A model generated the notes under the pieces. It was not told the DNA's origin and searched no databases. It worked only from the letters and a program-made list of their open reading frames with translations. From Auanema rhodensis (lineage: Eukaryota > Animalia > Nematoda), in contig OZ059899.1 of assembly GCA_964057225.1 (NCBI GenBank), positions 7,378,001 to 7,442,000 of the forward strand: DNA of 64,000 bases. Direction: 5' to 3'. Positions 1 through 64,000 of this stretch are shown here, one piece after another (position 1 is the stretch's first letter; each line of letters starts with the position of its first letter). The position numbers and the translations under genes are program-made.

Positions 1-2214
1 TGTAAAATATGAAATTAGAAAAAAATAATAACAAGTAACAATCATACTTGCAAGTAGATGCTGCTAGACATTCGAGTTGAGCACGAGGAGCGCATTCATG
101 CTCCGCGTTGTGAAATGTGCAATCAGCTGTACAACAGGGATGATTATACGGAGAACATACCGAACCATTTGTGAAACGGCAGTCTGATGTGCAACATTTA
201 TATTCTTTGAAATTAATTGTTATACCCTTAACAGATTACTTGAAAAAAATACCTGTACCATCACAATCTTCGTTCAGCTCAACTACTCCATTTCCACAAT
301 AACTACTACGTTCTTCCTTTAAAATAATTATGATACGAAAAGAACAACTATATTCAAGACGCACCTTGAAACATGATGCTCTATTATGGAGAAATTTACC
401 AATTTGGGCAATGGAGCAATTCGAAAATTTCTAAATTGATTTTTAAGAATATACTTTATCAGGATTCTTACATCGTGTGTTTGTTTCAAACCTGACACGG
501 CTCTTGGTGCCATTATATATTTCTCTTTCACCAAAGTGTTTTTACATACATCTCCGTCGTGAGATGCTCCCCAAGCATGCCCATATTCTAAATACAATAT
601 TTATGCTCAAAAAGAGTGAACTAACAAAATATACCATGTGCAGCTACGATCTCTGTTTCTCTTGAAAGCAAAGGTAAACCAGAAATAAATCCTACTGTAA
701 GCAAAACATTTTGATTTGTTATGTTCTGAAGATTACAAACAATCAAAGACGTATATTAATGTATACTTCAGATATTACGTTCTGTGTGTTGTACTTTCCA
801 CAAATACCGAAATTAGGGGCTTTTCCTTCAAAGGCACAACCTAGCACACCATCATCAGCTAACTGTTTACCAGTAATCAAATGCCTCAGACAGTAGTCGT
901 TCCACATTTCACTTTGGCTAAAAGCCTGAAAAAGATTCATACCAAATTTGTTATCTTATCAATCAAAATAAATGAATTCACATTTAATAAGTCAGTTGAA
1001 TTCCACACTTTACCAGAAAAGTTAAAATGGTTACTGTCGTTTGACGGTGTGTTATGAATTACCATAGCTTCAATTTGCATACCAACATTAACAAATCTCA
1101 AAATAGCAGGTTGAGAAGAATAGTTCACATGAATAGTACCTTTCTGTTATCGGATTATCTTCTTGGTTTGTAGTAAACTGATCAAAATCTGTTCTTGTAA
1201 ATATCTTATTCACTTGAGCAATAAACTTAATCTGAAGTAGATAATATAATAATACGTCATTCCATAAATAATTTACAATATATTTTGATACTCTTGCAGC
1301 ATCAGAACGACCTACTCTTTGAAAGTAATCATAATCGGCGACAACTTTAACACCACAACGATTTTTTTTAACTGGGACGCCAGTCGACTGCTGAAGTTTG
1401 TCAATTTTTAAAACTAATATGAACTTCACTAACGTCTTGCCTCTTCTTTCGGTACTTCGTGAACGGATTAATCGCATCAGAAGAACTGGGAGCATATCTT
1501 TTCTGTATTGCATATAATTAAAATTTGTTTAATTGTTCTCGAGTTGTCTACCATATTTTTTTGTTTATAAAGTAAAACGGATTCGGATCTGGGGCTTTCA
1601 AGCCAATCAGAACCTCGGTAGACTATCATATCACTAAACAATTATACCAGTAAAAGCGCATTTAGTTGCTATCACTGACGATTTCAAAACATTTTTCAAA
1701 TGAATATCTGCAGGCTCAATGAAAATAGTATCGTTACCGGTATTGAGAAAACCAATAAAGACACCAGGTTCCAATTCATGGAGAGTGGCAGTAATGGAAG
1801 GATCATCTGTTTCAAAACCTCAATACTTCAAGTAATTAAAATTTCTATTTACCCGATTTGTATCCTTCATAGCCTGCTAAATCAGAATAGCGTAATATCG
1901 AAGAATCAGTTGCAATTTTAATATTTTTACTCAATGGAGGACGTCCCAACGTCAATTTAATGTTAAAATGTTCCCCTTAAAAATTTTAAGAGTATCCATT
2001 ATTAGTATCTTTTCATACCTAACAAATCAAGTTCAATACTTTCTAAAACTAAGCTTCCAAAACGATAATTACGTTTGATGGATTCGGAAGTAAGAATCTC
2101 ATGCTTAGGCAATGAACAAAACACTAGAAAATTTTTTTCCTTATTATCTTTGAAATTCTACAATAATTTACCTAATTGAAATATAACCACAAAAAACAAA
2201 AAACCTGGGTTCAT
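1..2214 (-). CDS. adm-4: ADAM17/TACE-like disintegrin metalloprotease (multi-exon; 3' part beyond window start)
   Basis: Spliced translation: signal peptide MNPGFLFFVVIFQL|VFCSL (ATG 2214), prodomain (..DTIFIEPAD), CGVKVVADYDYFQRVGR, zinc motif RETEIVAAH|EYGHAWGASHD split by an intron (~588-634), Met-turn YIMAPRAVSG, disintegrin start CGNGVVELNEDCD and CCTSDCRF..CSPYNHPCCTADC. Confidence 0.88.
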
Positions 2215-2646
2215 AGATTGCAAGTTTACAGAGTATTCCTGGCTTTTGAACTATTATGTTCTCCATATTAAAATCAACTTAACAGTTAGTTACGTATTAT
2301 TATTGACCATACAAATAATAAACAATTGGTATGGGTCTTAACACGAACTGCCTGATCCTGAATCTTGTCCTCTGATTCTTGGTTTTCTTTTTGTTATTGA
2401 TTCCAATATATTTAAAAATAAAAGGGACAAATAGAAAAATTAGCTAACTATCAACTCAAAAAGCTTCCATACGAGTATCACTTCATGATGTGCTACCCTT
2501 TTATAATTGCAATACCTTATATGTCTGTATTTGCAAGATTCTAAACTCATCCTTGTCAATTCATCTCTTCTCATTCTTATTCTGTTTTTTGTTTAAACCA
2601 TCTCCAAGTAATTTCTCAACATTAAAATCATAATGCTCTTATAGAA

Positions 2647-4588
2647 ATGGCTGATCTTGCCCAGCATGCCATTCCGGCGGTTGACATGATTAATGCCACC
2701 TCTCGGCTTCAGTTGGAAGCTGCTGAGGTTTGTTTGAAATATTTATTTATGGTTATCATGAATTTGAGTATAGGTAAGAACTAACAAGCCTAATTGGGGA
2801 TCATATTTGCGCTCACAAATGGTTCCTCAGGAAGATTATAATTTCTTCACAGCTTACGAAGCCGCTAAGGTATAGCAAAAATCGGAAACTGACTTTCTTT
2901 GATATTCAGAGCAAAGAAGAGCGAGATGCTGTTTTAACAGCTAATGATGAAAATGGACAAGCTGTTAAAACTATTGTTAATTTGATTACCAATGTTGCTA
3001 AAGACCAAAATGTACGTTATGTACTAACTGTTTTGGACGATATGCTCCAGGTTCGCTAATATTATCTCGATATGCTAGTAAATCTTTGGTTTTGAGGAAG
3101 ACAAGACTCGTGTCGAAATTTTTCATAGAGCAGCTGCCAGAAGCAAGAAAACTGTCTGGTCTTGGTTCTTGGGAATACTCCAAAGACAAGATAACTTCAT
3201 TGTCAACCAAGTATTTCCACGAGATTAATTGTTTTTTATTTTTGAATTACCAGATGAGCTCCATCATAGCTAAACTCGCCTGTTTTGGAACAACTCTTAT
3301 GGAAGGATCTGAACTCAACTATTACTTCTCTTTTCTGAAAGATCAACTTAAGAGCGCTTCTGTAATTTGAAAATTCAATTAATTTTACTTCTGGAACTTT
3401 TAGAGCAATGAGTATATGAACACAACCGCTAGATGCTTACAAATGATGCTTAGAATTGATTCCTACAGGTTTTAAATATAATTTTTGAAAACAATTATCA
3501 TGAAATGATTAGACATGCTTTTGTTTCTGCTGATGGCATTCAAGCTATTGTATCTGCTCTCACTGGCAAAACCAACTTCCAACTTCAATATCAGCTTATC
3601 TTTGCTATTTGGTATTTTTGTTTCATTTATTCAACTATCTAACTATTTTATCGGTAAGGTGTCTCACATTTAACTCTGACATTGCTAAGAAGGCTCCGTC
3701 ATCTGGAGTCATTCAAGCATTGGGGGATATTCTTTCCGAGAGCTCTAAAGAAAAAGTCATCAGAATAATTCTTGCCACATTCAGCAATATTCTCAATAAG
3801 GTTGTTTTAACATTCTTAAGATAATATTATGCTAATCGATACATACAGGTAGAAGAGCGAGAGATCAAGAGAGAAGCTGCTCTCCAAATGGTCCAATGCA
3901 AGACTCTGAAGACCCTTGAGTTAATGGACGCTAAGAAGTACGATGATGCTGATTTGGAGGTACAAGGTACAAAAACGAGTTCGTTTTCACGCATCATATT
4001 CAGGAGGATATCAATTTCCTCAACGAACAACTTCACTTATCTGTACAAGATCTCAGTTCTTTTGATGAATATTGTGCTGAGGTTAGATCAGGAAGACTGC
4101 AATGGTCTCCAGTACATAAGTCAGAGAAGTTTTGGAGAGAAAATGCGGCTAGATTCAACGATAAGGGTTATGAACTACTGAAGTATATATTGTGTAAACA
4201 AAATTTATATATCATTACCACTGTTCAGGATTCTTATTCGTCTTTTGGAAACCAGTAATGATCCATTAATTCGTTGTGTCGCAGCTCATGATATTGGAGA
4301 ATACGTCAGGCATTATCCACGCGGAAAGACGTGAGGGTTTTTCTCATTGGGTCTATCAAAGGTTGTATATTACAGTGTTATTGAACAACAACAAGGAAAA
4401 CAGGCCGTTATGAAACTTTTGTCTGCTGATGATCCAAATGTACGCTATCACGCTCTCTTGGCTGTTCAAAAATTGATGGTTTTAGTTATTTTAAGTTTCA
4501 TTAGGATATTATCTTCTTCTAGGTTCACAATTGGGAATATCTAGGAAAACAAATTGACAATGAAACAGAAGCTGCTGTTGCGAAGTAA
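2647..4588 (+). CDS. vha-15: V-type H+-ATPase V1 subunit H (multi-exon)
   Basis: [90 protein letters not shown]|[13 protein letters not shown] at 4586-4588; AATAAA at ~4717. Confidence 0.95.
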
Positions 4589-5071
4589 ATGTTGCTTAGA
4601 ATGTTATAGAGTTCTATGTATTAGCAGTAAATAGATGCGATCCCTTAACCGTAATGTGATATTATGATCATTCCATGTAATGTATTTTTGTACTGTATAT
4701 TTGGAAACCTAGTACTAATAAAATGTACATTGCCAAATTTTCTTTATCGATTTTTAATATTGAAAAATATAATTCAAAGTTCGATCTAAATTTCTGTTCA
4801 ACTTATTCTTATTTTGCCTGAAGACCAAGAACCAATGATCATGCCCGAATGTTATACATCTCCTCGTTAAGGAAATGAAGGATACTGAAACTGTAAATAT
4901 AATTTGGAAACCACCGAGATTCGTAGAAGAATAATAACAAGCTCTTAATATAACACCAAGCAGTTTCAGAGAAAATACTATAACATCCCCTAGTGCTACT
5001 GTTCACCCCAATATTAAATACAATTTCATAGGTCAACAATTTATGATTTATAACAATTACAGCAAACAAAT

Positions 5072-6233
<1,162 letters not shown>

Positions 6234-6464
6234 CTACAATAGAATAAGATTATTAATTATTATAAAACTATTCTGTACATTGGAATAATGACATTAAAAC
6301 TTTGTAAATACGAATAATCACGATGAGGTATCACAACTTCAACTCATTACAAGCTAATAATCAAAAAATACGAAGATAACCTACAATAAAAACAAAAACC
6401 TTCGATAATTCAAAAAGGAATTTTAGGCAGAAGGCAAAATTTGCTAAATTCTGCTTTTTTGATG

Positions 6465-6475
6465 GATTACGGTAG
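6465..6475. promoter_or_regulatory. GATTACGGTAG motif in the divergent rpl-11 / HMG-CoA lyase promoter
   Basis: The exact reverse complement (CTACCGTAATC) occurs at 55663-55673, upstream of smc-4. Confidence 0.4.
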
Positions 6476-6604
6476 AAATAAGTACATAACATGCGCATCT
6501 AACCAAATTTTGGCACATTGCCAAGAGCTTATACCTTTTAATTGCATTAAAAGAATTAGTTTAATTTGATTCTTCCGGGTATATCTTTTATCATATTTTT
6601 TAAA

Positions 6605-7948
6605 ATGCGATCTTTTCTCCAAAGTGTACCGGTTAATATGCTCAAGTGTCGGTTTTCAACGAATGTAGGTTGCTGAAGTTGATTTTACTAAATTTTCCCC
6701 CAAATATAGATAAAACCATTTAAAGTTGTGGAAGTTGGGGCTAGAGATGGTTTACAAAATGAGAAGGTAAAATAAAAGTTATAATACGAAAAGCATTGGT
6801 ATATTTAGACTATTGTTCCTGTCGATACCAAGGTTTCTTTAATCAATAAATTGAGTGATTGTGGTTTAAAGGTCAGCAAAGGCTACATTGAATTAATATT
6901 CAATTTAATTTTAATTGAAGACTATTGAGGCAACAAGCTTTGTTTCACCTAAATGGGTTCCTCAAATGGCGGATCATAATGAAGTTATCACTAAGATAAA
7001 TAAGAAGGAAGGTGTATCATACCCGGTTTTGGTACCTAATCTTGCTGGTTTCAAAAATGCTGTATGTCTGTTTTGAGTTAGAAAAATAACATTGTAACTT
7101 CCAGTTAAAAAATGGAAATATTAGAGAAATTGCCGTTTTCGGGGCAGCATCTGACTCTTTTTCAAAGTTTGTGTTATATGATTGGTCGTATTGAATTATG
7201 GTATTGTAGAAAAAATGTTAATGCAACTGTGGAAGAAAGCTTAAAAAAATTAGAAGATGTTACTAAGGCTGCTGTTCAGGAGGGTATACTTGTACGTGGG
7301 TATGAAAAATCGGTTTTTTTTTCACAATGTATGTAAATATTTTAAGCTACGTGTCTTGTGTGATCGGATGTCCTTATGAAGGACCTACAAACCCAAATGT
7401 TGTCGCTAAAGTAACAGAATCATTATTATCTTATGGATGTTATGAAGGTTTTGAACTCTTTTATAATATGAAACCTTTGGTTTAGTTTCTCTCGGTGATA
7501 CTATTGGTGTTGGTAGTGCAGGTTCAGTAAGAAGAATGTTGGATAATGTATTGCAATCTGTTGCTGCTGACAAACTAGCTGTACATTTTCACGATACCTA
7601 CGGACAAGCTCTGTCTAATGTCCTCGTCGCTATTGAGGTTCGTAGTGTTATATATTTATATATAAATAATTATCAGAAAGGCATATACGTAGCAGATTCA
7701 TCCATTGCTGGACTTGGGGGATGCCCTTACGCCAAAGGGGCAACAGGAAATGTTGCAACGGAAGACCTGGTGTACTTATTGCACGATCTAGGCTTCGTCA
7801 CGGTATAAATTCTTTTTTACTTTATTTTTTACCGATATTATAGGGAATAAATCTTGGTAAGCTGATTGAAGTTTCCAACTGGATTTGTCAAGAAATGGGA
7901 AGGAAGAATAACTCTCGAGTAGCTAACGCATTATCAGCCAAGTTATAG
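6605..7948 (+). CDS. Hydroxymethylglutaryl-CoA lyase (HMGCL), multi-exon
   Basis: [96 protein letters not shown]; ends ..ALSAKL*. Confidence 0.93.
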
Positions 7949-8022
7949 CTTTTAGTTTTGTTAAATTTTTCTATGAATAAATTTTCTTTATAAACAACAA
8001 TTTATCATTAATAACAACGTTT

Positions 8023-9305
8023 TCACATAGCATCTTGCTGAGCCTTAAGCTGCAAGAGGAATTCCTTCTTCTTGGCGACACGTTCCTTTCTTTGCTCGTA
8101 TGTCAATCTTCTTGGTCCATAGACCTTTGGCTTCTCAATCTTGGCCTTCTTCTTGGCGGCCTCTGGGTTAGCTCTGATGGCAGCGTGAGCCTTCTTGTAC
8201 ATCTGAAAATATATGCTATATGGCTTTTCCTCTAGGTCATGGTACATATGTACTAAAAAACGATCAAGAATATATAGCATTTACCGGGCATCCCCAGAAG
8301 AGACGCCACACGATATACTAATATATGGTTGAACGAACCGAAATAACTCAGGCAGAGTTTTTCGATGTTTCGATGTGGTTCCAAGAACCTCAACCAAATA
8401 CCCAAAAGTGTCAAAAAATATTACCTCTTCAACTGAATCAGCATTGATTCCGTTCTTGATGAATTGAGAGAACTGACGTTTGTAGGCGTCATCGTCTTCT
8501 TCCTTAAGACTCTTCATGTACTCAGCAACGTGCTTTCCAAAAATACGATCGCGATGAGCTTCAGCATTGTATTCCTTAGATTCAGAATCGAATCCGAAGA
8601 AACGGTTCTCACTGGAAATTAGAAAATAAAACATGAAATATTATAATTCTTACCTGTGAGGAACTTCAATACCTCCATCAGCAACACCCTTCATGACAGC
8701 GAAGACCTTGCATCCAGTGGTGGTGCGGGCAAGTCCTACATCAAGGAAGGCCTTGAATGGAGCACGATCACCATCTTGCTCAACGTTGTAGTACTCTCCA
8801 TCAATCTTGAAACTAACAGTGAACGACAATAATTCAATAAAAAATTACCTCTTCTTGTCCCTTGTAGGTATCAGCAAGAGAAAGAACCTTAAGGTGACGA
8901 CGGGCCAAGAGAAGACCGGTGGCATAGGCAGCAGCGTAGTTGGTAAGACCAACCTAGTGAGAATTTAATTTAAAGTCTTTATTTTAAAAATTACCTTGAT
9001 TCCGTAACGAGGAAGCTCATGAGCGTAAGCAGAGGCGACAACGATATCTCCCTCAATCTTGGAATAAGCAATCTAAAAAAAACACAAAAATATACAAATC
9101 CTGAGGAAATACAAACCTGGGCGATGACGTCCTTGTTGGTGAAACGTACAATAAGTCTGTACTTAGGAGTATTGTACTTATTCTTATCCTGGACGGTTAA
9201 ACGCTTTCTGGCATAGTAGTCAGTCTTTCCTTCACGTCTACGCTTCAGCTTAACCTGATAGCGCTTGAAGTAGGCCTTATTTTTAACTACTTTCACGAGA
9301 CCCAT
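8023..9305 (-). CDS. rpl-5: 60S ribosomal protein L5 (uL18), multi-exon
   Basis: [107 protein letters not shown]. Confidence 0.97.
8207..8397 (-). ncRNA. U17/snR30 (SNORA73)-like H/ACA snoRNA, copy 3, in the last rpl-5 intron (8203-8424)
   Basis: Minus strand: 5' stem UGGUUGA/UCAACCA, H box AUAUUA, GUGUGGC..GCCCGGU, m1-like AUAUUCUUG (8265-8273), m2-like AAGCCAU (8220-8226), perfect basal stem AUGCUAUAU/AUAUAGCAU, AUA box (8210-8212). Confidence 0.75.
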
Positions 9306-9585
9306 TGTTACCCTTAAATAATAGTCTTGTGAATTTGACAACTTAAGAAATTAAATAAAAGGATCAGACATAATACATCCAAATAAATAAAAAATATTCA
9401 AAAGTCCTAAAATTTGATCGAAGTCTTATAATTGAAGGTCTACTCTTTGCTTAGGCCTGCCCTTAGCATCTAATACTCAGCGTGGTTCCTGCACGGAAAT
9501 TTCTACAGCGGGTTTGAACTCATGCCTGTATGTTGGAATACTAGAATGTGATTAAATTATAAAAGTATCTTTCAGCTTAAAAAAA

Positions 9586-11142
9586 ATGACAGAATTTAAA
9601 GAAAGTTCTTCTATAAGTAGAAATAGATTTTCAAAATCGGAAGTACGCTGGAGGTTTTGTGAATTTTTGGAATTTAGCTTCTTTTATAGGATAAAGAAAC
9701 AGAAAATCCATGGCAAAATGACCGAAATCTAACTTTTCCAAACGTATCAAGTATTATAATGCTCTCTTGAATTACTTTGAATACAGAAATGAAATCAGTT
9801 TATTTTCACTGTTTCAGACACAAATAACGAGGGTATTTTGGATCAATTGTTTTCGAATCATGAATGTGCTAAAATAGGGTTAGTGTCATTTAGTTAGAGC
9901 ACTTAATTTTTTATATTTAGTGCAGCATATAATGAAGAAGTTACTGTTTTGAGAGACTCTAAATTTGATGGTGCTGAAGACAGAAGCAGAAATTTTTGGT
10001 GGAAAAAATTTCTAAAATTTATTTTTAATAAGTGCTTTTTGTAGGAAATGCGCTAGTAAAAATTATGGTGTAAATTATAATATTTTATCTAAAGAATCTG
10101 TTAAAAAAGATAAAGTATATATTTAGTATTATATTTTTTGAGTATTTTTCCACTATTTTAGACATACGAATCTGTTGAAAAAGTCGAGCATGCCGAGTAT
10201 TACCGGAAATTGGTATGTTCGTTTGAATATGATTCATTTTCTTTTATTTTTTAGTACGAAGATCAGGAAACAAATGCTGATCTTATTGTTTCTAAAACAC
10301 CGTCATTAGTTCACCGAAGTAAATACACGGTATTCTTTTCTTCATTAGTGCTTATCACTGTTTCATGTTATAGGAAGATTTTTCTAGTTATGATTGGTAT
10401 CTGCAAACAAATTCTGCTGATATTAAACGGTTAACAACATTAGACATTCAATCAACCATATGTGCTGCTCTAAATTCAAAGTATACTTTACTATGGTTGA
10501 TAGGAGTTGATGATTCATGCAAAGTTTTTGTTTTCTGAAGTATTATTAGTTAGTATTCTTGTTCAGATAGATGGAGTGCGGTTGAATCGTGCTCAAAGGG
10601 ATACATTTCGTCAGGGCTTTGATTTCGCTCTTTCAAATGAGTTTCTCCCAGCTTTAGATCCAATGTTCACCTCTTTACGTTTTTTGCCGGTTCTCAATAT
10701 TATATTGATTTTAATAATTCATATACGTAGGTAACTCAAGGAATGTATGATGATTTATATGTTGTCGAAATAGCAGTTACTGATGTTGTAGATACAGTGA
10801 GTTCTTTATTGCAACCATAATCTGTTGTACTTAATTCAGCTATATCAACTTTCTTCTGGTCGGATTTATTATGCTGCGGAAGGTCGTCCTAAACAATTAG
10901 AAAGCTTTAATGAGGTTGGATGTTTTTTTGTTTCGTAATAATTTTTGTTATCAAGGCTTATCAAATTCTACTGAGTAACTCGGAAACTAGCACATGTCAT
11001 CATCACGAAAGGTTTATTTTCTTTATAAATATTTCGATTAATTTTTTTTATATTCAGAGAAAATTCTAATACATCTTTTTATGTCGGATTATTAGCTGGA
11101 GTGGCGTTGGGTGCTATTATATACGGTGTTTATAAACGATGA
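9586..11142 (+). CDS. Schlafen-like (AlbA_2 domain) protein with C-terminal transmembrane anchor; SLFL-3/4-like candidate
   Basis: TTTCAG trans-splice-like site at 9570-9575, ATG 9586. Spliced core LDIQSTICAALNSK..IDGVRLNRAQRDTFRQGFDFALSNEFLPALDPMFTSLRFLP|V..LYVVEIAV..LYQLSSGRIYYAAEG follows the SLFNL1/AlbA_2 pattern (CAFLNS..G+....D....D..L..F.P.....L.F+PV....V+.+.V...LY....G.++...G). Ends FYVGLLAGVALGAIIYGVYKR*. N-terminal exons are uncertain. Confidence 0.7.
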
Positions 11143-11324
11143 AGATTTTTGAAAGATATAAGTACTTGTGAATCCATCATGTAAATGATATAAAATGGTT
11201 TTTTAAAATTATTTATTTTTTTCTTTTTTCGATGTACTTTTTTCGTTTTATACCTTCATTTCAAAGCATAATAATAATAATACTAATATATAGAATCGAA
11301 AGTTTTCAATATTTCACAGAGATC

Positions 11325-12726
11325 ATGGTGGGTACAGTCTAAATGAATAATTGGTTATTACATTATTTTAGTCCTTTGCTGGATTTCTTGATATTGCCAG
11401 AAAAGATGTGGATTTACCTATGAATTCTCCTAAATCTCTTCTTAAAGATTTACACTCGCAGTATCTGTACAAGTATGAAACAAGTAAAGATTCTTATGTA
11501 ACAATTTGTGTTTAACTTGAGCTGCTTCTACTCAATTTAGGAATATATTATGGCTGAGCCTTTAAGAATGAGTGGGATATACTGGTGCTGTAGTGCCATG
11601 GATATCCTAGGAGACGTATGAATTGCCTAAAAATTTCATTTATAGTACAATATTTAGATTGATAAAATGTCAGCAAAAGATATTATTGGGTACATGAAAA
11701 GCTGCCAAAATAATGATGGAGGTTTCGCTCCTGCTCCTGGTCACGAAAGTCATTTACTTCATACATTATCTGCTGTCCAGGTGAAGTTTTCATAATTGTT
11801 TGTGTGATAACTTCTATATTTTAAGATCATGATTATATTTAATGCTATTAATGAATTTAACACTGACAAAATCGCTGATTATGTGAAAACTTTAGAAAAT
11901 GACGATGGTAGCTTTGGAGGTGATGCTTCAAGTAAGATTCGTAAATTTTATCATATTTCCCAGGTAATGATTTTCAGATGAAATAGATACACGTTTTTCA
12001 TTCTGTGCTGTTGCCACCCTACATCTGATAAAACATTTGGATTCATTCGATGCTTCTAAAGCTATAAAATATGTGCTCAGTTGCTATAATTTCGATGGTG
12101 GTTTTGGAACAAGGCCAGGATCAGAAAGCCATTCAGGGCAGGTAATTATTTACTTTTCGCTGTTTTGAATGTTATTAAGCCGACTTTTTAAAGGTTTATT
12201 GTTGCTTGGGTTTTCTAAGTGTGACAGGACATCTTGAATCTATTGATTGTAATAGAACGGCTGAATGGTTAGCTCATCGTCAATGCTCTAGTGGAGGATT
12301 AAATGGTTTCATCTGCGTACATGCAATGAAATTATACTTTTTTTGAGGCCGACCTGAAAAACTGCCAGATGTTTGTTATTCGTGGTGGGTACTTGCTTCT
12401 TTGGCTATGTTGAAAAAATTACATTGGATTGATAAGGTATATATTGAGAATAGCTAATCTCTCATATTTTATTTAAGGAGAAAATGAAGAATTTCATTTT
12501 TGCTTGTCAAGACGATGAGCTTGGTGGCTTCGCTGATCGACCAGGGGATTGTGTAAGCTTCCTGTTTTATATTCTGAAAATATAATATACGTTACAGTCG
12601 GATCCATTTCATACTGTTTTTGGTATCGCAGCGTTATCTTTGCTGAAAAGTGTACCCGAACTTGAACAAGTTGATGCCGTATTTTGTATGACAAAGCGTT
12701 GCTTAGAAAACAAAAGTTTATGCTAA
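11325..12726 (+). CDS. ggtb-1: Rab geranylgeranyltransferase (GGTase II) beta subunit, multi-exon
   Basis: First coding exon is ATG only, then [126 protein letters not shown]. Confidence 0.95.
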
Positions 12727-12738
12727 ATAATATATGGG

Positions 12739-12742
<4 letters not shown>

Positions 12743-12770
<28 letters not shown>
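12743..12770. repeat. (AT)n microsatellite
   Basis: Pure AT dinucleotide run just after the ggtb-1 stop. Confidence 0.9.
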
Positions 12771-12774
<4 letters not shown>

Positions 12775-13869
12775 TTTATTTCTAATTTCTAATTTATTTA
12801 ATTAAATTTGTAGCTTATAACTCCGAAATGAAGTTTTATAAATTAGTAAAAGTCTAAATTTAAATTCAATTCATTCTTATTTGTATTATAGTAAAGATGA
12901 TGAACGGTTGTGTTTAATAAAAATTTTTAGTAAGGAAAAACCATCTTCATTTGCAATATAACGAATAGAAATAATTTAGGCTTTCTCGATCTTAGGAGGA
13001 TTAACTGTCTGAAGCATTAGGAGACTGTCGGCAGAAGAATGTAATTAGAGGTTTAGATGAGAAGTTCTGTCGCCAGCCGAAACTCATAAAAAGTAGGAGG
13101 AAGAACAAATTTATAGGCAAACTGTCCTTGCTCTTCATACAAACCGCAACTTGGCAAAGTTCTTGGCGGAATCTCTTTTCAAGCATTTGCTAAGGCTTTA
13201 TCTGGCACAAAAGAGAAGACTGTCCTTATTGGCTAGAAATTTCGTTACGGTTAACGAGCTGTGAGGGGTTTGGAACAATCTTGACATCCCGCAGACATCA
13301 AGATAATATCTTGAACTATCAGTTGATGTATTTTCTTCCCGTCGGGAGCACTCTGTCAGCCTTCGATTGCCCTCAAAGATAATTACTTAAAATGTTATTC
13401 ATAAGTCTAATGTTTCATTTTAGTTACGTAGATACTTATAATTTCTTCGAACTCTAGAAGATTCTTATCTAATTTTATTCAAAATCTAATCATAATTGAA
13501 AAAAATGACATTCATGCTGTGCTATTGACGACCTTTGTATGAAGTGTTATCTAACAGATTTCTGTAATTACCTTCCTTCTTCAACAACAGATGTTTTTTT
13601 TACATTTTCAAAGAATTTTGAAAATTCTATGAGATTTTCACATTTTAATCTACAATTTCATTTTTTGTTAAAAAAAAGTTGTATTTCTTTCAACTTGACC
13701 GTTTTTTTTTGGTTGAGACAATAGAACTCATGCCCATTACAGTAGCCTTTTAAGTTAACCCGCCTACAATCTTAGATGGTGTTGAGTTGAGAGGGGAGGC
13801 GGTGCAGACTCCTCCCATTGACTTTGGTGGAAGAAGAAGAAGAATCAGTTTTTCGAATAAGGACGAGAT

Positions 13870-14750
13870 ATGATGTCGAGCACCTCATCATCATCATCTT
13901 CATTTGATCAATACGCTATGTATTTTCCTCCAAATGCTAACTTTAACTATTCTAACTATAGTACTCCGATGCAAAGCCCTTCGTTTTTTCCCAACATGAG
14001 GTACCATTGTTATCTTCCTAACAAAAAATATTAATGATATGTTTAGTTACCCATCGCCAATGTCTTCTAATATTACTGATTTATCATCAGCTTCTGAAGA
14101 AAAGAAAAGAAGTAGGAGATACAAAACACCATCACCTCAAGTTCTTCGTCATCGTCGTACGGCTGCTAATGAAAGAGAAAGAAGACGGATGAATACACTA
14201 AATGTTGCATATGATAAGGTTTGTTTACTATATATAAACATTAAAACTTTTAAATTAACTAATAGTGCATTTCAACAGTCTCCTTAAACTTACACGCTCG
14301 CTACAAATTTTTGTAAAAAAAAATTTATTACTTTTCCTTAACATAAATATTTTCTATTTCAAATGTTCTATAATACTTTTGTTTCAAAAAAAAAACGAAT
14401 TTTAGTAGCTTAAGCTTTTTATTGGTTTCTAAACGTTTTCATACTGTATGGACATATGGTGTCTCACTACTGTACATGAAGGTCATTAGACTCCAAATAT
14501 GCGCCAATTCAAATTTCTTTCCGGTTTTCAGAGATAATAAATCAAAAAGAAAGAATTTTATTGTTTTCATAATTTGGCATATTTCCAGCTTCGAACAGTT
14601 CTTCCTGAAATTGATTCGGGCCGCCGTTTGTCCAAGTTTGAAACACTACAGATGGCTCAAGAATACATCAATAGTTTAGCAGAAATTCTAAGAGATTCAG
14701 GATCACCATCAACTACATCTCAGTCAACGAAGAATTATAAGAAAAATTAA
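13870..14750 (+). CDS. lin-32: Atonal-family proneural bHLH transcription factor (3 exons)
   Basis: RRYKTPSPQVLRHRRTAANERERRRMNTLNVAYDK|LRTVLPEIDSGRRLSKFETLQMAQEYINSLAEIL, nearly identical to the C. elegans LIN-32 bHLH as I recall it. Confidence 0.93.
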
Positions 14751-15917
14751 AGCAAAACTATTTTGTACAAAAATAATAATATTGATCTTTTTCATATATG
14801 GGTATTTTTTTTTGTTTTATACGTACTTGAATAGAATAAAAATTTAATTAAAAACTATTGAGGTCAATAAAAATGAGGTTGATGATCTGAAAAAATGAAC
14901 GGTGGGTTAGAAAAAAAAAGAAAAAAAACGAAGACAAAAGATAGGTTGATGTCCCACAACCATGTACTAGACACGCGACAGTATAGATGTTATCTAGTGG
15001 ACCATCATTAGAACTGTCCACATATAGTCAGATATGCATTTAAGGTGGTAAATATACAGATTTTCACGTATAATTAATGATTTTTTGTCTGTCAAATCAT
15101 AGCATATATGGTGAACAGATTTTTGAATAAAACTGACAAACAATGGTTTCAATCTGACAGATTGAACATGAATTTTATATTAAACGTAATGGCCTTATAG
15201 TTACAATATCATTCTTCTTTAGTTTTATTGAAATATTTTATTATTAACTATAAGTTATGTAAAATATAAAAATGTTTTTATTTTTGTTTGAAATCAGCCG
15301 GCAATTCCTTATAAAGGTATGGCAACATCTGTCCGGTAAGTCCTTTAATCATCTGCCTTTCATTATGTAATTCTCGGTACAACGGTCAAGAGGTCATAAC
15401 CAATCAAAACTCTTTGTTTCTACCGACTTGCCAACCAATTATCACCTAATTTTACCTAATCACCCCTTTTGACTTCTTAAGATTATAACTTTAGATAATA
15501 GACTTGTGACGTCATTTATCTCATAATCATTAACATATTTCCATATATCTTACATACAAGTCATTCAAGTATGAACAACAACCTTATGTTTATGTTGATG
15601 TTACAGGTTACTTTTAGGGTTTCTTATATTTCATGATATTCATAAAATTATAATTATATTTTTAAATGAAAAGATTTATATCCAATGTGGATAACTATAA
15701 GCATTGTGGTTAACCTATAGTAAGAAAATATTAATTACAACGATACATAAATTCAAAAATAAGATATTTTGATTTTTTACTAACTTGCTGGCAAGAATAT
15801 AGTTTCAAACTAGATTATTTACCATACAAACAAAAGAAAAATAACACTAACTCTAGAGTTGTTTTTGAAATAAAAGTAAATTAAGTTGAAAAGAAAAAGT
15901 AAGTAAAGCCTGAATGA

Positions 15918-16823
15918 TTAATACTCTTCTGATAGTAGAAGATGTTGTAATGTTTTATCTTTAACGTTGATATTTTGTCCTCCTAACATTTCTCCGACAC
16001 GTTTTACCTATAAATATATTAATTTATTTTTATATAAAAGAAAATCATTTACTTGACGCTTTTTAGCCATATATTCACATCCTATGTATAAAGCACACAT
16101 AGGTATAAGCGAAAGTGCTCCTAGAGGTCCTAGCCAGTAAACCTGAAATAGAAATGGTATGGTTATTCAAAATATAATTATTTTTTTACCTTTCTGTTGT
16201 AAAATCCGTAAACTTTGCTTGTATTTAATGCATCACAAAATGTTCCACTATATGGATTATCACATATACATTCAATTCCAATATCGTTTAAATGTCCGTG
16301 CACACAATTTAAAATTTCACAGTATTCTCCTGTGTATCCATGTTCACATATCGGACAACTGAAATATTGAAGATATTGTAAATTTTAATAAAAAATATTT
16401 TTGAAGAAATATAGTTAGTTTGGGCTGTTATATGTCAAACAACATACGATCCGTTTCTGTATCTTCTGAATGTTGCGCAATGTTTTTTCTTTTCACAATG
16501 CCTTCCTACAAAATCTTGATCACAAGCACATTTATCACCTTCTGGTTTCCCATTAACACATCTATAATAATATTAATATATCAAAATCAAATTGAATTAA
16601 TAGCTATACCAGAATACATAGTATTAGCAAAAACTATTTTTCAAAATACAACTTACACTGGCGTTCGTCTTCGATGCGTTTGACCACGGATATGGTGTTT
16701 TCTTAGATTTTCATACACAGCATCTTGTTGCTCTGCTTCTTCAACTGTTTGAAGCGCTGTAGTGACCACTACAAATAAAACCGAAGAAGCTAATAGCCAT
16801 GAATTGGTTTTCCTTGATATCAT
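15918..16823 (-). CDS. Small single-pass membrane protein with EGF-like repeats (5 exons)
   Basis: Signal-like MISRKTNSWLLASSVLFVVVTTA; CVNGKPEGDKCACDQDFVGRHCE, CPICEHGYTGEYCE, CVHG..CICDNPYSGTFCD; TM WLGPLGALSLIPMCALYIGC; short tail ending LLSEEY*. Confidence 0.8.
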
Positions 16824-19667
16824 CTGTGCGGAGTTTTACCTAAAACAGAACATTTGACCAATTTATTATTGTTTTTCAACATTTGAATTCAACAAGAAAG
16901 ATTGAAATAGTAAAACTAATAAAATAAATGAAATGCAACAAAGAAGATTGTTCGCAACATGACATTTGCTATTATAAAATAAAATCGAAAGCTATTTCTT
17001 CTAATTTCTTTCAATTTTCAAGAGAATAAAAAGAGATTCCTATGACATAATATATAAACAGTAACGCAATATCTTTTTTAAACTCTCTAGGTATCATTGA
17101 AGCTTATATTTATTTTTGTTGGTATCAATCATTGATGTGTAATCAGTAAATTCTTTCAAAAAGAAATATATTCCAAAAATATATAAAGGATATAACATAT
17201 AGTTTAAGAAATAACAATGAGATATATATGTATGCAAGACATTCCTAAACCTTTTTTTATCAAATTCTTTGCAACACTTCTGCTTGTTGACAATTACATC
17301 GATGCAATATGACTGTTAGACAGGGGAATAGCAGAATGTTCTCAATTGTATATTGTAGTAGGAGAGCTTTAAGATTCTAGTTCTGATCAAATTTCTTTAT
17401 GTGATAGTGTTGTTTAATTCGGAATTAAACGTAAATTGACTATAATTGGGCCTAAAATCACTACATGTTATACGTCCTGTCTTGTTTTTGTTTTTAATGA
17501 TTGCAGTAAACTCAGTGAGCAATCCAATTCATCAAATCAGTTGCCTTTCTTATATTTTTGGAAATAAATCGTAACAATAAATATTGAAACAATAGGTAAC
17601 TATAAAAGGAAATATGAAAACTTTCATTTTTATTTATTATTTATTATAATAATAATAATAATAATATAAAATGAATAAAAGTGATGAGCTTTAAAGAAGA
17701 AACTTGAAAATCTTAATATGAGAATATTGAAGGAGGACTCCCTATTTCAACCATTGTTGATATGAATGTTGTTGATATGGGATAGACTTGTCTTCGATTA
17801 GGTCTTGACGGTTCATAGAGAAGGCCAGAAGATTGGAAAGTTTTTCCTTATAAGAGAACATCACGTATTCCAGAAAACAAAAGTATTCCAATATGTTTTG
17901 AAAGGGTAAGCATGTTATTGGGAATGTTAAGTGGAAATTGTAATTGACTGTATAAAGAAATAAATATGGTGATGTTGAATGAAATAAAAAGAATGAATCG
18001 AGAAGATACAATACATACATACATTGTATGTAAAGAGAAGAGGGAATAAGAGAAAAGGTGAAAATTAAAATGAAAAAAAAAACACAAAAACTGTAGATAA
18101 AGATAACAAATAGAAATATATTTGTATTATTATTATTAAATTGTTTAGTATTTAGCTTATATTATTATTTTTATATAAATAATAATTTGAATATTAACTT
18201 TATATGATATAATATTGTTTTGGTGAAAAGAATGTTTATGAGAAAAAAAATGTAAATCTTAATAGATCAAATTAGACATTGAATCGCGAGACTGAATAAA
18301 TGTTGCAGGAATAGCAATAGTCTTCCAATAAATGAGACGATGAATGGCGACGTACAGTTTTTCAGTTTTCAACAATCATTGAAAAGAGGAAATTCGACAA
18401 ACTGTTTGGTAATAGGAAAAAACTAAATGTATTTCGACAGTAGAAATCATCTTCTATGCCAGGAGAAAGTTGCGGTAGTCGAGCTAATTAGCTTATTTGG
18501 TAATGTGGGGTCAGGCTTTGCCGAATTAACGATCTAAAAACCGGTTGATGATTGGCAAACGATTAGTCTTAGTTCAATATACATTAATAATGAGATGTCT
18601 AAGAAATCTTGTTGATTTGTGATAAGTGCAATTATTAAAATTTTCTTTTACTATTGACGAAATGAAGATAAAATATTTAATAAAACGATGAGGAGTTTTT
18701 TAAAAGTAGAAAGAAATATCAACTTGATTATAAAAGGTCACACGTTCATGTACAATGAAAATTCACGATGACATCATTCATTCCTTTTTCTTTTTTTTTT
18801 TTAAATAATTTTGAATTGTTCCAGAAAAAAACCACAAATAAATAAAAAGCAAATCTTTATTTCTTGTCAGTTTTCGTTAAAAAATTAAGAATACGAAGAG
18901 AATGGGAAAGAACTAATTAAACAAAAGATAGGAGAAGTATAAGAAGAAATGAGAGAAAAAAAGAAAATAGATACAATGAAGTGAGTGAACGAGAAGGTAA
19001 CTGATTCTTATATTAAGGAAGAAAGAGAGAGAAAGAAGCTTAAAGTAATTCTTTGGAAAAGAGTTACTTCTCCCATTTTGAAAGATTTTATAGAGAATTT
19101 GGGAACGGATCGAAGAATTTATTGGTAAATGTGAACATTCAGATCAAGACAACTGATTTTAGAGTGTGAATTTCAATGTAAAATACCTGTTTTATGAAGA
19201 AAACGATTTTCAATACGCTACGAAATTCATTTAATACATAACAATAACTTTTTGTTAAAGAAATAGAAATAATACGTTTAATTACATGTTTGTCAAGAAA
19301 TAATAGTTTTGATGACTCAAAAAACTTCCAACATGAGAAGTCTAATTGCAAGTTTCTGAAGGATGAGAAGAGTTCGAGGCAAAGTACAGAGTAACGCAGA
19401 ATGTAATCAGGAGGTGACATGTCTTCTGTACTAACCTTATTATTTTCTCATAAGCTACACAAAATTGTGTTAAAAGTAGTTCTGAACATACAAAGTCAAA
19501 AGGTACTTTCAATTTCTGAAGAGCAGACGTTTTTCTTCAAAAACGTGTTTTCTAATTGAACATTGTTTTGTAAACAGGATTTCGTGTAATTTTCTTTCTG
19601 GAGATTCTTATCATTTCCGGAAATCCTAAATCGATTTCGTTTTATATACAAATACATATATATGTGT

Positions 19668-19696
<29 letters not shown>
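19668..19696. repeat. (TA)n microsatellite
   Basis: TA dinucleotide run. Confidence 0.85.
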
Positions 19697-19698
<2 letters not shown>

Positions 19699-19899
19699 CA
19701 TGTATAGTATATATAAATTATAATATAAACTATATACACATACACATAGTTAGCTGAATATTATAAGGCTTTATCATATTTATAGAACATAATATTACAT
19801 CATAATAACTGGATTTGATCTTGATCATCATTAAAATACTTGAGATTCTCTTGAATTTGGAATGTATATTTATAGTTTTTCAAGTCAACAATTATTTTC

Positions 19900-21018
19900 T
19901 TAAAATGCTTTAGATGACCATATTTTGCGTTCACACAGATGCTGACATTCTCTCCAATTGTCTGGACAAATTTTCCGGAAATGGAAAAGCTAAATTTATA
20001 TTAATAGTCTTTGAGTTAAAAAGCTATTTTGATACCTGATTAGCAGAAACTTGAACAGGATTTAGTAATACTGTCCACATCACACATTCAGTATATGGTG
20101 GCGTAGTTAATGAACCTTCGTAATGAATTAAATCAGAACCTGCATGTAAGAACATAAATGAAAACCTAATTGAAACTTATATACCGATTGGAATAAGTTT
20201 CTTCATATCAAAGTCATTTGACATATAAGTTATATTATTGTTGTTCATAGCCTCACTAACTTGTGATGAAACATAAGCATAGTCGGGATTATAATCACCT
20301 TCCTTAAAACAATTAAAAATTCTTAATTATTCTTGAATACATGGCAAGAAATATCAAATATATGTATATACTAACTTCTAGAAATACACCTAAGACAGCA
20401 ATACCATCTCCCTTTGTCTGTGCTTCCGTAGGAGAAGAATATACAGAATTCCAAAACACAAAGTGAACCTGAAATTCATAAAATTATTTTATTTTCACAG
20501 TTTTAAGACTGCTTTAGGTACCTCCCCAGCAAATCGTTTTCCATCTATTGTATGCTCAGAGCCACAATCAGAAGTTAAGCTCCAATGAGCATGAAATTGT
20601 AAAAGACGATATGTTCCCTTCAAGTGAGAAGCTGATAAACCTAAATTATATGTAAAAGATACAAAAATTCGAAAAATTACAAAAAATTATGTTAAAATGG
20701 TTAAATACAAGAAACAAACTTGTTTTTGCATCTGGAATAGCTGAGACTTGCCATCCTTTTCCAGGGCTTATCACAAGCTTTTGACATTCTCCTTGAACAT
20801 AATTTACATCAAGAGTTTGCGCCTAAAGGTTTTCGGAAAAATATATAACTCGATCACATATATCAGCTTACATCACATTTTTTGTTGTCATGAATGCATT
20901 TCTTTGTTTGAATATCAATAGGGGATTGACGTTTTTGATAATTTGAAAGATTTTCTTTATCATTAGCAGACAAGTCATCGATAAAAGCACGTTGTTGAGC
21001 TACAAGAGCTCGATACAT
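19900..21018 (-). CDS. Alpha-carbonic anhydrase, divergent cah-4-like paralog (7 exons)
   Basis: [26 protein letters not shown]|[47 protein letters not shown]; the three Zn-ligand His are intact. Confidence 0.9.
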
Positions 21019-23903
21019 TTCAGTTTTTAATTCTAAAATATTCCGAATTAATAGATTTCACACATATATGGTTGACACAAAAACAGAAAGAAAATCAGAG
21101 AAAACTGCAAAAATCAAAAATGAAGTTCAATTGAAACTTTTTCTTTATATTGTGAAAGTTTTTAGGTGTGAAGTTTGGTATCCAACTTTGAATCTGAGTG
21201 AGCTGCATATGGCATTCAATCTCTTTTCTTGCTCTTTTATTTTCACTTCTCCTTAAGACATGCATATTCTCTTTCAATTTCCTTCACAATCAAATGATTC
21301 ATAAGTGAAAATAGCAGAATAAGTGAAACTTGATTTTTACCGAACTTTGAGTAGTTGAAATTTTTATATAAAAAAGTGCATTTATATTATTATTAAAAAT
21401 AATTCAAAGTTTAAAAAGAACAAATATATTTAAGATTTACGTAAGGTTAGTTATTCCATAAAAATTATTATGTTATGGCAAAACAAAATAATTGACCCAT
21501 CATGTGAAGTAACTATTAATTTGGGTTGAGGAGTATAAAAATGAAATTTGTTAACTAATTAAAAAAAATTTTAGTTTTAAACCAAATCATTTTTGTTTTA
21601 TAAAGTATTTATACATATTAATATTATATTGATAATAACAATATAAATAATATAATTATTTAAATTCTTGATTGAAAAAAAAATTAATGCGAAACTTATT
21701 ACTCAACTAATAATTCAATTTTGTTTTTGCATTTAAAGTCTTTCATGGATAATCTTGTATATAAATTTTTGAAAATAAGAAGAAAATTGATAAGAAACGA
21801 GTAAGTTAGCATGTAAAACTAGAGAAATGACTGTATTATACATATCATGGATCAAATTGAAAACCAACAATATTTTACGTCTATGTAAGCATTCTTAAGA
21901 TTAGAACTTAGAAACAGATGAATGAAGCTGCTAATATATGAAGAGGTTAATCATATTCAATATATAAATATAAATATATATTAATATATAATATATAAAT
22001 AAAGAAATAATCGACTTAAAATATAAAATATCTTTTAAAAATTATCGAAAGATAAAGGAGAATCACATATATACATATGGTGAATTATTACCTACAAGCA
22101 GATTAAGTAAAATATTTATTCTTTAAAATGATAATGACAACTCTGTTGCTAGGAAACGGTTTACATTTAAAAAGAAAACGACTAATAGCTTTAATTTTCA
22201 TGGAAGAGATGATGTAAATTGAATTTCAACCATTACATCCGCTATAGTAATGAGCTAACAGCGGATAAGTCTAACAAATAGTATATTATGAATTGAAATC
22301 AAAGTGTATTGTTAATATCTTATATATATATATGTATATATATATATAAATCTTGAACATTTTTTATATAACTATATCTAATTGATCTCAATTTTAGAAT
22401 GAAAAATATAAAACGAGATTAAAATTTTATTAAAAATGACTAAAACCTATGTATATCAATGTATGTATATATAGCTATATAATATAGCTATATATGCATA
22501 TTTCCAATTTATTTTAAAAAAAGTTGAGTTTATTTAAAATAAATGTTCTTATATTGAATACATTTATGAAGATATAGTAAAATTGGTAATGAAGTAGTAA
22601 AAAAATCAAAAATCAAACCACCATATGAAGAGGTACAGAAAGAGAATAATCAGAGGGTGCAGAAAACCGATTGAAGCCGAACAAGAAAATTCTGATAAAG
22701 CCGGCTTGAATGGTTTTTAACTAATATTTAACTCTGTATCGTTAAATTGAACTTAATGCTTCAAGGATGTAACTCTGAGAGTATATGAAAAAAAGTTTTT
22801 TTTCTTCATTATTGTATCATTGAAGTGAATATTTCATCAAAGAGTTATCAAAATATTATGATATACAATACATATCTATTACGTATATATAATACATATA
22901 TGCATGTTTTACTTGAAGTATTCTTTCAAATCATCGAAAAGACGTTTTTTATTATATTTTTTGCAAATTCTGTGAACATATAAACTCATCTTGATGTTAT
23001 TATTGAATGAAACTTCTACATATCTACGCAAATATCTCAAAAAATAATATAATTATAAAAAAATAATACATAAATATATAATCTCAAAATATAGAAAACG
23101 AACTGCAGCTGAATGAGATGAGATGATCAGTGTTGAAGTTGTCAGATTAATATGTATTACAATCCAAAAATGGATTAAAATTATTGGAAAACAAGCGATT
23201 TCAGGCAATTTAAGAAATTTGAAATGCATTTGCTTAAACAAACTATCTTCTATAATTTATATTCAAATTTCAAATGTTATGATTAGTTACAACTTAAATT
23301 TCTTTTCTGGAGGATTACTTCTTTCTACTTCAAAATTTAATTCATCAGAATATATTTGATGTTACAAAACAATTTCACACTTTTCATAATTTTTATGTTT
23401 AATGTTAGAAATATTTTTGAATAAAGTACATCTGAAATTTAAATATATATCTTTTTTATTTTATTTTTAGTGATAATCTCTATATCTATATTTCTAACAT
23501 AATTATAATATTATAGTTAATACATATAGTATATACATTTATATTTGAAAAGAGAATTCCTGATTATCATTAATATTTTTTTTTGTGTAATCAAAGTTTT
23601 TTGTTTCTTTAAATATTTTTGTTTGTTTGAATATCTAAGTAATAAAATAAATAAATATGAATGATTATATTTATAATATTAATACAATCTACAATATATA
23701 AAGCAAAAATTAAATATCTTTGCTAAAGCAATTACAATCTAAAATTTATCACAATTAGAAGAAACTAATGATGTTGGTTAATGTTTGAAAGCATCTTTTA
23801 CATATACAAAATATAAATTATAAGAACATTAGAAAATTGTGGAATTTTTCTCAAAATATTCAAAAGGCTTCTCACTCATTATACCTGAATATACTACAAA
23901 ATC

Positions 23904-25101
23904 TTAAATGTTGATTGAACATTTGATAACACGGTCGCAGATGGATTGACATCCTCTGTGATTAGCTGGGATAATGGCGCGAAGGACATCAAGTTGAGCC
24001 TTGGAAACATCAACTGGATGAAGCAAAACAGTCCATGTTACACACTCAGAGAATGGTGGGGTGGTCAAGGATCCTGGGTAAGTGACGAATTCACGATCAT
24101 CCTCTTTTGGAAGAAGTTGTTCGATTGTCATGCTTTCTGGAAGTGCAGCTGGAGCTTTGGTTTCAGAAGATTTCTTGATGGCATCAATTAATGGTTGGTA
24201 ACCCTCGCTGTGTTCTCCTTCCTGAAATTATTTTGATGTTTTGAAGTTGTATTTGAATTAAATTATTTATAATTATAATTTTAAAGAAATAATTACCTTT
24301 AGGAAAACTCCAAGTACAGCCAAGCCATCATCCTTCTCTAAGCATTCACAGAAAGAGGCATATTTAGTGTTACGGAAAACAAAATGTACCTAAAAATAAA
24401 TAAAATTATTTTATAAAAAAAAAACAAAAAAAACGTGATTCTGATCATGAATGGAATACTTACTTCTCCACTGTAGGACTTTCCTTTCACCAAGTGCTCA
24501 GATCCAAGATTTGCAGTCTCAGCCCAGTGAGCATGGAATTGGACAAGTTCATAGTTTCCAGGAAGGTGATTAGCGACAATGGCTGAAAAAATGAGATCAT
24601 TAAAACATTTTTGAAGATCTAAAACTTACAGGTCTTACATGTGTCCTTAACATTCACGGTGAATCCTTTTCCTTCAGTAGCAACAACATTGATGCAATCT
24701 CCAGAAACATAGTTGACTGAGAATTTGTCCTTCTGGAAAAAAATATTTTTAATTGATTAAGATTCAAGAATTTTTGTTTTTACGATCTAATTTACGGACA
24801 AAAGAACTATTTTGATGGAAATATTCATTAAGTTTGTAAAACATTTAGCGAACTTTAAGAATTAGCAAGTTTAAACTTTTTTTTATTTTTATCTTCTTAA
24901 ATTGTTATTCTTTATTCAATAACAAGGAATTCGAATTACCAAGCAAAATTCTGGATCGTGAACAGTAATATCACCAGTGATGTCAATTGGGGATTGGCGA
25001 GTTTCAGTGACTAAAAAAAATATTTTGTTATAAAATGAATTAATTAAATAAAATTAAAACTAAGATTTGTATTAGATTGAAATAAATTAAAAGTTACCCA
25101 T
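23904..25101 (-). CDS. cah-4: Alpha-carbonic anhydrase, cah-4-like (6 coding exons)
   Basis: M|VTETRQSPIDI, LVQFHAHWA..GSEH..GE|VHFVF, DGLAVLGVFLK|EG, REFVTYPGSLTTPPFSECVTWT, QLDVLRAIIPANHRGCQSICDR, a C-terminus close to C. elegans CAH-4. Upstream TATATA at ~25476-25481 and a probable non-coding exon near 25406-25430. Confidence 0.85.
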
Positions 25102-28100
25102 GATTTAGTGAGATTTTAAGTTGTCTTGAAAGAAGATACCTGAAATACGGAAATCTGAGAAGGCATAAGGACAATGTTATTTCAATACAAAGTTCTAAGA
25201 AAAAAGAAGAATAAGATTTATAACAATATAAGAATATAAGAATAGTTTTCTGAATAGCATAAGCTTGCTATGAGAACAAATTTGAAAATATATTTATGAA
25301 AGTGAATAATGAAGAAAATAAAATGTTTATATATTTCATTATTGTAGTTATTTTCTCATTCTAAAACAACAAATTCAACTTTTATTTTGCAAAAAAAAAC
25401 GTTACCATCTCAACCAATGGTATCGGATCTGAAACGAAAAAAAAGAAAAGAAAGAAAAAACAACGTAGAGGTCCATATATAGCAGCGGGCCTCATGGAAT
25501 CGACAAGCTAGAGCAGTAGCACTGCTTTTTGCAGAAGGCGATGTAGTTGAAGACGACAACTGCGGAATAAGAGAATAGAAGGGAAATTGACTACAAATAG
25601 CCCATGGGAAAAAGTAAAAATATTTTAAGCGAAAAACGCTTTTCATTTATGTTTCCAGCAAATTACACGACATACACTGAGAGATACGACTTAAATAGTA
25701 AAGAAAACTTCTTTAAAATATGGAAAATGAACGAAAAATGGATTAAGAATTCATAAACTGGAAAAAAGCTAAGACCAGTTTGCACGAAACGGCCTTAAGC
25801 TTTGCTAGAAACGGGCATCAGCACGCCCTCAATGCACACTAAGCAGGCTTGCAAGGCAGTTGAGTCACAGCGTTTCATCAAGCTCCATTAAATTACTATG
25901 GAAAAAAACTTAATCCTTTGACCAAAACGTAAGTTGAGAGAATTTGTAAGAAATCTTCTATCAATATTCATTATTATTCTATAATTTTGAAATATTTTGA
26001 GTATTTCATAGCGAAAAGTTTTTTTTTTCATGAGGAAAACATTAAATATGAATGAATTCTTGTGGGAATAAAAATAGTATGCAGAATATTGAACAAAGCA
26101 TGAATGTAAATGAAATTATATCTTTGTCTTATATGTTTAAAATAAATCTTTTAGAGAAATAATGACTTATTTTATATTTTTTTTTCTCAAAAGTATACTA
26201 TTCCAGAATATTCTTTATAATCATTTTCACTATAAGAAGTGAAAATGATGATTCAATGCTGAAGCCAAATAAACTAGTAAAATGATGAATTGCAGATGTC
26301 AGAATAAGATCAGAAAATCAACAGAGATTGAAGGAAAAAGCGTAAGTCGAATTGATGATATGCCATTTCCACAAACTAAGCAAATAACAAATACAAACTA
26401 TTTTACGTGTAATTGAATGAAATTGAGAAAATAAATATCTTAGTTGCATTGTGATTGATTAAAAGAATTTGAAAGATGTACAAGAAATTATTCAAAATTT
26501 CTAAGAAAGTAAACTATTTTGCAAAGATCAAAGCTATAGAAGTCTAAGAACAGACGCTAAACTCACTCATCGTCTAACACTGACATGTGTAAGTCAGCTG
26601 TGTACGCTTTTAAATTTTTATTTCAAATCATTTTCAAACAAAAAAGAATTTAAACACATGGACAACATTGATAGTTTTTTCCAAATATTGCAAATGTGTT
26701 GTTTTCGGGGAAAACTTTTGTGAATATTTGAATGAGAATACAATTTTTATATTTGGAATTACAAAGGAAATTTTCAAAAATTGATTTCCTGATTTCTGAT
26801 TGTATCGTCCGTCAAATACAAATCGCTTTAGAGAAGAGTTTCAACTTATTATAGGCTTAATACACGAACATTTAAAGGTTTGATTTTGTTGTATTTGAAC
26901 AAATGAATTAGATGAATCATCATATGAATCATCTTTTATAAATAAATAAATTAATTATAAGATATTCTTATAAACAAATTATAATAAAATTTCAAAAAAT
27001 ATATATATATTTCTTTTAAAATTTTCTTTTATTTAAATAAACAAAGGTGTACATCGCTAAGTCTATTTTAAAAATTTAACAAGCACTAGCATTGAATTGC
27101 AAATGGAAAAAAAAAGAAAAAAAAAAGGAACCGTTTGACGTAATGCAACTATGGAAAAGTAAAATGAATGTATTCATCTAGATTGAACAAACTTTGAAAA
27201 TCGGTTTTTCACTTCAATTGTATGGATAGAATATAAATATCTATGCATATACATAGTAATATGAATATTTGAAAAAAACTGGAATTTGAATTGGACAATT
27301 CAAATATAGTTGTTGGTTACATGAGTAATTGGAGTAAGACTAAGAGTGGCAGGACAGCCTGCTAACAATTGAAGTAGGGCAGGTATGATATCATCATAAT
27401 AGTAATTGTAATAATTATAATTTATAGTCCGTGTATAAATTGCCTTCTAATTGTTCTAAAATTGAATAAAAAAAAGAAGAAATAGCTTTAAAATACTTAT
27501 ATGAGTCATACATTTGGAATAAAACAATATAGAAAAGATATTCTAAATAAAGATATAGTTGTATAAGAAATAGTTTTTATTTATTAATTTATTTAGTTAA
27601 TAATAATAAAATATTTGATGTTTCTATGAAATAAAGTGAAATAAATATCCTTGACAACGTCAAAGTAAGGATTCTAAAGTGAAACAAGTGGAATAAGCAT
27701 TTATGTTTACATCTAATATTTCTAAATATTTCATATTTTTCTTATAATTTTATTGACTGAATAAGATACTTTAAAAGAAATATTATAAATATATATAATA
27801 TAAATATAAAATAAAAACATTTGAATGAGGGACGCCATCATCGTCACACAAAACTCGATGTCCCACTGCGCCCTTTTATACCTTCTGTTATGTCAAAGAT
27901 CAAGTTATATAGAGTGTATATGAATTAAAGAGAGTTACAGACAGTTAGACATAGACTGTTTCTGTATGTTCGGTCAAGGCTCTTGTAGGCGGAGAGAAGA
28001 CTCATGTCAATTGAATCATATGATCTTTGGAATAAAACCCTCTATCTCTCTATCTATCTATCTCTTTTTCCTTTTTTTTCTTTCATACTCTCTTCTGTTT

Positions 28101-29296
28101 TCAATGATTTTTCATATCTCTCTATTCTAAATAATGAATTATTTTCTTTAATCATTTACTCTTTTAATCTTTTTTTTTCTTTTAACTTTTCCTTTCATTT
28201 AACAATTCTTACAGATAGTTATCAATCCAAAAATGATTTGAAATCCAGTTGATTTATAACACTTGATACACGTGTCTATCAAAACGTTTTTGTTTCATCA
28301 ATAATAACATTTGAAACTCTCGAATAATCCTATCAATATGTAAATGAAAAAAAAATAATTTCTCAAACAAGTTTAAAACTAAAAAACTTTTTTTCAATCA
28401 AATATTGAATTCAAATAAACCTTTTCGTATAACTTTTATCACATTTTCTCATGTTATTTCCGACTTTTTTTCGTAGAAATATTGATATAACATAGATGAA
28501 TTAGTTCAAATTCTTATTCATTTTTATACAAATTTAGAGGATACTTAGCATTTTCATGTAATTTATTTAATTTGAAATCTTTAAAAATGGCAATTGAAGC
28601 AATTTTATGTTAGATTTAGTCATTTGATCTTTCAACTGTTTGGTCTTTAACCATATTTGAGATTTTTTCGTTTCATCTTTGACATCTTTATATTATATAA
28701 AGAAATATAGAATGTTATATTGAATAGTTATTCAAAATTTAATAAATAATATAAGAAAATGTTTACTTTGTGCTTAGAAGGACAGTGTAATTTCAAAAGA
28801 AATCAAGATATATTTACTTTCCCGATTGATAACAAAGATGACAAGAAACCATCAAAAGGTTAGTATGCATAGACTTTTGAAGATCATTCAGTGAACAAAC
28901 CTAGAATTTGAACTTATAGTTACATATAATATACATATAATTAAATAAATATAATAGAATATATTAAATAAGAAGATTATAAAGAAAATGTAAATGAAAG
29001 TGATGTAGTATATGCATATGCAAGTTCAACAACAATGAATACTGTTGACAGTTCTATATAAGTATTTATATTTCAAATATGAAAAACAAAATATTATATA
29101 TTTTAAAAATTAAAATTTAATTTTTTATTGTTTTCATTATAATTATATAAAAAATGGACAAAATATGAATAAGCAGCAAATTTACAGAATTTTGTTCACG
29201 CATGGTGATATCACTACAGATTGAATGATGGGACTACATGAAAAACAAGAAAAATATTTCAAATTTCGCAAAGAAAAATATTTTTCATTATTTTTA

Positions 29297-30322
29297 TTAA
29301 TTTGGTACTGATATAAGAGTATGGCCAAGAAGTTGTTCTAGTTGATGAATAGCATGAATAGGAGCTTCTCGTTCAACCTGAATACAAATGAATTTACATA
29401 AAATATAATTTAATAAGATTTAAGAAAACTTTACCTGAATTGTGTTCCAAGCTAATTCATCACGTGGATAATCAAGATTTTCTGGTTGGTCATCTAGGAA
29501 AACTATTTCAGATCCAGCAGCTTGAGCACGTGACTCTGTTAACTGAAACGAAACTTTTTTTTTAACAAAAAATTATAAAAAGAAATTAAAAAAAGAAATA
29601 TATAATATTACATGATATATTTGACCATCAGGTTTCATACACTTTTCAACTGATGACTCAATAATACAATCAAATAATTTTGAATCAATTGGAACTCTAG
29701 GTAATTTCCCTTCCTAAATTATATAAATTTCTATATATAATAAATATAAATTACCTTATCTATATAAAAATTATTTGTTAAAAGTACGGTTTTATAACCT
29801 TTTTTACGTAATTCTATTATGGCTTCAACCATACATTCATTCTATAAATAAGAAATTTCCAACAGATTGTATTATATTCTATTACCATATCTGGGTTACC
29901 TAATATCCAATCTTGTATAGGAGTAAAATTTGATGGAAGGGTTAAATTATACTTAATTTAAAAGATTTTGAATATAATTTTAATTAATAATATTTACTTT
30001 TTCTTTTGCAAACTCAGCTATAAGTTTCTCAAATTCTTCAGCAGCCATTTTACCTTCAAATACTGTTTTATAACAAATAGGTGCAGAACTCTTGAAAATG
30101 ATTATTTAAAATTTAATTTTTATAAGAATTTTTTACTTGTGGAGAAAAAAGATCCATAAGAATCGCTTGATCAATATTAAGTTTATCTGATGAACCTGAA
30201 GCAATAATAAATATATAATATAATAAAATAAAATGAAATGAAAAACCTTTCAAAACTTTATGAAGACTTTCATAATTCATGATAACTCCACCAAAATCGA
30301 ACACAACACATTTGATAGTCAT
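29297..30322 (-). CDS. HAD-superfamily phosphatase (soluble epoxide hydrolase N-terminal/ACAD10-like), multi-exon
   Basis: Motif I KCVVFDFGGVI, motif II LTNNF, motif III ESSVEKCMKPDGQIY, motif IV IVFLDDQPENL. Confidence 0.85.
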
Positions 30323-30565
30323 TATATTCTTGAACAAAATATATTTTGTTTGAAGTTAATAACAACAATTAGAAAAGCTATCTATTTTCAAATTAAAGGA
30401 AAAAAAAGATTTTATAGGAGAGAAACATCTGCTGCCAGCATCATTGCTCATAAACTGAGATTATATACTACATATGGATTCGATAACAAGTTGTTAATTT
30501 GATCACAAAATGGCATAATATATTCGAAAATAGATAATAATCACAATAAACCTATTGAAAACGAT

Positions 30566-30598
<33 letters not shown>
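30566..30598. repeat. (GA)n microsatellite
   Basis: GA dinucleotide run with one interruption. Confidence 0.85.
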
Positions 30599-31246
30599 AC
30601 ACTATTAAAAAAAAAGATCCTTCATTGAGTTAATTAAAAGAAAATATTAGTTGATACAGAGAGTATCACTATCTATGTTCAGCATGGAACAAGTTTTTTT
30701 TAAAATTTCGTTTTAAAATTGCAGTAAAATGTTTATATTTGAACTAATAATGGGTGTGTTAACTATTTAATATTTACTTATATTTTTTATGGTATAGTTA
30801 AGGTTTAGTTATAAGATTAAAAAAAATAAAATAAATATATATTTCTTTATATATCTACATATACATGTATGTATGTATGTATTATATATAAAATTAAATA
30901 AAGAAAACTGAATTATTTGATTATATTTCTGAGACAGAATTTTTCTTTTTTTTTCTCTGAAGTTTCTCTAAATTATTTCAATATACATATATTATACGTA
31001 TATTGATACATATATAAATTGAAAAATATCTTCTGAACACAAAGTAACTACAAAGATAAATCTCAATGTGATTGGCTGAAACATTTTATTTTTGAAATAT
31101 ATATAAGCAATCACACTGTTATTTTGCTCATAAGAATAATGATCTAAAAGTAATAACTTTTATATTTATATATTATAATAGTACAATATAAATAAACAAA
31201 CAAATAATTTATTTAAAAATGAAAGAATATTATATAATAATATGCA

Positions 31247-33777
31247 TTATGATGAAGGTAATTCCATATATCCATCATATATCTTTGAATGTTTACGTCT
31301 TAAACATGCCATTATAATAGCTGTTATACCAACAAAGATTATTAATCCAAATAATATATAAGTTATAATTGAAATTTTAATTTTTTGTTCAGTATCATTG
31401 CTTGATTCTTCAATATTCACATCATTTAAACTCTAAAATATAAATATATTATATATATAAATAACGTAAAACATACAATTATTGTTAATTGATTATCAAA
31501 ATCTTTTAAATCTTTTAACCAATAATTAATAATATCATAATGATATAAAGTTTTCATTTTAGGATATAATGAAGTTGTTAAATTAACATCAATATTAAAA
31601 TATGTTGTTAATTTTGGATCAAATATAGTCCAATCTAAAAAAATTTTTTAATTTATTTTGTAAAATTATATTAAAGATTACTTTCATTAGGTTCATTTCT
31701 TACTGTGAAATTTACCAAATATTCAGAATAAACTGAATCCACATATTCTTCTTCTGGGGTTAAATCATGTTTATGTGTTCCAATAAAGTACATCATATCA
31801 CTTGCATGAAAAGCAAGATCGGGATAAAGTCTTAAATACAAAAATTTGAAAGAGAGAGAGAAAGAGAGAGAGAGAAAGAAAAAGAGAAATTAAGAACTAA
31901 CCCATATTCGTAAAGGTATACGTTCGACCCTGTTTTCAGTAATTCAGAAGCACAAATATAGTTTGAAACAAAAATAATATTAGAATAATAACTATAAGCA
32001 GGACGATTTTCTGATAAATATTACAGCTATAACTAGGTTTGATAAACACTAATGAAACCTTTCAATGCTTCTTCAAAATCTTGCTTAAACTTTTTTTTGA
32101 TTTCTGTTTTATGATTAAAGTCCATAAAATCATTATAAAAATGATTATCATCACTTCCATATTCTTTTGCTGTATTACCAATTATAGCATTTCGCTTCTA
32201 AATATTTATAATTTGAATAAAGATAGTTTATAAATCATAATATTATTATAACTTACAGGTGGATTATACATGAATCCAGTTTCATCTTCTAGAACAAATG
32301 GTGAACTATATTGAGTACCAGTAAATAACATTTTATCTTTTTCTACATCTTGTTGTGCTTTCATTAAAGTAAAAGAATCTTTAGATTTTAAACAGTTCAA
32401 TTCATCTAATTCATTTGGTCCTTCACACTGTAACAGTTCAGATTAGAGTACTTTCCATTTAAAACTTTTTTTTTAATGATATGATGTTTCTCTTTCTTAA
32501 AATTATTGAACTGATTATGAACTAAAGAACATAAAGTTCATATCAATTCATTTTATAGTAAAAATTTCTTTTTTTTTGAATTATTTACAATTTCTCTGAT
32601 TTTGATATTTAAAATCAAAAATGAAAACAAACCCCTAATATCTTAATATATGCTCGTGTTGCTTCTTTAGCTATATCAGTTGGTGTCCATGAAACTGTAC
32701 CACCTATAGATATGATATTTTGGAATAATTCAGAATTCGGATCAATATGTCTATAAAAAATATATATTTTTTTATAATAATAAAACATATTTTGTTTGAA
32801 AAATCAATGATTTACTTAGAAAAACCCATTTGTAGTGTTGAAGTTGCACCAGCCGAATGACCCATTACAGTTATGTCGCTTGAATTTCCCCCAAAATCAT
32901 GAACTATTTTTTTGATAAATTTCAATGATTCAATCATATCTGAGAAACATAGTTATAAGCTATTTTTTCATTTAAAACAATGAAAAAACCTAATATAGCC
33001 AAGTTTCTGGGAACTAATGTATCGTTATCAAAAGCAAGTAAACCAAATGACCCTAATCTATATCCGGGAGCAATAAAAACAATATCTAAACAAGAAATAC
33101 AAATATTCATTTAAAGCAATAGATTTGAAAAAAAAAATGTAAATTTACCGTTTGAAACATATCTTTCGATCAAAAAAGTATCATTGAATTGAACAGCTGA
33201 ACCATAATTTATTTCACCTCCATGAATATACACAAGCACCGGACAACTAGAGGTCTAAAATAAGTATGAAAATAATAAAAAAATATTTAAAACATAAAAT
33301 TACCAAACACTTTTCACTTGTAAATATATTCAAATGTAGACAATCCTCACTTATATATTTTTGTAAAGTTCTTGCATGTGAAGTGTTTGTCATACAAGCT
33401 GGACTGAAAAAAATAAATAAATAACATAGAAAAAATGTAGGTAAATTAGGTTATTTTAGTATTAATCAAAAATAATAAAATCATACCCATACTCAGTACC
33501 ATCCAAAATATCGTTCCAATATGTCATGCTAACAGGCTTTGCGAATCGAAGTTGCCCAGTTGGAGATTGAGCATAAGGAACTTTCTATATACATAAGTAT
33601 AGTTTTAAATTTTGAGAAAACTTTATAACAAACTTTAAAAATATGAAAAACTTCTTTTTCATAAATCATAGATGTTCCACGTATTTTTCCAAATATTGTA
33701 TCAATTTCAAATGAATATACATAATAAAAATTTATAATTAATATAATTAGAGTAAGGAAATAATATATAGAACTCAT
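31247..33777 (-). CDS. Type-B carboxylesterase with signal peptide and C-terminal TM helix, multi-exon
   Basis: Signal MSSIYYFLTLIILIINFYYVYS, TIFGKIRG, PYAQSPTGQLRFAKP, SEDCLHLNIF, VYIHGG, GYRLGSFG, FGGNSSDITVMGHSAG (nucleophile elbow ~32848-32862), AFHASDM (catalytic His), C-terminal hydrophobic helix followed by RRKH. Confidence 0.9.
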
Positions 33778-35429
33778 TTGACTTTAGAGTACAGATAGAA
33801 AATAATTCCTAATTGCTTACATTATTATGATAAAGTAGTTAAAATATAATGATAAGATAATAAGTTAAAGTCATAATATTGTATAAATAGTATATCAATT
33901 CATATATTATGTACTTTATTTGTTATTCTTTTATTTATATTTATAAAATAATAATCATTTACTTCCTTTTATTATCATTTCTTTGAAATATTCTTTGATA
34001 TCAAGATATTATTCAATATTATTCATATATTTCTTATTTAAAAAAATAAAAACTATATGAATTCTCATGTGAATCATGAGAAGATTCAATCTATGATCTT
34101 CTTCTTTATGATTTAATAATGAATGCAGAAACGGTACAGTTGACTTTTCTATTTTGAATACATGTCGTCACATCTTTATTCAAATTTTTCTATTTTAAAT
34201 AATCTATGACGTAAATGATTTTTTATAATTTAAAAATAGTATATCATGAAATAAAAATATTATATATTCAAAAGTTTTTATACTAAAGACGTAAAACTTG
34301 CATTATATTTGATTTATACATGAAATATAGATATGGACCAACTATATTATTTCAAAGATACATCTTTTAGCTATGAAAAACTTTTCTATTCAATGATATT
34401 CATTAAATTGAAAATTTGCTTCAGAAATATAATTTAATATAATAATAATTATATGTAAATATATATATTTATTAGTGTATTATTTAAGTAAAAATCATAA
34501 TAATAGTGTTAAATATTATCTCTCCCTTCAACCATGTCTTTTTCGTTTAAACTTGAACTCTAACAAAGAATCACTGTCTACTTCGCGTTGTAAATATTGA
34601 ACGGATGAAAAGGAGGAAGTTAGTTTGAGCCAAGTGTCATTTTTTGTCTTTTTCTTTGTAATCTCTTAAAACATTCATTATATTTTCTTGTCTTTTGTTA
34701 ATTTCAAGAAGAAATATCCTTTTTATCATATCACTCATTTATCTTTTGTTCAAGCTTATCTTTAATTATTTCAATTGATCTAGATCTTTAATCTTAAAAT
34801 AAATCAGAGATATAAATAAATAATTTTCATTTTATTATTATTTTTTTGTATTTTTTTTTTCTAAATTTTATAATAAATATATATATTTTTATTAATTATA
34901 TCGAAATTAATATAACAAAAATGTCATAATGTATATGAAATACAAAATGTTTAAACTGAAATTTAATGATAATTCATCATCAGCTTAATCTACATAACTG
35001 AAGTATACTAAATGAAATCAACGAAATATATGTATATGTATATCTACAGATAAAACAATATTACTTAAAGATTATAATATAAACATTTCACTAAAACTTC
35101 TATATACGTATCTGTATAGTTAGGGAATGTAGCTGATGAATCGGATGTGCAGCCTATAGCTGATAGCCTCCGGGGCATATTGTTTGTTTCAAAGTAAATT
35201 TGGCCATAGAATACGAGAAAAGAGCAAATTTTTCAAATATAAAGTTTCAATAGAAAGAAGGATGATAGTTGGCAGTGAAATTAAGGCTGTGTCATAGTTA
35301 AGTATACAGATATTGGCTAAAGAAAGCCATAATAAATTGATTTGTATGAATTATAACATGAAGTTTGAGAACTTTATCTAATATTCCTAAAATATAAATC
35401 TAAAAAATCAACAAATCGACAAATACATG

Positions 35430-35431
<2 letters not shown>

Positions 35432-35479
<48 letters not shown>
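35432..35479. repeat. (AT)n microsatellite
   Basis: About 24 AT units, in or near the globin 3' UTR. Confidence 0.9.
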
Positions 35480-35482
<3 letters not shown>

Positions 35483-35716
35483 CTTTATTTATATGTTTTA
35501 TATATGTATAATATTTGTATATTTTTTTTCTTCAAAAGAAAAAATATAAATATACAATGATATTATCATTAACATATAACACCCGTAGGGCATTTGGTAT
35601 AAACCATATGTTCTTTTGAAGAGCATTGTGCCTGATTAAGCGAAAATATTGACAGTTATCATACATTAGAGCATGAATTAATACTTATTGTAATAAAAAT
35701 ATTTTGAAAATAGAAA

Positions 35717-38562
35717 TTATTCGAATATAGGACGTTGTCGATATGTGACCAAAGCTTGACCGGTGTTATAGATACTAGTTGTTGGGGTTGAATTGAGAAC
35801 AGGAGCCATTATATTGATGGAGCCAGTTGCTGAAAGTATCAAATATAAGATTTTGATTTTACTTTTTATCTTTTTATTTATGAAAATTAAAAAAAAATAA
35901 ATTTAACAAACTTCTTGGTAGTGTACCATTAGCTGATCCTCCATTCGATTCATTAGATGTTAATGATTGACTTCGAGATGATTGTGAAGCAGGAGGTGCT
36001 GTGAGACCATTTGATGTAGATGAACGTTTGAAAGTTTGACTTTGAGTTGATGATGTCATAACATAAGTGGAAGATGTCATAACAATAGTAGATTCCTAAA
36101 TAAATGAATATTATATATATCTATATCTGTATATAAATATATAAATCTTACATGATTTGTATTATTTTGTTCACATTGTTCTTGAGAATCAATTGTTTTT
36201 TGTCTTTGTAATATTTTTCGTGAAGACATACGATGTTTTCTTAAAGCTGTATAGTAACCGTCTCTTACAGCTGAAAACATTAATGTGACCAATGATGACC
36301 AAGCTGCTACTGTATCAGCAGGCTGAAATACAAAATGTTCTTTCAAATTATATTCTCTGATAAATAGTTCTAACCTGATGATTAGCCATATCAAGTATAA
36401 CACCTTCTACTGTGATTGCATCAGCAATAGCCACCCAAAAATCAGGTTTAAATCCAAATTGTTTTAATTCTACATGATCTTCTCCATATTTTTTTGAAAT
36501 TTCAGCTATATACTCTGGATCATACAACTGAAATATGAGAATTAATTGAATTAAAAGTAAGAAAAAGTGCTTTTCAGTTGTTTTGTTTGAATAAAGAAAA
36601 GGCAAAGTTGTACTTATTCTTCTTAATTAATGTATATGGATTCATTTATTTGATATTCGTAGTATTTGAAAAGAATCGAAATAACATATTCTTAAGATTG
36701 ATGTTGTTTAAGGAAGTTCAATGAGTGCGAAGAATTCAGTTATTTCAACATCATACATAGTCATTTTAATTCTTTAGAAAATAACTTTAATTTCTCTTTC
36801 TTCTTTTCTTTTATTATATATATAAATAGTAATTCTTTGAATATTATTATAAATGAATAAAAGAATTATCATTTTATTATTATTTTCCTGAAAAAAAAAT
36901 ATAGAATACCCACACATTGCAACCAAAAGTGGATAAACAAAAAACGACCTCCATTGAGCTTAAAAGTATGAGTCCCAAATGTAAAAAAAAACGGATTTAA
37001 AATGTGATGGATGACCAGAAATGGGAATATCAAAAGCTTATGCTGAGTAACATTTCATAGATCAAGAACTATGAATGGGAACCGTTAGCAAGTTCAGACG
37101 TATTTCACTTTTTTTTTCGTTTAAAACACTATTTCTATTAGACATAGTTTGTTTATAAAAGTTATTTCCCATATAATATGTAGTAAAGGCATTTGTGTTG
37201 CAAAAAAGATTTTTATGAAGTTGCAAAAATCAAAATAAAGGTTCAAAAAATAGAATTTTAGAATAAATTAAATATAAATTGAAATAAAAGATTTATACCT
37301 TATCTACTACTTCTTCAATTAAAGTTTTTAATTCGCAACTCATATTGTATGATCGCTCTTTACCCATTGAATAAACATAATTTTGATAATCACCACGTTT
37401 TTCAAAAATTCGTTGTAAAACCTGAAAAGAAAAACGAAAATAAATCAAATTGGAAATATAAGAAATGGAATTTTGAAAAGGTTTATTTGGAAAAAAACAA
37501 TTTAGATAGGATACTAGGGTTGTTACCTTGTTTGCGAATTCGGAATGTGGATTCTCGAAACACGTAGTAATAATTTCTCGTCCTTGCGGTGAAATAGGAT
37601 GAGAAATGTCCCTTCGAATAGATTTTTGCCGAGATACACTGAAGCTATTAAATGAATATAATTATATAATTTAAGAAAAAAGTATTAAATACTCTCTGAA
37701 ATATTTTTTTTCCAAATTTTATTCGAAATTCTTAAGATGATGCTGAGCTTTAAAAACAATAATAATACATTCACATAATCTTCTCATTAAAATAATTTTT
37801 TTTTAAAAAGAAACCGAAATTGGTGCATCCCGGGCATTAGATAAAATTTGGATTGTCAGTGCCATGAAAGAAAAGACTAAGACAAGATATAGCTAAATCT
37901 GATGACGTCATCATGGGTAATATATGCCCGAGGGAGTAATATCTGACGGGCTCTTCTTCAACAATCATCCAATTTTCACAGATGATGTGTGACAACGACA
38001 TAAAAGTTTAAAGGTTCAAGTATTGGTATAGAACTTGAAGAATATGTTTTAAAATATAAATTTATACTAAGATTAAGCTTAAATATCAAAAATTGCACAA
38101 CAGTTCTTAAGAATATTCTTATCAACAATATAAATATAAATAAAAAGATTTTTAAAAAGAATCATCTGTGTGTGAACTTTCAAATAAAAACCTTAAAACT
38201 TCTAACATGCTTATTATGATATATTAGCATTCAAAATTTTAGACACGAACGGAAATAATTATTTTTAATGCCGACAAGGAAGTTAAGAGCAACTCCCTTT
38301 CTCTCTTTGGAATTTTTCTTTCTTTTTTTTTTTGAAATAATAAAAATGGATTCTGAAGTTTTGAAAAGAAAATTTACCTTGCTTTAGTTGAATCTTTCGA
38401 TTGTAATCTCGGTCGATCTTTACCATTACCAGAAGATTGTCGTACTTTTTTTGGAGCTAATTCAACCATTGATTTGCTTTTATTAAATGATTGCTCCGAA
38501 CTATTCTTGATTTGCATTGATTCTGATCGTTGTCGTAGTTTTGAGCTATTAGAATTACCCAT
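35717..38562 (-). CDS. Nematode globin-like protein with N-myristoylation signal and N/C extensions (possibly glb-20-like)
   Basis: MGNSNSSK..; globin fold ISPQGREIITTCF..EFANK|VLQRIFEKRGDYQ..|LYDPEYIAEISKKYGEDHVELKQFGFKPDFWVAIADAI..|PADTVAAWSSLVTLMFSAVRDGY, with proximal His in GEDH; Ser/Thr-rich tail ending RPIFE*. Confidence 0.85.
37900..37913. promoter_or_regulatory. Extended palindromic CRE (TGATGACGTCATCA) in globin intron 1
   Basis: 14-bp perfect palindrome with a TGACGTCA core, inside a GC-richer island of the intron. Confidence 0.35.
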
Positions 38563-39205
38563 TATTCTGTGACAGTATAAACTGAAATTTATGAAAAAAT
38601 TAAAAAAAAGAATAATTTTAACAAACAAAATTGTTTTGAAGAAGAAATTTTACGAAGAATTATTATGGAAATTAATTAGAAATTCTAAGGTAATTTCAAT
38701 GTATATTTGAAAAAATTATACATAAAAAATATATTTGTTAGTAATTGATTGTAATAACTTGTAGTTTAGAGTTGGAAAAACACATATACAGTGAAAATTG
38801 CCTTCAGAAATAACTTTATTCTGTCATGAACTCAATAAATTGCTTTAGAAAGCAAGTCTAACTCTAATAGCTTGAAATTCTAATAGAATTATAGCAATTT
38901 GGCTAAAAAAAGAAATCTGACAGCATAGTTAAAAGGAAAAAGAGCAACGAGTCACACGAAAACATGAGAAAATGGCAAAAAAAAATTGAGAAAAAGAAAA
39001 CAAATTGAAAGAACAAGCTGATGAGATTCAAGTAACGTCACTTCGTTATGACTATGATGATATTGAAACCCAAAATTAACTAAAGCTGAAAAAGAGGGTA
39101 ATGCAGCAGAAAATACTTAGAAATTCGTTAGAATAGAAAAGATAATAATAGGAGAAAAATAGATTGATAGCCATAATAGAAAGTTATGAGAAAAAGAAGA
39201 AGTAA

Positions 39206-39260
39206 TGAGAGAAAGAGAGAGAGAAAGAGAGGGAGAGAGAGAGAGAGAGGGGGGGGGGGG
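39206..39260. repeat. (GA)n tract followed by a poly-G run
   Basis: Imperfect GA repeat then ~12 G. Confidence 0.8.
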
Positions 39261-42200
39261 GAATGAGATGGTAAAAAATGAATATATATAGTATATATGA
39301 AAGATAAAAATAAGAAACAAAAAAATATATATATAACAAATAGATGTTTAAAGCTTTGAATTTTTGAAAAATCAGAGAATTCTTTGATTGTTGATTTGTA
39401 AAAAGATTTTTCTTATTCTAATACTTAAAAAGTAAATGATACAATTAAGATGAAACAGATACCTAACGTTTCTAAGAAAACAACAATAGTTTAAGGTCTA
39501 AAAGGTAAACTAAAGGAGAAACAACCGTTTTTTTATTTGAATTGCTCAAATGGTTGTAATATCGTATTTGTTGGCCACGTGAATACTATGCATTGTCAAA
39601 TTTTCACATAGGTAAGAAAAATAACAAAGAGAATAGGCAAAACCCCATACTTAATAGTGTGCCTTAAAGGGTAGATAACGAAAAACATCAGAAATGGAAG
39701 AAGAAGGGTTACTTGGCAAAAAGCCACAAAAAACTGCAAGCAAAGATGCAAAGAAAAACAAATAGAAGAAAATAACTGATTGAACTGAGAGTTAATCAGG
39801 AGCACGCGGTCAGCTGAAACGATTGTCGTAAACACCTGGAAATCTTTTAGAGTGGCTTTCATTTCAAACTTTCAAATTAAATTATGTAGTAAAAGTTTGA
39901 TAAAGAGGTAAAAACTAAATATTAAGATGTGAAATTGAAAAGAATATGATGTATGAGATCTAAACAGTATTAAAACGTGATGTAACGAGGGCTTGGAGAG
40001 AGAAAACAGGAAGCACATACATAAGTGATAGAAAGAGAGCGGAAGGTAGAGGAGAAGGTAAGGCTGATATAAGATGTCGAATCTTAGATGATCTTTGGAT
40101 TTTGTCTTGAAAGAATCTTGCCAAGAAAAATGAACGACATATGAATAGTAACTAGCAAGAAAAGTTTTATAGAAAGAATTAAAGAACGAAAAAAGGAAAA
40201 CTGGAAATGGATCATAAAGGGTAAAAATGAAAATACAAAGTAAAAGAAGTTTAAAAAGAAAAGGAAATAAGGTTAAAGGAAAGCTTACAGAATTTGTAAA
40301 GAAAATAAAAAGCTATGTTGAAAAAACGGATAATATAGAATTTTCTTAGAAGGATGTTTGAAAATTGCGAAGATGTATCAGAAAATATGCTTTCAGGGTT
40401 CACGCACGTGGTCATGCTCTTTGTCTTCTTTCCTCATCGGAGTATAGTCCCATGGGTGGGAGAACGAAAAGGGGGAGGAGGAGAAGCTCTAAAGGCGAGG
40501 TTGAAGGACGTAGGCCAGAAAACGATTTGGAGATATATGGAGGCGGAGCAAACTGTGGTCTAGAAAAGATAGAACTTTGACACAAAGGGATTGAAAAAGC
40601 AAAGAATCAGTTTAGATAGTGTGAGAGAGATAGATGAAGAGAAAGAATAGGAAAAGATATGAGAGAATACGTTACTAGTTGAGTAAAGAAGTATACATAG
40701 GTACATCTGATTAGGATTCAAAGATTGAAAGGCAAAAGCAAATCGTTATGAAGTTCAATGGAAGCAACATAAACATAGGAAAGAAGGAAAAATAAAGAGA
40801 AAGGGAGAGAGTAGCCTGTTTACGCATAAGATCGATGAGCAAAAAAGCTCATGAAATATTCTTAGGCATCTAAAAGTCAGGGAAATAAACGATGTGATAG
40901 TGTGAAGAAAAAAAGAAGGATGTTGGATAAATATGAAAAAATAGAAGAAAATGAAACAAACTGATCAACAATAACGATGAAGAGCAGGAAAAGTAGTCAA
41001 CGATCTTCAGTGGGATATCAACATCTTCTGGCTCGTTCTTTTTGTGATGCTAATATATGTCTATGTTATTGTCTATATGTGAACCAATGAATTATTAGAA
41101 ACATATGTTGATAATATGTTAAAATGAAGATAAATATCACAAATTATATTAATTAAATGAACTTTATATATATATATATATATATATAACAACATGATTA
41201 GTATTAATATGAATAATCGGATATCCTGTGAATTATTCAAAATGTTTCCGGTCTATAGTTCATTGAAAAAGAAATTGGTAACAGAAACTGCCAAAGTGCA
41301 GACAATTGTGAGAACAGATATTCGATGTGAACTTCTACGAATCCGCGTGAAAGTTCAGACCAAAATTTTTAGATTTTTTCGATGACTACATCACAAAATG
41401 ATCTAGTTCCAGTGTAAAACTAGTGAAAAATATATGTTAATAAGTGAAAATTGTAAGGTTTGAAATGAAAAGAAAGAAAATTTTCATTTTTGATCAAAAA
41501 ACACCAAAATTAGAATTTATTTGAGTCAGATTGATTGTATGCATCAAATTCATTTGTTAATTTTAAAAAATTCTGAGAAGTAAATTGGTTTGGAACACGA
41601 AATTGTATGAAGATAGTTAATGATTAGACCGGAAGAAACAGCAATTTGAAAACTGAAATTGTTGATCTCTTTCTCTCCTTCTCTGTACCATTTCCAGATT
41701 TTTTTTTCTCACTCTCTCTCTCTCTCTATTAATACTTTAAGTTTTCTCTAGTTTCTTGACTCTCCCTCTCTCTTTTATTCGCATCTTTTCTTGATTTAAC
41801 TTGCCTTCCTCTTCATCCTCGAACTCCTTACATTCAAAGCGTAGCCTCCAGTTCTCAGGAACAGACACCTTCAACAACTGTTGAGTATATTGAAATATCA
41901 TGGTATTTTAAGAGATAACAGATAAGTATAGGTGAATAGAGGGAAAAAATAGCCAACGGCAATGCTCTTCGACAAAGCATTTTTTCACTGCCGTCCATCC
42001 TGTCTTCTGAACCTGTTCATTCGGCCATTGCTAGAACAGCCAACCTGCATATTGCGGCAAACGTGTGGAATCTGATAGCCAAAAGAAACTTGATGAAGCT
42101 GTTAGCTGTAAATATGCTCAACATGTTTAAGAAGGAAATAAAAGACTACAGCTAGTCTATTTGGTTTAAAAAATAATAATTTTCAGCCGAAAATAATTTT

Positions 42201-45200
42201 TTTTCTTATATTATATATTTATCTTTCTCTTAACATATGAATAATTTTTTTAATCAATAGAAATAGTTTGATTTTTTTAAGAAATCTAACATCAAATGCA
42301 CTTATACCATGTAAAAATAAAGATCAAAAGAATGTCATATCAGTGTAAAACATAATTTTAAAAATATACTATATCGTACATTCTGCTCTGAATCATTGAC
42401 TAGAATGAAAAAAAAAGTTCAAATGAACTGAAAAGATAAAATTGAAATAGAAATATTATCTTTTTAAGGTAATCAAAATATATGTCAATCGTTAAAATTA
42501 AGAAAAACAAAACAATTTCTTTCATTTTAATTTATTTTTATTTTTGTTACATAGTTGATATTCTTTGGCTATCAATCTATGCAATTTAATTTTTATTACC
42601 AGATTGACGTCATCTTCTGTTAATCGTTAAGAACAACTGATTCAAAACTTTTTTAATTCTTTTTTGAAAAAAATTAAATTTTATACAAATACATATATAT
42701 GTAAATGTATTAGTTTATAAAAAAATTTATTTATAAAGTTCATGAAGGATCAAATATTTTCAATATATTGATGGAAAAATGAGGAGACAAGATGGAAATT
42801 GTAGTGCTAGACAGGAGGGAAACGCAGAGGGTCAGATGAAGAACTTAGAGATACCTGTTAAGCTATTAAAGGCACTTAGTAGATTAACTTTGCTATTTGA
42901 ATGTTACAAACGAATAACGAAAGCTGATCAAAAACTAAAAATTTTAAAAAAAGAAACAAAGAAATGATGTATGAATTTTAAAAAAAAGTATAAATTATTA
43001 TAAAATAATGATGATACATTAATCCAGATGTTTTATTTTATATAAATGATCTCAAAAAAAAGGATTGAAAATTGATTACGATCAAAAGAAGTATCAGTAA
43101 AACATAAGAAGTTAAGATGATACATATACTTGCACATATGTAATTTTAAAATTTAATAAAAATAAATATATTTAAATGAATATATTATGATCTGTTGGTA
43201 TTTAAAAATATTTTATTAAAATTTTTAAATACCAACAGAACATTGAGCCAAAAAGCGTGATTTTTTCGGTTTTTTCTTGTATTCTGCAGAACAGAAAAAA
43301 TGTTTTTAAATTAAATTTTGGAATTGTAAATGAATATTAATAAACAAGAGAAATATGAAGTATATATACATACATATATAAGTTTGGAGAATTTTAACAA
43401 AAAGAAAAAGAATGAATGAGTTATAAGATATATTATGTTAAAAAAAAGGTCATATGAAGTATGGATATGTGTATAAAAAAAGCCATCGAGATAGAAAGAG
43501 AAAAAAGCCAAAAATAGACAATGGAAGAATGAAGGAAACACACAACATTCAGATCAAAAGCATATAACCAGAGTTTTGTTCATTTGCTGTTTAACTTCAG
43601 TAATATAAAGCACTTCTGAAACTTAAAAACTATCCGTAATTTTAAATCTACTGAATATATTATCAAAATTGCAAAACAAAAGTGGAAAATATCAATATTT
43701 TAGCTGAAAACATGTAAAGAATGAAGTTCAGAGTTGAAAAACTTAAATTGAAGTTCTCGAATTGTCTCCAGATGATACAGCGAAATTTGACAAACACAAA
43801 ATGTCCTTATATCATTCAATCATATTGATATGACAAACGGATTAGGATAGAATTAGCATCAACTATTCGGTATGAGAAATGAAGACGTATGAAGTTATAC
43901 TTTGAAAATAAAAAAAGTGGAAGAATGAAAGATAGCAAAAGCTTCATATCATAATCATTTAATTTTTTATTCTTAACTATTATATATTATACTATTGAAT
44001 TAAATAAAAATTAAAAATAAGAATAAGTTTACTTGAAATTTGGTATATAATATCTTTCATTTCAGATAAATCTTTCGATTATTCATATGAGTATATGAAT
44101 AATTAAGGTAATTTAATCTTCTATTTCACCTAAAAATATATGAAAATAATATATAACAATATTAATTATGTTATTTACATATACATACGTAATAAATATT
44201 ACTAAATTTTTTATATTTTTATTATTTAAAATAAAAGGTCATAACTTGATATTATACGTATGTATATCTATATAAATTATATTATTATAGAAAACAATAC
44301 GTAAAATTTGAAATTTAATATAACTAATTCACGTGTTCACGTGACTGATGCTAAAATAAATTTTTTTATTTTCAATAATTGATATATTTAGAGCGGTTGT
44401 GAATCCCTTTTTGATCGTCCAATACTAAATTAAATGTCTTTTTTTGAACTAATGTTTTCAGTTATATATATATATATAAATTAATTTAGACAATTTTAAA
44501 TTATAAAAAATTAATTATAATAAGACAATGAAATATTCTTTTTCTTCACTATGTTCTGTTTGTTCCTTTTGACTTTTATATCTATTGGTTGGCTCAGATA
44601 AAGTTACAACGACCTTTTCACTTCATCTGGCTTCAATTAGATAAACTATTCCTCAAAACTTTCACTTTTTTTTCGAAAATTCAAAACAGATTTCCGGTTA
44701 AATGTGTGATTTTCACATTCAATAAAATTAAAGAAAGATTTCGGAATAGTGGTTTGTAGTTTTTGTTTAAACGTATAATAAGTACCATAAGATACAATGA
44801 TCTCCGAAAAATAAAATAATGCATAATGTGCGGATTATTCGGCTATGTTATAAGAAAAAAAAATTTTTTTAAACGAAATTCATATTCACATGGAGGGATA
44901 ATAGAAGTAACATTAAAAAGAAAAGAGGATAAGCTGAAGAACTTAGAACGGAATGAAAAGAAAATGAAGAAAAAGCAGGAACAGGATCAGGGTCATAGCA
45001 AAAACAAATGTAATCACCCAAACATCTTGTCACATTTTACGTGAACAAGTAAGCCGGCTCTGCAATATGCATTCAGAACTTCGATCTTCAAACTTTTTTT
45101 TAATGATTTGATATCAAGATTATCTAGCTTTGTGAACCACCTTCAACTCAATGATTGATTAAATGAGAAAAATCTTTTAAATTCTTTCGCTTTCAGCAAA

Positions 45201-47997
45201 ATTTAAGCAAAAGATAATAAAAAAATATTCGAGAGATTTCAAGAAAACGAAATATGAATGCATGTACTTGTCCAAAGATGTTGACGATGGATATGCAAGA
45301 AATGCTAAGCAACAGTAGTTGCAGTTGTAATATCTGAAAATTGAATTTAATTAATAAAAGTTTTTAAGGTTATATCGTTATAAGCTATTTAATAATAATT
45401 AAATGAATAAGAATATATATATATATATATACAAAAATTAAAAGAACAGTGAGATAAACTAACAAAATGATAAAGAAAAAAAGCTGGACAGCATGAGATA
45501 GCCAAGAAATAAACAGCCGAACAACAAAAAAAAAGAAAAAAGAAAACAACAAATGAGAAAGTAAAATTTTTCTATTTTTTAGTTGTTGAAATTGTTTTGT
45601 ATACGTATATATAGCAAACAGTCAGTATCGTTTAAAACTTTATGAAGTTGAAGATTATTCTGATGAAAACGAATGTTTGAAAAGAAAAATGAAGAAAACA
45701 ACGAATTCATACATGTATGAATTCATAGATGTGGATGGTAATATCCACCTTTTCTATGTTTTATTATTTTTTTTCTTTTAGGTGAAAGAAATATTTAAAA
45801 AAAATCAGAAAATAAGATATAATTCTATAGCATTGTTGAAACATATAGTGCAATAATAGTCATCTTCTCTACGTTCATCACTGTAATATTAAAAAAAAAT
45901 CTTTTTGATATATAATGAAATTCAAAAAAAATTGAATTGAAATCTGAGATAAGAAGATGACTGAAATGAATCCAAACGAGAAAAATGAAGAAAAAGAGAG
46001 TGGCAGGCGACGACATTAAAACAGCATGACAAATGCTTGTCGGGATCAGCTTATTCTTGTCAGAACTAACTTGCCGGCACTCTGTCTGTCAAAGGTTCCT
46101 TGTCAGATTCTCTTATTGGAATAAGAAAATAAATCCGGAAGCTTAGCCTAAACCTCAAAGTTCTCATTGACCTTGAAAGTAAAATTAATAAAGAAATGCA
46201 AGGTGTAACAGGGAACAAACGTGCATATGAGAGCTCTTTGACAGAAAAATCCACAAAACTAGTTTCATAAGAAGAAATTTAGTGAGATCAGATATACATG
46301 TATATATGAATAGTACGATAAGTCAAATTCTAACTTCTGAATTGTAGCTGGTCATCATAATTCTACTAGAAAGTAAAGTATAAATGATAAACGACACTTC
46401 TTCCGAATAGTCAGCTGCTGTTTCATTGCCTTCGTACTAGCTTCATCTTATTATGTTAGTGTTTTTACTCTCAAATAGATAGTTAACAAAGAAAAATATA
46501 TGTTTTCTTATAATTTTACATGATAATAGATACAAGATAACCATACCTATATAATTAAATTTTTTAATTTATTCGAGTTTGTTTGAATTTTAACAATAAA
46601 AAAAACTCATTTTAATATGAAAGAAAATAGAGTCATGAGAGCCAAATGTAATTAAATGAAATGACGCAAATTATTTAAAATTCAACTGAATCATTCAACA
46701 GTTTGTCCGATTGATGAAGATATTTGAATAAGTGTAGACATGTTGCTTAGCAAATCTGTGGTTCAAATCATCTTCATATATGAATCGTGCTCATATATTA
46801 TCGACAAAAAATTGAATTGACGAATGAAATGAGATCTATTCATCAGGATAATATCTGTATGTTTCATGTACCTGTGCAATATATTTCTTTTTTTTTGGTT
46901 ATTCTTAAATTTTTCTCTTCTTCTTAGAATGTTTTCGATTGATTTATGCTCATTCAATGTGCTACAGTATACAAAACGAAACATTGAAAAATGATCTAAA
47001 GCATCTTTTTAGAAATTCAAGATATTTTCTTATTTAAAAACAATATACAAAAAAAACATTTATTCCAAATAAACTTATTATTTTGTCAAAATCTAAAATT
47101 AAACGAAATGTTAAAATCTCAAAATTTCGAGTTTATAACTGTTTAGTTAAGATTTTCAATAAAGTACTATTCTTCTATGTATTTGTAAATTTTTTGATTT
47201 TATCACCAAGCTTGATGAGATTATTAATTTTTAACACTGAAGCTGATAACTAGTTTGTTCGAAATATTAGAAAGCTTTTCAAAAGTTTTTCCGTGCTCGA
47301 CCAACTGACAGGCAAACGAACAAATAAAAATAATATAAAGAGAGATAGAAATAGATTTAATTTTTCAAATCTTTACAAAATTTTTTTCCGTTTTTTGAAA
47401 ACTAAGTAACAACAAGAGCTTTAGAGAATAATGCTTATACTAGAACATTGAAGCAGGTGAATTATCTTAAAATCTTCGTACATTCACCCAAAACACAGCT
47501 TTACTATCATTATAGCTTTCAAGTTTGAAACTACATCTAGTCTAATAGTCTTTTTTATATTTGTCTTCAAGCTTCATTCTCTTTAAGAATTCAAGATACT
47601 TTTGTGTGAAATGCTTATATATCTTTCATAATCTCTCATGCAATTATTTGCAGATTTTTCAAATTCTATGCCTGAAGCGATAATAATATTATGATGATAT
47701 TATCACTTGAAATTTTTGAAGGCACTTGGATTATCTAGTACTGCTGAAGAAGTAATCTAATAAATTTTGAAAATGGTACTTCAGAAAAAATTTCGGAATT
47801 CCAATTTGAAAAGAAAAAAAAAGATTTTCTACCATTGCAATGGATATTAGTTTTGAAATTTTATAATATATGTATACCATAAAACTACAAACATAGAAAA
47901 AAAATTTATCGACATCCAAAAAACCTCAAAACTATTTTCATGTAACTGTACAAAGAAAATGTGACAAAGAATATACTATAAACAGGAATTTCCTCAT

Positions 47998-49176
47998 TTA
48001 CAAGAACATTGGGTTGTATCCATAATCATATCCATATCCATGCTCATTTCTGTGTGAAGGGCGGTAATGTTCATGTCCTTCTGAAGCATAATAGCCATGT
48101 GGGTAGTGTGTATGAGCATCATGATGATGAACAGCTGGTGTGTAATGAGAACCATATTCATTTCCATATCCATTGTATCCGTGATCGTAGTGTCCATCAT
48201 CGTAATTACCTATATGGTTTATAGTTAAAAACTTATCTTATTATATAATATTCTAATGCTCAATTAAACATATTTCTTACAAACATGTAATATGAATGGT
48301 TAATTAAAATCATTCTGAAGTATGAATAACAGAGAATGGTTGTAAACAGGTTTGTGAACTTTCAAACTTTTTTTGAATGAAACTAGTATCTTATACACTC
48401 ACCATAACCACGATTATAATCGTTGTACTTGTGTCCTTCAGCAGCGTCGTTGTCGTGGAATGATTTGTGATCAGCTCCATAATTCTTTTCAGCTTTGTCT
48501 ATATTTTAAATGTAATGTTAGTGGATCAGATTCAATATACCGTATCCTTCATATCCATTAGCATGATAATCTCCATCTTGGTGTTTCTTAGCTCCTTCAG
48601 CGTGCTCATCAGCTCCATATTTACTAGCGTGCTTCTCATCGGATTGGAATTGTTCCATGTGGTATTGAGGTTGGACATACTTATAGTCGAAGAATCCGAA
48701 TGTTTTGCTTTTGACGTCTGAAATCAAAGAAAACTATGTAGTTTTATATTATCGATGAATGCTTTTTACCTTTTCCGTAATCTGTCTTGGCTGATGAATA
48801 TTGAGTACCAGCTCCTTCTTGATGTCCAGCTGCTTCATGAGCAACACCAGCAGCAGCTTTAGCAGCATCCATATGATCCGATGATTTTTCATTGCCATAA
48901 TAACTATAAATCCACTTAGAAAAAAACATGGGATAGTGAAGCGTACTCAGTTTGTCCATGTTTTTGATCTCCATGAGCAGCATCGTGGTATGAGGCAGCA
49001 TGATGAGCAGCATCATTTCCATAATCAGAATTTCCTTTGGAACTACCGTATCTGAGAAATAAAACGTTATAGTCAAACAAATCCAACAAATCTTACGATG
49101 CATGTCCAAGAGGAACAGCTACAGCACTGCCAAGGACAAGAAGAGTGACAACAGATGATCGAAGAAACTTAGTCAT
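47998..49176 (-). CDS. Secreted His/Gly/Tyr-rich low-complexity protein (6 exons)
   Basis: Signal MTKFLRSSVVTLLVLGSAVA; DAAHHAASYHDAAHGDQKHG, KSKTFGFFDYKYVQPQYHMEQF, YTPAVHHHDAHTHYPHGYY..HGYGYDYGYNPMFL*; TATA box GTATATAAG on the minus strand at ~49250-49258. Confidence 0.85.
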
Positions 49177-49674
49177 TCTTATGAAAGGTTTTCCTGGTTT
49201 ACGATTAAACCAATAAGAAAACTGTATGTTTAGATGCAGTGGCTTTCGTCTTATATACTCTGGAGAAACAAGGACGGCCCACTTTTTTTCATATCTTCGA
49301 CATTGTATCAAGTCTTATCCGACTTCTTCATAGTAAATGAGGTAGCCGATTGTAAGTGCTATTCATACAAAACACATTCCAAGCATACACACCAGTGTTT
49401 TTTCAATATTCGAAATACACATCTTGTCCCATTAGAAAAGCCGAGGAAATACATGAAATATCAGGTGTATGTGAATAAGTTCACGGTCCTTTCCCATCAA
49501 AGCAATGACTACATGTTTATTAGTCTAACACAACGTAGCATTACAAACCTTGCCATTATTTCAAAAACAATAAAATGATACAAGATTTAAGTTTTATTTT
49601 CTATACACAAGCATACAAATTAGTTAATTAAACATAATGAGTACATTCAATTCTAGAAAGTTGTTGTTTATATT

Positions 49675-52600
49675 TCAGTTTTTACCGGGAACTTCTTCCT
49701 TTTCATTTGATTCATCATTACTCACTTTGGAATTATTCAAATTGACTTTGCTATGAAGAACTGCAAGAGTACTTCGATATTTTTTCGCATGATCCATGAT
49801 TTGATGAGGATCAATAACAACATTCTTTGTACAATCGTTGGTCTGAAATTAATTTCTTTTAATAAAGAATACATGGAATATTAACGTTTACCTTATATAT
49901 GCCTACTAGTCGATCTCCCAATTCAAACATGTTGTTACGTAAACTGATAATAATGAATTGAGCATTTTTAGTTCGGTCTTTAACATAATGCCCAATAATG
50001 GAAACATTACGGAAATCTAGGGCAGCGTCAATCTCATCCATAACATATAACGGTGTTGGTCTAAATAAACATATCAATATTGTATATCTGTAAATTCAAA
50101 CCTATAGTGATGAAGAGCAAAAACAAGAGCTAAAGAGGAGAGAGTTTTCTCACCTCCTGACAAGTTTTCAATATTTTTCCACGACTTTTTGGGAGGACGA
50201 ACCCTGCATAGAAATTAAAATAAGTATGGCACACACTGAAGACTTACATAAACTGAATTCCCTCAGAAAATGGGTCCATCGAATCTTTCAGATCAAGAGC
50301 AGCGTCTCCTCCCAAAGTAATCATTTGATACATTTCCTTCAAAGCCAATCCAATACGTTCAAAACCTTCCTAAAATATTATTATGATATTAAAAGAAAAC
50401 TCATTTTTACCATAAATTCTCCCATCCGTTGTTTTTTGAGATTTTCTAAAAAGGTGCCATGACTATTGTAGTTCTTCTTAATATTATCCAAAACATCCAT
50501 TTCATTCTCATATAAGCGCAACTGGAAATTATAAGAAATGCATCTAACGATGGTTAAAGTCTCACTTTGTTGGAATATTCCTTAAGAATATTCATGTTGA
50601 TATTTTGCTTTGAATCGGCTATTCGCTGTTCTAACTTATCAAGCTGGAAAGCGAGATTTTCCCTATAAATATATAGTTACAATTGAAATTCAAAGAAAAT
50701 ACAAACTTATTAATATCTTGAAGTTGTTCTGGTGTCAGTTCAGGTAGGAAATCAGCATCTTCAGAAGTATCATCTTGATCATCATTCTATAAAAGATGAA
50801 TAAACAAACCGAAAGCATTAATTTATACCGAAGAATTATCTCCTTCCTCATTTTCTGCTTCAGCTTCTTTTTCTTTCTCTTTCTCTTTCTGTCGAAGAAT
50901 CTCTTCGCCTTCCATTTCAAGAGACTCGTCCAAGAAATGATCTTTCGCCATTGTTCTTATTTTCTTAGGCACAATATCATATTGCTTCATATCATGCAGT
51001 TTTAATCCAGAAATCTGATATTAAATGACTATTATAACAGTATCTCACACAATACTTACTTCTTTCTTAACACCTTTAATAGCGTTTTCTAATCCTGCTA
51101 CTTCATTTTCCAAGTTTTCTATTTTCTCCTTGAAATCAATCAGAGATTTTTGATAGGAAGCTTCTTCTTCATGCATATGAGAATATGACGAACGTAGTTC
51201 CTTGATTTTTTCTTCCATTTCTTTGAGCTGAGTCTAAAATCAAAAATCATTATATATATCCGCTTCAAGAAATGATACAGATAAATTGTCTTTTTCTTCT
51301 TTATTAGTGTCCATTTCTTTCTTATATTCCTCTTCAGTTTCTGTGAGTTCCTCTTGCCATTTTGTTTTTTTAGCAAGATCGTCTAAGAGAGTATTCAATT
51401 TCTTTTCAGCCTAAAATATATAACTAGAAAATTACAAGAAAAACGTTGGAACCTACCTTTTTCCTATCAAATTCAACGCTATTAATTTTACTTTTAGCTT
51501 TGGCAATTTCTTGTTGAGTTAGACTCAATTTTTTCTTAGCCTCTTCAGCTTTGTCTTGATAACGCTTGAAAGTAGTAATATTTTACATTGAAATAAAACT
51601 CAAACTAACTCCACATAACTCTTTCCATACAAGTTCTAACTTCTCAGTTATCTGAGTCAAATCAGCCTTAATCTCTTTCTGTTCTTCAACAGCTTTTTTC
51701 TTTTCTGATATAATAATTTTTGTGTTCATTAGATAGTGTTAATATATTTACCTTCTGTGAGAGAATCAACAGTTTCTCGTTTGGAAGTTATTAGCTCTTC
51801 ATCTATTTTTCGACTTGAAGCTTGTTCCTCCTATAACAAATACAAAAAACGTGATTTTCTCTCATATTTTTAACCTGGAAAGATAGCTGTTTTTCTAAAT
51901 TTAAAATTTTATCCTTCATAATAGGGCATTCATTCTTGAGAACTCTAACACGCTCGGTTAATTTATTCAATGCGCTGGTAGAATGGAAGATATTTTGATC
52001 GAACTAAAAATAGCGAATTATGAACAAATTTGGAAATATATTAATTTACCTGTCTTGATTCGTCATTCAAAGTCTGAATACGAGCACTCTTTTCTTCGAT
52101 TTCTCGACTCATAGCGGTAAGCCTATCGCGAATCTTCTTCTCATCATCCAAATTCTTAACCTGATTACCCATTAGTCCACTAAAATACGAAAAGATTACA
52201 ACACTTTTTCAAAAAAGAACGTACCGTTTTGGCTTTCCTCCTCCTGTTATAGCTCCAGTATGTTCCATAACAGATCCATTCAACGTCACAAAACGATATT
52301 TATCTTAAGAAGATACTCATTATGTTAATATTCAATTGAAATATAAACTTCTATTTCCCTTTGAAGATTGTTCTTGTGCTATTTTCTTAGCTTCTGCTAG
52401 GTCTTTCACCACTAGAGTATCACGAATCTTAAAATAGTGATATATAAGAACACTTGATAGCAGCTCTTACGGCACTGTAGAAAACTTTTCTCATAGCTGG
52501 TTGAGGAATAGTGATCAAATCGAACATACGTGGAGCAGGGCTGAAAGATTTGAGTTTCAACATGCTATAACGTTTATTACTTACAAGTTACTAGCTGGTC

Positions 52601-55543
52601 GGTTCATATGAGCATCAGAGACTTGTTGAGAAACTTGATTAACAATCATGAAGTTTGTTCTTCCAATTCCAGCCTGAGTAAATATTCTCCCATTACATTT
52701 ATATTAATTCAATAATACCTTGATAAGAAGATCAATAGATTTCATAGCACCTTCTTTAGTTTCAACGACGTGAGAACTCAATTGTGGAACAGTAGTAGAG
52801 ATAGCAGCATCATACATAGGGTCAATTGCTCCAAGATCTCCCTAAAATACGGAAGCAGCTGGAAACAAACATCAGAAAAACTACAAACCAATCTTCCATA
52901 GTAGCCTTGAAGCTCTCCATCGTCTTGGCATTTCTGTAGATATTTGATAGTACGATTACCCTCTCCCTTTGAATTTAAGAAATTGGATTCTTCAGCTACT
53001 TTGCTACGTAAAGCATGAACCTAAAGTCTTATGAATGAAAGAAAATAATACATTTCAGTTTTAACCTCAGCGTTAAGCATATCAAGTTCCGACTTAATAA
53101 CAGGAACTTTTTTACGTTGTTCTGACAGTTCTTTTTCTTTTGCAGGCAACAGAGTTTTCGATTCCGTTAATTCTCTGTATTTTTTATGAGTAGGAACTGA
53201 TAATGGAATAACTTACTTATTCTTTTCTTCATAAGCTACTTTATTGTTTTCAAGTTGATGTTTTATGTCATTAATTCGCTTTCTTATCTTTTCATCCTCT
53301 GATATCAATAGATCATACTCTTGCTTCGCAATAGCAGCCTTAATATAACTTAATTAATAATCATGTCGAAAAAGCTAACTCTGCTGCTAATATCATCTAC
53401 AGTCTTTTGACGTTTACCAAACTCTTCTTCAATTCTTTGCTTTTCTTCACGAATTGGGGCGCTTTTCTTTTCGAAATTAGGACGGTTATTGTCAGCCTAT
53501 ATATAAATGATCATTGTCATTATTAAGTATATAGTAACATACCAACTCTTCGTTTTCCTTTACTGTCTCCTCCAGTTCAGCCAATGAGCCTTCTAATCTC
53601 TCGATATCTTTGCCAGCTTTTTCGGGAATTTCGTTGATTTCTTTAAGCTATAGTATATTGATAATTAAATATAAAGATAAAATGAGATCAAACCGTGGCT
53701 TTTTCTTTCGTTGAAGAATTTTGAAGAGTTTTAATATCCTTATTAACACGTGTTAGGTCAATTTTTCGTCTTGCTTCTTTAGCTTCTAAATCGGATAAAA
53801 CGGATTGGACTTTCTCCAATTGCTTCTGTAACGCATTCCTTTCCCTGAAAAAAACAGCTTGAAAATTTTCAACCTTACTCCTATTTACTTTTCAACAACA
53901 TTGACTTCTTTTTCCGAATTTTTTCTATCTTCTAACAATTTGTTAAGCTTCTCTTCAATTTCAGCTTTTTCTTCAAGCAAGCCTTTTATGGTATCATTTC
54001 GCGTACCCAACTCGGATTGGAATTTATGTCTGTAATATATAAAAAAATTAAAATTCAGGTATGGTGTTCTTACAATTTTATGTAAAAAAGCTTATTTTTT
54101 AATAAAGCAATGTTATTTTCTGTTCGTAAAAAAGTTATCATTTGACTAACAGGCCCTTGCAAATTCTGGACATCTTTATCAGCCATTTTAACCCTAAAAT
54201 GATATTTAATAATAAAAAAAAATAAACAAGTTACGTTTGGGTTTGTTGGGATCTTAGAGTTGATAAATCTTCCAATTTTTTAGTAAGTTTTTCAATTGGC
54301 TCCTAGTAAAAAGCTTGTATTACAAAATAGTATTAATAGAAAAACCTTAAATCTACTAGAACCAATAATATCTTCCAGATACTCGAGCATACCTTCCTGG
54401 TTAGGATTAGTTGCTTTAGGCTGCATCATAGCAATTTGCTCTACTTCTCCCTGAAACCGAATATTTCAAATATTATGAAAACTGTACTCACTTGAAGAAT
54501 TAAAAAACGATTATGTACAAGATCTATGCCAACTTCACGCAGTTTTTTGACGACATCTTTGATAGAGCGAGTCTAGAAATAAAATAAGTTGAAAATTAAA
54601 ATAAAGTATTTTTACTTTTCCATCAATTGTGTATTTACTGGTGTTATCGTCATATGCAGTTCTAGCTACAGTAAAGACAGAGTTAGGTACAATTTCAAAT
54701 TCACCGTTATGCTTAAAGAAATAAAAAATTATTAAGTAACAATCAAGAAGAAACTTACTAAGTCTGTAATTTTTTGAAATGATACTTCAACGGTACAAAA
54801 TCTCGGACGTTCTTTTCCGGAAGAATTATGAATGAGATCACCCAAACGTTTCAATCTAATCTTATTTGCCTATGAATAAAATTATTTCTAACAACAATCT
54901 TTGAATCTGCTTACTCTGAATCCAAAAACGAAAAGTAAAGAATCAATTACATTGCTTTTTCCGGAACCGTTTGGACCAATAATTGCAGAAAAATTCTGAA
55001 TTGAACATAAATGAATTAATATTAATTAAGAGGAAAAAACCTTATGGAAGGGACCAATTCTTTGAGTTCCATAGTACGATTTAAAATTAGTTGCTACTAT
55101 TTCCCTAATCATCAAACGAGATCCGGAACCATCAGCACTCATACAGGGTTCAGGTTTTGGCGGAATTTCCTAACATAACTTTGTGTTATAACATCAAATT
55201 TATCATAAAGCAAACCATATTAAGAAGATCTTCATCATTACATTGAAATCTGAATTCATCACCTAATTCAGCATCAGAGCTATTATCTGCTGGAGCTGCA
55301 GCAGTGGACGGTCCAGGTTCAGGGCCATCCTACAATATATAACTATAGATAAAAAAATACATATAATACGACACCTTTCTCTCTTTTTTGGCAGGAACTT
55401 TTTTCTTAATTGGAGACTTTTTTCTTTTCTTTGAGCCCAACTCTTTATCTAAACCCAAGGATTCAAATGGCAATATATAAATGCTAACCAAAAGATTCGT
55501 CCTCACTAGATTCACTTATATGAGCAGCTTTTCCTCTCGTCAT
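49675..55543 (-). CDS. smc-4: Condensin subunit SMC4 (highly intron-dense)
   Basis: RLMIREIVATNFKSYYG..IGPFHK|NFSAIIGPNGSGKSNVIDSLLFVFG, HNRFLILQ|GEVEQIAMM, EGMLEYLEDIIGSSR, hinge GYYGRL|GDLGAID, LIDSMDPFSEG, VRPPKKSWKNIENLSGGEKTLSSLALVFALHHY|RPTPLYVMDEIDAALDFRNVSI. Confidence 0.93.
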
Positions 55544-55650
55544 TTTCTTAAATAATATAATTGTGTTAAGCAACTTTTAAAGTATATAAATTAAGCAACA
55601 TGTGAAATTAATGGATATGCTATAACCAAGCAACCAGTTTAAATTACAAA

Positions 55651-55684
55651 CTCGCGCCATTACTACCGTAATCGAAAAGGGGCA
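55651..55684. promoter_or_regulatory. smc-4 promoter: E2F/DREAM-like TCGCGCC followed by TACCGTA..AAAGGGGCA
   Basis: CTCGCGCCATTACTACCGTAATCGAAAAGGGGCA lies ~110-140 bp upstream of the smc-4 ATG and forms a GC-rich island in AT-rich flanks. Confidence 0.5.
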
Positions 55685-56895
55685 CCACATAGTCAGAATG
55701 AATGAAGAAAAATTATATACAATTGCTAAACAGAGCCATATAGTTTCCTTTATCGAATAAGAATTGAAAACAATTAAAGCTATTGTATTATGTATGAGTT
55801 TTGTATATGTTTCGTATAATTTAAAGAAGCATTCATTAGCATTTGGGTGTAAATATATAATATTTTACGAACAAATTAATAGGGATCGAAGTTTTCTTAG
55901 AGTTATAAACTTAGTTTTGAACGTATTCAAGACAATCTGATGCTTCATAGTGTATCCTTTTGACGTGGAAGGTAAAATGGAATTTTACAACATGATTAAT
56001 CTTATTTATTATCATGTGTTGAGCTAGTTATATTTATAACTTTGCAAACGTTCTTAGTTTAGTTAACTTGACATAAATGTTATTGTACAGAATTCTGTAT
56101 ACAGTTTTTTCATTGATAAATGACAAAATTTAATATTTATACATTCATTTGAACTTTCATTAAATTATTTGTTTTATTTTAGGTTGAATAACAATGTAGT
56201 CGCAGGCCCGGCAAGTACATATTAAAATGAATATTCAATAGCTGAAAAAAACGTGAAATTGTATTGTTCTTTTGGCTTCGATGTAAATTCAAGAATATAA
56301 AAACGTGTTCATTTGTTGTATTTCAACGTTTGGCTTTCTTATGGACTTATTCTCTTCAAATAACGACTTTCTATTTGTCCAAACATATCATTCCTGTCTC
56401 CGAATACATATCCTCATCGTCTATTGATTGTTATACAGTTCGTTTTATACGTTTTTTGTACCATTTTCATGATATTTTTCATATGGATAATGTTAATTTC
56501 AAACATTTTCATGTAAAGCCACCCTCATATTGCCTTTTTTGAATTTGCACAGTGTTATATCTAGTTTTGTGAATCAGGTTGAACTATATAATTGCCTTGT
56601 TTGATAATCGCTATAGAAACGGAAAACTGCTTTCTGTATCCTATCAACTGTTTTAGCATATTTTCTAAAGATCAACAATCCATTTCGAGCTTTGTTTTAT
56701 AAAAAAACAGTTTTATTTAAAATTTAAGCTATTGTTTATACTTCTTGAGTAATATTTTGTTTTATAAACATGAATAAAATTTGATTATTTTATAAAACTG
56801 TAAATATAGTTTTTTGTGCTTTGAATGTTAAAAATATCATTTTCTTGTTTTTTATATTAAAAATATACCTTTAGGTTTTAGATGAATTCTCCAGC

Positions 56896-57458
56896 ATGGC
56901 TGTAACAACTTCGGAATCACTTCATGTTTTTCTTAGCCTTTTCTGCTTATTTTCATCAGCGAATTCTATATTAGTTCAAAGTGTTGGAGTTCGTGGTCGC
57001 CTTATGTGTGGAACTCAGCCAGTTTACAACGCTACTGTTCAAATTGTAGAACAACCTTTTTTCAGTAAGAAATATTCAAACTGCTTAATTTTTGAATTGG
57101 GTTGCCCAATTTTCAGGATCTGAAAAACTTTTAGCTACAGTTACAACTGATCGACAGGGTAATTTTAAATTGTCCGGAACAAGTACTGGAATACTGAACG
57201 TAAATGTCAATTTTAATGTTATTCATGACTGTGATGATGAAGTTCGGGTAAGTTACCTCCTTGAAAAAAAACTTTATAAGCTTAAATGATTAAATAAGAA
57301 AACTAGAACTTATAAAATACTTTCAGCCTTGTTTCCGAAAAGTTACCCTAGGTATTCCACCAACAGCAGTTACCAGATCACAAGTTGTAGAAAAGTATTT
57401 TGAAGCTGGAAGTATGAATATGGCTTTTCGCTATCCAATTGAGAAACGAGTCTGTTAA
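56896..57458 (+). CDS. Nematode transthyretin-like (TTR-52/DUF290 family) secreted protein (3 exons)
   Basis: Signal peptide, QSVGVRGRLMCG, TDRQGNFKLSG, IHDCDD..PCFRKVTLGIP, FEAGSMNM..EKRVC*. Confidence 0.9.
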
Positions 57459-59137
57459 AATTCCTTATACAATGTATATTTTCTGTTAAAATTAGTAGAA
57501 TTGTTGCAAGAAAATTAAATGTTCAATAGAATGAAATAAATGAAAAAAAATTTTGCAGAACAGACAATTTTTCTAAACAGTTGTCTTTACTGAGCAATCT
57601 ATCGATTTAAACGTTCTATGGGGTAAACCAAAGGTTTTGACGCGGATCACACAAATGAAACATCGGAACAATCAATGAGTCGAATTTTGAACATAAACTA
57701 ATGCAGAGAAGAGAAAATGAAGTGAGAGATATAAAAATAGAAAAGATATTTCCTCTAAAAAGCTTTTTCTTGCTATCAAATGCACTTGTATATCGGCACG
57801 TACACGACCAGGTGGTCAGAATTTTGAACTCACACAACACCAAAATTTTCATTTTTTTTCTACCATCTCAATGTGTTGAATAAATATAATTTATTTTTAT
57901 TTTGATATAATTGTTTTTAAAATAAAAAATTCATCTTTCGATATTTTAAATTTTAGTTGAGATTAAAATCTTTCGTTGTGAGAAGAATGAGTTTTTTAAC
58001 TTCAGCTCAACCCAATTCATATACAACTTTTTGATAATATTTATATGTTTATATGTGATAAATTTTTGTAATTTCTATTTCATAGTCTTATCAGAACTGT
58101 TTTTATTATCTACATAATAATATAAAAAATTTTTTATAATAGATAAGCTGAAAAAGGCTTGAATTTCCTTGAAGAATCATATTATCACATTACAAGTTTT
58201 AAATTAAAAAACAAGATTTAATATTATTTTTATCATTTTATCAAATTTTCAGTTTAATTAGCACGTTGTTCTTTTACCTTTTTTTCGCTTTTGTACCTAG
58301 TTTATCAATTTTTTAAGACTACACCACGCCATCTCGCTTTTTTAAGGTCGTTCAACGTTGTCATACCTTTTCATGGAAACTTACCCTCCCCCTCTCTTTT
58401 TCTTTTTGTTCTTTCATTTCCAATCTTTTTATCTTCTCCTCCCCCCATCAACATCACATCTTCTCGCACATTGCTTTTTAACTTGAAAACTCTATCTTTG
58501 TCTTTTGTGATAACAGTAACAAGACAAGAAGGCAGACAACACATTGTGTTCGTTCTGCGGCCAACTATACTACTCTACTTTCCAATCTTTATTTATAATA
58601 TATACAAAAAATATTTCATATATATAAATAGTTAAATTATTCGTTAATATTCAAAATCTAATAGTATTTATGTCATAAACACATATTTATTCATTTATTG
58701 TTTCTTTTCATTTTCACTAATTGCTAAATGATTTCATCTTTCTTTGATTGTATGAACCAAATATCGATTTGAAGAACTAGTACATGTTTATACCTATCTT
58801 GAGTATAACATAAAAGTAAAAAAAGATTCATTTCCAACTTCTACTTTTACTTTTTCTATTTTTGTCAAAGATTTTGAAGAATGATTGTTTACGTATTTTG
58901 TAGTTAATACTTGAAATTTATATGTTCAACTAAGAGCAATCATGCCATATTGCTAATAGTAGATAGATTGATAGATCTTTTTTTCGGTTTTTATTTTTTT
59001 TTCTTATTTAATCGTATTTCTTATGTTGATTTTGCACCACTTGTCACTTATATTTTCCTGATATTTTTTCTGTATATCAACTTGTTAAATATAATCATTG
59101 AAACTATAGTATTTCACTTAAGTTTATTGTTTTAGCC

Positions 59138-60378
59138 ATGTCTGACAGCCAACAATATGGAATCGCTACTGATTCTATGACCTTGCAACGTTTTGTACTC
59201 CAAGAGCAAAAAAACCACCCAGAAGCTACTGGTGATTTCTCTGCCCTTCTTACTTCCCTTCTTACTGCAGTTAAGGCTATTGCCAGCGCAACTCAAAAAG
59301 CAGGTTTAGCTAAACTGTTAGTTAAACTTTCATTAAAAATTAATTTTGTTACTGTTCAGCTATGGTATTGCTGGAAACACCAATGTTCAAGGAGAAGAAG
59401 TCAAGAAGCTTGATGTTCTCTCTAACGAACTGATGATCAATATGCTTAAATCTAGTTATACAACTTGCTTATTAGTTTCGGAGGAAAATGATGAACTTAT
59501 TAAGGTATATTGTAATGTATGAAACAAGTTATGTTTGTTTTCAAGGTTGATGAGAAATATCGTGGTAACTATATTGTAACTTTCGATCCTCTTGATGGTT
59601 CTTCTAACATCGATTGTCTTGTTTCTATTGGAACCATTTTCGGTATCTATAGAAAGGTTAGTGTTTTCTTAATTGGTTTTGTCTTTTACTTTTATATCTT
59701 AGATAAACAATGAACCAACTCTTGATGACGTTCTTCGTCCAGGACGTGAAATGGTTGCAGCTGGTTATGCCCTTTATGGATCTGCTTGTATGGTTGTCCT
59801 TTCTACTGGAAATGGAGTTAATGGATTCACCCTTGATCCCGTAAACTTTAAAAGATATTGATTATTTTATAATTTATTTATTCAAGTCAATCGGAGAATT
59901 CATTCTTACTCATCCTAACATGAAATGCAAATCTAAGGGATCTATCTATTCTCTTAATGAAGGTTATGCTAAGACCTGGAGTAAAGGATTAGCTGAATAC
60001 ATCCGTACCAGAAAGGAGCCTGAGGCAGGAAAGAAAGTGATGGGACAACGTTATGTTGGTTCCATGGTTGCTGATGTTCATCGTACTTTATTGAATGGAG
60101 GAATCTTCCTTTACCCACCAACTGCTTCTGCACCTAATGGAAAGCTTCGTCTTCTATACGAATGCAATCCAATGGCTTTCATCATGGAACAAGCAGGAGG
60201 ATTAGCAACAACCGGAAAAGAATCAATTCTTGATATTCAGCCCACTGCGGTATAATTTCTAATAATAGCAAAAAAAAGTCATATTAACGTTTAGATTCAT
60301 CAAAGAGCTCCTATCATTCTTGGTTCAAAGGATGATGTTGAAGAGTGCCTTGAATATCTCAAGAAATATGATAATTAA
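59138..60378 (+). CDS. fbp-1: Fructose-1,6-bisphosphatase (6 exons)
   Basis: [92 protein letters not shown]. Confidence 0.97.
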
Positions 60379-60552
60379 TAATTTTACCATAACAGATTTC
60401 TATTAAAGATTATTTGAAATTAGTTCTGAATGATAACGTACGTCTCTCAACTCAAAAACTTTCCATTTTTTTGCTTGTGTCGTTCACTATAGTATCGAAA
60501 ACTTAAAAGTTTATGTAAAAATAATAATAAAAGTATATTTTTTTAAATTTTG

Positions 60553-63500
60553 TTATGTTTGATTGATTGAGCTGAACGTGTAGTTTCTAGCGAAGTGGAT
60601 GTATGTTGGAACTTTGATGCAGTTGATCTTGCTATCACCAACTAGAAAGATCATTCTAGTGTGTTGTATTTTTGAACATGATACTACCTTCTTTTTTCTT
60701 CCCTTTGCGTGTCTCAATGAGATATTACTGTACTCTTCTAATATATCAAATGTTTGACCATTAAGTTTTTGAATAAGTACTAAGCCAGTCTAAATTAATT
60801 AATTTGGAAGTTGTTTCTTTTAAACTGTAAATTAACAAACAGTTTTATCGTCAACCGGTTTTACTCCTATTATACATGGACCTTTAATGTAGCAATCTTT
60901 TGTAAGACTATTCTCATTCGATATTGCCGTTAATTCCGTCCAACATCTGAAAAGGAAAAGAATTTAAATAATTAATTATTTCAATGAGAATAATTTTGAG
61001 TAATTAAAGGATCATCTGCTCAACAGATCTTCTCCGCTACCTGTTATCAATTTTAAGGAAAAGAATTGAAAACGAAGGACAGAGGAAAATATTTTGTATC
61101 AAATGAAGAATTATATTTACCCAATAATAGCTATATGTCCGTTTTGTATTTCAATATTTTTTGGTTCTTCAATTATTTGACTACAAGCAAGTATAAATGA
61201 TGTTTCATTATCAATATCCTTATCCTTAGTTGTAACACTTCTATATAAATAAGAATATGTTAGATATTATCTTCTTCATAAGACTTACACATTGAAATGA
61301 CGTATTTCATTTGATAGTCCACCAAGTTGAATGACTTGGGCAACACTTTGAGCTATTGTTTCATCAATGTTTAATAAATCAAACAAGGTTTGACTGTTGA
61401 TTTCAACTAATTCACATTCAGTAGTAGTTTCGTATCTAATAAATATTAAATTATTTTCATAATTACAGGTTTAACTAACCTTCGTTTTGGAAACATAAAA
61501 GGAAAGAGATTTGATTTATCCATGCCTTGAAGAAGTATATTCCTCTCTCCAATAAAATTTCCTTGTGAAATATAAAACTCATGCAATTTGGAAGAACGAG
61601 TAGGAAGCCACTCTGACACTCTTGATAAAAATTTATATAAAGTTTTAATAGTACAACATAACTAACTTAACCATGCCTTTTTGAATATAGAACATTTTAT
61701 TTCCATATGTTTTAATAGTTTGCTGAGATCTGCATACGGTCGTCTGAAAGTTTAAAGCTTTCTTCAAAATCATCAATTTATGAATTTACTTGTGCATAGC
61801 TCAAAATTGCAAGTATGAAGTCAATTACATCCTTACGGTTTTTTTCAGATAATTGTCGAATCCATTCGATTACTTCTAAATTCTCTCTATAAACAATAAT
61901 ACTTAAAAAATGAAAAAGAAGGGGAATCTAGAAAATAAGATGGTTTAGTTTAACAAAAAATCCTCTTTAAATAAATTATTTCAAATGATACTTGAGGTGT
62001 GATTCAGGTACAACTAGAAGATCATCTACTTTTTCTCTCATATGTGATACAACATTAGTCCATGTTTCTTCAACTTCTGGTGGGAAATATCCTTCACTAT
62101 ATGTTTTATATAAAATTGAATTAAAATATTTTTGAAATCAGCTTACATTTTCATATCATTTAATAAACTTTTTAGTGTAAATGACATCATCCTTACGGTT
62201 TGTCTTGTCTTAATCACAGGTATTACGCTAAAACCATCGTTGTTTTCTTTGAAATATAATCTTACAAAACTATTTATTATCTGTAAAATGTATAATATTA
62301 TATTAAATTTTAAAAAAAATTAAACTATACACTAGTTAGTTTTTCAATTTCTCTTGTAACAGTTCTATAAGCTTCTTCACTATATAAATCTGGAGATATA
62401 TGAGTTTCTTTTAACATAATATTAAAGAAATGTAAAACAGCCATACGAACACGATCATATGTTAACTAAATTATTATTTTATTTTTATTATAATCATTTT
62501 AAAAAAACCTTTCTTTTTACTTGAGACTCTCTTAAAGTTATAATTGTAAGAGGTATGGCTCGTATTAATCGGAATGCACTACATGTTACTAATGAACCAA
62601 TGAAAATATTGAAAACAATAGAACAAAAAACTAAAATATTACAAGAAAAAAAGATTTAAATAATTAAATATTTTCAAACTCACGATCTTGCTGTATATCA
62701 TTATTTACACATTTTCCACCATCTATCATAAGAAAAACAGATATAAAAGCAATTGACATCAATATTGGAACAATTGAAGCAGGAACAATACCCTTTATAA
62801 TAAACTAAAATATTTAAAATTTTAATTTTATATACCAAATAATAGCTTCCATATCTTTTATTCTTATATGATTGATGTACTATATATATCATTTCAACTA
62901 ATGATGTAATCCATAATATCCAAAAATTAGCCAAATATATTGCTGCGGATGGAATTGGCTGAAATTTTAAAAACAATATGAAATTAATATAAACCTTAAT
63001 GATACTGTTATATAATAAGTCCATAGTATCATTACAGTAAATCCACATATGATAAATGTATGAAGAATCCACCATCTAACAATATATAAAATAAAATAAT
63101 TAAGATTCTATAGAAACATTTCTATTTTTCTATTTTTAATCCTTTCAATCGGTTTCATTTCACTGAATAATCGATGTTTTCCTATTGTACAAAATCTAAG
63201 AAATTCAGTACAAGAATATCGTTCAAGGCAACGCTGTGATATCATATAATAAAATATAAATTATGCTAATTGATAATCATACTTACATACAGTACTTCAA
63301 CAACTCCACTAATCCATTTTGTAAACAATGATGGTTCCATTATTGATAATTGATCTTAATTATAATAATAATATTAATTTTATAATGAATAATACCATAT
63401 ACCTTCAATATGGGATGGAATAATATCACCCTCATCGATTCCATGTTCAAGAACTGCTGTCAGTATATGCATAGTTTTACCGGACACAGCACCTTGTTGC

Positions 63501-63989
63501 CAATAGTCATATGCCTAAATCAAAATTTTTAAAGATTTAAATTGATAATTAAAATTACTCGAGCCAATAGCTTTCCATATAAAGCTGTTTTTGCATTCAT
63601 AGCATCAACTTGTTTCATCTGTATGGCATCAGCTACTACCGAATCCAACCATGAATTCGAATCTGAATCACGTTCATGCATCAACTATAAGATTCATAGA
63701 TTATATAAATAATATAATAAATCTTACATTCTTTTTTTCAATACGCTTAAAACAGTTGAGAATTTCTTTTTCAGCTACAACCCAATTGGTTCCAATGTGA
63801 TGAGCACAATTTTTTCTTTTCATATTGTGAAGTTTTTTAAAAAACTTCAAGAAAAATATAATATTATACATAATAATATAAATTACTTCTTTTTCTATAT
63901 GATTATTTATTCTTGAACATGTTTCCATTACATATCTTGAACGTTTTGTTGTTCCTTCTCTTGCTACTATAAGACGATAGGTAACTCCC
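60553..63989 (-). CDS. SLC9C/sNHE (SOS1-related) Na+/H+ exchanger-like protein, C-terminal part (transport domain expected beyond window end)
   Basis: Spliced translation in order: GVTYRLIV (end of last TM), HIGTNWVVAEKEI, NAKTALYGKLLAR|AYDYWQQGAVSGKTMHILTAVLEHGIDEG, four hydrophobic helices ending SAFRLIRAIP, LTYDRVR, IKTRQTVRMMSFTLKSLLNDMK|SEGYF, CNBD-like MFYIQKGMV|KV..GNFIGERNILL..YETTTECEL, beta-roll-like HIAIIG..YIKGPCII. Confidence 0.7.
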
Positions 63990-64000
63990 TGAAAAATAAT

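Follow-up and report, generated by a model that had tools for sequence, protein, structure and literature searches.

Does the genome of a nematode carry a gene for an SLC9C protein, a member of the sperm-type Na+/H+ exchangers? Nematode sperm are aflagellate. According to comparative work, soluble adenylyl cyclase (sAC), sNHE and CatSper are retained or lost jointly, with species that lack sAC keeping neither of the other two (PMC6660944). A sequence-only reading of the present locus had assumed this loss for nematodes, and the literature agrees: C. elegans is reported to be without sNHE (PMC6660944), and sAC is reported to be absent from nematodes (PMC12867704). No report of a nematode SLC9C was found in the literature searched.

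We analysed 64,000 nt of DNA from Auanema rhodensis (GCA_964057225.1, contig OZ059899.1, 7,378,001-7,442,000 of the forward strand), referred to below as the window. Its G+C content is 29%. The DNA had been taken for nematode in the sequence-only reading, and an exon at 56896-57120 (+) fits this origin: it encodes a signal peptide along with the beginning of a nematode transthyretin-like (TTR-52) domain (Pfam E = 0.002 over the first 24 positions of the profile). A multi-exon fructose-1,6-bisphosphatase (FBPase) gene is located at 59138-60380 (+; Pfam E = 2e-40). It is convergent with the SLC9C-like gene described here, and the 3' ends of the two are about 170 nt apart.

A transcribed and spliced gene at the end of the window

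The visible 3' portion of the SLC9C-like gene occupies 60553..63988 on the minus strand and comprises 20 exons, with 791 codons and a stop. The exon chain was rebuilt from three-frame translation and splice-site inspection, and all 20 exons are AG...GT bounded:

63988-63887, minus: exon 1
63844-63728, minus: exon 2
63684-63559, minus: exon 3
63514-63403, minus: exon 4
63354-63287, minus: exon 5
63233-63118, minus: exon 6
63075-63006, minus: exon 7
62958-62836, minus: exon 8
62804-62684, minus: exon 9
62630-62509, minus: exon 10
62465-62331, minus: exon 11
62280-62147, minus: exon 12
62096-61992, minus: exon 13
61886-61790, minus: exon 14
61743-61667, minus: exon 15
61620-61480, minus: exon 16
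61435-61289, minus: exon 17
61240-61121, minus: exon 18
60946-60841, minus: exon 19
60789-60553, minus: exon 20, the last, ending in a stop codon
60555-60553, minus: stop codon TAA

A run of 791 stop-free codons has a chance expectation of about 4e-31 at the same base composition. G+C content is 31% in the exons and 17.5% in the introns, and the median intron measures 47 nt. As the upstream end of the model is a splice acceptor (63990-63989, preceding the first visible exon), the gene extends past base 64000.

Transcription and splicing are both documented, and the visible part has an intact frame. RNA contigs from four public runs of the same organism contain 15 of the 19 introns as exact GT..AG joints, while the loose ends of contigs fit a 16th; the donor sites at 61667 and 62509 were fixed by the same kind of evidence. 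A candidate 16-nt micro-exon was ruled out by the frame and by the RNA, which shows a 174-nt intron instead. The shortest intron of the gene, of 31 nt (62805-62835, minus strand), is demanded by the frame and is among the four that have no RNA joint. One unspliced contig of run X3 (window 60797-61108) spans exon 19 and both flanking introns; it could represent pre-mRNA, DNA carry-over or an antisense transcript.

RNA contig depth on the gene is low, at 2-5 compared with 17-389 on the neighbouring FBPase gene. Together with the loss of sensor residues described below, this is what would be expected of a gene in decay that has lost its function but not its transcription. Such decay is very improbable given a frame that stays free of stops for 791 codons over 20 exons with intact splice sites.

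Protein layout and comparison with SLC9C1

The strings quoted in the sequence-only reading are all present, in the same order, in the protein spliced from this independent exon rebuild. In the numbering of the 791-residue fragment, GTNWVVAEKEI is at aa 52, AYDYWQQG at aa 116, LTYD at aa 360 and KTRQ at aa 428, and IIG...IKGPCII spans aa 675-705. The fragment is arranged as follows:

63123..63988, minus: aa 1-212, soluble, probably helical (top 19-residue hydropathy 0.89)
63793-63761, minus: [DN]W helix, placed against the SLC9C1 alignment
63514-63425, minus: YW..G.L motif, placed against the SLC9C1 alignment
63233-63120, minus: basic linker preceding the first TM (10 K/R in 38 aa)
62536..63122, minus: aa 213-350, four hydrophobic helices forming a voltage-sensor-like (VSD-like) insert, from hydropathy
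61823..62535, minus: aa 351-505, soluble, without a hydrophobic segment, from hydropathy
62465-62454, minus: KLTYD
62211-62191, minus: IKTRQTVR
61294..61822, minus: aa ~506-636, cyclic-nucleotide-binding fold (CNBD), from CRP alignment and SLC9C1 blocks
61556-61432, minus: phosphate-binding cassette region, FIGERN...DKS...PKRRY
60556..61293, minus: aa 637-791, C-terminal tail, probably beta-rich, with IAIIG and IKGPCII
60888-60865, minus: IKGPCII

Hydropathy thus places a four-helix insert between soluble regions, and the charged flanks of the helices are compatible with an in-out-in-out-in topology. The insert has no pore: the top 19-residue hydropathy past aa 350 is only 1.19, so the fourth helix is not followed by S5-pore-S6.

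In the cryo-EM description of sea-urchin SLC9C1, TM13 is followed by ICH1-4, a flexible and positively charged S1 linker and a peripheral S1-S4; the long S4 enters the cytoplasm, where it is clamped by ICH3-4 and ICH5-6; there is neither an S4-S5 linker nor a pore; and the C-terminus brings a CNBD, followed by one more helix and another beta-roll domain (PMC10620092). At the level of layout, the order of parts in the fragment matches this description. The motif order had been put forward as a feature of SLC9C1, and the motifs were indeed found in the same order in a published SLC9C1 alignment. The reference was the alignment of SLC9C1 from five species in the supplement to Windler et al. 2018 (PMC6052114), used as OCR text of a figure, in which there are errors. 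The counterparts are listed below, with SLC9C1 first and the SLC9C-like protein second:

ADADW / ANADW: GTNW
SYW[KR]Q..G.L: DYWQQGAV
RLTKALIP (S4 end; R..[RK]A.IP): RLIRAIP
LS.GYD (L[ST].GYD): KLTYD
VKT[RK]Q.[IV]R: IKTRQTVR
Y[IL]..GN.IGE: FYISQGNFIGE
[RK][AS]P[FC][LI]I: IKGPCII

In addition, IKGPCIIGVKP is the best match in the entire protein for the SLC9C1 block IRSPCLISRTV. The offset between sea-urchin numbering and the fragment stays at 463-478 throughout aa 49 to aa 708, a span of about 650 residues, and S1 and S4 coincide with their published SLC9C1 positions at an offset of about 470. Counted from the S4 proline, KLTYD and IKTRQTVR are spaced at 17 and 83 residues, compared with 18 and 78 in sea-urchin SLC9C1.

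The likeness was quantified by scoring short sea-urchin blocks, ungapped and with BLOSUM62, against the protein and its shuffles, which were made globally or inside 10- or 20-residue windows. All 14 blocks in a free co-linear chain gave z 4.5-5.9, a signal that comes chiefly from the CNBD blocks. In the same free chain, the 7 SLC9C-specific blocks were not significant (z 1.4-2.0) and the VSD blocks alone were at chance (z 0.5). When the offset was anchored on the CNBD (478 ± 15), the 7 specific blocks scored 101 versus 35-41 ± 12 in shuffles (0/5000). Because these 7 blocks had been picked after both sequences had been seen, 9 further family-conserved blocks were added that were not picked for likeness; by themselves they gave no signal at the anchored offset (z -0.5), and all 16 non-VSD non-CNBD blocks together gave z 3.3-3.7 (2-5/5000 shuffles). 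A free scan of offsets returned 470 as the best value with all 25 blocks (z 7.6), with the 21 non-CNBD blocks (z 4.0; 0/400 shuffles) and with the 18 that are neither CNBD nor VSD (z 2.5; 6/400 shuffles). The SLC9C-specific tests are significant only when position-constrained. Homology of the whole C-terminal half to SLC9C1 is probable from these comparisons, which outside the CNBD combine modest statistics and architecture with no clean database match.

Overall, likeness to SLC9C1 is too low for exon-level HMMER matches. Pfam searches with all 20 exons singly returned chance-level matches only, and PDB searches with seven exons singly returned nothing save a weak CAP match of exon 16, with no SLC9C1 or SOS1 chain; these exon-by-exon blanks say little, since the exons are just 22-79 residues long. 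Scanning metagenomes with exon 20 and with exon 17 gave no match, and neither did a homolog search with 99 stop-free residues from the end of the window. An exact look-up of a 124-aa ORF gave no record, and an ESM Atlas query with exon 16 gave noise. For the tail (aa 637-791), no second CNBD was detected with CRP as query, and no relative was detected by the CRP comparison or among 1.8 billion representatives searched with the last exon (0 matches). As the last exon and the window-end stretch were both unmatched, the proteins of this genome may be absent from large protein collections.

Several known systems share parts of this layout. Plant SOS1 (NHX7) belongs to the CPA1 exchangers and carries a long cytosolic tail in which there is a CNBD-like domain (PMC6660944). 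SOS1 has no predicted VSD, whereas the protein described here has a 4-TM insert and therefore does not have a SOS1-type tail, which is free of membrane inserts. In HCN, CNG and KCNH channels, too, a CNBD is preceded by an S4-type helix, and a pore-less remnant or relative of one of their subunits would account for four TM helices, basic residues in the fourth and a CNBD downstream. These channels have S5-pore-S6, however, and in the SLC9C-like protein the stretch that leads from the fourth helix to the CNBD has neither a hydrophobic segment nor a P-loop. Kinship with channels is also made improbable by the roughly 210 soluble residues ahead of the first helix, by the lack of any channel chain among the PDB matches of the seven exons searched, and by a cassette block that is 7/11 identical to SLC9C1 (EDYITVGNVIG in sea urchin, EFYISQGNFIG here). 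Other families with 4 TM and a CNBD-like domain, for example CNNM (DUF21, CBS pair, CNBH), have roughly the same order of soluble, 4-TM, soluble and CNBD-like parts. Membership of such a family appears extremely unlikely: no DUF21 or CBS match was seen in Pfam at E up to 10, in single-exon searches of a sensitivity limited by length, and no CNNM structure was matched by the seven exons searched in the PDB.

The voltage-sensor-like insert and the cyclic-nucleotide-binding domain

The register of S4 was anchored on the conserved proline after this helix and compared with published SLC9C1 residue numbers. The sites that bear on voltage sensing are:

62571-62560, minus: RLIR, followed by A-I-P, at the inner end of the fourth helix
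62895-62893, minus: E259 in the second helix, the charge-transfer-centre Glu, kept
62795-62793, minus: K282 at the expected S3 Asp site, where sea urchin has NKFD

Only two basic residues are found in the S4 register, R339 and R342, both directly ahead of the conserved Pro. In sea-urchin SLC9C1 their counterparts are R5 (Arg812) and K6 (Lys815). The K1 to R4 positions are occupied by N, G, V and S, and the charges that sea-urchin SLC9C1 has there are gone. Further differences from SLC9C1 are the replacement of S3 Asp767 by Lys, the missing polar and acidic residues of S1, which here has no acidic residue at all, and a very short S1-S2 loop. In addition, S256 sits where the S2 aromatic residue of the charge-transfer centre is expected. 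The insert has neither a basic ladder in S4 nor a full charge-transfer centre, of which the Glu alone (E259) is kept. Since just the innermost two basic residues are left in S4 and Lys stands in place of the S3 counter-charge, the protein has probably lost classical voltage sensing. A degraded VSD has been reported for the sNHE of a ctenophore, and degraded or voltage-independent variants have been discussed for a ctenophore and for human (PMC6660944).

The CNBD fold proposed in the sequence-only reading is statistically supported. In a local phmmer comparison, residues 34-115 of E. coli CRP align with residues 530-618 of the fragment (11.8 bits; E = 7e-6 for a single target); this score is reached by 0/2000 shuffles, none of which exceeds 6.9 bits. 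The beta-roll of CRP/CAP is alignable over 82 residues, with the Gly-Glu of the cassette included; CRP is a soluble transcription factor, unlike the SLC9C-like membrane protein. Exon 16 alone produced a weak PDB match to E. coli CAP that falls exactly at the phosphate-binding cassette (E = 0.38), and the sea-urchin SLC9C1 CNBD blocks reach z ~4 against the protein.

The cassette itself keeps its Gly-Glu and is otherwise unusual. In the CRP alignment, Lys577 stands at the phosphate-binding Arg (CRP Arg82); in the SLC9C1 alignment, Arg 588 or 589 is found at the phosphate-binding site, only past an insert of 9-12 residues. The candidate binding residues are K577-S578, or R588/R589 following the insert. 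As the cassette differs from that of SLC9C1 by either an Arg to Lys change or this 9-12-residue insert, the protein probably binds cyclic nucleotide only weakly or in another way. The label "voltage- and cAMP-gated", which had been attached to the gene, is not upheld by an S4 with two basic residues only, an S3 acid changed to Lys and a non-canonical cassette.

Degenerate sensors would also be expected of a lineage-specific protein with a VSD-like 4-TM unit and a CNBD that lacks an exchanger, either as a new architecture or as a transporter-less descendant of SLC9C, and the 5' part of the gene lies outside the window. The first visible exon starts at an internal acceptor, however, so more coding sequence lies upstream, and the co-linear offset to SLC9C1 is kept from aa 49 to aa 708. 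An exchanger-less protein seems unlikely on these grounds.

Identity of the gene and its significance

Judged from its C-terminal half, the gene is rather probably a divergent SLC9C homolog, whose exchanger region would lie past base 64000. It would add a member to a known family, in a phylum said to be without that family. The earlier proposal that a highly diverged SLC9C survives in this genome is borne out in part: the C-terminal layout, the CNBD and the co-linear motifs speak for it, and the similarity outside the CNBD is modest (z 2.5-3.7). The use suggested along with it, in the pH control of amoeboid MSP-based sperm, is speculative.

On the SLC9C reading, the fragment would be the regulatory C-terminal half of a divergent sperm-type Na+/H+ exchanger, and the missing 5' part would encode the exchanger itself. 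In sea-urchin SLC9C1, cytoplasmic helices clamp the long S4 and the CNBD, and together these gate a 13-TM exchanger. The nematode protein would most likely keep the cytoplasmic and VSD-like scaffold for dimer architecture and autoinhibition, with its exchanger under the control of a factor that is neither voltage nor cAMP. The chances seem evenly divided that the gene is an expressed nematode SLC9C with lost gating charges and an altered cAMP site, free of the CatSper-sAC-flagellum module and under another control logic.

A nematode with an expressed SLC9C-type gene would, if confirmed, break the rule that sNHE, CatSper and sAC are retained or lost together. It would likewise provide a natural case of the SLC9C scaffold operating without a functional voltage sensor, and would bear on how sensors are coupled to the exchanger through the cytoplasmic helices. 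The gene might also matter for how nematode cells control their pH.
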